A DNA stretch of 64,000 bases from Rebecca billardiae RCC1528 (GCA_965240325.2 OZ251223.1:4154001-4218000); one strand, 5' to 3'; numbered from the stretch's first letter, positions 1-64,000 are shown. Made by a program: numbers and translations. Notes: generated from the letters alone by a model not told the origin.

Positions 1-1
1 G

Positions 2-3000
2 CGCGCCCTCTCCGCCGCGCGCGCCACCATCGCCGAGCTCCACGCCGAGCTGGACGACGTGCCCTCGTCCGAGCTGGGCGCGGACGCGCGCGCGCGCAGG
101 CGCGAGGCCGCGCTGTCGGGCGAGCTCTCGGCGACGCGCACGCGGCTGGAGACGGCGGAGATCGAGGCGGCGCGGCTGCGCGAGCACGCGCGGTGGGAGG
201 CCTCGCTCCACGCCGGCGCGCGCGAGCGCGTCGCCCAGCTCCAGGCCGACATGAGCGCCGCGCGCGCCGCGCACGACGCCGACCTCGGCCGCATGCGCGA
301 CGCGGAGGCCAAGCTGGGCTGGATGGCGCAGACGCTCGCCAAGCTGGACGCGCGGGCGAACGCGATGGCGGCGGGCGAGGACGAGAAGACGCGCGAGCTG
401 CGCCTCGCGCTCGAGGCCTCCGCCGCGCAGCGCTCCGCCCTCGCCGCCGAGCTCGCCGACCTCAAGGCCGAGCTGGACACGGAGCGCACGCGCGGCGAGG
501 CGCTCGCGGGCCGCAAGCGCGCGCTCGAGGGCGAGAACACCGGGATGCGCTTCAAGAACGCGGCGCTGCTGCGGCAGGTGCGCGACCTGGAGACGAGCTA
601 CGAGGCGTCGCAGCTCGAGGTCTCGCGCACCTCCGACCAGCTCGAGCAGCTCACCAACGACGCCAAGTCGCTCCGCACCCAGCTCGACGCCGCGCACGAG
701 GCGAGGCTCGGCGCCGAGCGCGAGGCCGAGGCGCTGCGGCCGCTGCGGCTCGCGGCGGCGCTCAGCGGCGCGGAGGCGAGCGTGCTGCGGAGCACGCTGC
801 TCGACGCGGACGAGGCGCTGCTCTCGTACCGCGCGGCGCTCACCGGCGCGCGCACGCGCCTCGACCGCGCCCGCGCCGAGGCCGCGCGGCTGCAGGAGCT
901 GTACGACCACGCGCATGAGGAGGCGGAGGCGGCGGACGAGCGCGCGCAGGCGGCGGCCGACGAGCTCGGCGCCGCGCGCCGCGCGCTGCAGGTGGCGGAG
1001 AAGGCGCGGGAGGACTACGCGGCGCGCGCGGACCGGTCGGCGGCGAAGGCGGCGAAGGCCGCCGCCGAGACCGCCGCGCTCAAGCAGAACGCCGCCCTCA
1101 TCGCCGACGAGGGCGCGAAGGCGCGCGAGGCGCTCTCACGCGAGCAGCACGAGAGCGCGCGGCTGCGCGCCGAGCTCGCGCGCGCCAACGAGCGCGCGTC
1201 CGGGCTGCGGATGGCGGCGGGCGGCGCGAAGGCGGCGCTGGGCGTGGAGCGCGCGGCGCTGAGCGCCGCGCTCGCCGAGTCCGACGGCCTCGCCGCGCAC
1301 TACGCCGCCCTCGCCTCGGGCCACGTCGGCCAGCTCTCGCTCGAGCGGCGCACGGTCGCGCAGGTGCTGCGCGAGCAGCGGCTGGGCGCGCAGCTCGAGG
1401 TGGAGCAGGCGCAGCAGATCGCCGCGGACGCGGAGGAGCGGCTGCGCGAGGCGGCGGCGGAGTACGAGGCGGCGACCGAGCTGCTGCGCCGCGTGAAGGC
1501 CGGGCTCGAGGCCGGCGAGATCGACGAGGACGAGCTCGCCGCCGCCGAGGCGGCCGCGGCCGAGGCGGCGGCCGCGGCCGAGGAGGCGGCGGCCGCGGTC
1601 GGCGCCGCGCGCGAGCGCGAGGAGCGAGCGCTCGCCGTGGCGGAGGAGTCGGAGCGCGCGGAGGAGGAGGCGCTCGCGGCGGCGGCGGTGGCGGCGGCCA
1701 GCGCGCCGGGCGCCGAGCGCGCCGTCTCGCTCACGCTCCCCCAGCCCGGCTCGCCGCACGTTTCGCGCGGCGCCTCCGCGTCCACCAAGCAGCGGGCGCT
1801 GCGCGGCCGCGCGGTGAGCGCGGGCGGCGCGCTCGGCAGCACGGAGGCGTGGGTGGCGCGGACGGCGGCGGCGGCGGAGGAGGCGTCGTCGCGCACGCCG
1901 AGCGCGTCGCCCACGCCCACCTCGCCCGCGGGCACGCCCGCCGGCTCGCCCGGCCCCGCCTCGCGCCTCTCCTCTCTCGCCAGGCCGCGCGCCGTGCGCG
2001 TGGCGCCGCGGCCGCGCCAGCCGCTGCGGCCGCGCGTCAAGCTGACCGCCACGGTCGCGGTGCGGCAGGCGGAGCGGCGGCACGCGGACCGCAGCCTGGG
2101 CGAGATGGTGGCGAAGGGCGGCGAGGGCGTCCGCGACGCGACGGCCGCCGCGCGCGACGCGCTCACCACGCTCAACGCGCTGCGCCTCCAGCACGCCACC
2201 CTCGCCACAGAGGCGCGCGCGCTCAAGGCCTCGGTCGAGGGCCTGATGGCGTGGGACGTGGCGCGCGCGCTCACCGACCGGCACGGCAACATGAGCGTGA
2301 TCGACAAGCTGAACCGGATCCGCGCGTACCACAGCTGGCACTGGGGGCAGTTCACGCCGGCGTTCGAGGTGAAGAACGGCGCGCTCGTCGTCACCATCGA
2401 CATGGGCGGCCAGGCGCCGCGCCGGCCGCTCACAGAGACGGAGCTGTGGCTGGCAAAGCGCGCGCACCTGCGCCCGATGCAGTTTGGGCGCGCGGAGCAG
2501 GGCGGGGTGGCGGGGGGCGGCGGGCCGGGCGGCGGTGCGCAGCCCGCGGGCCCGTCGCTGCCCGCGCTCGGCGCCGGCCCGCGCGGCACGCCGGGCGCGT
2601 CGTACGCCACCTTTGCCGCGCCGGTGCCCTACTCGCCCGCCAGGCAGCAGCAGCAGCAGCAGCAGCCACCCTACTCGCCCGCCGCGCGCTGGTCGGGGCG
2701 GCAGGTGGGCGCGATTGCGGGCGGGCAGCCCGAGCGGCGCTGGCCGACGCCGAGCCCGCGCGGCGTGCCGCCCGAGCCCGCGCTGCACCTGCCGCCCATC
2801 GAGCAGCGCCACTTCTCCGCGCGCCGCTCGCCGCGCGCCCCGCGCTCCGCCGCCTCGTCCGAGGCAGGCAGCTCGCACGAGCTGGGCGAGGGCCTGTGGC
2901 GGCCAGCGCAGCAGGAGCTGGCCGCCACACACGCGGCCGCCTCCGCCTCCGAGGGGCGCGAGCGCGCGCCGGGGGCGGCGCGCTCGCTCGACGCGCGGTA

Positions 3001-5161
3001 CGGGGCGCACGCCGCGCGCCACGGCTTCAGCTCGAAGGACGGGCGCTCGCCCGCCGGCCGCTCGCCCGCCGCCTCGCCGCGCTCGGCGTGCGACGACGCG
3101 CCGCCCTCGCGCGCGCAGCAGCCGTACGCGCTGCAGCAGCAGGCGTACGCACCGCCCCCGCCCTCGCACCCGCTCGACCTCGACCTGTGGCTCGGGAGCG
3201 GGGGCGATGGGGCCGAAGGGGGCGGCGGCGGTGCGCAGGAGGAGGGGGGCGCGCCGCCCGCCGCGCGCGGCGCGCCCTCGCTGCCGTCCACCGGCCCTGT
3301 GCTCGACGTCGCGCCCGCCGAGACGGGCGGAGCGTCGCGGCCCAAGGCGGTTGCGGTCGCGCCCGCACTGCACGCGAATGAGGCGCCCGCGCCGCTGCGC
3401 GCGAAGTCGGCGAGCGCGGCGGCGGTGGGCGGCACGCAGCCGGCGGCGGTGGGCGTGGCGACGATCGAGCCGCCGCCGCCGCCGCCGCCGCGCCTCTCGC
3501 TTCAGGTAGGCCCGCGCCGCACCGCGCCCCCTCCGAGGGGGGCGGCCAAGCAGGGCTCAGCGCTCTTCCCGCAGCCCACCTCGCCACTCCCGCCGCCGCC
3601 TCCGCCTCCAGAGGCGGAGGCGGAGGCGGCGGCGGCGGCGGCGGCGGAGGCGGAGGCGGAGGCGGAGGCGGCGGCGGCGGCTGCGGAGGCGGAGGCGGCG
3701 GCGGCGGAGGCGGAGGCGGCGGCGGCGGCGGCTGCGGAGGCGGAGGCGCGGGCGCGCGCGCCAGGGCGGAAACGTGCAACGGGCGAGCCGCCGCACGCGC
3801 CGCCGCCGCGCGCGCCCTCGCCCTCGGCGCAGGGCGCATCGCCTCGCGGCAGCAGCCCCGGCCACGCCCAGGCGCTCTCGGCGGTCCACTTCGCCGGCGC
3901 GCTCGTGCGGCGCGCGCGCAGCCCTCGTGAGCTGCCAGACCCGAGCCTGCGCTCGCCCCTCGCCGGCGTGCGGCTCACGGCGGGCGCGGACGCGGCCGGG
4001 TACGAGGTGCGCGGGCGCTCGCCAACGGAGGCGCGCGCCCGCTCGCCCAAGGGGGGGCGCGCCGAGCGGCCGCGCGACGCGGAGGCGGGCGCGGCGCGCG
4101 CGCACCCAAAGCAGCCGGGGGCGGGCGCGGCGGCGGCGCGGGCCGGCCGCGCGCGCTCGGCGCACGAGGCCGCGACGGCCATCCAGCGGGTGTTGCGCGG
4201 GCGGCGCTCGCGGCGCATGGGCGGCGCGGCGGCGCGCTCGCCCTCGCCGCTCGAGCGCGCGCTCGGCGTGCCCGCGGTCGTGACGCTCCGCCTCGACCCG
4301 CGCGTCGCGCGGCTGAGCGCCACCGCCATCCAGGCGCACGCGCGCGGCATGCTCGCGCGCGCACACCTCGCGCACCTCAGCAATGGGCCGCGCCGCCGCT
4401 CCGTGGTCGACAACGTGTTCGTGCTGCCGCCCGCCGCCGGCCGCGCCGCGCCGCGCGCCTCGCCGCGCCGGCCGCGGCCGGCGCCCGCGCAGCTGCGCCC
4501 GGACGTCGCGCCGCGCGCGCAGCCCACCGACGCCGAGCTCGCCGCCGACGCCGAGCGGCGCGCGGCCGCCGCCGCCGCCGCCGCCGCGGCGGTCACCGCC
4601 TCGTTCGGGGCCGCGCTCCGGCCGCAGGAAGTGGCGTCTGCGGCGGCGGAGATACAGAGGATCGCGCGCGGGCGCAGCGCGCGGCAGGGCAGCGCCGAGG
4701 GCGGCGCGCGCCCCGTGGCGCCCGCCGAGCTCGCCGCGGGCGCGGGCCGCGCCGCGGGCGGCTCCGCCGCCGAGGCCTCCGGGCTGGCGCTGCTCGAGGC
4801 GACGCAGCTCGCGGGCGCGCAGACGGCGCACCGCGTGGCGGGCGCGCGGCGCGGCGGGCGCGCGGCGCAGGGCGAGCTCAACCTCGCAGCGACGGTCGCG
4901 CCGCCCAAGCTGAGCTCCGCCGCGGCGGCCGCGCCGTCGGCGCCGCCGCCCCGCGCGCCCGCAGAGCGCCGGCCCGCCGCCGCCGCCGAGAGCGAGCTCG
5001 AGCGCCAGCTGCGCATGCAGGGCGCCGCGGCCGCGCGCACGGTCGGGCGGCAGCCGCGCTTTGGCGCGGGCGGCGCGGGCGGCGGCGCGCGGCAGCAGCC
5101 GCCGGGCGGCGGCGGCGGCGCTGGAGGTGGCGGTGGGCGCCAACGTGAACGCCGTTCATAG
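2..5161 (+). CDS. Large coiled-coil protein with three IQ (calmodulin-binding)-like motifs; 5'-partial
   Basis: The frame is open from the window start. The N-terminal ~550 aa are E/A/R/L heptad-rich. IQ-like motifs are AATAIQRVLRGRRSR, SATAIQAHARGMLAR and AAAEIQRIARGRSAR. Stop TAG at 5159-5161. Confidence 0.7.
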   Translation, partial: RALSAARATIAELHAELDDVPSSELGADARARRREAALSGELSATRTRLETAEIEAARLREHARWEASLHAGARERVAQLQADMSAARAAHDADLGRMRDAEAKLGWMAQTLAKLDARANAMAAGEDEKTRELRLALEASAAQRSALAAELADLKAELDTERTRGEALAGRKRALEGENTGMRFKNAALLRQVRDLETSYEASQLEVSRTSDQLEQLTNDAKSLRTQLDAAHEARLGAEREAEALRPLRLAAALSGAEASVLRSTLLDADEALLSYRAALTGARTRLDRARAEAARLQELYDHAHEEAEAADERAQAAADELGAARRALQVAEKAREDYAARADRSAAKAAKAAAETAALKQNAALIADEGAKAREALSREQHESARLRAELARANERASGLRMAAGGAKAALGVERAALSAALAESDGLAAHYAALASGHVGQLSLERRTVAQVLREQRLGAQLEVEQAQQIAADAEERLREAAAEYEAATELLRRVKAGLEAGEIDEDELAAAEAAAAEAAAAAEEAAAAVGAAREREERALAVAEESERAEEEALAAAAVAAASAPGAERAVSLTLPQPGSPHVSRGASASTKQRALRGRAVSAGGALGSTEAWVARTAAAAEEASSRTPSASPTPTSPAGTPAGSPGPASRLSSLARPRAVRVAPRPRQPLRPRVKLTATVAVRQAERRHADRSLGEMVAKGGEGVRDATAAARDALTTLNALRLQHATLATEARALKASVEGLMAWDVARALTDRHGNMSVIDKLNRIRAYHSWHWGQFTPAFEVKNGALVVTIDMGGQAPRRPLTETELWLAKRAHLRPMQFGRAEQGGVAGGGGPGGGAQPAGPSLPALGAGPRGTPGASYATFAAPVPYSPARQQQQQQQPPYSPAARWSGRQVGAIAGGQPERRWPTPSPRGVPPEPALHLPPIEQRHFSARRSPRAPRSAASSEAGSSHELGEGLWRPAQQELAATHAAASASEGRERAPGAARSLDARYGAHAARHGFSSKDGRSPAGRSPAASPRSACDDAPPSRAQQPYALQQQAYAPPPPSHPLDLDLWLGSGGDGAEGGGGGAQEEGGAPPAARGAPSLPSTGPVLDVAPAETGGASRPKAVAVAPALHANEAPAPLRAKSASAAAVGGTQPAAVGVATIEPPPPPPPRLSLQVGPRRTAPPPRGAAKQGSALFPQPTSPLPPPPPPPEAEAEAAAAAAAEAEAEAEAAAAAAEAEAAAAEAEAAAAAAAEAEARARAPGRKRATGEPPHAPPPRAPSPSAQGASPRGSSPGHAQALSAVHFAGALVRRARSPRELPDPSLRSPLAGVRLTAGADAAGYEVRGRSPTEARARSPKGGRAERPRDAEAGAARAHPKQPGAGAAAARAGRARSAHEAATAIQRVLRGRRSRRMGGAAARSPSPLERALGVPAVVTLRLDPRVARLSATAIQAHARGMLARAHLAHLSNGPRRRSVVDNVFVLPPAAGRAAPRASPRRPRPAPAQLRPDVAPRAQPTDAELAADAERRAAAAAAAAAAVTASFGAALRPQEVASAAAEIQRIARGRSARQGSAEGGARPVAPAELAAGAGRAAGGSAAEASGLALLEATQLAGAQTAHRVAGARRGGRAAQGELNLAATVAPPKLSSAAAAAPSAPPPRAPAERRPAAAAESELERQLRMQGAAAARTVGRQPRFGAGGAGGGARQQPPGGGGGAGGGGGRQRERRS

Positions 5162-5659
5162 CGCTGCGTATCACAGCGCAGTGACGGCGTTCCGCGCCAG
5201 ACCGCGGTCCTACTTCATTCCGCCGGACGAAGGCAGCGAGCGGCCGGTAGCGCGCGCTCGTGCACGCGCGCGCTCGCGCAGCACGTGCTCGGCAGGAGTA
5301 GTGCCGAAGACGCGCGTGGCCCCGTTTGCGGCGGCGAGATCGGCCGAGCTGTCCAGTTGCTGGGTGATGTACATCGTCAGTACTCAGTACTACTGCTGAC
5401 GATGATGTAGTAGCGCATATCGCGCATAGTATATAGTACTACGACGTGTCACGCCCGCGCGCGCATTACATTATAGCTAGTAGTACATAGTAGAGCCGCC
5501 GCTGCCAACTGTCTGAACTGAGTAGTCGTGAGTGAGTCGACCGGCTAATCGACCGGACTCGCACGGTCATCCGCCAGACGCGTACATATGACGAGCGCGC
5601 CAGCGCAGGCGCCGCGGACGAGAGGCGCGCTCCCCTCGCCGCCGTCGGCGCGCGCGCGC

Positions 5660-6745
5660 TCACGGCGTCTCGATGAGCGCCTTGACGTGCCCGCGCACCG
5701 CGCGGCCGAGCGCCTCGATGTCGTACCCGCCCTCCAGGTAGCTCACGATCGGGGCGCCGCGCGCCGCGCGCACGATCTGCGCGGTCACCCACTCGTAGTC
5801 GTCGTCGTTGAGGGAGAGGGAGGCGAGCGGGTCGTCCGCGTGCGCGTCGAACCCGGCCGAGATGAAGACGGCGTCCGGGCCGAACGCCTGCAGCGCGGGC
5901 AGGATCGTGTCCGCCCACGCCGCGCGGAACTCGTCGGTGCCCGCGCCGGGCGCGAGCGGCACGCTGAGCACCTGCTGCGCGGCGCCCGAGGTGCCCGCCG
6001 TGCGGCCGGTGCCGGGGTAGCACGGCGACTGGTGGGAGGAGGCGTAGAAGCGGCTCGCGTCCGGGCTGCACATCGCCGCGTCCCCGTTGCCGTGGTGCAC
6101 GTCGAAGTCGAGCACCGCCACCTTCGCCTTGCCGTGCGCCGCCTGCGCGTGCGCCGCCGCCACCATCACGTGGTTGAACAAGCAGAAGCCCATTGCCTGC
6201 TCGGGCTCGGCGTGGTGGCCGGGCGGGCGCGCCATCACGAAGGCGCGCGTGCAGGGCGACTGGTCGGAGAGCACCTCGTCCACCGCCGCGACCGCCAGCC
6301 CCGACGCGCGGTAGCACGCCGGCCCGCTGTCGGGGCAGACGCGCGTGTCGGCGTCTATCGAGAGGATGGCCTTGCGCTCCTTCGCCGCCGCGAACGCCGC
6401 GTTGAGCATCTTGACGTGGTGCTCCGTGTGCACGCGCAGCAGCTGCTCGTCGGTCGCGTCGACCTCGGGCTCGAGGATCCGCAGCGCCTCGCCGAACTCG
6501 GGCGCCCACTCATTCTTCGCGAGCCGGAGCAGGCTGGCGAGCCGCTCCGGGCTCTCGGGGTGGCCGCCGCCCGCCGTGTGCTGCACGCAGATCGGGTGCG
6601 TGTACAGCGAGAGGCCGCCAGCCGTGGCGCTGGCGGCGTGGCGCAGCTGCCGCGCGGCCGGCCGCGCGCAGCGGAGCAGCGGGCGGTGGGCGCCCGCGCC
6701 GAAGGCGTGCACGCCGACGACCCACGAGACGAGCAGCGCCACCAT
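5660..6745 (-). CDS. Histone deacetylase family protein (class II/HDA14-like, AcuC/AphA-like) with predicted bipartite targeting presequence
   Basis: Motifs HPESPERL, ARPPGHHA, GFCLFNHV, DFDVHHGNG, SAGFDAHADDPL and LEGGY. ATG at 6745 begins MVALLVSWVVGVHAF (signal-peptide-like) followed by an R/A-rich segment. Confidence 0.9.
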   Translation of the reverse strand: MVALLVSWVVGVHAFGAGAHRPLLRCARPAARQLRHAASATAGGLSLYTHPICVQHTAGGGHPESPERLASLLRLAKNEWAPEFGEALRILEPEVDATDEQLLRVHTEHHVKMLNAAFAAAKERKAILSIDADTRVCPDSGPACYRASGLAVAAVDEVLSDQSPCTRAFVMARPPGHHAEPEQAMGFCLFNHVMVAAAHAQAAHGKAKVAVLDFDVHHGNGDAAMCSPDASRFYASSHQSPCYPGTGRTAGTSGAAQQVLSVPLAPGAGTDEFRAAWADTILPALQAFGPDAVFISAGFDAHADDPLASLSLNDDDYEWVTAQIVRAARGAPIVSYLEGGYDIEALGRAVRGHVKALIETP

Positions 6746-6781
6746 CGTGCGACTTGCTGCGAGCGCTCGCCGGTCTGTACG

Positions 6782-8383
6782 ATGGCGACGACCTTCGCGC
6801 CGTGCGTGCGAGTCGACCAGGATGCGCGCGCCGGGCGGCGGCTGATCGCGGTGGAGGACATCCCCGCGGGCACGTGCATCCTGAGCGAGCCCGCCGTCGC
6901 CGCAGTCCTCGCGCGCGCGCGGTGGGAGAGCCACTGCTTCGGCTGCTGGGCGCGGCTGCGGCCGGACGCGCGCATGCGCTGCGGCCGGTGCCGCCTCGCG
7001 CGCTACTGCGACCGGCGGTGCCAGGCGTCGGACTGGAAGCGGGCGCACGCGGTGGAGTGCGCCGCGCTGCCTCTACTCGACGCGCACGCCGAGCCCGACG
7101 CGCAGCACGCCGGCTTTGCGCACGACTGCGTGCTGCTCGGCCGCGCGGTGCGCGCGCTGTCGGCCGCGCCGGCCGCGGTGCGCGCCGCGGTCGACGCGCT
7201 CGCGGCCGCGCCGGCGGAGCAGGCGGCGCACGCGGACGGCGTGGCGCGCGCGGCGCTGTCGCACGGCCTGTGCGCCGGCGGCCCGCCCGCGCCAGCCGCC
7301 CTCGCCGCGCGCCTCGCGCGCGCGTTCGCGTGCAACAACTTTGGCGTGTGCTCGCCCAGTGGCGCGGGCGGCCTGCTTGGCGCGGGCCTGTGGCCGCTGG
7401 GCGCGGTGCTCAACCACTCGTGCGCGCCGAACTGCGCGCTGGCGCACCTGCTCGACGCGCGCGGCGCGCCGCCCACGCAGCTCGTGCGCACCATCCTCCC
7501 CGTCCGCCGCGGCTCCGAGCTGCGCCACAGCTACGTCGACTCCTCGGCGGGCAAGGCGCAGCGGCGGGCGGCGCTGCGGGCGCCGTATGGGTTCGAGTGC
7601 GGGTGCGAGCGGTGCGGCGGCGCGCCGGGCGGCGGCGGCGGGCGCGAGGTGGGCGGGTGCGAGGCGGGGCGCGAGCCCGAGCCCGCGCACGCCGAGCCGC
7701 GCGCCGACCCCGCCCTCGACGCCGAGCTCGACGGCCCGGCCGAGCCCCACGCCGCCGACGTTGCGCGCGACCTGGGCGCCGCCGCGTCGCTGCACGGCCG
7801 CGCCGTGTTGGCCGGCGCGGTGGCGGAGGAGCGCGCGCTGCTGAGGGCAGCGCTCGAGCTGCGGGCGCGGCACCTCGGCCCGGCGCACGCGCACGTGCGC
7901 GAGCTGCGCGCCGCGCTGCTCGCGTGCGAGCTCGCCGCGGGCGACGTGGGCGCCGCCGCGGCCGAGGCCGAGCGGCTGCTCGCCGGCGCTGAGCGCGCGC
8001 TCGGCGCCGCGCCGAGCCGCGCGCGCGCCACGCTGCTGCTCACGGCTGCGGAGGTGTGGGCGCTGTGCGCGGCTGCGTGCGCGGCGGGGGAGGGTCACGG
8101 GGTCTCACTCGGCGCACTGCGCGATGCGGCCGCGGTGGCGGAGCGGGCGCACGCGCGCGGCCGCGGGGCGGTTGCGCCGCGCGTGCCGCCGGGCGACGCC
8201 GCCGCTGCCGATGAGCCGGCGCGCGCGTGGCAAGGGTACGCGCACGCGCGCGCTTCCGCGTGCGCGGAGCGTGCCGTCGCGCAGCTGCTGATCACACATG
8301 GCGAGGCGCACCCGCTCACGGCGGAGGCCCGCGCCGCGCTCGACGCGTACTCGTCGTCTGTCGCCGCAGCGGCGTGCGCGTGA
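6782..8383 (+). CDS. SET and MYND domain (SMYD-type) lysine methyltransferase
   Basis: GRRLIAVEDIPAG (SET-N), MYND finger CFGC...CGRC...YCDRRCQ..DW...H..EC, LNHSCAPN, ELRHSY, post-SET YGFECGCERC and a TPR-like C-terminus. ATG at 6782. Confidence 0.9.
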   Translation: MATTFAPCVRVDQDARAGRRLIAVEDIPAGTCILSEPAVAAVLARARWESHCFGCWARLRPDARMRCGRCRLARYCDRRCQASDWKRAHAVECAALPLLDAHAEPDAQHAGFAHDCVLLGRAVRALSAAPAAVRAAVDALAAAPAEQAAHADGVARAALSHGLCAGGPPAPAALAARLARAFACNNFGVCSPSGAGGLLGAGLWPLGAVLNHSCAPNCALAHLLDARGAPPTQLVRTILPVRRGSELRHSYVDSSAGKAQRRAALRAPYGFECGCERCGGAPGGGGGREVGGCEAGREPEPAHAEPRADPALDAELDGPAEPHAADVARDLGAAASLHGRAVLAGAVAEERALLRAALELRARHLGPAHAHVRELRAALLACELAAGDVGAAAAEAERLLAGAERALGAAPSRARATLLLTAAEVWALCAAACAAGEGHGVSLGALRDAAAVAERAHARGRGAVAPRVPPGDAAAADEPARAWQGYAHARASACAERAVAQLLITHGEAHPLTAEARAALDAYSSSVAAAACA

Positions 8384-8903
8384 GGCCCGCCGACCGGAGC
8401 AGCACCGAGCAGCAACTAGCAAGCAAGATATAGCGCAGACGATCGACATGCTGCATCCATCGCATGCGCTTGGGTCATCGTCCTATTTGGCAATATGATG
8501 GTATGAAGATTTATACAACGTCTTAAATTGTCCCCCGTCCCGACTTTTCTTTCGGATCTTTCATCATATTTTATTCAATATGATGACGATGATCAAATTA
8601 TTCAAAAGATCTGCGCGCTTATATATTTGACAACGTACGTAGTGAGGGCCCCCGGCGGGGCTCCACGCTACGCGCTCCGCCCTGCACCGCGGGCCATAAG
8701 AACGCACACAGCTCATTGTCAGCGGGTCTCCTGATGAATATGACTATGTCGGCGACAACGATGGCCAGCAGGGTGCAGCTGGCACGGGCGAGGCCGAGCG
8801 CGCGTCAGACAGCGCCGGCCCCGCTGCCCCGGTGGCCTGCGCCCGCAGCCTGGCAGTGGCAGCACCGTCCCGCTCGCCGGTCGGGCACGCCGGCAGCGCG
8901 CGC

Positions 8904-10750
<1,847 letters not shown>

Positions 10751-10952
10751 CGCGCCCAGCGAAGCTCGAGACAGCGATGGCGGTTGTCCGCGGCTCTCAA
10801 CGGCTACGGGCGCGTCGCGGTGCCTGAGCGGAACCGCGGCCCGATTTGGCGATTTCTATTCGCAGCGAAAATCAGGATATTCAGGAACGGTGATTTCATT
10901 TTCGCGTCGCGATGATTTTGGTTTTTCGTCGGAGATCGACGCGATCTCCGCC

Positions 10953-13124
10953 ATGTCGTTGGGCGCATGGCTGCGCGCGCTCGCCGCGCTGGCGTGCGGC
11001 CTGCCTCTGAGGCCTCCGCGCACGTCGCAGGGCTCGCCGGAGCGCGCGTGTGCGTCGTGGGGCAGTTGGCAGTGCCCGTCCGCCGAGCTTCTCGGCCAGC
11101 AGGAGCGCGCGCTCGCCGCTCTGCTGAACGCGAGCTCGGAGCTGCTGGCCCGCGACCCGCAAACGCGTCCGATGGAGTACCAGCCGTTCTGCGACGAGTC
11201 GCACCTTGCGTCGTGCTCGTGGTGCCCGATGCAGGCGCGAGCTCGGGCGGACGCCCACGCCCACGCCGCTCCGCTCGACCTCGCCGACGCCGTGCTCACG
11301 ATGATTGACGACCGCGCTCTGCACGCGTGGGCGGGCGTGCGGCGCGTGATGCAGCCACCACAAAAGTACATGATAAAAGGAGCGCCCGGGATCGACTATT
11401 ACTGCTCGGCATTCAGGGAAGGCGACCACTTCGTCCTCTCCACGCACAGCCGCGTCTACCGCTCCTTCGACGGCTTCGCGTGGAACAAGACGGGCGGCGT
11501 GCTGGCTGACATTGCGCTCACCTCCGAGCTGTGCACCTCGCACGTGGAAGACGGCAAGGCGCCGCCGCTGTACGTCGGCGCCTCGCTCGGGCGCATCCCG
11601 TGCACGAACACGCAGACGCGGCTCTACTCCATGCAGCCCACGCCGCACGGCGGCTTGCGCGGCAAGGCCCTCAAGTTTGGCGACAGGGCCGTGTACAGAG
11701 CGCCGCCGCCGGGCTGCGAGCGGCACGTGCGCAGCTGGGAGATGCTCGCGTCCAACCGCTCGCTGCTGCGCACGGGCGGCGACACGTGCGTGCTGCTGTA
11801 CCGCAATAGCCTGCGCGGCTCGGACATGCTCGCCGCGCGCGCCAACTACTGCGTGCGCGAGCGCGGCGAGCCCCGCTGGCGCGCGATCCGGGGGCTGGAG
11901 GTGCGCGAGGCGCAGTCGGCGCGCGCGATGCTCACCACCTCGCAGCCGGCGGACGACTTTTGGCGGCTCAAGGCGCACGCGTACCTCGACCTCGAGGGGA
12001 AGGCGGACATGTACCGCGTGCAGCTGTACACGCTCGGCGCAGTCGAGTACCCCGAGCACGCCGGCGCCGGCGCCAGCGCGCGCGCCGCACCGCCGCCCAC
12101 GCGCGAGGCCCGGACCGGCGGCACCCTCGGCTCCGCGCTCGGCTGGCTCGCGCCCGCGCCCTCGCCGCCGCCCTCGCCCGGCTCGCGCCTCTTCATCGGC
12201 GTGGGCAGCGTGTACAACTTCCCGAAAGCGGCGGACGTGCCGGCCTTCCGCGCCGCGTGCGCCGCCCTCCGCGGCGGCCTGCCGATCTGCGACACCATCG
12301 AGCCATACCTGCTGAGCTCGCGCGACGGCGCGCACTGGGACGCGGGCTGGGTGTACGCGCGCTCGCCGCTCGTGCCGCGCGGGGACTTGACGCCGGGCGG
12401 GCGCGCCAAGACCGACAGCGGGCTGCTGCTGCCGTGCGGGCACCCGCTCTTCCACGCGGGGCAGGTCTGGCTCTACTACCTCGGCTTCCGCCAGACGCAC
12501 GAGGAGCGCGCGCGCCTCACGCGCAAGGCCAGCCGGCCGTACCTGCACCTGGCGCGCTGGCCTCTGCACGCACTCGTCGGCCTTGAGCCGCCCGCGGCGC
12601 GCAGGGGCGAAGCGGCCGCGGTGGGCGTGGTGTGGACGAAGCGGATCGTGCGCCGGCGGGGGGACGCGCCTCTCGGCCTGCTGCTCGAGGCGGTGCGCCG
12701 CGGCGACAAGGCAGCGCGCGCGCGTGCGACGCTGCTGCGCCCCTACCTCGGCACGCGCGGCAGCGGCGGCACGCTTCGCGCGATCGTCGACGTTCGCGCG
12801 CGCGTGCTGCCTACAGCGGGCGCGGCCGGCAGCCGGCAGCGGACGACGGGCAAGAAGGCGCGCCGCGTCTTGCCCCCCTCGCTCTGCGTGCTCCGGCTAC
12901 CGCCGCTGCCCGAGCACGCCGCCGCGCCCGCCGCCGATGTGCTCGTGCAGCTGCGCATCTTGCTGGCGGGCACGCGGCTGCTCGCACTCGGCGCCGCGCA
13001 CGCGCTTGGCGAGCACGCGCCCTGCCAAGACGCCCCCGCGGTCCCCGCGGTCCCCGCGGTCCCCCGCCGCAAGGCGCCGGGCTCCCCGGCTGACCCCGAG
13101 TTGGCGGTCCCGTCGGAATTCTGA
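10953..13124 (+). CDS. Uncharacterised protein with N-terminal hydrophobic segment and a probable five-bladed beta-propeller (GH32/43-like superfamily) region
   Basis: ATG at 10953 (MSLGAWLRALAALACG). Asp-box-like YRSFDGFAW and LSSRDGAHW, plus PLVPRG..DSG and QVWLYYLG..H motifs. The composition is protein-like rather than a GC shadow. Confidence 0.6.
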   Translation: MSLGAWLRALAALACGLPLRPPRTSQGSPERACASWGSWQCPSAELLGQQERALAALLNASSELLARDPQTRPMEYQPFCDESHLASCSWCPMQARARADAHAHAAPLDLADAVLTMIDDRALHAWAGVRRVMQPPQKYMIKGAPGIDYYCSAFREGDHFVLSTHSRVYRSFDGFAWNKTGGVLADIALTSELCTSHVEDGKAPPLYVGASLGRIPCTNTQTRLYSMQPTPHGGLRGKALKFGDRAVYRAPPPGCERHVRSWEMLASNRSLLRTGGDTCVLLYRNSLRGSDMLAARANYCVRERGEPRWRAIRGLEVREAQSARAMLTTSQPADDFWRLKAHAYLDLEGKADMYRVQLYTLGAVEYPEHAGAGASARAAPPPTREARTGGTLGSALGWLAPAPSPPPSPGSRLFIGVGSVYNFPKAADVPAFRAACAALRGGLPICDTIEPYLLSSRDGAHWDAGWVYARSPLVPRGDLTPGGRAKTDSGLLLPCGHPLFHAGQVWLYYLGFRQTHEERARLTRKASRPYLHLARWPLHALVGLEPPAARRGEAAAVGVVWTKRIVRRRGDAPLGLLLEAVRRGDKAARARATLLRPYLGTRGSGGTLRAIVDVRARVLPTAGAAGSRQRTTGKKARRVLPPSLCVLRLPPLPEHAAAPAADVLVQLRILLAGTRLLALGAAHALGEHAPCQDAPAVPAVPAVPRRKAPGSPADPELAVPSEF

Positions 13125-13406
13125 CTGACACTTGTCTCAGCCATGCCTCGTGCCACGCCGGGACAGAACACTTCTTCGCCTCCCGGCGTGGGCTTCGGAG
13201 TAGCAACGGTCAGCGTCACACTCGCATCATGCGCACGTCGCACGAGCAGGTTCAGGTTGAACTTGATTGAAGGTGACGAGGTGTGCAAGCCGCATTGCAC
13301 ACGCCAAGTGCGCCAGTTTGGGAGCCCGTGCCAATCTGAAACTTGATTCGTGCAGCGCGCGCAAATAACTGTGACGAAATTGTGGCCGTCGTTCGGCTCA
13401 TTTAGC

Positions 13407-14782
13407 ATGATGGCCGCGGCTCATCACCGCCTCGCCAGGCGGAGCACGAGCTGCTGCCTCGTACTCCTGCTCGGCGGCTCGCTCGAGGCGATGGGCGTCA
13501 CGCTGAGCCGATCACCGCACACGCCGCCCGCGCTGCTGCGCCGATCAGCCGGTGTGGTGCGCTCGCCCATCGTTGCGAGCGACCTCGTGTTCAGCACCAA
13601 CATCTACCCCTCCTCCGGCCGGCTGGACGGGCGGTCTGAGATGCGGTACCGCAGCGAGGACTGGCTCATGAACCTGCTCTCGCTCCCACGCTCGCTCGTG
13701 CTCCGCCGCGTCTCGTCGCACCTCGCGGCGAGCCTGCTCTCGTGCGCGGCGGTGCTGGCCGGGCGCTCGGCCGGGCTGCGGCTGCAGCTGCCGCCGCTGC
13801 CGCACACGCTGCTCGGCTCCTTCCTCGGCCTGCTCCTCGTGTTCCGCACGAACTCGGCCTACGGGTACGCGCCGCCCGGCCGCGCACGCCTCCGCCCCTT
13901 CGCCCCGGGCCCAGCTCGCCCCGCACGCTCACGCCCACGCTGCACGCGCCCTCGCGGGGCGTCGGGCGGCCGCCGTGCAGCCGCTTCTGGGAGGCTCGAA
14001 TGATCTGGGGCTCGGTGATGAACTCGGCGCGGAACCTCGCGCAGGCCATCGTCGTGTACGTCCGTCCGCTCTCCGAGCCGCGCGCCGCGCGCCTGCTCGA
14101 GCTGCTCGCCGCCTTCCCGCACGCGCTCGCGCACCGCTGCCTGAACGGCCGGCCTCCGCTCGACGAGCGCGTGAGTGCCGCGGTGGGCGAGCCAGCCGCG
14201 CTGCCCAACGTGCCCTCGGCCGCGTGCTTCGAGATGCGCGCGCTGCTCGCGGCTAGCGCCGCGGAGCTCGGCGCGTCGACCGAGCTCGCGCGCTCCCTCG
14301 ACACGCGGCTGCAGCTCGTCGAGATGGGGCGGCTCGTCGACGCGCTCGTGAACGCGCTTGGCGGGTGCGAGCGCATCCTGCGCACGCCCATCCCGCTCTC
14401 CTACTCTCGGCACACGAGCCGCGCGCTCTCGCTGTGGTGCGGCACGCTGCCGCTGGTGCTCGCGCCGCTGCTCGGCTGGGCCGCGCTGCCCGCGATGGCG
14501 GTGCTCTGCTGGACCCTCTTCGGCATCGAGGAGATCGGCCACCTCATCGAGCAGCCCTTCCTCGAGATGCAATCTCGCGCCGGCTCTGACTCTGAGCTCA
14601 CGCTCACGTTTGCGCCGACCGAGCCGCAGCGCGCGCGCAAGTCCACGCGCGCCGCGGTCTCGCTGTACGGGTACGGGCTGCCCGTCGAGCAGCTCGCGCA
14701 GGTGATCAGCGCCGAGGTCGACTCGATCAGCGCCGCTGAGCTGCCACGCGCCGACGGCGGGGCAGCAGGATCCCGACGGTAA
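13407..14782 (+). CDS. Bestrophin-like (UPF0187/VCCN-type) anion channel; exons 13407-13864, 13981-14782
   Basis: LGSFLGLLLVFRTNSAYG|RFWEAR joined across intron 13865-13980 (GTACGC..TGCAG). Also GGCERILRTPIPLSYSRHTSR and GIEEIGHLIEQPF. The N-terminal extension resembles a targeting presequence. Confidence 0.92.
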
Positions 14783-15170
14783 GCCGTGAGGCATCTGAGC
14801 GCACTTCAGAGGTCGTCGTATTGATCGGAGTATTCTCCGGCCTCCGGGAATCGACTCGACTCGACGGACGAGTCGGACGACGACCGCCGCCCCGGGACGG
14901 GTCGAGAGTTTATAGGCGGCCCGCGCCAGTGGCGCGCATATATTTAATTCGGCGCACTCGCGCTGCCATCTGGCAACCGACAGACTGTAACTACTCTATA
15001 AGCGCTACGTCGTCCGTCAGAAAATTTTGAACTCGGTGATGTCGATGAGAAAGAATATAACGACAAATAACGTCGCGGATGGACCGACGTCGTTCGGCCG
15101 GCGGCCATGCATCATCAGCCCACGCACGAGGGGCTCATAGTCATGCACTCCGCCGCTCACGGCTCAGGCG

Positions 15171-16046
15171 TTACACGTCCTTGCCTTCCTTCACGAGCAG
15201 GGCGATGCGCTCAGCGATTTCCTCCGGGACGTTCTCTTGGAGGAAGTGCTTCGCCGGCAGCTCGTGGATCGGCGTGGCGAGGTTGAGTGCCTCCCGTGCC
15301 AGCTGGCCCTCCTTGGAGGCTCGGAGCTCGAAGTCCTTAGCACCCCAGACGACCTGGGCTGGGAATGTGCGCTGCGCGAGAATGGGCAAGTACTTCTCCT
15401 CGAAGGCCTTGGTCGGCTCGAAGCCTTTCATGACCTTGATGAAGGCTGCACCGCCATCCGTCTGAACGAGGATTTCGCCGTATGCGCGGATCTCGCGATA
15501 CGAGGTTGGCTGCATCACGCCAAAGACGCGAAACATTGGGAACACCATCGGCGTGTTCATCGACTTGGCCATGAGCAGTCCGATGCCTGGGATGCTGAAC
15601 GTGCGCATGACGAACGGCTTGGAGAACTTGCTCACCACCGTGGGCGTGTTGAGCACGGTGAGCGAAAGGATCCGCTCGGGCGCTCGCGAGATCAGGTTGT
15701 ACCCAACGGGGCCGCCGACATCATGGACAACCAGGTGGAACTCGCGGAGGTTGGTGGCGTCGACGGCTTTGAGAAGCCAGGCACCCAGCCCCGTCCACGT
15801 GTAGTCGAAGTCGCGCGGTCGCTCGGAGAAGCCCATGCCCGGCAGGTCGAGCGCGATGCCTTCCAGGCCACGTGCGGCGAGCTCGGGCAGCACTTTGCGG
15901 TACAAGTAAGCGGAGGCGGGCACACCGTGGAGGCACAGAACGGGCGGGCCCTTCCCGTCACGCCAGATCCGCGTTGACGCCGTGCCGGGGATCTCCAGAC
16001 GTTTGCCCTTGGCCTCCCAATCCTTCACACCTTGCGAGAGCGGCAT
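15171..16046 (-). CDS. Alpha/beta hydrolase (haloalkane dehalogenase/epoxide hydrolase-like, Asp nucleophile), intronless
   Basis: CLHGVP oxyanion motif, ALDLPGMGFSERP, nucleophile elbow VHDVGG, VWGAKD and catalytic His in AKHFLQE. Confidence 0.9.
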   Translation of the reverse strand: MPLSQGVKDWEAKGKRLEIPGTASTRIWRDGKGPPVLCLHGVPASAYLYRKVLPELAARGLEGIALDLPGMGFSERPRDFDYTWTGLGAWLLKAVDATNLREFHLVVHDVGGPVGYNLISRAPERILSLTVLNTPTVVSKFSKPFVMRTFSIPGIGLLMAKSMNTPMVFPMFRVFGVMQPTSYREIRAYGEILVQTDGGAAFIKVMKGFEPTKAFEEKYLPILAQRTFPAQVVWGAKDFELRASKEGQLAREALNLATPIHELPAKHFLQENVPEEIAERIALLVKEGKDV

Positions 16047-16180
16047 CGTGCTTGCGCGTCACGCCGGGCGCCTCCGCCCAAGGACTGCGCTCGCCAGCCG
16101 TCCAGCCGGTTCGAAGCCGACGATCAAGCAGCAATATAGGGGTGAGGGCCTTGTGTGGCTCAAGTTTGTAGCTGTACGTA

Positions 16181-16221
16181 CTGCCTGAGCTGTGTGCGTC
16201 TCTTATTCTTAGTAAACTGTA
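16181..16221. repeat. 41-bp dispersed repeat, identical in reverse complement to 60323-60363
   Basis: CTGCCTGAGCTGTGTGCGTCTCTTATTCTTAGTAAACTGTA matches the other copy base for base on manual comparison. Confidence 0.9.
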
Positions 16222-16294
16222 CCCCCATACGAGAAAGCTCGTCCGACAAGAATCGACACAAGATTGGTCGAGCCGGGTGTTTGACCTGAAGTTT

Positions 16295-16375
16295 TTTTTA
16301 AAATTCCCCTTTATAACGGGCTCCGGGTGATCAGACTGGCGGCCGAAGCCTCCAGCCCTACCCTGGCCAGCCCCC
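16295..16375 (-). repeat. 81-bp dispersed repeat containing TATAAA, identical in reverse complement to 57535-57615
   Basis: Manual alignment gives 81/81 identity. It lies within a 171-bp segment (16222-16392) bracketed by the 12-bp direct repeat TAGTAAACTGTA (16210-16221 and 16393-16404). Confidence 0.9.
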
Positions 16376-16647
16376 GTGCACGTTAAATCATATAGTAAAC
16401 TGTATTGCCGCAGCAGTTTTTGCCGCGCTTGACTAGCAGACTGACAGAAGTAGCATCGTCTGCGGCCTCCAGCCTCCATCAGTCGGGCCCAGAGGCCGCG
16501 CCACGTGCGGACGTGAGCCGGCAAGCCGGCCCGGGCGGCAGCCTGACCAGGGCCGTCCGTGCCCGCTGCTATTTTTATTTTTTGACAGCGCGCTGCCGAG
16601 GCCGCCGCCGGCGCCGGCGCGCACGGCGCAGCCGGCGTGCGCGCGGC

Positions 16648-18854
16648 TCACTCGACCTTGACCGAGGCGTAGATGGTGCGCACGAACCAGAAGCACGCGA
16701 GGAAGCCCACCGTGCCGGTGAGGATGAAGAAGGCGTACGCGGCGATCAGCATGTACGAGACAAACATCACAATCGAGATGGCGCGCACCACCACCATCTT
16801 GGTGCTCAGGTACACGAGCGAGTACCCAAACAGGTACAGCCCGGACGAGCCCGCGGTCAGGAAGCCTGCGGGGCGGGAAGGCGCGGCGGGGCGCAGGGCG
16901 GTGAGCCGCGCGTCTCGCCGCGCGCGCCGCCGCGCGTCGCGCGCGCCGCGCTTCGCGCGCGCCGCGCTCTGCTTGCGCACCGCGCCACCACCAGTGGTAG
17001 TCCTCCGCGCACAGCTGGAAGTAGCACATCACGATCGTGATCTCTGCGCACGTCACCAGCAGGATGAGGAACACGACGAAGAGGAAGCCGAAGACGTAGT
17101 AGAACTGGTGCAGCCAGATGGAGGAGAGGATGAAGAAGAGCTCGATGAACACCGCGCCGAACGGCAGGATCCCGCCGACCAGCACGCAGAACACGGGCGA
17201 CATGTACCACGGCTGCTCGGGCACCACCCTCGGGATCTGGTTGGTGCGCGTCGGCCCCTCGATCGCAGGCGCCTTGTACCCGAAGTAGGAGCCGATGAAG
17301 ACCAGCGGCACGGAGATGCCGAACCAGAGGAGCAGCAGCGCGAAGAGCGTGCCTGCGACGGGGCGGGGCGGCGGGCGCGGGCGCGCGTCGGCGCGCGCGC
17401 GCGCGCGGCGCCGCGCTCGCGCTCGGCGCGGCCGCGGCCGCGGCGCCGCGCAGCGCACCAAACGGCACGGCGCCCGAGGACTTCTGCCCCCAGATGAAGA
17501 GGTTGAGCACGAAGAAGACGAGGCCGACGATGCCGGGGAACATCGTCGCCGTCTTGAGCGTGTTCGCCTTCCACGCCGTGCCGCGGAACATCTTGTACAG
17601 CCGCGCGGCCACGTAGCCGGCGAGCGCGCCCATGAAGACGTACAGCAGCAGCATGGCCGTCATCAGCCCGCCGCGGTTGGCGGGTGAGAGGAAACCGAGC
17701 AGCGCGAAGACCATGGTGACGGCGGCCATGCCGAGGACCTGCGCGCCGGTGCCCACGTACACCGCGAGCAGCCCCGCGTTCGCCGGCGGTCGGAACACGT
17801 CGCCGTGCACCAGCTTCCACCCGGACTCCTCCTGCGCGTCCTCGCGCGCCTCAAGCGCGTCGTTGTACCGGCTGAGGTCGCGCCGCAGCGTGCGCATCAT
17901 GATCATCGCGACCATGCCCGAGAGGAAGAGGACGATCATGAGCGAGTTGACCATGGAGAACCAGTGGATCTGCTCGTCCGTCGCGTACAGGTACACGTCC
18001 CACCGGCTCGCCCACTTCACGTCCGAGTACTCCCACGCGACGTCGTACGTCCAGAGCACCTCGGCCGCGGCCGCGACCGGCTGCGGCGGCAGGTCGTGCG
18101 AGACGGGCGCCTGCGCCGAGCACGTCTTGAGCGGCGGGCGCTTGCCCGGCGCGTCGTCCCACGCGCCCGCGTAGGCGTGCTTCACCGAGAACGGCTCCAC
18201 CTCGAAGCCCACGATCCGCGCGCCCTCGAACGCCGCGTCCGTGTGGTACTTGAGCACGAGCCGGTGGTGGTTGTACACGTACGCGACGCCCTCCGACGTG
18301 CCCGGGATGTCGGCCGAGCCCTTGAAGCCGAGGGGGAAGCCGCGCTCGTAGATCGTGATGATGCGCGAGGGCGACTCCGCCGTCGCGGGCTCGACCACGC
18401 GCGTCGCCGCCGGCAGGTTGTCCACGATCCAGTTCACGCGGTAGTCCTCGTGGATCTTGTGCGCAAACTCGGACATCTGCTCCGCGCTGTACGACATGCG
18501 GCACAGCACCTTGCACGACTCCTCGACGTGCATCGCGATCTCGTACGGCGAGTTCTCGATCCGGTCGCCGCGCAGGATCTCGCCCAGGTTCTCCGCGACG
18601 TGCTCGATCCGCTCCGGCCGGCAGAAGGGCAGCGAGTACCACTCGTACGGCAGCTGCGTCTTGGTCGACGCGAGCTTGTTCAGCTTGAGCTCGACGCGGT
18701 CGCCCTTGAGGTACTCGCGCGGCGCGACGCCGGGGAGGTAGAACGCGTGCACGCGGGCCGGCCCGCCCGCGAGCAGCGCCAGCGCGCACGCCGACGCCGC
18801 GGCCGCGCCGCGCGGCGCGGCTCGTCGTCCGCGTGCCCGCGGGCTGCCCAGCAT
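16648..18854 (-). CDS. Transmembrane 9 superfamily (TM9SF/EMP70, TM9SF2/4-like) protein; exons 18854-17459, 17352-16981, 16865-16648
   Basis: [56 protein letters not shown]|[35 protein letters not shown]|FLT and the C-terminus [12 protein letters not shown] introns at 17353-17458 and 16866-16980. Confidence 0.96.
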
Positions 18855-19484
18855 GGCCCCTCGCTGATCCGCGCGTGCAGCCGCTGGAAGTTGACGCGCG
18901 CTCGGATCTCAGCTCGCGTCCACGGCGCGGCTGCCCCTTCCCGGACTCTGCGGCCCGAGTTCCGCCCACAAAAAGGCACAGCAGTGCAAACTGCAAAGCC
19001 GTTGAGGGATCCAGGCCGTCTGGCCGTACTACTACAAACAGCAGCGATGGCGGCGCAAGGGAGGGTACATATGCACGGACGTGCCCGCATGGCACCTCGA
19101 CTTCCCCTCCGAGCCGAGTAGCGGACTTCGAGGGATGCTGGCCGGCGCTTTCGTCGAGTGGTATCACGTTCGGGGCTGCCGAGCGTCCCGGGGACCGGGC
19201 CAGAGCCGCGGGACCCGGACAGGCGCGACTGGCCCCGGTCCTGGCCGGCGGACTCCGCCCGCGGTAACGCGAGTTCGCCGCGGCCCGCCAGTGGGCCTGG
19301 CGACGGACCGCGTGACGAGTTTCCTCGTGATATCGTCGTAACGTATGCTACTACGTCCGGTCCCGCAGGGCAGACTCGTGACTCGACTTGGCTGAGTATT
19401 GCTATACAGCTTATTTGATGGGCGGGCGCGTCGGCGGACGACGAGCGCAAGTTGGCCCGCAAGTCACTTAGACACTACTACTAG

Positions 19485-21714
19485 TCAGCGCTGCGCGCGG
19501 CCGATCGGCGGCGACGGCCGCTCGGCGTCGAAGAGCGCGTCCGCGAGCGGCATCTCCGCGAGCGCCGAGGGCGAGGGCTTCTCGCGCTCCCAGAGCGAGT
19601 CCCCGCGCAGCACGACCGGCGTGTGCGTCGCGCGCGCCGCGCGCAGCCGGCGGAGCGGGCTGTCGGCCGACGCGCGGCGCGCCGCGGCGTGCGCGGCGCG
19701 CGCGCCCGCGCCCGCGGCGGGCGAGCTGCCGGGCGGCCGGCGCGCGCTCCACGCGACGGCGCGCGGCGCGGTGCCCGCGCCGGCGCGCGCGGGCTTGGGC
19801 GGCGGCGACGACTTGCGCCGCGACGCGTCCGCGAGCGCGGCGGTCACGGCCGCATCAGCCGCCGCCTTGCCGCCGGGCGAGCCGGGCGGCGCGCCGCCGG
19901 CGCGGCTCGGCGCGCGGCGCGGCGGCGCGCTCGTCGAGCGCCCGGCGCGGTGCGCGGCGGGCTCGCGCGCGTCCGCGAGCGCCGCCTCGAGCTCGGCGGT
20001 GGAGAGCAGCGCCTCCTCCAGCCGCGCGCTCAGCACCGCGCGCTCCGCCGCCCACGCCTCGCGCGCCTCGGCGGTCGCGAGCGACGCGGCGACGAGCTCG
20101 GAGCCTCGCGCCTCGAGCGCGGCGCGCAGCCGCGCCAGCTCGGCGTCCGCGCCGCGCGCCGCCTCGGCGACGAGCTCGGAGGCGGCGGCGCGCGCCTCCT
20201 CGGCGGCAGCCTCGGCGTGCGCCGCGCCGCGCCGCGCGCCGCGCTCCGCCGCCTCGCGCCCCGCCGCCTCCGCCTCCGCCACCTCGGCGCGCAGCGCGCC
20301 GAGCGCCGCCGCCGCCGCCGCCGCCTCGCGCTCGGCCGCGTCCGCGCGCGCGCGCTCGCGCACCGCCGCCGCGCGCGCGCCGCCCTCGGCGTCGCGCGCG
20401 GCGTCGGCCGCGTCGCGCGCGGCGCGCAGCCGCGCCTCGGCCTCGGCCGCCGCCGCGCTCGCGCCGTCCGCCGCGCCGCGCGCCGCCGCCGCGCCGCTCT
20501 CCGCGCGCGCCGCGCGCCGCGCCGCCTCCTCCGCCGCGTCGCGCGCGGCGGCGCCGTCGGCGCGCGCCGCGTCCGCGTCCGCGCGCGCCGCGTCGCGCGC
20601 GCCCTCGGCGTCGGCGAGCCGCGCGCGGAGCGCGCTGAGCGCCGCGCGCGCCTGCGCCGCCTGCCCCTCCGCGTCCTCCGACCAGCCGTCCAGCTCGGCG
20701 CGCGCGCGCTCCGCCTCCGCGTCCGCGTCGGCCGCGCGCGCCGCCGCGTCGGCCGCGGCCGCGCGCGCGTCCGCCGCCTCGCGCGCCGCGGCGTGCGCGT
20801 CCGCCGCCGCGCGCTCGAGCGCGGCGCGCAGGTCGTCGGCGTCGGCCGCGGCGGCCTCGGCCTCGGCGGCGCGCGCGGACGCGGACGCGGCGTCCGTCTC
20901 CGCGCGCGCCGCGCGGCCGCGCGCCGCGTCCGCGTCCGCCGACGCGTCGAGCGCCGCGGCGCGCGCGCGCTCGGCCGCCGCCTCGGCCGCGGCCGCGCGG
21001 CCGCGCGCCGCGCTCAGCTCGTCGGCCGCGCGCGCCTCGGCCGCGTCGGCGCGCTCGGCGGCGCGCGCGGCGGCGGCGCGCGCGGCGGCGGCGGCGTCGT
21101 CCGCCTCGCGCAGCTGCGCGCGCAGCCGCGCGATCTCCACCGCCGCCGCCGCCGCCGAGGCGGTGCCGCCGTCGGCGACGCGCGCCGCCGCCGCCTCCGC
21201 CGCCTCGGCGCGCGCGCGCTGCCGTGCGCACTCGGCCTCGGCCGCGGCCGCGGCGCGCGCCGCGTCGGCGAGGGCGGCGCGCGCGGCGGCGGCCGCCTCG
21301 GCCGCGCCGCCCGCCGCCGCCTCGCGCGCGCCCGTCGCGCCCGCCGCCGCCGCCTCCGCCGCCTCCGCGCGCGCGCGCTCGCGCCCGAGCGCCGCCTCGG
21401 CCGCGTCCGCGCGCGCGCGCGTGCCCGCCGCGTCGGCGCGCGCCGCCTCCGCCTCGCGCGCCGCGCGCTCCGCCGCGGCGGCGTCGGTGCTGGTCGCGGC
21501 GGCGGCGGCGGCGGCGGCGCGCGCCTCGGCGGCGCGCGCGTCGCGCGCCTCCGCGTGCGCGCGCGCCACCTCCGCGTCCGCGTCCGCGCACGCGCGCTCG
21601 AGCAGCCCGCGCAGTCGCGTCGCCTCGGCGCGCGCGCCCTCGAGCTCGGCCGCGGCGCCGCCCGCGTCCGCGCGCGCGGCCGCGAGCTGCGCGCGCAGGC
21701 GCTCGGCCTCGGAC

Positions 21715-21748
<34 letters not shown>

Positions 21749-24574
21749 CATCGTCGGCGCCGGCGGCCGCCGCGCGCAGCCGCGCCGCCTCGCGCCGCGC
21801 CGTCTCCAGCGCCGCCCCCGCGTCCTCCGTGTCCGCGCGCGCGACCTCGAGCTGCGCGCGCAGCCGCTGCCGCTCCGCGCCAGCTGTGCCGAGCTGCGCG
21901 CGCACCGCGCTCAGCGCCGCGCGCAGCCGCTCGATCTCCGACGCGGCGGCGGCGGCGGCCTCGTCCTCGCGCACCGCCTCGTCGCGCGCGCGCTCGAGCT
22001 CGCGCTTGGCATCGGCCGCGGCGGCGCGCGCGGCCGCGAGCTGCGCGCGCAGACGCTCCGCCTCAGCCTCCGCCTCCGCCACCGCTCTCGCCGCCGCGCC
22101 GTCGCCGCCGCCGGCCGTGCCGCCGCCGCCGCCGGCCGCGCCGCCGCCGCTACCGCCGCCGGGGGGCGAGCGCGCGGCAGCGGCGGCGGCGGCGGCGCGC
22201 AGCTCAGCGGCCTCGCGCCGCGCGGCCTCGAGCTCGGCGGCCGCCTGCGCCGCCTCCTTGCGCGCTCCCGCGAGCTGCGCGCGCAGACGCCCCGCCTCCG
22301 AGCGCGGCGCTGAGGCGGCGGCATCGTCGCACGCCGCGCCGCGCCGCGCCGCGTCGGGCGCGGCCGCCGCGTCGGCCGCCTCGGCACGCGCCGTGGCGAG
22401 CTGCGCGCGCAGACGCTCCGCCTCCGCCATCGCGGCGGAGGCGGCGGCATCGTCGCATGCCGCCTCGCGCCGCGCCGCGTCGGCCGCGGCCGCCGCCTCC
22501 GCCGCCTCCGCGCGCGCGGCCGCGAGCTGCGCCCGCAGGCGCTCGGCCTCGGCGGTAGCGGCGGCGGCGCTGCCATCGCCCGAGGCGTTGGCGGCGCGCA
22601 GCCGCGCCGCCTCCTTGCGCGCCGCCTCGCGCTGCGCCTCCGCCTCCGCCGCCTCCTTGCGCGCGGCGCCGAGCTGCGCGCGCGCACGCTCCGCGGCCGC
22701 GCCCGCCTCCGTCGCCTCCGCGCGCGCGCTCGCGAGCTGCGAGCGCAGCCGCTCGGCCTCCGCAGCCGTCTCCGACGACTGCGCGCGCGCGGCGGCAAGC
22801 TGCGAGCGCAGCCGCTCCACCTCCGAGCTGGCCGCGGAGGCCGCCGCGTCGTCGCACGCCGCGCCGCGCCGCGCCGCGTCGGCCGCGGCCGCCGCCTCCG
22901 CCGCCTCGGCGCGCGCCGTGCCCAGCTGCGTTCGCAGCCGCTCCGCCTCCGAGCTCTGCTCCGCCGCCTCGGCGCGCGCGGTGGCGAGCTGCGCGCGCAG
23001 GCGGTCCGCCTCGGCCGCCGAGTCGCTCGACTCGGCGCGCGCTCCCGCGAGCTGCGCGCGCAGACGCTCCGCGTCCGAGGCCGCGGCGGAGGCGGCGGCA
23101 TCGTCGCATGCCGCCTCGCGCCGCGCCGCCTCGGCCGCGGCCGCCGCCTCCGCCGCCTCGGCGCGCGCGGCCGCGAGCTGCGCGCGCAGGCGCTCGGCCT
23201 CGGCCGCGGCTGCGGCAGCTGCGCCACCGTCGCTGGACGCGGCGGATGCACGCAGCCGCGCCGCCTCGCGCTGCGCCGCCTCGCGCTGCGCCTCCGCCTC
23301 CGCCGCCTCCTTGCGCGCGGCGCCGAGCTGCGCGCGCGCGCGGTCCGCGGCCGCGCCCGCCTCCGTCGCCTCCGCGCGCGCGCTCGCGAGCTGCGAGCGC
23401 AGGCCGTCGGCCTCGGTGGTCGCTGCGTGCGCCTCCGTGCGCGCGCCCGCGAGCTGCGAGCGCAGCCGCTCCGCGTCGGAGGCGGCGGCGGAGGCCGCCG
23501 CGTCGTCGCACGCCGCGCCGCGCCGCGCCGCGTCGGCCGCGGCCGCCGCCTCGGCCGCGTCCGCGCGCGCCGTGCCCAGCTGCGTTCGCAGCCGCTCCGC
23601 CTCCGCACCCGCTTCCGTCGCCTCGGCGCGCGCGGCGGCGAGCTGCGCGCGCAGCCGATCCGCCTCCTCCAGCGCGGCGGCGGCGGCGGCGGCGGGTGCG
23701 CCGCTGCCGCGCTCGCCACTCCGCGCGCTCGGCGCGCCGGCGTGGCGCGCCGCGTGCGCCCTCGTGCGGAGCTGCTCGCACTCGGCGCGCGCGGCGGCGA
23801 GCTGCGCGCGCAGCCGCGCCGCCTCCGCCTCGGCGGCGTCGGCGGCGTCGGCGGCGGCGCCGGCGGATGAGCGCGCGTGCGGCCGCTGCTGCTGCTCGCG
23901 CAGCTGCTCGACCTCGTGCTCCGCGCTCAGCGCGCGCATCGTCGCCGCGTGCGCGTCGGCGCGCGCCGCGTCGGCCGCGGCGCGCGCCGCAACCGCCTCC
24001 TCCGCCGCGCGCGCCGCCTCGGCGCGCCCGCCGTCGGCGGACGAGGCGGCGGTCTCGACGGCCGCCTGGGCGGCGGCGAGCTGCTGGCGCGCGGCGTGCG
24101 CCTCGGCACGCGCGTCGCCCGACGCGACGAGCTCGGCCTCCGCCGCGCGCGCCGCCGCCTCCGCCGCCTCGGCGCGCGCCGCGGAGCGCGCCGCGCCCGC
24201 GCGCGCGCTCGCCGCCTCCTGCTGCGCGCGCTCTGTCTCCGCGCGCGCCTCCGCGAGCTGTGCGCGGAGCGCGTCCGCCGCGGCGGCGTGCGCCGCGGCG
24301 GCGGCGGGCTCGGCGGGCTCGGCGCTCGCGCGCGCGCTCACGCCGCCCAGCTCCGCGTCCACGCCGAGGCTGCTGCCGCGAGAGCCGAACGCGGCGGCGG
24401 CGCGCGGCTCGCGCGGCGGCGGCGGCGCGCGGCCGGGCCCGGCGCCGCCGCCCGGCGGCGGCGGGGGCGTGCGCAGCGTGGCGCCGCCGCCGCCGCCGCC
24501 GCCGAGCGAGGGGCCGCGCGTGTACGGCGGGCGCTCACGCGCGTGCAGGCCGAGCGGCGCCGCGTCGGCCACCG

Positions 24575-24605
<31 letters not shown>

Positions 24606-25616
24606 CGCGCTCGCCCTGGCCGTCGCCTCGAGCGACGCGCGCCGCAGCGCCGCGGCGCGCGCACGCGCGCTGTCCTCGGCGTGGGCGCCGGGCGTGGTGC
24701 GCGCGGAGGCGGCGGGCTCGGGCGTGCGCTCGCGCGACGGCTGCGTCTCCACCTCGTCCTCGTCGCGCGCGCCCGCGCTCAGCTCGCGCAGCAGCCGAGC
24801 GGCCGCGGGCAGCAGCGGCGCGTCGCGCGCGCTCGCAAGCTGTAGCGCCGTGCGGCCGTGCGCGTCGCGCACGGCGGTGCCGGCGGCGCGCGCGAGGAGG
24901 CGCACGCGCTCCGCCCAGCCGTCCGCCGGCGCGCGCGCGCACGCCACGTGCAGCGGCGGCAGCCCGCCCGCGCCGGGCGCGCAGCGCGCGCACGCCGCCG
25001 CCACCTCGGCAGCCGGCCACCGCAGCAACAGCTCGAGCACGCGCGTGTGGCCGCAGTGCACGGCGAGGTGGAGCGCGGTCGCGCCCGAGGCGGTGGGCTG
25101 GTCGAGCCGCAGCGCCGCCGCCGGCCGCATGCGCGTCGCCGCCGCGCCCGCCGCGCGCACACGCAGCCACTCGACCGCGCGCGCGCGGTCGCACACGACG
25201 GCGACGTGCAGCGCGCTCGAGCCGTCGGGCGTGGTGGCGTCGAGGCTGGCGCCCGCCGCCTCGAGCGCGTCGAGCACGCGGACGTGCCCGCCCTTCGCCG
25301 CCCACAGCACCGCCGTCCAGCCGCGCGCGTCGCGCTCCTCCGTGTGCGCGCGGCGGCGGCGCAGCAGCCGGTTGACGACCGCGTGGTCGCCCGTCTCCGC
25401 CGCGTGCGCGAGGTGCTGCGCGACCTCGCCGAGGCGCTCCAGGCGGTCGAGCGTCTCGACCCACAGCGCCTCGGTCGCGTCGGGCGGCGGCAGGCGCTGC
25501 AGTGCCATCGCGATCGAAGCCGCTCGCGCCCCGCTCCGCGAGCGCGGCGCCACTTCGCGCTGGGGTGCTCCCCGCGAGTTGGCAAGCGCGGAGACGGCGG
25601 GCTGCGGCCGTTCCAT
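19485..25616 (-). CDS. Ankyrin-repeat protein with very long A/E/R-rich coiled coil (alternative start at 25508)
   Basis: N-terminal ankyrin repeats (GWTAVLWAAKGGH, GSSALHVAV, GATALHLAVHCGH, GRTALQLA) are followed by more than 1300 aa of heptad repeats (EAERLRAQLAAAR). Confidence 0.8.
22420..23660 (-). repeat. Coding higher-order tandem duplication (period ~651-654 bp) built of EAERLRxQLxxARA modules
   Basis: Marker strings recur at 22450/23101, 22657/23311 and 22921/23575. Confidence 0.8.
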
Positions 25617-25936
25617 GTTCCATTTCGACGTTTGAACTATCCGGCTGACCTAACCAAGGTCTCCGGACCAATACGTAGGCGCGTCGAGTCGAGAGTGCCG
25701 GCCTGTCGGGGTGCGCAGCCTGGGCCGCTGAAGTTCAGAAAGACGTGGGCGCGGGAAATGGGGAATGGCAGAATCGGAGATGAATTACGGTACCCCATTG
25801 CGGTTGTCCACCGTGCAGCTCTCTACAGAGGAGCATCGTCGCCGGCCGACGTCACGACACGACCGTAGTTGCGACCTGACGATAATGGTTCTGCCGCCGG
25901 CACGCCGTACTGTAATGGCGGCACTAGTGCCATGAC

Positions 25937-26479
25937 TCACACCACGAGGCCCGCCTTCCCGACGCTCACGGGCACGCCAGCCGCCCGCCGGATGTCCGGC
26001 AGCGACTTGCCCGAGGGCAAGCCGCCGTGCGAGAACGGGAAGAAGCAGAACGCGGTGTTGAGCACCACCGCGCCGGGCACGGTGAGCGGCAGCAGCCCCG
26101 TCGAGAAGTAGCGCACCGTGGCCGTGCACTTGTCCTCGCCCACGTCCTTCAGCTTCAGCTCCGCGCAGTCCAGCCAGCGGACCTTGGTGAGGACGGAGAT
26201 GCTCGCGGTCGCCGTGCCCTGGGTCGGGTTGGCTGACGCGTGATCGAGCGTGTACACGAAGCCGCCCGCCTCGGGCGAATCGCTCAGCCGGGGCAGGCCC
26301 TCGGCGAGCCGCTGCACAAAGGTGGCTGCACTGCTCTCGATCGCCCACTCCTCGCGCCAGCCGTGCGGCAGGCGGAGGAAGGGCACGCGCGCCGCGGGTC
26401 GCAGCACCTTTTGGATGCCGGCCTGCACGCTCACCGTCGAGCCGAGCTGCGACGGCGTCGAACCGTTCTCGGGGGCCAT
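25937..26479 (-). CDS. Small hypothetical protein (180 aa), intronless
   Basis: ATG at 26479. The sequence is complex rather than GC-shadow (HGWREEW, TKVRWLD, FSTGLLPLTVPGAVVLNTAFCFFPF), with a hydrophobic C-terminal segment. Confidence 0.65.
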   Translation of the reverse strand: MAPENGSTPSQLGSTVSVQAGIQKVLRPAARVPFLRLPHGWREEWAIESSAATFVQRLAEGLPRLSDSPEAGGFVYTLDHASANPTQGTATASISVLTKVRWLDCAELKLKDVGEDKCTATVRYFSTGLLPLTVPGAVVLNTAFCFFPFSHGGLPSGKSLPDIRRAAGVPVSVGKAGLVV

Positions 26480-27347
26480 GCTGTTCGAGCGCTGGAGGAG
26501 GGGCGGACGGCGGCGGGTACGGTCCACGATGAAAGATTCACGAGCGGCGAGCGTTGGTCAATCAGGGAGAGGCGGCAGGACTGCTCCGCTTGCGACGAAC
26601 TACTAGGAAAGTAGGAGCAAGGAATAGGTAAAGTACGACGAGAATCATCAATGAACTATAACGCCGTGAAGTATTAATACGAGTTACGACGGAGGAAGCC
26701 GCGGACGAACGAGCAGTTCATCAGAGTGGACGACGGTTCGTCTTGGTTTCGTGCTCTTTGCTACCTTTTAAAAGAAAGCGGACGAAGGTTCCGCCGCGTC
26801 ATCGTCAGTCGTCACCCGGCGTTGGCCGTTGAGGAGGCTGGCTGGCTCGACACTCTCGTGACACGCCTCCGGCCGCTCTCGAGGCGGCGCGCGTGATTGT
26901 GGTTATGGCGCTACCTCGGCACTCGGCGGATGAATCATCAGGAGGACCTGGAGCCGGAGCTGGCGCGAGGGGAGACGACTCTGCTGCTGCCGCTGCTGCT
27001 GTGGCCGACATGATGGTAGCCGCACGGAATAGATCACAGGCCAGCGGCTGCGACCGAGTCGGCGTTGGCTGCATGCAGTGGCTTGAGTACGGATGAGGAT
27101 GGTGGTGATCGTGGATTGCACGCGGCGTGCTGTCGGCCACTGGCCGTCCGCGAAGGCACACAGCGCTGCGGCGGACGCTGCGCGGTGCCCGGCAGCGCGC
27201 GGCCGCCGGGGCGCAGGCCACGGGCCTGGCTGCGCAGCCAGGCCTGCGGCGCGAGGCACGGCGAGGCTGGCGCGTCGGCGGGCGCGGGCACGCCCGCCGG
27301 CCTTGCGCCGCGCGGCCGTGCGCGCGGGGACGCACGCCGCGCGCGGC

Positions 27348-29222
27348 TCAGACGAGCAGCCACCCCCCCGCCTCGTGCTCCTCCTCCACACTCAGCTCCG
27401 CACGGAGGCCCGCGCCCACGCCCAGCTCGGGAGCAGCGCGCGGCGCCGGGCCCAAGGGCGAGGGCTTGGCGGGGGCGGCGGGCTGCGCGGCGGAGGGGGC
27501 GCCGTCGGCCGGCTCGTCCGCGTCGAGCCGGGCGACGGCGCGCTCGATGGCGTGCTCCACGCAATCGCGCGCGACCACGACCGCGGTGAGCGCCTCGAGC
27601 TCGGCCGAGCGCGCCGCGTCCGCGCCCGCCCAGGCCGCGGCGCCACATTCGTCCCTCGAGCACCCCGAGCGCGCGCGCGCCGCCGCACGGCGCGCGCGCG
27701 CCGCCGCCGCGCGGCGCTCGTGCGCGCGCGCGCGCGCGACAACGCGCGCGCGCGCGGCGGACCGGCGCTCCTCGACCTTCGCGTCACGCGCGCCCAGCGC
27801 GCCCCGGAGCGCCTCCGCGGCCAGCGCGCGCGTGACGCCCCGCTTGACGGCGGCGTAGCGCGCGCTCGCGGCCGCGACGGCTGCCGAGCGCGCGACGGCG
27901 CGCAGTGCGGCCGCGCGGCGCTGGGTGGCGAGGCGCTGCGCGCGCGCGCTGCGCTCGTGCGTGCTGCGCGCGCGCGCCGCCTCGCCGCGCGCCGCGCGCG
28001 CGCGCCCCGCGGCCGCGCGCACCAGCACCAGCCGCGCCTTGGCGGCGACGGCAGCGAGGTGCAGCTCGCGCGCGCGCTCCGCGGCTGCGAGCGCGCGCGC
28101 CGAGCGCGCGCGCCGCTCGGCCACGCGCTCGGCGCGGCGGCGGTGCGCGGCGGCGGCGCGCGCGCGCTGCAGGCGGGCAAACGCGAGCTTGGACTCGAGC
28201 GCCTGCGCGCGCGCCGCTTCGGCCGCGAGCATCGCCGAGCGCGCCGCGCGCGCCGAGAGTCGCGAGCGCACGCGGTGTGGCGCAGCGCGCGGCGGCCGCG
28301 CGCCGCGGCCGCAGCGGAACTCTTGCGCCCAGCCGCCGCCCTTGCTCGCGCCCGCGAAGGCGTCGCGCGAGTCGGCCGTGGCCTGCACGCCCGCGTCGGC
28401 CGTGCGGCGCGATGCGCCCGCCTTGTCGGCGCCCGTCGTCTGGGCGGCTGCATCCGCCGTCGGGCGCGGCGGCGGCGGCTGCGGCCGAGCCTCCGCGCCC
28501 GCGCCGCCGGCGCGCGGCGCCGTGAGCTCGAGCCGGACCGCCCCGTGGTCGTGGACCGCCGAGGATGCGGGCAGGGCTTCGGGCGGCGCGGCGCCGAGCC
28601 CAAAGCCGACGAACGCCTCGTCGGCCATGGCTGCCTTGGCCGCGCGGAGCCGCTCGGCGCGCGCCCCGTCGGGTGCGCGCCGCGGCGCCGAGGCCGGCGT
28701 GAACGCAGGGCGGACGACGACCGCCCCGCCGCCCGCGCGGCGCTGGAGGGCGCGGGCGCGGCGCTCGGCGGCGGTGACGAGCTTGGCGGCGTACTGCTCG
28801 CCCATCCTGATCGTGTCCAGCGCCGCGGCGATCTTGTGCTCCTGGCTCACGGCGTGCGCGCGCCGCACGACCGCGGACGCCTTCTCGGCGCGCTCGCGCA
28901 CCGCTGCCGCCTTCTGCGCGGCGACCATCGCGGCCTTGGCGTCGAGCTCGAAGGAGAGCGCGCGCGCGTGCTCGATCGTCTGCTCGAAGAGCCGCCGGCG
29001 CGCCGCCGAGAGCCGCTCGTTGAACGCGCGCGCCTTGGCCTTGTTGAGCTCGGCCGCGCACGGTGAGCGCGGCGTCTGCTCGGCGCGCTCGCGCTCAGGC
29101 GGTGAGCGCGCCGCGGAGGTGAGGGTCGGCGGCGAGGCGGAGCCGGAGCCGAATGGGACGATCCACGCCGTCGAGGGCGCGAGGTCGGCCGTGCCCGTGG
29201 CGATGCGCAGGCGGAGCGGCAT
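27348..29222 (-). CDS. Hypothetical helical R/A/E-rich protein
   Basis: ATG at 29222 (MPLRLRIATG). It has two blocks of charged helical repeats (e.g. KAAAVRERAEKA, KLVTAAERR, KLAFARLQR) and C/G-ending codon bias. Confidence 0.55.
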   Translation of the reverse strand: MPLRLRIATGTADLAPSTAWIVPFGSGSASPPTLTSAARSPPERERAEQTPRSPCAAELNKAKARAFNERLSAARRRLFEQTIEHARALSFELDAKAAMVAAQKAAAVRERAEKASAVVRRAHAVSQEHKIAAALDTIRMGEQYAAKLVTAAERRARALQRRAGGGAVVVRPAFTPASAPRRAPDGARAERLRAAKAAMADEAFVGFGLGAAPPEALPASSAVHDHGAVRLELTAPRAGGAGAEARPQPPPPRPTADAAAQTTGADKAGASRRTADAGVQATADSRDAFAGASKGGGWAQEFRCGRGARPPRAAPHRVRSRLSARAARSAMLAAEAARAQALESKLAFARLQRARAAAAHRRRAERVAERRARSARALAAAERARELHLAAVAAKARLVLVRAAAGRARAARGEAARARSTHERSARAQRLATQRRAAALRAVARSAAVAAASARYAAVKRGVTRALAAEALRGALGARDAKVEERRSAARARVVARARAHERRAAAARARRAAARARSGCSRDECGAAAWAGADAARSAELEALTAVVVARDCVEHAIERAVARLDADEPADGAPSAAQPAAPAKPSPLGPAPRAAPELGVGAGLRAELSVEEEHEAGGWLLV

Positions 29223-29458
29223 TGGATGGTTCGTGCGCGGGCGGGCGTGTGGGGGGGCGAGGACCGAGCGGGAGGGCGTGAGCTTGACTTGGACGGGTCT
29301 GCGCACTCTCCTATGAGGGTTCCCGCGGCCTGCGCAGCAGCAGCGCAGGCTTTTTTTGGAGCGACGGTTGGCGGGCGGCCGTGCGTTTCCAAGCAGGTGC
29401 ATCTAATCTCCCGTAACGGTCGAGCACCCCTCGCTAGGCGAGGGGTGCGGCGGAAAGG

Positions 29459-30203
29459 ACAGTGGAAACCCGGGGACTTTGTCCCCGCGCCCCTATCGCG
29501 GGCTCTGGCGCGCGAACGCTTTGTCACTACTGGCTCCCCGAGGTGGAGAGCGGCGCTCCGTGCACCAACAAAGACATCCCCAGCCGCATGTTGCCACTCG
29601 ACACCTCGTCTCGCCTCGCGCGGAGCCAACTTGTGGTGTGCGGGAGCCACCCGCGTAGCACACTGGGCCGTGTAGCGACGCGCGTGGCGGGTCAACAGTG
29701 CATCGCGAAGGCGTCGCACGCGCAATCCGTTGAGTACATACTCATGTCTGTCCCATGGCACGTCGTGCGCCGCCGCGTGCGCCGATGCACTCCCGACTCG
29801 CGACGCGCCGCGTGCAGCACAGCCTGTGCTTCGGGTAGCTCCCGCACACCACAAGTTGGCTCCGCGCGAAGCGAGACGAGGTGTCGACAGGCGGTGCATG
29901 ACGTGCCATGGGACAGACATGAGTATGTACTCAACGGATTGCGCGTGCGACGCCTTCGCGATGCACTGTTGACCCGCCACACGCGTCGCTACACGGCCCA
30001 GTGTGCTACGGGTGGCTCCCGCACACCACAAGTTGGCTCCGCGCGAGGCGAGACGAGGTGTCGAGTGGCAACATGCGGCTGGGGATGTCTTTGTTGGTGC
30101 ACGGAGCGCCGCTCTCCACCTCGGGGATCCAGTAGTGACAAAGCGTTCGCGCGCCAGAGCCCGCGATAGGGGCGCGGGGACAAAGTCCCCGGGTTTCCAC
30201 TGT
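29459..30203. mobile_element. Foldback/MITE-like element with ~316-bp inverted arms (29459-29774 and 29890-30203)
   Basis: Ends are ACAGTGGAAACCCGGGGAC...GTCCCCGGGTTTCCACTGT. The arms are near-identical in reverse complement, which the mirrored ORFs (29462+ and 30200-) also show. No clear TSD. Confidence 0.8.
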
Positions 30204-30732
30204 TGTTTCTGTTGGCGGTGTCGCAGAGCGACCCGCCGGCCGTTACAGGGCCATTAGAAGGCGGTGGTTTCCAAGCGGACGGAACCGAAAGCTCGCGTTC
30301 GCGATGAGCGCACGTGTCCGGGAAGGCGGGAACCGGAACGGGTGGAGGTGAAGGCAGTCTTCGACTTCGTGCCTCAGTGAGACTGCGAGTTGCGTCACCG
30401 CCGGATACCTGGGCAGTAGGCTCCAACCCTATGGGGGCGGGGGGTCGTCGGTTCGTCGTGATCGTCGTCATCAACGGTCATCAAGCATCATCAGCTGGCC
30501 GGTGGCGGTGCGGCGGTGCGGCCGGGGGCAGCCGATCACGGATCACCGATCAGCGGCCAGCGGCCAGCGGGCACTGGCCAATGCCGCGGCCCGCTGCCAA
30601 GTGCCAGCGGCGAACTGCGGCTGCTTTCGAATCGCAAGCTGCGACGATTGGGCAGGCCATGCAGGGCGAGGATGGGCATGCGCTTCAGCGCGTGTCGGTG
30701 CCTCGGTTCAAGCTCCGCCTCTGCCCTACGAG

Positions 30733-30756
30733 AGGGTTAGGGTTAGGGTAAGGGTT
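30733..30756 (+). repeat. Short interstitial telomere-like repeat (TTAGGG, ~4 units, one variant)
   Basis: AGGGTTAGGGTTAGGGTAAGGGTT. Confidence 0.6.
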
Positions 30757-30829
30757 CCCTCGGGTCCTGCGGCTTGCCAACGCCTCCGCGCGCCCCTGGC
30801 TCGGCGCCTGCGCGCGGCGCGCGCGGCGC

Positions 30830-31747
30830 TCAGCCCAGCCACGCGCGCCACGCGCCGCGGGGCCGCACGAGCCCGAGCTGCTCGTACGCGTCCTTGTGGA
30901 CCGGCAGGTGCAACGGCAGCGCCCCCGGCGCCACCTCCGCCAGCCCGGGCTCCGTCGCGAGCGCCTCCGCCACCGCCTCGAACGTGAGCTTGTGCCCGCT
31001 GCCGCTCAGGTGCAGCCCGTCGGAGAGGAGGCGCTCGGCGTAGGAGGGCGTGGCGAGGAAGCGCGCGTGCAGGTCGAGGCACGGCGCCTGCGCGCCCGCC
31101 GCCACGCGGCGCACCGCGCGCACGTACGGCGCGAGCACCTCGTTGCTCCGGCCGTCGCCGTCGCCCTTGAACGCGCTGTCGCAGAACTGGCTCCACTTGG
31201 CCGGGTCGACGGGCGGCGGCGTGATGAGGAGGAGGCGCGCGGCGGGGAGCGCGGCGCGCAGCTGCGCGACGATCGAGCGCAGCCGCGCCTCGTACTCCTC
31301 CACGGGCACGTGCTGCGCCGCGCCCGGACGCGTCGCGTCGTTCGAGCCGAGGAGGACGGTGATGAGCGCGACGCGCGGCCGCGCGTCGCCGAGCTCGGCG
31401 AGCAGCGCGGGGAGGGCCTGCTCGATCATGCGCGAGGTGTACCCGGAGAAGCCGCGGTACAGCACGTCCGCGCGGCGCTCGCGCGCGTACGCCGCCGCCA
31501 GCGCCGCGCCCCAGCCGTACGGCTCGGCGCTCTGCTGCGTGAGCGAGTCGCCGAGCAGCAGCACCACCGGCCGCGCGCGCACGCTGAAGCCCTCGCCACT
31601 CACGCGCCCCACGGCGTCGACGCGGCGGAGCGCCTCGCATGCGTCCGCGCGCGCGCGCGCGCGCGCGCGCGCGAGCACCATCAGCGCGCACGCGCACGCG
31701 CACGCCGCGGCGGCGAGGCCCTGGCGCACGAGCGCAGCCTCGGCCAT
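30830..31747 (-). CDS. SGNH/GDSL hydrolase (IAH1-like esterase) with N-terminal hydrophobic anchor
   Basis: Block I LLGDSLTQ, RGFSGYTS, LGSNDA, QHVPVEEY, ITPPP and DGLHLS. Confidence 0.92.
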   Translation of the reverse strand: MAEAALVRQGLAAAACACACALMVLARARARARADACEALRRVDAVGRVSGEGFSVRARPVVLLLGDSLTQQSAEPYGWGAALAAAYARERRADVLYRGFSGYTSRMIEQALPALLAELGDARPRVALITVLLGSNDATRPGAAQHVPVEEYEARLRSIVAQLRAALPAARLLLITPPPVDPAKWSQFCDSAFKGDGDGRSNEVLAPYVRAVRRVAAGAQAPCLDLHARFLATPSYAERLLSDGLHLSGSGHKLTFEAVAEALATEPGLAEVAPGALPLHLPVHKDAYEQLGLVRPRGAWRAWLG

Positions 31748-31794
31748 CCTGCCCGAATTTTCCGCTCGGTTGTTGGCGCCTCAGTGCACACGCG

Positions 31795-32997
31795 ATGCCG
31801 CCCTTGCATCACGCCGTCCACGCCCTCGTCCTCGCGCACGCGATGGGCGGCGCGTCGCGCGCGTCGCAGCGCGCGCCTGGCGGGCGGGCCGCCCAGCGCG
31901 CCTTGCTGCACGCGTCCATCGCGCCAGAGCAGCTCGCCGCCGTCGCCGCGCCCCTCCTCCTCGCGCCGCTGCTCGCGACGTCCGTGCTCGCGCTCGAGCG
32001 CAGCGGCGCGCTCTCGGCCGGCGCCGACCCGACGGACTGGGCGTCGACGGCGTGGCAGTGGGCGGAGGACGAGGGCGAGACGCTCTTCGCCGACGGCGAC
32101 CTCTCCGTGCGCGAGCACCGCGGCGGCGAGTGGCGCACGCTGCGCCTCGGCCGCTCCATCCAGTCGGCAGCCTACTTTGGGCCAGCGCGCTGTGACGACG
32201 GCGGCGGCAGCACGACGCGCGCGCCGGTGGGCACTGCGCCGGCGTACGCGTACATCAAGCTGATGGGCGCGCTGGCACTGGCGCACGTGCCCGCGCTCGG
32301 CGAGGCGGAGCTCTCCGCGCGCCCCTTCTCCGCCCTCTTCCTCGGCGCGGGCGCGTGCTCGCTGCCGCTGCTGCTCGCGAGCGCCGCGCCGCCGCCGGCC
32401 GCCGCGGACGCTTCGCTGCCGCCCTCGCTGACCGCGCTCGACCTGGACGCGCGCGTGTGCGACGCGGCGCGCGCCTACTTCGGCGCGAGCGACGCCGATC
32501 CGCCCATCGATCTGCGCGTGGCCGACGCCGAGACGGCACCGCGCGCCTTTGCGGGCGCGCGCCTCAGCCTGATCGCCATCGACCTCTTCGGTGCAGACAA
32601 CTCGCAGCCACCCGCCTTCGCCACGGACGAGGCGTGGGTGCGTGCGCTGCGCGGCGCGCTGGCGGAAGGCGGCGTGCTGCTCGCCAACTTCCACAGCGGC
32701 ACGGACGAGGCCAGGCGCGTGCTCGCGCGCGCGCAGAGCGCGTACGCGCGCGCGTTCGACGGCGAGTGCGTCGCATGGCGCGTGCGAGGCCAGGCCAACG
32801 TGCTGCTGTGCGCCACCAGCGGCACAGTGGGTGGCACGGACGGCGCCCACAGCGCGACTACGTTGCTCGACGCGGGGCTGCGCGCACGCGCGGCGGCGCG
32901 TGTGCACGCGGCCGCACAGCGCGCAGCCTGGCGCTTCGACGCGCGCGCGCTTGTGCTGCGCAACAGCCCCATCGTGCCGCTGCTCGATCAGCAGTAG
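31795..32997 (+). CDS. SAM-dependent methyltransferase (spermidine synthase-like/METTL13 C-terminal-like fold)
   Basis: WRTLRLG..IQS, YAYIKLM, motif I LFLGAGACSLP, ALDLDARV, RVADA, LIAIDLF and GGVLLANF. ATG at 31795 gives a hydrophobic N-terminus. Confidence 0.8.
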   Translation: MPPLHHAVHALVLAHAMGGASRASQRAPGGRAAQRALLHASIAPEQLAAVAAPLLLAPLLATSVLALERSGALSAGADPTDWASTAWQWAEDEGETLFADGDLSVREHRGGEWRTLRLGRSIQSAAYFGPARCDDGGGSTTRAPVGTAPAYAYIKLMGALALAHVPALGEAELSARPFSALFLGAGACSLPLLLASAAPPPAAADASLPPSLTALDLDARVCDAARAYFGASDADPPIDLRVADAETAPRAFAGARLSLIAIDLFGADNSQPPAFATDEAWVRALRGALAEGGVLLANFHSGTDEARRVLARAQSAYARAFDGECVAWRVRGQANVLLCATSGTVGGTDGAHSATTLLDAGLRARAAARVHAAAQRAAWRFDARALVLRNSPIVPLLDQQ

Positions 32998-33057
32998 GAC
33001 TTATTCGTCGTCATCGATGCTGAGTCACATTGATCTGACTTGTGACAGCATAGAGAC

Positions 33058-33060
<3 letters not shown>

Positions 33061-33088
<28 letters not shown>
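33061..33088 (+). repeat. (GA)14 microsatellite
   Basis: Read directly from the sequence. Confidence 0.95.
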
Positions 33089-33093
<5 letters not shown>

Positions 33094-33796
33094 CGCGCAG
33101 TCCGGTACGGCTCGGTCGCCCCCCCCCCGGCCCCCGGAGGCAGAGTTTTGCGCGCCAGAATCAGGGGTGTCCAGCGGAAGCGTCCCCCACCACGCTCCAA
33201 GTCCAAGTCTAGCCATCGTGCGGGTTGATGACGCAACAGCGGCGAGAGCTAGAGGGCATTGCATGAGGGGCGACGCGGCGAGGACACGGATGATGTAGTC
33301 GCGCCGCCGAACGATATCAGGCGGGGAGCCAGGCCCGACACAGAGCATGACACGGACAGCCAGCGACCTTAATCCTTATACCGAGCAGAGGGGCTGCCGG
33401 GACCCGCCGGTGCACCTCCGCCGTGGAGAGGAGTAGTGCACCTCGGAGCCGATCCGACTGCAGGCGATCCCACTGCCCAGCTCGGCGGCGCCTTCGTCGC
33501 AAGCAGCCCATGCGCCCCACGAGCCGGAAGCTCAAGCTTCGCCCCGATCGCTTGGCCTCGATGAGCGAGCAGTAACGAACCGAGTCCTGCAGGTGCGCCG
33601 CTGCGGGCCGGATTGGCAGCACCCGGGGCACCAGGACTCCTGCCGCCTGCGCGCGGCGGTGCGCGCAGGACAACGCTGGATGCCATGCGAGCCGGATTCT
33701 TGATTTCTTGGCGTTGCTCATAGACATAGACACGCGGGGTTCTCGGAGGGATAGTTATAGATACACTCAATAACCGGCCACATATACCGTCATATA

Positions 33797-34308
33797 CAGG
33801 CAATCGCGGGCAATAAGAAGTCAGAGATCTCACGCGGCTAGCCTCGGTTTCTTAGCCGTTCGGTAGCCCGAGCGCCTACGGCTTCTCAGTTTCTTAGCTA
33901 GGTCCGCCCGCCGCGCAGGCGCGGGGGGCGCAGGGGGGCAGAGCCCCCCGCTGAGTCTTTAGGCCCGGCCGGCGCGAGGCCGACGGAAATTTTGGGCCTT
34001 TTTGGAGCAAATCTGGCCTGATGTTGCATGGATGCTGCGGTGCACTGGCCAGGAGTCAGTCATCAGGAGAAGTCGGGACTTGGCCTGTACTCGTAGTCGG
34101 GCCGCGCGCCGCGTCCCCGACGGGCCGACTGCGCCTCGCCCCTCGGCGGACCACTCGTCAGCCGGGACGACGTAGTCGGACCGGTTTCTTAGTGTGACTA
34201 TGCGTATAGCGAACCAGCCAATCGCTAGCCTCAGTTTCTAGGCCAGATCCGCAGATAGCAAGCCCCAGTTTCTTAACGTGACAGCTCCTTATTGCCCGCG
34301 ATTGCCTG
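33797..34308. mobile_element. 512-bp Tc1/mariner(pogo)-type MITE
   Basis: 21-bp TIR CAGGCAATCGCGGGCAATAAG / CTTATTGCCCGCGATTGCCTG, with TA on both sides (33795-33796 and 34309-34310). It has five internal GTTTCT(T)A motifs and a GGGGGGCAGAGCCCCCC hairpin. No transposase ORF. Confidence 0.85.
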
Positions 34309-34874
34309 TAATCATGCGTCTGGCTAACTGTCTTCGTCTAGGGACGTCTGAATATGCCGGCCGGCCACGGCGTCGCGCGCGCCGAGGCGCCCTGACTCAG
34401 CCTGAGGCGGTGGCGGGCGGCGCGCTGCCGCGCTGCTGGCTGATGAATGGCTCGGGCTCACAGCGGCCCGCATCAGGCAATGCCGCGCGCTGCGCCGCGC
34501 GCCGGTCAGCCGGCCGACCACGGACCCGCCATCACGGGCAGTTCAAAGTGAGTTACGCAGCGTCAGACCGACGTACTTCGGGCCGGTGACCGTGACGTCG
34601 GACTGCCTCGTGTCGTCGGGCTGATGATGATCGTCACGTTGAGGCTCGCCTGCCGTGGAGTTCACTTGGCAGCGGCACTCAGAGCCATGCAGCCACAGGC
34701 CGCACTAGTGAGTGCCACGCAGGTTGGACATCATGCAGCAGTCTCCGGCTTACAGATTACAAGTCGTACGTAGTGACTGCGCGATTCCAATAAACTTCGC
34801 ATATTCTTGCTTCATGCTGCTCACAAGTCACGATGCCCAGTCCAGGCGGGTGTTCGGCCTTGCTGGTCACTTGG

Positions 34875-37071
34875 TCAGTTGGTGATCCACGCGGATTCAA
34901 GGGCGCTGAGTGAGGCCAGAATGCTGCCCCCGATGAACGTGGAGTACTTGCGCTCGGGCGGAGCAAGCTGCAACGCCGCGCGCGCGGCGATCAGCATGAG
35001 GGCAGAGGATGGAGAGAGGGCTTTGTGAGCATGGTTACGTCAGGCGCAGTTGCAACGCCGAACGCGGGCGCGCGCGTGTCATCGGAGCGCGGGCGCGCAC
35101 GATGTTGACCGACATCCCTGCTGGCGCCAGTTTGTCCATCTCTTTCTTGAGTCGCTCCGAGAGCTGATCGAACATCATGTTGGTACCTGCGAGCACGACT
35201 GACTGGAGCAGGTCCGGGCGGACGTCAGCGTCGCACTTCATGATGGCCTCCATCGCGAGCTCGTGGATCCCGTGCTGGTCGAGGCCGATGAGATCCGGCT
35301 GGAACAGCGCCTCAGGCGCCTTGAAGAGCTCTGCGCCGAGGGTGATAACTTTGCCGCCCGGCAGCTCGTAGTTCTTCTGCTTGATCTCGGTGGAAGGGCT
35401 GCTGGACCGAGTAGAGACATACCCGGCACGCTCCGCCTGGGCCAAACACTCGGAGGACATCGGCTCGGATGGCTCCTCGCCGGAATCCAGCGACACGTAC
35501 GCCAGCGTCTTGAGGATGTCCTCGACGGTTCCACGCGCGCTATTGGCCGACAGCTCGTAGAGGCCAAGCCCGACAAACAGCCCGACCATGCGCATGTAGA
35601 TCTCGTTGCCGCCCATCTCGAGCCGCTGGACCGCATGCGAGAGGACGTAGCCCTCGTAGACCGGCACCACGTGCGTCACGCCCTCGTCCGATTCGATCAC
35701 GAGCCCCGTCGTCTGCTGCGACGCGTAGAGGGCGAGCATCGCGTCCGTCAGCACGTACACTCCTGGGGCATTGCATTCCCCCAGCACGGTGGCCACCATC
35801 TTCGCCTGCTGGTCCTTGGGGTTGAGCGGCGGCTCGCTGAGAAGCACGTTGTGCTCCTCAGGGGCGGTGCACAGCTGGTTGTAGAACGTGTAGCGGTAGA
35901 GCTTCTTCATGTCCTCCCAGTTCGTCACGAAGCCGCGCGTGATCGGGTATGTGAGCATGAGCTGGCTGACCAGGGGCGCCACCTCGTCCCCCACCAGCGT
36001 CTGCGAGTCCGGGCCGGCGCCCCGCGCCCTGCCAACAACGGCGGGGAAGGTGCGGCGCGGTGCGTCGTCGCCGGCAAAGCCTGCTTGAATCATGCCCGAG
36101 AACGCCGCGATCACGATGGGCGTGTCGGCATCCGACTGCAGCGCGCGGCGGTGCGGCTCGTTGGTGCTGCCGTTGGCGGCTGCAGCCGCGCGCGGCGCAG
36201 CCAAGTGGCTGAGGCAGTGAGGGATGCCCTGGGATGCCTTGAGCATCTCGATTTGCACGTCCGTCACGATTGCCGACGCCTCGGCCCCCTTCAGAAGGTG
36301 CGAGCGGAGAGCGCGCGCATCTGCGGGCCACCCGTGTGAGGGTGGGTATGCGTGCGGACCTGCCGCAGCCTGGGCCAAAATGTCGAGCATGGCGGCACGC
36401 AGCGCGGCGCCAGTGCGCTCGCCACCGTGGAGGGGCAGCGAGATGCGTGGCGCCATCGCCTCCGCCTCGAGGGGTACCAGGCGCCGCTGCGCCGCGCTGC
36501 GCACACGCGTCTCGTAGCACTGCAGCAGCGGCGCATCCGTCGCGTCACCCGCCTCGTGCGTCCAACCCGCCGCGAGCACGACGAGGGGCGCGTGAGGCTG
36601 GTCGGCGATGGCGCGGAACTTGAAGAGCTGCTCGCAGTCGGCGCCCTCCTCCGCGTGGACGAGAACGTCGCACGTCGACGCGTGCACCTTCCACCGCGCC
36701 GCGCAGCGGTCCTCAATCTGCTCCGCGACGGTGACGAGCGTGTGCCCGACCACCGCCTCGAGCGCACGGCACTCGTTCTCCGGGTTGAGACGGGAGGGCA
36801 TGTCGAACGGAGCAAGTGGGACCTCCGAGGGGAGCAGCAGGTCGCGCGCTGTCTTCTCCGCGTGCGACCCCGTGATGCACACGTGGTGCGGCGTGTGCAG
36901 CGGCAGCTCGAGCAGGAGCTCGCGGAGCGGCGCGCCGTTCAGGGCGAGGGTCTCGGGGGCGGCATGATAACCGGCGTGTTCGTTGACGAGGGCGGCGACG
37001 AGGAGCGCCAGCCCGATCACCGTGGCCAACAGCCCACCTCGCGCCAGGGCGCTGGTGCCGCCGCGCAACAT
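34875..37071 (-). CDS. Actin-fold protein fused to an N-terminal signal/TM segment and an unknown ~290-aa domain; exons 37071-35101, 34967-34875 (687 aa)
   Basis: Actin signatures [58 protein letters not shown] and IMKCD. Intron 34968-35100 (GTGCGC..TGCAG) restores VNI|[21 protein letters not shown]. The N-terminus is [29 protein letters not shown]. Confidence 0.85.
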
Positions 37072-37322
37072 CCTGCGAGTGAACCGGGGAGTGTCGCCGA
37101 GACCGAGACCGAGACCGGCGGGTTGCGTTGCGCGCGCGCGGGGCCCGGGCGTGATAGCACGGCGAACCAATTTGGGGAATCGAACATTCGTTGTGCGAGA
37201 ACGCTCAACGCCCAATGGCAAGCGCAGACGGCTCATCTCGAATCTCGTCATGACAACGGCAAGTCGGGCACAAAAACCTTCCTGAGGTATACAATTAATC
37301 AACCCATGCAATCAGTCAGGCG

Positions 37323-38976
37323 GAGGCCACTTCACCGAAATCCAGGCTGGGGAGGCTAAACGCTGCACTGCTCAGGGGCGTTGCGCTAGCTGGACAAACG
37401 CCTTCCGGTCTTTTCAGATCTGCGCTTTTCAAAACGAAATGTTCTGCGCTCTGTCCAACGGCAAAGCGCGGCGGATGGCGGCTTCGCCGCCGCATGGGCG
37501 GGCGATGGCCGTTGCCCGCATAAAACGTGCGTCGGAGGCACGGAAGCGGGCAGATGGCGCGTCGCACGCGTCGTGGAACTCGGTCGCGACGCTCGCCAGC
37601 CTCAGCGCGCGCGGCGAAGCCACGTCCATGGGCGCCCAGCGTGCAGGCGGCACGGTCACGCCGCTCGGCCGCAGCGACCGGCCTCGCACGCGTCCTTGCC
37701 GCGCGAAAGGGCATCCCAGCTGCGGTCATTCGACTTGTGCGTCAGGAGCAGCGTGCCAGCTAGCCGACGCGCACGCGCCGCGAGCTGCACGGCGTGCGCA
37801 AACGTAGCCCGCCGAGCGTGCGCCGATGCGGCACAGCGGGAGAGGGCCCCGATCCGAAGGCGACTCTCGTCAGAGGCCCTCCGTAGCTTCGTGATCTACG
37901 AAGCTAGCGTCCTCGCGTTTGTCCAGCTGGCGCAACGCTCCGGTGGGGAGGCTAACAGCCTCCCCGCTCTCCCAGCGTGGGGAGGCTAGCGCTCCGCCGC
38001 TCCGGTCTTTCGCCGCTGACAAAACTTTAGAAAACGAAAGTCGCGCCACGGCGGACCCGGTGTTCCCGCGCGGCGGCGAAAGGGGCGCGGGGCCGGTGGC
38101 TCGCGATCCGAAGGGCAGTAGCTCGCGACCTCGCTTGGGCGGCGGCAGTGGCGCTGTGGCCCGGCGTGCACCATCCGCGCGGCTGTGCGCGATCGCGCGG
38201 TCCCGTTCGTCGCCACGCCGCGCGCGACCGTTCACGCCACAGCCTTTCTGCACTGGCATGCACCCCTTGCAAGCGCATGACGGCGGAGAGCTCAGAGAGC
38301 CCGTCACGCGCGTGACGACCGTGTGAGATGGGTTGTGCCGATGTGAACGCTGCCTTCGTAGGCTTTCTGATGAGCCCATCCAACGTTCAGACCATTCCTA
38401 ACTGCTGCAAGATGAGTCATCGCCTGCCGCGCGGCCATGGAGTTGTGGACAGTACAGCAGCCATTCATGATCCTCATGCCCGCCTCATGGGCCGGCGCGT
38501 GCCTCCCTGACCATGGAGACAAGCTGTACAACCCATCCCACACGGTCGTCACGCGCGTGACGGGCTCTCTGAGCTCTCCGCCGTCATGCGCTTGCAAGGG
38601 GTGCATGCCAGTGCGGAAAGGCTGTGGCGTGAACGGTCGCGCGCGGCGTGGCGACGAACGGGACCGCGCGATCGCGCACAGCCGCGCGGATGGTGCACGC
38701 CGGGCCACAGCGCCACTGCCGCCGCCCAAGCGAGGTCGCGAGCTACTGCCCTTCGGATCGCGAGCCACCGGCCCCGCGCCCCTTTCGCCGCCGCGCGGGA
38801 ACACCGGGTCCGCCGTGGCGCGACTTTCGTTTTCTAAAGTTTTGTCAGCGGCGAAAGACCGGAGCGGCGGAGCGCTAGCCTCCCCACGCTGGGAGAGCGG
38901 GGAGGCTGTTAGCCTCCCCACCCTGGACCAGTGCAGCGTTTAGCCTCCCCAGCCTGGATTTCGGTGAAGTGGCCTC
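37323..38976. mobile_element. Foldback DNA element with GAG...CTC termini, AGGCG 5-bp flanking direct repeat and long inverted arms
   Basis: 37323-37370 is the reverse complement of 38929-38976. 37942-38336 is the reverse complement of 38528-38922 (395 bp, few mismatches). AGGCG occurs at 37318-37322 and 38977-38981. Confidence 0.85.
37375..37941. mobile_element. MITE nested in the left arm of the 37323-38976 element
   Basis: 27-bp TIR GGGGCGTTGCGCTAGCTGGACAAACGC versus reverse complement GGAGCGTTGCGCCAGCTGGACAAACGC (2 mismatches). The segment is absent from the right arm. Confidence 0.8.
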
Positions 38977-39447
38977 AGGCGTCGTAGGTGCAGCGCTCGC
39001 CAATGGGAAGCGTGGCGGCCCAAATTTTAGAGGGTACGGCCGGGCGGGTGCGGGTAGAAGCAGATTATATGCTGCTCGGCACCATGCGGCGCGAGCTGGG
39101 CATGCGCTGCCTGCGTGGCCAGGCCAAGATGCTCATCGCCCGCGCGCGCATGGCGCACGTGCGCCCGGGGGCACGCGCCCGCGGGGGCGCTGCATACGAC
39201 GACTACTTCGAGACGACGGCTGACGACGCGTGGCACCGCGACCACCGCGGTGGCGCGTGCGCGTCGACGCCAGACGCCGACGGTGCGTCGAGCTTCCGCT
39301 CGGCGATGGAGTGATGGGCGACTATGAGGGGGGGGACGACGGCGAGGAGCGCTGATCCTGGTGTTTGTCTCTGCTGCTCGATCTGCTGCTACAGCTTGCT
39401 GACTCTGACGCCTGCCCGTTGCATACCACGTCGTTAATATAATTCTG
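38977..39447 (+). mobile_element. Probable 3' remnant of a non-LTR retrotransposon (CRE/REL-endonuclease-type ORF C-terminus plus 3' tail)
   Basis: The peptide DYMLLGTMRRELGMRCLRGQAKMLIAR resembles the terminal helix of REL-type LINE ORFs (recognised from memory, not searched). The tail CCACGTCGTTAATATA is shared with 42362-42406 and 42835-42850. Confidence 0.45.
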
Positions 39448-42361
39448 GTGAACACAGCTTTAAACAATTTTAATTCGTGACAAAGCCCTGGGAGACCCAG
39501 CTCCGACCCCCTTTAATTGTGTGTCCAATACTGCTGAGCAAAGTAATACCGGAGTAGGAATACGAACAATGGGGCCTCAAACGTTTTTTGATTAGGCACG
39601 CCTCGGGAATCGAGAACGCATGTCGTTACCTTTTTGAGCGCGCACCATAGGGATGTCGTTGCGATTCCCACCTATTTGTTGACGCGTTCTCGACCATCCG
39701 CTCCCCAGTCGAGCAGAACCGCGACGCACAAGTGCTTTCGCCGCCGCGCCGCGTGCGCTCGGCACACACGATTGAATATGACGAACGAGCGCGCTGCTGC
39801 AGGAGGCGAAGGCCGCGCGCGACACGCAGAATGGCGCTAAGCCGGCGTGGCTCGACTCGCACACACGTGCGCGACCGAGGAACAGCTCCGCGGCGGCCTC
39901 CGCCGCCAACCCAGCGCCGGATGCCATCGTCGGCGTCGCGAGGAACTGCGCCGATCTGGCGGAGATCCAGCGGCACGTGGCGGCGATCAAGCAGCCGCGA
40001 CCGCATCAGATGACGTGCACGAACGGCCTCATGGAGAAGCTCGTACCTCAAGCCTACCATAAGCCACCCGCTCGCCGACTTGCCCGACTGACTACTAGTA
40101 CTACTACTCTCGCCCCGCTTAGGCTCGTCATCAACAGGCGCGGCCTTCGAGCCGTCACCCGCGCCGCCCGCGGCTCGCGGCGCCATCGCGGACCGGCGTG
40201 CCCGCCGGCGCGAGCTGCACAACACAACATGCACACCGACGCGAGCCGCTCGTACCACGTCGTGCCCGACGGGCCGTGCTCAGCGACGGCTTAGCAGGAG
40301 TCTACGCCGTGCAGTCGCTGTCGCCGGTTGTGCCCTGCCGGCCTGCGCCGCTCGCCCCGCGCCTACAGCCAGTGGGCCATCCGCGGTGCGTGCCGTTGCC
40401 GTGCCGTCGTGCCCGAGCGGCCGTGCGCAGCGACGACCGCATCGACGCGCGCCTCGCCATGCGCCTCGGTGGGCCTTGCAGAAGTGCCGCGCTGCCGCGC
40501 CTGGCTTAATGGCACGCGCGACCGTGATGCGTTATGCGGCGCGCCACCGGATGATACTTGATAGCTATATACCGTCAGTCAGCGCTGAACGGCCAACTCG
40601 TCCCATCGTCGTCGGGTCTGCCGGCCCTGGGAAGCTTCTCCGTCGCGTCCTACACGCGCTGTGTTCGACCAGCCCCACCGGGACAAGGCCGCAAGGCCCC
40701 CGCTGTTTCCGGAACATTGGCCGTGCGGTCGTGCCTCCCGATTGTGATTTACTTGGGTGAGCTCAGCTTTACATATGGCGGGCCGTAGGTCCGCCCCTTG
40801 TATTAATAGTGCCCGGGAAAAAGATAAGAAAAAGAAAAGAAAAAGAAAATCGCCTCGCAGAGAAAAGAAACTCGCTTCGCTCACTACCGGGCGCCCTCGC
40901 AGCTCCCACTGGGGACGCTCGGCCGAAAAAGAGTTGCGTCATGGCGCGGAGCGCATGGGCCGCGCGCGCCAAATACAACGCCGGCGCGGACATCGTGAGA
41001 GGACTCCCGAGGGGGGTTTTCGCCCGATTCGCGATTGCTGCCCTCGTCGTCTCGCGTGCAGGTCGAACGGGGGCTAAATCGATGCGTTTGGAGCGGTACG
41101 CTCGGCGCGTCGACACGATCGTGAGACCTGGGGCGATCCTCGCCCGACGTGCACGTCGAAAGCTCGCACCGGCCATAGCATCATGCGCTGCGCACGATGA
41201 CCGCCTCGCGCGATCCACCGTCGCGCGTCGGGCTCGGTGCGAGAAAGCCCTCATCACGAGGCGTCTCGCGGGCGGGAAGCGCCATCGCACGCGACGCAAG
41301 ATTTGGCGCGGCCTGCTGAACTCGATCGCCGGAATCCGCGCACCGGACTCAGTCATTGCTCGCGGTCCGGTCCCTCAGCCGAAGCCCACGTCCGGCCTGC
41401 ATGGCGTCGACGGTGACCAATGCGACGGAAGCGCAGCGCCAACGGCGTACGACGCGCAGCAGCGGACGCACCTCCCGGGTCTGTCGCCGTGGCAGCAACC
41501 GCGTCATCGCGAGTTGGCGACCCTCGCCGCAGCGCGACACAGACAAGCCCGTGATGCCATCCGCAGAGAGATGAAACGTCGAGCATGCAACATCGCCGCG
41601 CCATGGCCTCGTCCATGGCGCAGGCGCTGCGGGACGAGGCGGAAGTCGTCACGCCGGTGACGGATGCGCTGCGATTCGTGTGCTCGCGTGAGCAGCGCTT
41701 GCCCACTCTCGATCGCGAGTGGCACACGCTGTCGCTGTGCGCGCGCGCGCGCTTAACCAACAGGCACAGCTCCTCGTGCCGCCGAGCACGCGAGCGCCAG
41801 ACCTGTCGAAGATGCGAAGAGCGACGACCGCGTGAACGTCAACGCGCTCGTGCTCAGCGTGGTGGCCGTGTACGACGTCAACGCGACCTGCGCCGAGCCC
41901 ATCATGCCTGGAGCCGACATCGACAAGCATCCTCGCGACGACCGCTCTCGGCTGGCGGCAGGAGGACATGCACATGATCTACTCTGGCGGCTTCGTCGGC
42001 GGCGAGGCGCTCGATTACGCCATCGCGGTCGACATGCGGCACATACAGCGCGTACCCGCGCTCGCGCGGAGCAACGGGCTACCCGCCCCGCCCCGCGTGC
42101 TGCACATTCCCTCGTGGGTGTGGGCCTCGCTGATGCGCATACAATACTCTAAGAGTACAGTCTACAGACCGTGAAACGTGTGTACATCACGTCGGGGAGC
42201 CAACTTCACGTGTCACTGGTCCTTGCACTCGACTGTCCGTCACGGTCCACGGCCACGAGCGAATGTGGAAAGACGCGAACCCGCAAAGGATACATTGCGA
42301 CAGCACTGGCACGGCCCGCCGACCGGCGACCCCCCCGCCCGCCAGGCCCAGGGCACAGTTT

Positions 42362-42406
42362 AGAATATTAACGACGTGGTATGCAACGGGCAGGCGTCAG
42401 AGTCAG
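42362..42406 (-). repeat. Inverted copy of the 39398-39447 tail sequence
   Basis: The reverse complement reads GCTGACTCTGACGCCTGCCCGTTGCATACCACGTCGTTAATATTCT. Confidence 0.85.
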
Positions 42407-42429
42407 CTTATATATATATCATCGCCCAG

Positions 42430-42964
<535 letters not shown>

Positions 42965-43117
42965 TTAATATTATGTTGGACACATGCAACGCCACTACTA
43001 GCTACTATGGGGGTATCATACTGAAAAAAGTCGTCGTCATTCAAGATACTCTACTGATGATGATGCTGTGTGATAGGGGGGATGACAATACGGCGGGCGG
43101 TTCTTCCGGGGAATATG

Positions 43118-44120
43118 TATCCCCTTACCGCAGTTCAATCTGCTTCGTATGGATAAGCAGATTTGACGGCGGCCGCTGCGCGCGCTTTGCGGCCCACCCA
43201 CGCGCGCCTGGGCGGTGAACACGGCTTGAGAGTGCTCAGGCATGGTCTAGCTACCCTCAGACAGCCGCCAGCCTAGTACCTCCAGCTTCACCGCCTCCAC
43301 GATGGCAACGCGCGGCGGCGCCGAGCTGCCGTCGTGCTGGCTGGGCGCTCGACTGGCCCGCGACACCCGGCTGCACTCCTTGCAGCCGCTTCAAGCACGT
43401 GGGCGACCGACAAAGATGATTGTAGACAGTGTACATACTGCGCGCGTTACTCTGAGCGCGTTCGCATGACCGATCACGCTGAAAGTGCCCACCAGCCAGC
43501 CGCGCGGGACACGCTAAGGCACGGGTCGGGCTCCTTCCTTGCGGCACGCCGCACGCGGTGCGGGTGTGTACACCGAGTGCAAGTCAGGCAGGCGCTTCGC
43601 GGGAGTGGTGGCATCGCTTCTTCGCCTGTGTTGGCGTCGATCGCAGGCGCGACGCGCGTACCCCTCGCAAGTACACCCTCCTCGTGCTCAGTGTCACTCG
43701 CGCGGAGCCCACGGTGAGGGATCTTGAGCTCGAGGTGCAGCGTACGAGCCTACGGGCGCTGAGTAGCAGCCTACCGACCAGCGCACGGGTGACGACCGTC
43801 ATCCATTATGTTATGATACCCCTCCCAGCCTCACGCCGCAGCCTGACGATCACCTCCGCAGCGGTTTGAGCACCATTCCAAATCTGCTTCGTGGCATGTT
43901 CAAACGCTCGTTTGGCACTCCGTCTGGACGCCGTGGCACGGGAGAAGGGGAAGGGCGGTGGCGGCGAGGCTCGGGTCATCGATGGGTATGGTCCCAAAGA
44001 TGCCCCCAAGCGTGCGCGCGCCCGCTCGCGCCGTCTACCTGTGCGCCCAGCGCTCCCACGCCGCCGCCCACCCAAATCTGCTTCGTATAGAAGCAGACTG
44101 CGGTAAGGGCCGAGGGGATA
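43118..44120. mobile_element. ~1-kb degenerate TIR element with hairpin-containing termini
   Basis: Left end TATCCCCTTACCGCAG..TCTGCTTCGTATGGATAAGCAGATTTG. Right end CAAATCTGCTTCGTATAGAAGCAGACTGCGGTAAGGG..AGGGGATA. These form an imperfect inverted pair of ~45 bp. Confidence 0.55.
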
Positions 44121-44148
44121 GGATCGTGGGATCCCTCGTGCGTGTACC

Positions 44149-45276
44149 AAGGGGAGTCAGGGTACAGCACGTCCAGTTGGGCTGCAGCTGGAGCTTGGGT
44201 ACAAAAGCTTCCCGCGGCGCAGCGGCACTCGCCGCCGCCGCCGCCGTGGAGGGGCGGTTGTGGCGCGCACGGCGTGAGCCGCTGCGGGCGCTGAGGTGCG
44301 CGCGACGGCGGCGCGCCCGGCGGCGCTGCTGTAGGAGGCCACTGCCCTCCTCTCTGCCCCGCGCGCTTCGCTCGTCGTCGCCGTCGCCGCGCCTGCGACC
44401 AGCGCGCACGCGAGCGCCGCACCGCCCGGAAGCCGGGGCAATCTCAGCCGTGACTGCGCATGTGCGTCGCGACCTGGTCGGCCCAGCGCGCGAGGCGCGT
44501 GCGGGCGAGGCAGGGCCAGTGTGGCCGCGCGCCATGCCGCCTCAAGTAAGCCCATCTGAGCGTACAACAGGGAACTGAGCACGTGTGTCTGGTTGGCCGC
44601 TTGGACTCGGTGTCGAGTCTTCAAGCAATGCACGGGCCATCGTCGAGGCGATCTCGAGGCACTCAGTCAAAACGTCAGTTCAGCGCGCAGACGACCTGGG
44701 CGAGAGTCACTGACGATACATGACTCGCATGATCACAAAAGGCTCTGCAACTATCGCGTCTGTACGCCTACTGTCTCGATCGTGCACACTGACGTCTGCG
44801 CTTGGGTGCCGCATTGTTTGTCAACGTTGTCGACGGAGGTGCAAGGCCCGCGACATGCCCACTGGCGCAAGGTCGAGGCGGCATGGCGCGCGGCCACACT
44901 GGCCCTGCCTCGCCCGCACGTGCCTCGCGCGCTGGGCCGACCAGGTCGCGACGCACATGCGCAGTCACGGCTGAGATTGCCCCGGCTTCCGGGCGGTGCG
45001 GCGCTCGCGTGCGCGCTAGTCGCAGGCGCGGCGACGGCGACGACGAGCGAAGCGCGCGGGGCAGAGAGGAGGGCAGTGGCCTCCTACAGCAGCGCCGCCG
45101 GGCGCGCCGCCGTCGCGCGCACCTCAGCGCCCGCAGCGGCTCACGCCGTGCGCGCCACAACCGCCCCTCCACGGCGGCGGCGGCGGCGAGTGCCGCTGCG
45201 CCGCGGGAAGCTTTTGTACCCAAGCTCCAGCTGCAGCCCAACTTCAAACTGGACGTGCTGTACCCTGACTCCCCTT
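44149..45276. mobile_element. Non-autonomous Mutator-like (MULE/foldback) element with ~400-bp TIRs and 9-11-bp TSD
   Basis: 44148-44543 is the reverse complement of 44875-45277 (one 7-nt indel, few mismatches). The direct repeat GCGTGTACC sits at 44140-44148 and 45277-45285, and extends to TGCGTGTACCA if the ends are moved in by 1 nt. Confidence 0.85.
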
Positions 45277-46359
45277 GCGTGTACCAAGCCCCCCGCATCG
45301 CTCCCAAGGCCGCATGCGGGCGTGACAGCCGTGCGCGGGCGCTTTGTCGGGGCAAGAAGACCCGTAGGCAGCAATCTGAAATCGCGCCGCCTCGTCGACG
45401 CCCTCGCCGCCCTCTCCGCGCGCAGAGACCTGCCGAATGCCCGAATGGCAAGCGCAGTTCTGGAGAAGGCCTGTCCGACAAGCGGTGCCGATGGGCACTC
45501 GTGCGCCCCTGGGGCATTCAAAGCCAAAGGTCGGCTTTTTCGCTTCTGCGAGATGGGTATGGGTGCCATGGGTGTACTCAACATCACTGCTGATTTCGCC
45601 GGCTGCCATGCCGACATCGATCAGACCGCACACACGCGCGCGACAGCTGGCAGGCAGCACTTCCGGTTCAGAAGTGGTAGTGGTGTCTGGTGACGCGCGT
45701 GACCACAACGGTAGGCCGTCGACGAGGAGACCGCAGTGCGAGCAAAAGTAGGGCGCGCGCAAGACATGCATCTCAGTCGTGAGGCGTGCATGAGCCGCGA
45801 GCACGGGCACCTAGGCGGCTGTCCGGAGGTGCCGCCCGCGCGTACGCGCAAACTACTAGTCTACTGACCGTGCTGTATTCAAAAAGCTCTGCCGGATGAC
45901 ACAGGGGGGGCATGATCCCTGTGTCACCGTTGAGCCAGGCGCTTTGGGGGGCTTGGTTCACAAGCCTCCGGGACCATCCGCCGCATCCGCCCGCCCCCTT
46001 CCCTCCCCCTCCCCCTCCGTTCCCCGCCGCGCGCGTCGCCGGCGCCGCCCGGCGCGGACTGACACCGCCACAGGGCGCCACTAGTGCGACCCTGTGACGG
46101 TAGTTACCGTACAGTGACTAGCGTTATACTACCAAGCTGTCTAGGTATAGTACGTCGAACCGAATATCGCGACATGTAGTATGTACATCATCCCGAGAAC
46201 TTGCGAGCGGAGAACTGCGTGCGCGGTTTTTAACGACGCGATGCGCATGAATATAACGGTTTTTCGTCTGCGCGGAAACCGCGCAATCCGCATACTCACG
46301 GCATAGGCCCTATACTCATATCTTGAAAGCTCACGGACTACTGGCTTTCTCAGTTTCTG

Positions 46360-46440
46360 TCTGCTCTCTCTCTCACTCTCTCTCTCTCTCTCTCTAGTCT
46401 CTCTCTCCGTCTCTCTCTCTCACTCCAGTCTCTCTGGCTC
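46360..46440 (+). repeat. Imperfect (CT)n microsatellite
   Basis: Read directly from the sequence. Confidence 0.85.
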
Positions 46441-47914
46441 CAGCCACCGTCAGGGACGTCCACTGACCCTATGGGGGGGGTGCATTTAGACGAACCCCTG
46501 GGAGCCAGGGAGCGATGAGGGTACCAATCGAAAGATCTCCGGGGCGGCGGACGAAGCCGCAGGTTCAAAACCGAAGCCGCAGACGATTTCGTATGTTTCT
46601 TTGTCCTTGAACGCGTCGTCACAGTCGAACACGGAGGACTCCATCGTGCTGAACTTTTTTTTGGGCTCCCGGACCGGTCTCTCGCACGATGGAGCTCCGC
46701 CGAGCGGGCGAGGAGACGAGACGCCTTGGAGGCCTTGATCCGGGCGCATCCCCTGGTTGGCCGCGGCACCCTGTCGCGCTCGCGCCCCGGGTGCACCTTC
46801 GTGCACTGAGAGTCACCGATGGGCGAGAAGCTGCTCGTCGACTCGAGCAAGCTGCGCGCTATCCGCGTCGAGCTGCTCGCGCCGGCGGCCACACCTCGCG
46901 GCGGTGCGGGCGTGCGCATGAGCTTGTCGGCTTCTAGCTGCTCGCGCCCCGGGCCGCGCCGTCAGCTCGTGGTGCCACGGGTATGCGCGCGAGCTCGTGC
47001 TTGGCTGCAGCTCCTCAGAGGACTGCCACAGCTGGCTGGCTCAGAGCTTGTTCGCGAGTGCTGAGGTGCGGCGTGGCCTGCGCGGTGCGCCGCAGCGGTC
47101 AATGCGTTGCTCGATCCTGCACTGCGCTACGTCTTGACTCGCGAGGGAGGCGCCGATATCGGGGCTGTGTGTAATGCGTCATGGCCGCCCGGCGCAGAGC
47201 CGACGCCGCACGACGCAGCCCTCAGCCAACACCAGCGAACACGGTCTGCTATGCGAATTCTGGCGAGTTGGGGCCTTATTGAGGCGTATTTGGTCCTTCG
47301 ATCGGCTGGGGGGAGCCCCCCCCAGACCCCCCCCAGAGAGTCTGAATGCACCCCTGCTGGACGTCCCGGACAGTGACCGGAGCCCTCTCTCGATCTCGTC
47401 TAGCTCTATATATACGACTACGACAGCATCAAGTGATGAACGCGCGTATACTTTATACTTACGTCGGATCAGTGACCCGCGGACTACGTCTACCGCGCTG
47501 CCGGCAGGTGGGCCCCGTGGCCGTGCCGCGGCGCCGACCGCCGGCACCGGGCCGCAATGCGGCCCCGCCGGCGCGGGCCGGACGAAGCCATCCTGAGTAC
47601 TGGGTGGCGCGGCGGCGCGGGGTACGATCCGATGATCCGGATTCTGGCACCGTGTCCGAGCACGGCGTCCGAGTCCAAAACCCAGTCGGACTACGATTCA
47701 CCACTGCCACGGCCACGCGTGGACGGGTCGGCGCGGTCGCGCGGTGGCGCCGCCGCCATCGCACTTGCGGGCATCGCAGATCGCGGGCCCCGATGCCCAG
47801 CTGCAATGACGCCGCGCTTCCAATCGGCGCTCGATGCACGCCCGCCCGGCGATCACGTCCGCGCCTGCGCTGTGCTCATCGGCGCGCGTCGGCAGCACCC
47901 GCCTGGCGTCGGGC

Positions 47915-49884
47915 TCAGAGCCTGCTGATCTCGGCCGCGTCTGGCACGCGCGGCAGCACGACGACGATGCCGGTCAGGTTGTCCGCGGTCGAGCCGAAGA
48001 CCTCCTCGCCCTTGGCGCGCGACTCCTCGAAGAAGGCGTGCGCCCGCTCCGCGTCGGTGCTGCCCGAGCGCGCGTCCACGAGCGCCTCCATCGCCGCGTC
48101 GAACGTCCAGTGGTCCCACACGCCGTCCGAGGCGAGGAGCAGCACGCAGCCCGCGTCGCCGGGCGCGTGCGCCGAGGGCGGCTGCTCTGCGGCGAGCTGC
48201 AGCACCCTCACCTCCGGCACGCAGCGCACGCCGTACTCCTGGTGGTAGAAGTCGCCCAGCGTGCGCGTGACCGCGAGGGACATCTGCGAGAACGTGTCGC
48301 TCTGCGTGTGCGCGCGCCATGCGGCGCGCGCGTACGGGTGCGGGTGCGCGCGTGAGCCGCTCGCGCGCGCGCGCGTGCGCACGGGCAGGGCGGGCGGCCA
48401 CCCCGGCGTGTGCGGCGTGTGCGGCGTGGGCGCGCACCTCGGGCGTGAGGAGGAAGGCGGCGCGGTCCCCCCGCTCCGTCTTGAAGCCCATCCCGTACGA
48501 GTCCACCTCCCGCACCGAGTCCTCGTCCAGCAAAGGCAGGCCGTCCTGCGCGCAGCAGGAATCATCAGCGGGGAAATGGGGCGGCGCGCGCGCGCGGTCG
48601 GGCTCGCGCGCTGGCCGGTGCCCGCGCCGCTCCGCGCGCGCGGCGGTGCGCCCCGCTGCCCCGCACCTTGCCCCTCTGGCCGTGCCTCCACACGTGCAGG
48701 TGCCCCTTCTCGTACATCTCGGGGTACTCATACACGCACAGCAGCCCGCTGCCCTCGAGGGGCGCCCACTCCGCGCCGTTGAGCGCCGAGTGCTCGGGCA
48801 CGAGCTCGCGCGCGGAGACGCGGCCGTGCGCGGCGCTGGCGAGCACGGCGCACGAGTCGCCCACCATGGCGAACAGCAGCGTGCGCCCGTCGAGCAGCAC
48901 CGCGAGCGTGGCGGTGCTGCCGCCGTCCACGATGTCGTACCCGAGCGGGCAGTACTCGTCCGCATCCATGCGCACGACGAGGTGGCCCTCGTCCGAGACG
49001 AACACGCCGGGCTGCGCCTCGATCACGCGGCGCACCGCGTCGTTCGCCTCGGCAAACAGCCTGTCGAACGCGCGCTGCGGCGCCGCCCGCAGCTGCGACA
49101 CAAAGTCCGGCTGCTGCAGGTTTGCACGCATCGAGTCGCGCGCCGCCTCGGCCGCCAGCCGGCCGTTGTCGTGGCCGTGGCCGTCGAACACCGCCCACGC
49201 GTAGCACCCGCCGCCGAGCTCGAGCGAGAAGAACGTGTCCTGGTTCTCCTTCTCGCCCTTGCCGTCGCCGCCGCGGTGCGTGTACTCGAAGAAGACGGGC
49301 GGCGGCACGGCGGGCGGCGGCACGGCGGGCGGCGGCGCGCCGCGCGCAGGCGGCGCGCGCGCGGGCTCCTCCTCCGGCTCGAACTCGTCGTCGGAGTACG
49401 AGGAGGAGGCGGGCTCCTGCGGCCGGCTCGGCACGGCGGGCGGCGCGCTCGCCGCCGCGCCCGCGCCGTCCGGCGCCCACTGCAGCTGCAGCTCGATGCG
49501 CCCCTGGATCAGCTCGTGCCACTGCGCGCGCGCGCCCGAGCCGCGCAGCTGCGCGACGGGCAGCATGATCTTGCCGAAGTACTCCTCCTCGCGCTCGGAC
49601 GCGGCGACGCCCGCCTCCGCCGCGGGCGACGCGTTCCACACGTCGATCACCGCGTGCGCCTCGGCGCTCGTGTCGTCGAGCTCAAACGTGCGCTCCCACA
49701 GCGGCGTCAGGCTCTTCGGCGCGATCTGCGAGCGGCGCCGGCGCAGCCGCGTGGGCTCGAGGACCCAGAGCGCGCAGTACGTCGAGGGCACGCCCTGCAC
49801 GTACTCGGCGTCGAACTCGGCGCGCTTGAACGTCACCGTCAGCGTGCCGCGCGGAGGCGCGTCCTCGGGGAGGAGCGCCACCAT
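47915..49884 (-). CDS. C2-domain plus PP2C (PPM) Ser/Thr phosphatase; exons 49884-48667, 48545-48438, 48301-47915
   Basis: C2 motifs GTLTVT, SLTPLWERTF, IDVWN, YFGKIMLPV and QWHEL. PP2C motifs KENQD, VFDGHG, GSTAT, MVGDS, LAVTRTLGD, LASDGVWD and ADNLT. GT..AG introns at 48546-48666 and 48302-48437. Confidence 0.9.
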
Positions 49885-50015
49885 CGTCCCGAACCGTTCG
49901 ATGCAGCACCGTTCGAGCCGTGCTGGGCTGCTTGCTCATCAGTCCGGCCAAAAAAGAGTCCGGCTTTGGGCAGACCGGCTCACCGGCACAGGATCAAATT
50001 CGGACGAGGGCCGGC

Positions 50016-51688
50016 ATGGAGGAGCCACTGCTCTCGCGCACGCCGCCGGCGGCGCGCGCGCAGCGGCAGGCCGTGGCGTGGCTTCAGACGGCGCTGGCCG
50101 TCGGCGTGGTCTTCTCGCACATCGGCGTCGGCGTCTTCGAGCGCGTGAGCTTCAGGCTGATGGCCGTCTCCATGTCCCCGTACTACGTGGTGCTGCACGA
50201 GGGCCTCGCGGCGTCGCACCTGCTGCTGTTCGCGCCGGTCGCGTGCGTGCAGGCGCAGTGCGACCGCTCGTCCGCCGCGCTGCGGCGATGTCCGAAGCAC
50301 GCGCTGCTCACGATGGCCCTCCTCGACACGCTGCACAGCCTCCTCTCGCTCTACGCCGGCGGGCGCGTGCTCGGCGCCGCGCAGGCGGTGCTCGTGCAGG
50401 CAATGATCCCGGCGACGATGGCGCACGCCGCGCTCGCGCTGCACACGCGGTTCGAGATGCTGCAGGTGGCGGGCGCGGCGGTGGTGCTTCTCGCCGTCGT
50501 GGGCGTCTGCGCCTCGCCCGGCGCGACCACCGACGCGTCGCTCGCGCTCGTCGCCGACGGCGGCGCCCTTGGCGCGGGCGGGCGCGTGCTCGACCTCGCG
50601 CTCTTTGCGGCCGCGGCCGTGCCTGCGGCCGCGTCGGCGGTGTACAAGCGGCGGCGGCTGATGCTGCAGGTGATCGACACGACGTACCTCAACGCGTGGC
50701 TCGCCTTCTTCCAGTGCGCCTGCGGCCTCGTCATCGGCCCGCTCCTCTTCGCCGCCGACCGGCAGCGCCCCGCGTGCGTGCGCGTCGCCTCGACCGCCGT
50801 GCCCTACCCGGAGGACGCGCTGCAGGAGCTGCCGCCCCTCGGCCAGAGCGTGCTGCTGCGCAACGTGGACGAGGGGCTGCGCTGCGTCTTCGACGCGCAG
50901 GTGCGCGCGCCGCGCGCGCCGCGCGCGCGCGCCCCACGCCCGCCTCACGCCCGCCTCGCGCCGCGCCGCGCGCCCGGCCCCGGCGCGCCTTGCTGCGCCG
51001 CCCACCCACCCAGGACTACGAAGGCGCGGCGTGCCCGCACGCCTTCTTGCGCGGCGGGCTGTGGCTGCTGGCGTCCTCGCTGCTCGCGGCGTCGAGCTTG
51101 GGGATGATGCGGCTGCACTCGGTGCCCGCGCTGTACGCGGTCGAATCCCTCGTGCCCGCCGCCGCCGCGCTCGCCCTCGCCTCGCCCGCGCTGATGGGCT
51201 GGCTGCGCGCCGCCGCGGAGCCGCTGAGCGGGCGCAGTGCGCTGCTCGTGTGCGTGGCGACGGCCGGGCTGTGGCTGCACCACGCGGCGTTCGTGCAAGG
51301 CGCGCTCGCGCGGCTGAGCGCGCCCTCGCCCAGCGCCACGCTCACGGGCGACGAGTCCACGTCCGGCCGGCCGTGCTCCGCCTCCTCCTCCGCCGTCGCC
51401 TCGCCCGACGCAGCCGCGGGCGCGGGCGCGGACGGCGCGGAGGGCGCGGAGGGCGCGGCCGGGGGCGCGCCCTCAAGCGCGGGAGGCAGCGCGCACGGCG
51501 CGCCGGGCTCGAGCGCGCCGATCGCCGCGCCGGGCAGCGAGCGGCGCGGCGCCGGCGCCTCTCCGCCGGACGCGTCGCCGCACTCCTCGACCGCGTCCGC
51601 CGCAGGCCGAAGCCCCGCGGCGTACTCGGCCTCGCCGCCCGCGCGTGGCGGCGCGCGCGGCGACCTGCCGATGCGCTCGTCGCTCTGA
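50016..51688 (+). CDS. CRT-like (chloroquine-resistance-transporter-like/DMT superfamily) membrane transporter; exons 50016-50900, 51014-51688
   Basis: Multi-TM profile with MSPY, MALLDT, VLVQAMIPATM, PAAASAVYK, YLNAWLAFFQ and EGLRC..C, matching CRT/CLT family patterns. Intron 50901-51013 is GTGCGC..CCCAG. Confidence 0.75.
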
Positions 51689-52184
51689 GGGGCGGCGGCG
51701 CTGTGACTGTGGCGGCTGGCGGCCGGAGGCCCGGGGGGCGCCTTCGAGCGGCGTGGCGGAGGCGCCGCGCGCCAGATCACGGATGGCCTTGCGGCCCGGA
51801 CCGACGGTCGCACGTGCGTGAAAGTCGGCTCTAGTGCTCAGATGGACTGGCAAATGTTGTCCGCACGACGGTCATCAAGCATCCAGTCCCAGAATCGCCA
51901 CTTCGCGAATAACGCGTCGTCTTTTCGTCGCCTCCGCTTCGTCGAGCTCCATCACGAACGGCGTTCCGGGGACAACGTGCCCGGACTGGCCAACGGCGTG
52001 ATTTGTGCGCCGCAGCGCTTCCCCTCGCGAGCGCGCTGCGAGTCGCAGCGCGCGCACGGTTGGCGACCCGCGACCGAGCCTCGAGCCGGTGAGTCGGTGG
52101 CCAACGAGCTCACCCGGGCGCTCGCGCGCGCACGCGGCGAGCTAACGGACGAAGCGCGCACGGGGGCGAGCCTCTCGGCGCACG

Positions 52185-54705
52185 ATGGAGGAGCTGATCC
52201 ACGTCCTCCTCAAGACCGAGGAGCTGCTGCCCTGGGAGGCGATGCGCGGCAGCTGGCTGAGCGCGCAGCCGAGCTGGTTCAACGACGTCTGCAACCTCGC
52301 GGACGCGCCGAGCGCGCGCGTGCTCGCGCGGAGGCTGGGCGGCGCGCTCGCGAAGGAGCACGCGCGCGCGTGGCGCATGTGCGACGACGCGCTCCTCGCC
52401 GCGCCGCCCCGCCCCGCCGAGCTCCTCGCCGCGCTGCTCCCGCTGCACGCGTACGCCTGGCGACTCGAGCACGGCAGCGCGCGCCCGCCCACGCACCCGC
52501 TCGACGACCCGCTGGGGCAGGCGTACACGGAGGCGCGCGCGCGGCGCGCGAGCATGCACGCGGCCAAGGCCGGCTCGCCGCGCGGCGCGGCGCTCAAGCG
52601 CGCGCGCGACGACTCGCCCGTGCCGGCCCAGCGCGGCACGGGCCGCATGCGCGACAACCGCCGGCGCGCACGGCGCGCCGAGCCCGCCGACGCGACGGCC
52701 GAGATCGAGGGCGAGGGCGCGGCGGCGAAGCGCCGGGCCGTCGACGCCGACGATCCGATAGACACCGATGGCACGCCCTCGCCCGTCACGCCGCTCGCGC
52801 GCGCTGTCGCGACCGCGCCGCGCCGCGCCGCCCCCCGCTCGCGCAGCGCCGGCTCGGCGGGCCCGCCCGAGCGCGCGTCGGAGCGCGCGTCGGAGGAGGA
52901 GGGGGAGGCGCTCGGGTGCGGGGAGCGAGCCGCCGCGCGTGGCGCGCGCACGCGCGCGCCGCCGCCCGCCGTGCCGCCTGCCGCCGGCGCGGCGCGCGCT
53001 CGGCGCACGCCGCCGCCCTCCCCCGCGCGCGGCGCCCGACGCGCAACGTCCAATGCCCCGCCGCCGGCCTCGCCGTGCTCCTCCGAGGAGACGGCGCCCA
53101 TGCCCGCGGAGGGCGAGGAGGACGAGGCCGTGGCGCCGGGCGCTGCGCTCGCCATGCCGCGCGCGGCGCGGGGGCCCGCCGCCGCTCCCGCCGACGGTGC
53201 GCGCGCCGCGGACGCTCCCGGCCCAACTGCGGACAGCTCGTCGCCGCCGGCCTCGGGGCCGAGCTCGCCGCTGGGCGCGCCGCGGCTGTGGCTGGACGAG
53301 CCCTCGCCGATGGCGCTCGCGCCCACGCCGCCGACCGCGCCGCACCGCACGCCCAGCCCCGAGCGGCACGCCGCCTCCCCGCGCGCGGGCGGCGCGCTCT
53401 CGTGTGCCCCCGCGCCGCCGCCGGTGCCGGGCGGCGCGGCCGGGCGCACGGCGCGCGCTCTCTGGGTGGGCGCCGAGCGCGTGGCGCTGCTGCAGGCGGT
53501 GCGCGTGGACGAGATCGAGCCGACGCTCGCGCCGCTCGTGGACGCCGGCACGCAGACCGCCGGCCGTCACGCCCAGCGCGCGGCCGCGCCCTCGGCCGCG
53601 CAGCCGCACAGCGGCGCGCGCTGCGCTCTGCACGAGTGCGCGGAGGCGGAGGGGCGGGGCGCGGGGGACGGCTGCGCTCTGCCGATGGACCTCGGCGATG
53701 GCGCCGAGAGCGAGGAGGAGGAGGAGGAGCTGGCGGCGGGCGTCGTGCACGCGCACGCCGGCGGTGCGGGCTGCGCGCAGCCACCCGATCCCGACCCGGC
53801 CGCCGCCGAGCCCCCAGCACAGAGCGCGAGCGCGCACTCGCCAGTCGAGCGCGCGCCCGCCGCACCGCATGCCGCCGCACCGCATGCCGACGGCGCGGCG
53901 CCCGCCGACGATGCCGCCGCGCCGGGTGCCGCCGCCGCCGCGGCGTGGTCGGACGACGAGCCCATCGCCTTGCTCGATGCGCTGCACGCCGACGAGCTCG
54001 AGCCCACGTTCGTGCCGCTCCTGGACGCGGGCACGCAGACACAGGCGCAGCCGCAGCCACAGCCAGAGACACGGGCGGAGGCCCAGCCGCAGCCGCAGCC
54101 GCAGCTGCAGCCGCAGCCGCAGCCGCAGCCGCAGCCGCAGCCGCAGCCGCAGCCGCAGCCGCAGACCGCCGAGCAGACCGCCGAGCAGTGCGCCCAGCAG
54201 GGCGCCGAGCAGGGCGCCGAGCAGGGCGCGCGCTGGGCGACCGCGGTGGCCGCGGCCGCGGCGGCCGCGGTGGCAGCGGCTGCGGGCGCGATGGAAGCAG
54301 GCGGCGCGGGCGGCGGAGGCGAGGCGGGGCGGCAGCAGCACGCGGAGGAGGCGGAGGAGGCCGAGGCCGCGTGCGCTGTGCGCACCGGTGCCGAGGGTGT
54401 CGGCTGCGCGCAGCCACCAGCGGCCGCCCCTGCCGCCGCCGCCGAGCCCTCCGGGGTGGGCGTGGCCGCGCCCGCTGACGACGAGCCCACCGCTGCCGCC
54501 GCGCCGGTGGTGCCCACCGTCGGTGCGCCCGACGCCGCCATCGAACCGGCCGCCGCCGACGGCTTCGTCGCCCCTGCCGCGCCCGCCGCCGCCGCTGAGC
54601 TCGCGGTTCCCGGCGCACGCGAGGCACCCGCCGCCGCGCCCTCCGCCGCCGCCGCCGAGCCCGCCGCCGTCGCCGAGCCCGCTGCCGCCGAGCCCGCCGC
54701 CGCCG

Positions 54706-54736
<31 letters not shown>

Positions 54737-57315
54737 GCCCGCATCCGCCGCGCGCGCCCTTGAGACTGCCGCCTGGCGCGCCGGCTCGACGAGTGCGCTT
54801 ACCGCCGCGCAGCCGACAGCCTGCTCCGCCCCGGCCGCGTGCGCGCTGCCCGCTGCCGCGGCCGCTGAGCGGGGCGCGCGCGCCGCGCCCGCCGCCTCGG
54901 CCGCGCGTGCCCCAGCCCCCTGCGCGGCGGCTGGCGCTGCGCTCACCTGGCCCGCGCGGGGCGCTGCGCCGCGCCTCGAGGAGCCGCCTGACGGCGCCGG
55001 CGCGGCCGACGCCGCGCGCTCGGCGCCGCGCGCACACGCCGGCGTCTGCGCTGACGCCCGGCCTTTCACCGCGCACGCACACCCGCCGCCAGCCCTCCTC
55101 GCGCGCCACGCCGCCGCGCCGGCCGCCGCGCGCTGCGCGGGCGCACCGTGCGATGGCTCGTGTGCGCCCGCAGCCGCCGAGCCCGCCCAAGCCTGCGAGC
55201 GCCCGGCGGCGGGCGCGCCGGCAGCCACGCCGGCGGCTGCGCTCGGCGCGCGCCTCGTCGAGCGCAGCCCCGCGGCCGCGCCCGCCGCCGCGGCCAGCGC
55301 CGCCGCCGTGCCGCCGCGCGGCGCGCCATGTGGCTGGGCGGCTGCGCCCGCGCCGGGCGGCGCCCCCTGCGAGCCGAGAGCCGCGCCGCCCTCCGCCGCG
55401 CCCTCCGCCGCGCCCTCCGCGCGCGAGGCGCCGCCGGAGGCGCCGCCGGAGGAGGCGCCGCCGGAGGAGGCGCCGCCAGAGGAGGCGCCGCCGCTCGAGC
55501 TGTGCCTCAGCTCGGACGAGGAGCAGGAGCAGGAGCAGGGGCGGGGCGCGCACGAGCGGGGCGCGGCGACGGCGCGCGAGGGCGGCGCGCGCGCGGCCGC
55601 GCGGCCGGCTGTGGCGCACGCGCCCGCCGCGTGCGCTGAGGGGGTCAGCGGCGCGGTGCGGGCGGCGGCGGCGGCGGCGGTCACGCCAGCCGCCGACGCG
55701 ACGAGCACCGCGCTCGCCGCCGCCCCTGCCGCCGCCGCCGCGCCTGCGCCGTGCACCCCCTCCGGATCGGCGCACGCCCGCGGCGCGCTGCCACGCGCCT
55801 CGGGCGCGGCGCGCGGCGACGCGCCGGCTGCACCCCCGTGCGCAGAGGCGGCGGCGATGCGCACGCCCGAGGGCGCGCACGCGAGCGGAGGCTGCGCGGC
55901 CGACGCGGCGCGCGCGCCGTGCTGCCGCGCCGAGCGGCCGGGCGGCAGCATCGGCGGCGGCGCGAGCGCGCTCGGTGGCGGCATGGCCGCCGCTGGCGGC
56001 GCGCCGACCGACGGCCGCGGCGGCTGCGCAAGCGCCGACGCGGCCGCCGCCGCCCTCGCGCTGAGCGCGGCGGGCGCGCGCGGGTGCCTGCGCGCGCCGC
56101 TGTGCGTGCCGCCCGAGCACGGCTTCTCCACCCCGTCGTCCCCCGCGCCGGGCGCGGCGTCGGACTGTGCGCACACCGGCCCGCCGCGCGCTCCGCCGCC
56201 GCCCGCACGCGGCTGCCTGCGCGTGAGCGGGCGCTACGCGCCGTGCGCGCGCGCGGACGCACACGCGCCCGCGGCGGCGGCACCACGCGGCGCAGAGGGC
56301 ACGGTGCGCGGCGCGCGGCGCGCTCGCGCGCTCGCGCGCGCGCCGCGCTGCCCCCCGCGCGCGCGCCGCCTGCGCTCACCTCGCGCGCGCGACCGCGCCC
56401 GCGCCGCGCGTGCCCGCGCCTGCACAGCCTCAGACTGCCACCGCCGCCGCCGACGAGCGCGCGCCCGCGCCGAGCTCCTCCGAGCCCCCTGCGAAGCGGC
56501 GGCGCGTGGCGTTCGCGTCGCAGCTGGCGGTGGTGCGCGAGTACGAGGCGGACGGGCTGCTGCTCGGGCTGGGCGCGCGGGCGGGCGGCGGCGGGGGCGG
56601 GCGCGGCGCGGGCGCGGGCGCGCGCGCGCGCCGCCGAGGCGCGCGCGCGGGCAACGGCAAGTCGCGCTCGCTGCTGCAGGAGCTAGGCGCGGCGCAGCGG
56701 CTGCGGCTGGGGAGGCCGCCGCTGCCGACGCGGGTGACGGACAGTGCGATGGACGGCGGCGGCGCGGGCGGCGGCTGGTGGCGCACCGAGGCGCGAGGCG
56801 CGTTGCTGCAGCTGCCGACGGCGCCTGCCGCGCACGCGCAGCCGCGCCGCGCGGCCGCGGGCGCGGCCGCGCTGCCGCCCTCGGCGCCGTCCGCTCCGCC
56901 CACCGCGGCGGCGGCGCTGCCGATGCCCGGCGGCGGCGGCGGCGGCGGCGGCGGCGCGGCCGGCTCGCGTGGGCAGCGCATGGTGCGGCTGCACCGCCTC
57001 GGCGCGGAGGGCGGCGCCGCGGGCGCGCACGCGGGCGCGCGCGGCGGCGCGCCCGCCGCCGGCACTCGCGTCGCGCCGGAGCCGGCGACCCGGTCTCGCG
57101 CCGAGCCAGCCGCCGAGCGCGAGTTGCCGGCACTCCCCGAGCGTGCCCCGCGCGCTGCGGAGCACGGCGCCGACCGGGGCCAGGGCGCGGAGGGCGTCGA
57201 GAACTGCGCGCCGCGCGGGCCGCTGCCGCCTGCGGCCGCGCAGCTGCCGCTCGAGCGCGCGCTCGCAGCCGCCGTCGCCGAGGCCGAGCGCGCCGCAATG
57301 TCCGCGAGCGAGTGA
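52185..57315 (+). CDS. Large low-complexity protein with N-terminal Trp-rich helical domain and C-terminal RVxF motif; probable exons 52185-56303, 56428-57315
   Basis: Begins MEELIHVLLKTEELLPWEAMRGSW. A phase-0 intron at 56304-56427 (GTGCGC..GCTCAC..CACAG) links it to the frame encoding EPPAKRRRVAFASQLAVVREYE. Confidence 0.6.
54083..54163 (+). repeat. Coding (CAGCCG)n repeat encoding poly-QP
   Basis: Read directly from the sequence. Confidence 0.9.
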
Positions 57316-57534
57316 GCCGTCAGCCGAGCCCCGCACGACGGAGGCCCGACTTGCGCCGCGGCTGGGCACGCCGCACGGGCATTGGGGCCGTCCCCTGGCT
57401 GACAGCTTGTGAATCGACGCAATTCTCCTATGATAGACTGAACTACTCTGAGTTCTACTATAACTAACGGCATTAAAATGGATCACTGGTGTCTCGGTCA
57501 GTGGTTTGAGGTTGGGTGAGGGTGGTGGTTGGTT

Positions 57535-57615
57535 GGGGGCTGGCCAGGGTAGGGCTGGAGGCTTCGGCCGCCAGTCTGATCACCCGGAGCCCGTTATAAA
57601 GGGGAATTTTAAAAA
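57535..57615 (+). repeat. Second copy of the 81-bp repeat, with TATAAA at 57595-57600, upstream of the FHA gene
   Basis: Identical to the reverse complement of 16295-16375. Confidence 0.9.
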
Positions 57616-57679
57616 CGACGGGAATTACGACTCGAGGTGAACCCCTACATAGACCGACCAACGGCTTTCGTCCCAGCAA

Positions 57680-59197
57680 ATGGAGGCCCCCGACGACTGG
57701 CGCGCTCAGCTTGCGCGTTTGCTCGCGAGCGCAAGCGCACCCGAGGTCGTGCGCGTCGGGCGCGCCGCGGCGCAGAACGACGTGGCGATTTCCTCGAAGC
57801 ACGTCTCGCGCTGCCACGCGCAGCTCGTCCGCCGTGGCCGCGGCTGGGCGCTGGTCGACCTGGGCGGGTGCAACGGCTGCGCGCTCAACCAGCACGCGCT
57901 GCCGCGCGGGGCCGAGCGCGCGCTCGCGCCCGGCGACGTGGTGACGTTCGGCCCGCTCGATGTCGCCCAGCCCTGCGCCTTCCGCATGGACGCCTCCGTA
58001 TTCGGGGCCGAGCGGCCGCGCGCACCCGAGGCCCAGGCGGCGCGCATGCCCGAGCGCTGCGCGGTGCCGACCGGCGCGAGCTCGGAGGCTGCGCGGGACG
58101 CAGAGGAGCGCGCGCCCGTGCTGCCCGGCGCGACGCGTCGGCGCTCGCGCCGCCTCGTGGTGGACGACGACGGCGCGAGCGGCGCGGACTCGCCGTCGCC
58201 GCAGCGGCCGGCGCGTCGGCGGCGCGTGCGCGCGCTCAGCCTGGAGGACGAGGCGGCGGAGGCGGCCGAGGAGGAGGAGGAGCGCCGCCGCGCGCTCAAC
58301 CGCGGCGGCGCGCGCGGCGGCGCGGCGCGCCGCGCGGCTCGCGCGCCCGAGTGCGCGCTCAGCGCGTACGAGGCGCAGCGCCTCGCCAACATCGCCTCGA
58401 ACCGCGCGACCCTTGCGCGGCTTGGCCTGGGGCCCCTGGGCGCGGGCTCGGTGCTGAGCGCGCTCGGCCAAGGGGGGGGCGGCCGGGCGGCGGCGGCGGG
58501 CGGCGCGGGTGAGGCGCGCGGCGGGCGGCGCGCGCCGAGCGAGCGCCTCGCGCGGCAGGCGCGCGCGCGCCGCACGCTGCCCGCCGCCGCACTGCCCGAG
58601 AGTGCGCGCCCCCGCGCTCAAGCTCCGCCGAGCGCCGACTGCGCGCGCGCTCGGACGCTCCGGCGCGTGCGCTCGGGCGGCGGCGACGCCGAGGGCGCCT
58701 CGCGCCCGCCCGTGGCGTCGAACGGGCACAGTGTGCAATCCGACGGCGAGTCGCGCGGCGCGCCGAGCTCGGCCGGCGCGGACGACGACACCGGCGGCCG
58801 CGTTGGCAGCGGCGGCAGCGGCTCCAGCGGCTCCGGCAGCGGCGCGGACGGCACCGCCTCAGCGGCCGCGTCTGACGGCTCAGCGGCGCAGTCCCAGTCC
58901 CAGTCTGAGTCCCAGTCTGAAGGCTCCGAGTCTGAACGCTCCGAGTCTGAGCCCTCCGCCTCTGAGGAGGAGGACGACTCCGAAGAGGCGGCGGAGGGGC
59001 TGCGGCGCGTGCGCCCGCGCGGGCCTGGCGGGGGCGGCCGTGCCGGCGCCGCTCGCGCCGCCTCGCGCGGCCGCGGCCGCGGCGTGCCGCGCGCCGGCCG
59101 AGGGCGTGGCGCGGGCGCGGGCGCACGCGCGGGAGGGTCTCGCTCGGCCGCGTACCGAGCCGTCGAGCTCAACGTGTGGCATACGCGCACCCGCTGA
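57680..59197 (+). CDS. FHA-domain protein with a LSxYE..R..NI..N...L..LGL motif
   Basis: FHA motifs VRVGR, NDVAI, VSRCHA, LVDLGGCNG, LNQ and LAPGDVVTFG. Also LSAYEAQRLANIASNRATLARLGL. Confidence 0.85.
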   Translation: MEAPDDWRAQLARLLASASAPEVVRVGRAAAQNDVAISSKHVSRCHAQLVRRGRGWALVDLGGCNGCALNQHALPRGAERALAPGDVVTFGPLDVAQPCAFRMDASVFGAERPRAPEAQAARMPERCAVPTGASSEAARDAEERAPVLPGATRRRSRRLVVDDDGASGADSPSPQRPARRRRVRALSLEDEAAEAAEEEEERRRALNRGGARGGAARRAARAPECALSAYEAQRLANIASNRATLARLGLGPLGAGSVLSALGQGGGGRAAAAGGAGEARGGRRAPSERLARQARARRTLPAAALPESARPRAQAPPSADCARARTLRRVRSGGGDAEGASRPPVASNGHSVQSDGESRGAPSSAGADDDTGGRVGSGGSGSSGSGSGADGTASAAASDGSAAQSQSQSESQSEGSESERSESEPSASEEEDDSEEAAEGLRRVRPRGPGGGGRAGAARAASRGRGRGVPRAGRGRGAGAGARAGGSRSAAYRAVELNVWHTRTR

Positions 59198-59589
59198 CGA
59201 GGGCGGCAAAGCACAGGTCGAGTGATAAGGGGTCTGCACGCGCGCGATGCCGCCGTCTCGCACTGAGCACTCGAGCCTGATGCGCTCGGTCGACTCAGAC
59301 GGTCGATTGCTCATGCTATGCTGGGCGGGCGCTTGTGGCGATCTGACTGATTAGTGCGGGCCGCCGCGTCGGACCGCCGCTCCGAGTGACTTCACGATGA
59401 CATCATTGACACGGACGGCCCGAGTGGCAGCTTATTGGCCTGTTTTATTTCTACCAGATTCCATTTACTATGTCACGGCGACAAACCCGTGCCCGCCAGT
59501 GGTGAGTGGGAATCGGTGTCACGCCCCGTTGGATGTACCTCTCACGGCCGATGGCGGCCTCCACGTGCGTGAGGAATGCGATTCGTGCA

Positions 59590-59885
59590 CTCCTTGGTGA
59601 CCGGTGAGTGCACGAATCCAGTTGCGGCGCTCGTTCGCCTCGTCGTCGTCGCACACGAGGTACATCCAACACCATGGGTCGGATCCCAGAACTCTCCGCG
59701 CGCTCGCGCGAGGCACTGGCAGGCTTGTTCTTCATCTTGGCCAAGGCTGCAGCCTGCCAGATGCGCGAGAACGCGTGTGCATGCCTTTCCGCGCGTCATG
59801 AGTGCACGTTGCACGCATCATATCGTAGTCTACGCCGACGAGGCCTGAGCATCCACGTCAACCAGCCTGCCGCGATCACGTTCAA
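59590..59885 (-). pseudogene. Disrupted PH-domain-like gene fragment
   Basis: A beta1-like VIAAGWLT..RRRR is followed by an in-frame stop. A PH C-terminal helix-like YLVCDDDEANERRNWIRAL lies in another frame. Confidence 0.45.
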
Positions 59886-60322
59886 ATGCAGGCGGCAAGC
59901 TGCATGCGAGCGGCACGCAACGGAAGCATCTCACGCTCGACAAGGAAGTGGCGGCGGAGCTTGTAGAGCTGGTGGCGATTGCAGTCTATCTGTTCATCAC
60001 CTGTCTAGAGTCGCCAACTGACACGGGCGCGACGCAGCCAAGGTAGAGTGCCTGCAGCTTGCAGCGAGCCCGCAGCTGCCGACTCGGCGACGATCGTCAC
60101 ACAACCGTGCGCCGCGACTGAGCCGACTGACCCCGGTGTCAGGGCGAAGCACCAGGCAAGGCTAAGCAGCATCTCATGGCAACACTTTTCGCTAAATGTC
60201 AGCGCGCTAGTACGAGAATGCGCCAACGACGTGCCATCACTACTCCGCAATCGCGCCGGCACCCGCACCAGCGGGCAAGCAGCCGCCATTTTGCCGCGTT
60301 TTGGCGGATGTCGCCGTTGGGC

Positions 60323-60363
60323 TACAGTTTACTAAGAATAAGAGACGCACACAGCTCAGGCAG
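60323..60363. repeat. Second copy of the 41-bp dispersed repeat
   Basis: TACAGTTTACTAAGAATAAGAGACGCACACAGCTCAGGCAG. Confidence 0.9.
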
Positions 60364-61658
60364 GCGAGTATTATTATAGACCGGATACGGGATAGACTGC
60401 ATGTCACTGACGACGATAGTTATTAGTTAGACGCGGGCGCCGCCACGGGTGAGTGACGGCCTGTGACGGGGAGTGCTCTCTGAGTCTCGGAGTCTCGCGG
60501 CCAACGTCAGCGCGAGTCGGCGACGACGCCACTGACTACTAGCTAGACGCCCGCCTCATCATCTGTCATTACTCAGCCTGCTGCCTCAGCCTTGGCCAAT
60601 GCCAATGGCCTTGCGGAATGCGGTGGCGACCGGCAAGAGGCGACGTGAGCATCAGCGACATGCTGGACATGCTCCAGCCGCGCGGCAGTCTACTGTCGAT
60701 GGCGCTGCGCCGTGAGCGGTGAGGCCGTGAGGCGTGACGGCGTGGCCGTTGGCAGCGCCTGGAGCCCGATCAATAATAATTCTGGAAACCCACGAGAACA
60801 AAGGCACGACTTCACGCTGGGGACCAGCCCGTCGCGGGCCTTTATTTGACGCCCCCCTCCCCGCCCGCCCAGTCTAAGGGCCTGATGCTTCTCCACAGGG
60901 AACCCCCGCTGGTGGCAGCCAGCGGCGCGAGGGAGGTGGTGGCGCGCCTTCTAAAGCTCCCCTGCATCCCGCCCCGCGCCGAGCGCGCAAGTCGGCTCCG
61001 CCGGCGCGCGCGCTCGCCGCGCAGGGCTCGGGTACTGGAGTGCAGGCTGCAAACGGCGAGCAGCAGCACTCTCAGAAGCGGAAGAAGAAGCCTCGGCGCG
61101 GGAAGCGCGGGCCTCGGCGTGACGCGCAAGGCAGGCGGATTCGATCTCCATCGAGCCGCCGCACCTCGTCGCGGCGCGCCGTCGAGAAACGCCAGGAGCG
61201 CAAGGCGGCGCGGCTGGCGGCCTCTCTGCCCGCAGCACCTGCGCCTGCTCCAGCTGCTGTCCCCCACGCGGACCGAGACTCGTCCATGGACGACGACTCG
61301 GACGACGAGGATGCGCAGCAGTCGGGGGCAAAGCGTACCCTGCACGCCGCAGCAGCGCCAGCCGCCGCCAGCAAGCCAGCTGAGCAGAGCGGCAAGCGCG
61401 CACGCGGCCGCGCAGGGCACACGGGGACGACTACATCACCGCCGGATCACCCGCCAGGGCCCAGCGGCTGAGACGGCCGTCTGACATCCGGACCTGCACC
61501 CTCGCCCTCGCTCGGGGCACAGCAGGTCCATGCGAGCCGCGCAGCGCAGGTGGATCGCGCTCCAGCAGCTCAAGGCCGCGCTCAAGCCATTCGATCGCGG
61601 TTCAGGCTATGCTCTGCCACCAGCGCCGACTTCGTGTCGACGATCGGGCACTGCCGAC

Positions 61659-61887
61659 GACGAATCAGGAGACCTGCGCCGTCCTACCTGTGTCGTTAAA
61701 TCATAGAATGAGTCTAGTACCACTACAGACGAATCAGGAGAGCTGCGCCCTCGTGCCTGTGTCTTTTAAAATCATAGAATTAGTCTGTTTGTCGCCGGGT
61801 CACATATGCGCAATTCGCGTACCCGCTTACGCGCTCGATAGGACAAAAGCCGCTCGTCGTTCGGTCAAAAGCCGCTCGTCGTTCGGC
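61659..61887 (+). repeat. Cluster of short tandem duplications (~69-bp unit x2; 22-bp unit x2)
   Basis: GACGAATCAGGAGA..TGCGCC..CCTGTGTC..TAAATCATAGAAT.AGTCT occurs twice. CAAAAGCCGCTCGTCGTTCGG occurs twice (61844-61887). Confidence 0.8.
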
Positions 61888-62910
61888 GCTTTGCGTACTC
61901 ACATTCGCGCGAATCGCATCGGCCCATTCGTCGTGTCGCGAGTTCACACTTCACATTCGCACGAACCGTCACTTTCTCGCTGGACATTTCACGAGCGAAA
62001 GGGCGCGCCGATATTGGCACGCGGGTATCATCTTGCATTTGACATACGAGCGTCGGAGCAACCTCGCGCGGCCTCGGCGTCCCGGGTCCGAAGCCGACAG
62101 AGAGCGAGAGCCCACGAGCCCGAGGGTCGCCCTCTTGCGGTCGGTCGCGCGACGAACGGCTCGCGTGCGGCGCCAGCGAGCAACGCGGGGCACGCGGCGG
62201 GCGCACGCGCGAGGCTGCCCACCACGCGCACGCGCGCGAACCCGCCGGCTCGGGCGACACGCGCCGCCTCAGCTCGAGCACGAGCGCGAGGCGTGGCGCC
62301 GGCCCGGTCGGGCGGCGGCCGGGCTCGAGCTGCCGACTGCGCGCGACGAGCGCCCTCGCGTGCCGCATACGCGCAGGGCCGCCATCCACGCGCGAGCGCG
62401 CGACTGCGTGCCTTCCACGAGCTGCAGCAGGCGGCCGCGGGTTGGTCGGCGGACGGCAAGGTCGGCGTCGAGTGCCGCCCGTCGGCGGCGTTTCGCTTGG
62501 GCGCGGGCCACACTCTCACTCACAGCGCGGGGCGTGGTGCTGCAGACGGGACAGTCATTGCAGCGCGCATTCCGTGCCCAGACGTGCACACGCGCGCGCG
62601 TCGTCAGCCCCGCCGCGGCGCCCCTGTGGCGCCCATGGCCGAGCGTCGGAATTCCGAGCTCGGGCCACCGGCCCGGCGTGCCATCGTGCGTTTCAGAAAC
62701 AGGTTTCCAGCCCAAGTTGACGCGCAGCGCCAAATAAGAGAGGTCCCGTCCGGATCCAAATGTGAAATGGCCGGATCGTCACACGCGTCCGCTTATTGCC
62801 CTGTAACCGTCGCGCCCGGCAGGGCGTGTTTGACTGTGGCGCCAAGCCGGTGGTGCCGTCGTTCACAATGGCGGCCTGAAGGAAGCAGGAGGGAGTTCTT
62901 GTGAGCCCAC

Positions 62911-64000
62911 ATGTCGGAGGCGGACAAGCAGGCGTGGCTCGCGTCGCTGTTCGGCGGGCAGGCGCCGTCCGCGCTCTCAAACGGCGCGCCGCCCGCGCGC
63001 CCCGGCCAGTTCTCCAACCTGCGCGGCCTGTCCGCGCTCGACGACGTGACGCTGGGCGCGCGCTCGAGCGGCGGGCCCGCCGCGCCCGACATCGGCCGCT
63101 CGCACTCGTTCGGCTCGTTCGCGCCGCGCACGGCGGTGCACCGCGCGGACAAGCTGCCCGCGCCCACGCTCGCCGACGCGGGCGCCAAGTCGCGCTCGCT
63201 CACCCTCTCGTGGGACTGGCGGCCGCCCGACGTGGAGGTGGGCGCGTACGGCTTCAAGATCGAGTGGCGGTCTGACGGCGAGGCGCGGGAGGGCGCGGCG
63301 CTGGAGGCGCCGCCGGCGAGGCACACGATCGGGGGCCTCGCGCCGAACACGCCGTACTACGTGCGCGTCGTCGCCGAGCGCGCGCCCGACGCGGACGGCG
63401 CGCCGGACGAGGCGGAGGGCGGCCGGCAGCCGAGTGCGCTCAGCTCGGCTGACGTGCGGCTGCTCACGCGTACGCGCGCGCGCGCACCGCGGCGCACCGC
63501 GGACGCCGAGGCGCGCGTGCGCGCGCGCGCGCGGCGCGGGTGGGTGTGCGCGCGCCGCGCGGCTGACCGCCCCGTGCCCTCCCTCGCGCCTCGCCGCGCC
63601 TCGCCACACCGCGCAGTCCCGGACGCGCCCCCGCCGCCGCAGGTGGTGGGCGTGAGCGCGCACAGCGCGACGCTGCGCTGGGCGGAGCCCGAGGGTGGGT
63701 GCGCGCGCTACAGCGTGTACGGGCCCGCCGCGCTCAACTTCGAGAAGGTGTACACGGGGTACGCCTCGGAGTGCGAGGTCACCGGGCTGCAGCCCTCCAC
63801 GCCCTACGCCTTCCGCGTCTGCGCGCTCAACGCCCTCGGCGCCGCGTCCGAGTTCTCGGCGGAGGCGGCGCTGAGCACAGCGGACGCCAGCGCGGCGCCG
63901 CCCGCGCCGCAGCTGGCGGGCGCGGACGAGGGCGGGCTGAGCGTGCGATGGGGCGCGGCGCCGGCGGGCGGGGCGGGCGAGCCCGCGCCGACGCTCGAGC
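62911..64000 (+). CDS. Fibronectin type III repeat protein, 3'-partial; exons 62911-63469, 63617->64000
   Basis: ATG at 62911. FN3 motifs SLTLSW...GLAPNTPYYVRVVA and SATLRW...VYTG...GLQPSTPYAFRVCALNALG. Intron 63470-63616 is GTACGC..GCTGAC..CGCAG. It is missing from the ORF track because it runs off the window. Confidence 0.85.
   Translation, partial: MSEADKQAWLASLFGGQAPSALSNGAPPARPGQFSNLRGLSALDDVTLGARSSGGPAAPDIGRSHSFGSFAPRTAVHRADKLPAPTLADAGAKSRSLTLSWDWRPPDVEVGAYGFKIEWRSDGEAREGAALEAPPARHTIGGLAPNTPYYVRVVAERAPDADGAPDEAEGGRQPSALSSADVRLLTRTRARAPRRTADAEARVRARARRGWVCARRAADRPVPSLAPRRASPHRAVPDAPPPPQVVGVSAHSATLRWAEPEGGCARYSVYGPAALNFEKVYTGYASECEVTGLQPSTPYAFRVCALNALGAASEFSAEAALSTADASAAPPAPQLAGADEGGLSVRWGAAPAGGAGEPAPTLE

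Follow-up and report, generated by a model that had tools for sequence, protein, structure and literature searches.

The minus strand of the window (the whole 64,000-nt stretch of haptophyte DNA that was analysed) codes for a protein in which a hydrophobic leader and a Cys-rich domain, modelled as a small GTPase without its catalytic motifs, are placed ahead of an actin. Judged by comparison of sequences, this leader-bearing actin fusion is real and conserved: the leader-pseudo-GTPase-actin proteins form a small, apparently undescribed family of marine protists, and the fusion is its hallmark. The family may place actin outside the cytosol. We favour, with moderate confidence, the reading that the copy in the window is a real two-exon haptophyte gene of this family, with a body that would be lumenal or extracellular and an actin which evolves close to neutrally.

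The gene in the window and its surroundings

An open frame of 758 codons spans positions 35035–37311 on the minus strand. In the other frames of this DNA, which has 65–70% GC, chance frames of 60–350 codons are common. At 758 codons, and with two domains that can be recognised, the present frame is far above this range and does not belong to the chance type. The fusion gene has two exons: an exon of 657 codons (37071–35101), an intron of 133 nt and a last exon of 30 codons, which together give a protein of 687 amino acids. The exon, the hydrophobic stretch and the 687-residue model had all been proposed in a previous sequence-only reading of this DNA, and we confirm each of them on the minus strand. 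The order in the protein of the window copy is hydrophobic leader, a domain of ~240 amino acids, a disordered linker and actin. The features are as follows:

37323–38976, no strand: foldback transposon with a nested element of ~570 nt (37372–37942), recognised by its inverted repeat and its copies in the genome
37069–37071, minus strand: likely start codon, Met1 of the 687-residue model, homologous to the first in-frame ATG of the paralogs
36985–37038, minus strand: hydrophobic leader or signal-anchor, residues 12–29, an uncharged run of 18 residues
36199–36930, minus strand: Cys-rich G-domain-like (pseudo-GTPase) domain, residues 48–291, from the AF2 model and structure matches
36133–36198, minus strand: linker, residues 292–313, predicted to be disordered from pLDDT <50
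35101–36132, minus strand: part of the actin domain found in exon 1, residues 314–657, from Pfam PF00022 and matches to PDB actins
36085–36108, minus strand: equivalent of the phosphate-1 loop, AAFSGMIQ in place of DNGSGMCK, from the alignment to 1c0f
35671–35694, minus strand: equivalent of the phosphate-2 loop, ESDEGVTH in place of DSGDGVTH, from the alignment
35386–35478, minus strand: stretch of 31 residues with a copy-specific insertion of ~20 residues in subdomain 4, from the alignment and pLDDT
34968–35100, minus strand: intron of 133 nt, GT..AG, phase 0, with position and donor as in the paralogs
34875–34967, minus strand: last exon, 30 codons and TGA, ending at actin position 359, from the translation
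34821–34874, minus strand: in-frame remnant past the stop (PSDQQGRTPAWTGHRDL-stop), from the DNA alignment with three paralogs and the translation

Two more in-frame ATGs are found upstream in the frame, which is open to 37311, so that the start at 37071 is one that we infer. In the paralogs C14, C30 and C20 the first in-frame ATG sits directly before the hydrophobic run, and the ATG at 37071 is homologous to it. The intron has a GTGCGC donor after codon 657 and a TTGCAG acceptor, up to 34968; its position and the GTGCGCGC donor are common to the window copy and to the same three paralogs. The translation of the last exon starts with LAPPERKYS and ends with AWITN, followed by the stop. The spliced last exon which had been proposed is therefore correct as regards a GT..AG intron in phase 0, but it does not complete the actin, whose C-terminus ends 16 residues early. 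Only one other public contig contains the protein of the window copy, a Logan contig of 3066 nt. It looks genomic, since the intron is retained and the contig ends at the transposon edge.

The foldback transposon ends 252 nt upstream of the ATG at 37071. Its arms form an inverted repeat of 395 nt, 99% complementary, and the outer arms have 56 nt. At least 27 copies are present in the genome with 91–99% identity, and the nested element of ~570 nt has at least 13 copies with 98–99% identity. An identity of 91–99% among copies indicates that the nearby repeats are young; the description of the surroundings as decayed repeats has to be abandoned. The insertion of the transposon may have displaced the promoter. 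Nine neighbouring long frames were searched with Pfam, and the only match was an ankyrin-repeat ORF, a frame of 2043 codons at 19485–25616. The cytosolic Hsp90 of the genome agrees with a haptophyte: its identity is 96% with the protein of the haptophyte Chrysoculter rhomboideus, 91% with that of Diacronema lutheri and 88% with that of Emiliania huxleyi.

The family, its pseudo-GTPase domain and its leader

We have searched the assembly, 72 Mb in 41 contigs, for paralogs. Four copies have the same architecture: the window copy (C3) and those found on contigs C14, C30 and C20. A fifth copy, on contig C35, is much more degenerate. The N-terminal domain of the window copy is 69–72% identical to those of the paralogs. 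When a profile of this domain was searched against 1.84 billion representative proteins, only ~27 clusters were found. Every full-length member of these clusters (620–820 amino acids) has a Pfam Actin domain behind the N-terminal domain, so that the fusion first noticed in the window is found again in all its full-length relatives; the short members are fragments. The dinoflagellate Effrenium voratum contributes one member, whose first exon lies on a genomic contig of 76.5 kb. Further external members are found in intronless contigs of 2.0–2.6 kb from marine samples, in which the junction is read through in one frame. Intronless contigs across the junction are an argument for a single transcript of the whole fusion in the source organisms. 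Viral contigs were also scanned with the profile and no relative of the N-terminal domain was detected among them; on this ground we set aside a viral, viractin-like origin. A full-text search of the literature gave no description of actins with a signal peptide or an anchor.

The Pfam search of the N-terminal domain gave no match at E≤1 and no GTPase model, and a feature search in the ESM Atlas gave no usable match. The AF2 model of residues 51–286, built on seven homologues, has a pTM of 0.78, and in the full-length model the domain has a pLDDT of ~90. An exhaustive structural alignment of the model, which took in 48,161 chains, has as top neighbours Arf, RagD, Arf1, ARL10B and Sar1. The Z values given by VIA-align are 12.5 for Arf (162 residues), 12.2 for RagD, 11.1 for Sar1 and 9.1 for SRbeta. 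With Foldseek the same model finds Ras and Sar1 at E ~1e-5, and its neighbours in the ESM Atlas are all GTPases. Strands and helices follow the order of a G-domain, with a six-stranded topology and Z of 9–12.5 over 145–162 residues. As modelled, the domain has the G-domain fold, with matches to Arf, Ras, Sar1, Rag and SRbeta. The sequence-only reading had described this region as ~290 amino acids of Cys-containing unknown sequence, to be checked with AlphaFold and Foldseek: the Cys are present and six of them are invariant, but the fold is modelled as that of a small GTPase.

The motifs of an active GTPase are missing. At the G1 P-loop, GxxxxGK[ST], the window copy has TGSHAEKT; in the family as a whole the positions of this Lys and Thr show no conservation. 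The G3 motif DxxG and the G4 motif NKxD are absent at the corresponding strands of the family alignments. Six Cys (C65, C101, C123, C134, C146 and C185) are invariant in the family down to ~33% identity (≤35%), and so are a few His, Asp and Arg residues of the domain. The window copy has retained these six Cys and the motifs HxC, EDxC..R and CD(V)L(V)H; together with its leader and a dibasic pair followed by actin, they give it the full set of family features. The six Cys are widely spaced and would fit three disulfides; their invariance could instead correspond to metal binding. A Zn-finger reading of the Cys and His is less likely, since the spacing is wide and there are no CxxC pairs. The Arf, Sar and SRbeta GTPases are thus similar to this domain in G-domain topology and, in the case of SRbeta and Arl10, in the N-terminal membrane attachment. 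Unlike them, it has no P-loop Lys/Ser, no DxxG, no NKxD and no Pfam match; it has six invariant Cys and a charge pattern which suggests the opposite orientation in the membrane.

Run length and flank charges of the leader were read by hand from 17 family N-termini. Each of the 17 has a hydrophobic leader, which lies in its first ~50 residues. In P0005, P0017, P0009, P0012 and L025 the h-region has only 9–17 residues, at or beside Met1, with small residues behind it (..TNA, ..SNA, ..ARA), which gives these N-termini the look of cleavable signal peptides. Three of these five have an upstream in-frame stop or an A-x-A-like end. The remaining members, including the window copy and its paralogs, have anchors 18–26 residues long. 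An in-frame stop upstream shows that the N-terminus is complete in L025, in L026 (which encodes P0005) and in the anchored L024. Most anchored members have Arg ahead of the helix and acidic or neutral residues behind it; the N-flank is more positive than the C-flank in 9 out of 12. In the window copy the flank charges are +3 and −2, and its leader is helical in the AF2 model, with low confidence. The leader upstream of actin, which had been noticed in a single gene, is therefore a feature of the family, as is apparent from the five signal-peptide-like N-termini and from the Arg on the N side of the anchors.

According to the positive-inside rule, positive charge on the N side predicts an N-in, C-out orientation, with the body in the lumen. 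The leader found throughout the family, the N-side Arg and the six invariant Cys fit a lumenal domain, which makes a non-cytosolic actin a reasonable reading. We consider that the body of the leader-pseudo-GTPase-actin proteins is probably lumenal or extracellular, and that a non-cytosolic location, given the predicted topology, is the best reading of the leader-bearing actin fusion. In most members N12, which belongs to an N-G-S sequon in the phosphate loop of actin, has been replaced. Its loss would avoid glycosylation in the ER, yet the whole site is in decay, this residue included, and we give the replacement little weight.

The linker between both domains, with a pLDDT <50 in residues 292–313, is modelled as disordered. 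It holds the pair R308-R309 (36145–36150) and one N-x-S sequon (N300). An RR, KR or RK pair is found 8–15 residues ahead of actin strand 1 in 12 of the 13 aligned members. What follows the dibasic pair in the best-kept member, LEDDIAAIVIDNGSG, resembles the start of an ordinary actin. These observations would be coherent with release of the actin by a kexin-type cut at the dibasic site, provided that the body is lumenal.

The actin domain and its decay

The Pfam model Actin (PF00022) matches residues 396–745 of the 758-codon frame with E 6.1e-77 and 259 bits, the cut-off being 27. Matches to PDB actins (E ~1e-89) begin at residue ~313–319, in agreement with the start of the actin previously placed at residue ~313 (nt ~36135). 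AF2 models this part with a pLDDT of ~90, and Foldseek against actin structures gives a TM of 0.80–0.84 by target, with 42–45% identity, an rmsd of ~3 Å and E ~1e-37: the four-subdomain actin fold is present. It has 42–47% identity with conventional actin (PF00022) and shares with it the motifs G[FY]AGDDAP, VPxYEGY and APPERKYS, as well as H161. Unlike conventional actin, the protein has a leader and an N-terminal extension of 300 amino acids, D11, N12, G13, K18, Q137, D154, G156 and D157 are all replaced, the D-loop is short, ~20 residues are inserted, the last 16 residues are missing and omega is ~0.8.

These replacements fall in the ATP site. In the alignment to 1c0f the phosphate-1 loop has the changes D11A, N12A, G13F and K18Q, and the phosphate-2 loop has D154E, G156D and D157E. 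The loops DNGSG and DSGDG and the Lys at position 18 are thus absent; the window copy reads AAFSG..Q and ESDEG. The catalytic Q137 has been replaced by D443 (Q137D), and of the catalytic pair Q137/H161 H161 alone is retained, as H467. The loss of D11 (to A or T), Q137D and D154E are common to the paralogs, so the ATP pocket was lost before the paralogs split. It follows that the actin of this genome's clade would work, if at all, as a nucleotide-free module.

Other changes are particular to the window copy. The TGA after actin position 359 removes the C-terminal helix (360–375), that is the last 16 residues; in C14, C30 and C20 the coding sequence goes on for at least 16 codons more, to where actin normally ends. 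The in-frame remnant past the stop has a faint similarity, ~5 of 17 positions, to the lost tail ...EYDESGP..VHRK.., which is suggestive only. The ~20 residues inserted in subdomain 4 are absent from all 12 other aligned members, and the region of the insert (residues 532–562) has a pLDDT <50. The D-loop is 5 residues shorter. The shortened D-loop and the missing C-terminus would be indirect signs of a loss of polymerisation. The paralogs C14, C30 and C20, and the degenerate C35, have in common with the window copy the architecture, the intron position, Q137D, D154E and the loss of D11, but the paralogs keep the full C-terminus and an actin closer to the external member P0002 (58–71% identity). 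Beyond the shared losses, the window copy has added K18Q, G13F, the short D-loop, the insert of ~20 residues and the early stop, and it is the most derived and most degenerate of the full copies.

Actin is normally under very strong constraint. In the branch of the window copy omega is 0.33 [0.21–0.52] for the N-terminal domain and 0.82 [0.56–1.28] for actin, all branch omegas being three-taxon estimates. None of 200 bootstraps reaches 1 for the N-terminal domain; for the actin, omega cannot be told apart from 1. The intact frame had been taken as a sign of selection: this view is upheld for the N-terminal domain (0.33) and barely for the actin (0.82, with a confidence interval up to 1.28). 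The actin branch of C14 has an omega of 0.33, which is purifying; a nucleotide-free actin therefore still matters in this clade. Measured against the outgroup, the N-terminal domains of the paralogs do not differ in dN, whereas the actin of the window copy has a dN 2.5 times higher. The same difference is apparent in the identity with P0002: in actin it is 47% for the window copy and 71, 66 and 58% for the three paralogs, and the N-terminal domains of all copies are equally distant from it, with 47–50% identity.

A neutral simulation of the same amount of change gives a mean of 3.4–6.9 stops in the 344 actin codons, where none is observed. The probability of no stop under neutrality is 0.000–0.027 over the whole grid and 0.004–0.03 for GC-rich compositions. 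A stop-free frame, together with an AF2 pLDDT of ~90 and a TM of 0.8, indicates that the actin is very relaxed and probably still constrained. If the window copy has a function, the leader and the G-like domain most likely carry it, and the actin fold would be either a passive scaffold or on its way to being lost. In this sense the copy is a natural end-point, with leader and G-like domain constrained and an actin that drifts, and the contrast in constraint shows which of its two halves has the function under selection.

Readings of the fusion and comparison with known systems

In the reading that we favour, the leader would carry the protein into the ER. The anchors would orient it N-in, C-out, which would leave the G-like domain and the actin in the lumen or outside the cell. 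A kexin-type protease that cuts at the dibasic site, just ahead of the position of the normal actin N-terminus, could set the actin module free, which would make the G-like domain a membrane tether or a pro-domain. In the window copy the actin has become near-neutral, with the N-terminal domain under purifying selection. ER entry, lumenal orientation, disulfides, cleavage and the loss of polymerisation are steps that we infer. A more ambitious version, which we put forward tentatively, is that the whole family is translocated into the ER, that the pseudo-GTPase, disulfide-bonded and serving as tether or pro-domain, aids folding and that the dibasic cut frees a lumenal or extracellular actin, the window copy being a nucleotide-free derivative. 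Within it one might think, just as speculatively, of roles such as the making of scales, coccoliths or thecae in haptophytes and dinoflagellates. The decoy and the scale scaffold suggested by the sequence-only reading are likewise hypothetical.

The location of the body has to be weighed against two others. Complex-plastid import starts with a signal peptide, and both named hosts, a haptophyte and a dinoflagellate, carry complex plastids; the leader might then be the first half of a bipartite signal for red-derived plastids, with the lumen of their chloroplast ER or their periplastidial compartment as the destination. This is very improbable. In several members the conserved domain begins 10–25 residues past the predicted cleavage site, too close for a transit peptide to fit in between, and the site is not followed by an aromatic residue; the anchored members, for their part, would stay attached. 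A cytosolic location deserves more attention. Conventional actin needs the cytosolic chaperonin CCT for its folding and, to our knowledge, the ER lumen has none; this need speaks against a lumenal body, and so do the anchored neighbours SRbeta and Arl10, which face the cytosol. An actin tethered on the cytosolic side, either N-out, C-in (type III) or through an anchor in an organelle outer membrane as in SRbeta and Arl10, would satisfy the requirement for CCT. The best structural neighbours, the Arf, Sar and Rag GTPases and SRbeta (Z 9.1), are consistent with such an arrangement, and an N-terminal transmembrane region is typical of SRbeta and Arl10 (PMC8358228). Pseudo-GTPase and actin would both be at the cytosolic surface of an organelle, and the actin might seed, cap or dock filaments there, a role as unlikely in our opinion as the arrangement itself. 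The five h-regions of 9–17 residues from Met1 are too short for a stable span and have the shape of signal peptides, the positive charge stands before the helix in most anchored members, opposite to anchors of the Arl10 type, and a cytosolic G-domain would not usually have six invariant Cys at such wide spacing.

A different question is whether the window copy is alive. An omega close to 1, a truncated C-terminus and a young transposon near the ATG fit an unexpressed, decaying copy. It could be a dead or dying paralog, unexpressed or non-functional, with a frame kept by chance in GC-rich DNA. Its actin omega of 0.82 with an interval up to 1.28, the premature stop with faint in-frame similarity beyond it, the disordered insert found in this copy alone, the shortened D-loop and the young foldback transposon 252 nt upstream would all be expected of such a paralog. 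We find it nevertheless rather doubtful: the N-terminal domain has an omega of 0.33 (upper bound 0.52, below 1 in all 200 bootstraps), it keeps the six Cys and the other invariant residues, and in dN it is as far from the outgroup as the paralogs are. Furthermore, zero stops in 344 actin codons have a probability of 0.004–0.03 under neutrality, and AF2 still models the actin at a pLDDT of ~90.

Actin is treated as a strictly cytosolic or nuclear protein, dependent on a cytosolic chaperonin. If the lumenal or extracellular localisation is confirmed, the family would contradict this view and offer a tractable entry to the folding and action of actin outside the cytosol, free of ATP in the haptophyte copies. 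The value of the window locus itself is limited, since it is the most degenerate paralog; the family is of higher interest than this copy. BiP/Hsp70 is an actin-fold ATPase of the ER lumen which does not depend on CCT. By analogy it would illustrate that a fold of the actin superfamily can work in the ER lumen, but it belongs to a different family, with an intact ATPase and with independence from CCT.

In ubiquitin fusions the ubiquitin partner is removed by processing. Chlorarachniophytes have fusions of ubiquitin and actin, with the partner directly ahead of the actin N-terminus (PMC6332867, citing Archibald et al. 2003). They are a precedent for an N-terminal partner on actin, and like the present proteins they have it fused ahead of actin in a protist. 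The partner is different: there it is a cytosolic ubiquitin, whereas here it consists of a leader and a putative pseudo-GTPase, with a dibasic junction and a degenerate actin site.

Variation within the actin fusion family

The region behind the leader varies within the family of leader-pseudoGTPase-actin proteins, since some members have an additional segment of 100–150 residues between the leader and the Cys-rich G-like domain. This is the case for L025 (Ga0314709_10016265) and for P0040, from the dinoflagellate Effrenium voratum; the segment is acidic or Lys-rich. A fifth member in R. billardiae is degenerate:

G000:C35:454314-457778, 178-2208, minus strand: L007, degenerate family member

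Its open frame of 1194 codons still contains the leader and a recognisable Cys-rich G-like domain, followed by about 270 low-complexity residues rich in Ala, Arg and Gly; the actin is reduced to a vestige of its start (..GTMAAGFGGEGAPR..).

Recurrent short introns

Short introns rich in CG repeats, which start with GTGCGCGC, are found repeatedly in genes that are not related to each other, both in the paralogs of the actin fusion and in the gene for cytosolic Hsp90. Examples are:

34968-35100: intron of the actin fusion gene
L027 (G000:C24): intron at the Hsp90 locus

Part of these introns remain in frame, so that exon-blind ORF callers translate through them as 'RARARA' peptides.

Open frames and transposon in the window

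19399-25635, plus and minus strands: frames of about 2040–2080 codons, both open across the same 6 kb
37323-38976: foldback transposon
37372-37942: element of about 570 nt interrupting the transposon

The minus-strand frame has ankyrin repeats at its N-terminal end (Pfam Ank_2, E 5e-18); the plus-strand frame matched no family. In positions 30500-33000, with a GC content of 74–78%, several frames of 300–450 codons overlap on both strands. They have no match in Pfam and are likely open through base composition.

The foldback transposon, upstream of the actin fusion gene, is young. Its arms (395 nt each) are 99% complementary, its outer inverted repeats measure 56 nt and at least 27 copies are present in the genome, with 91–99% identity. 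The element which interrupts it has at least 13 copies, 98–99% identical.
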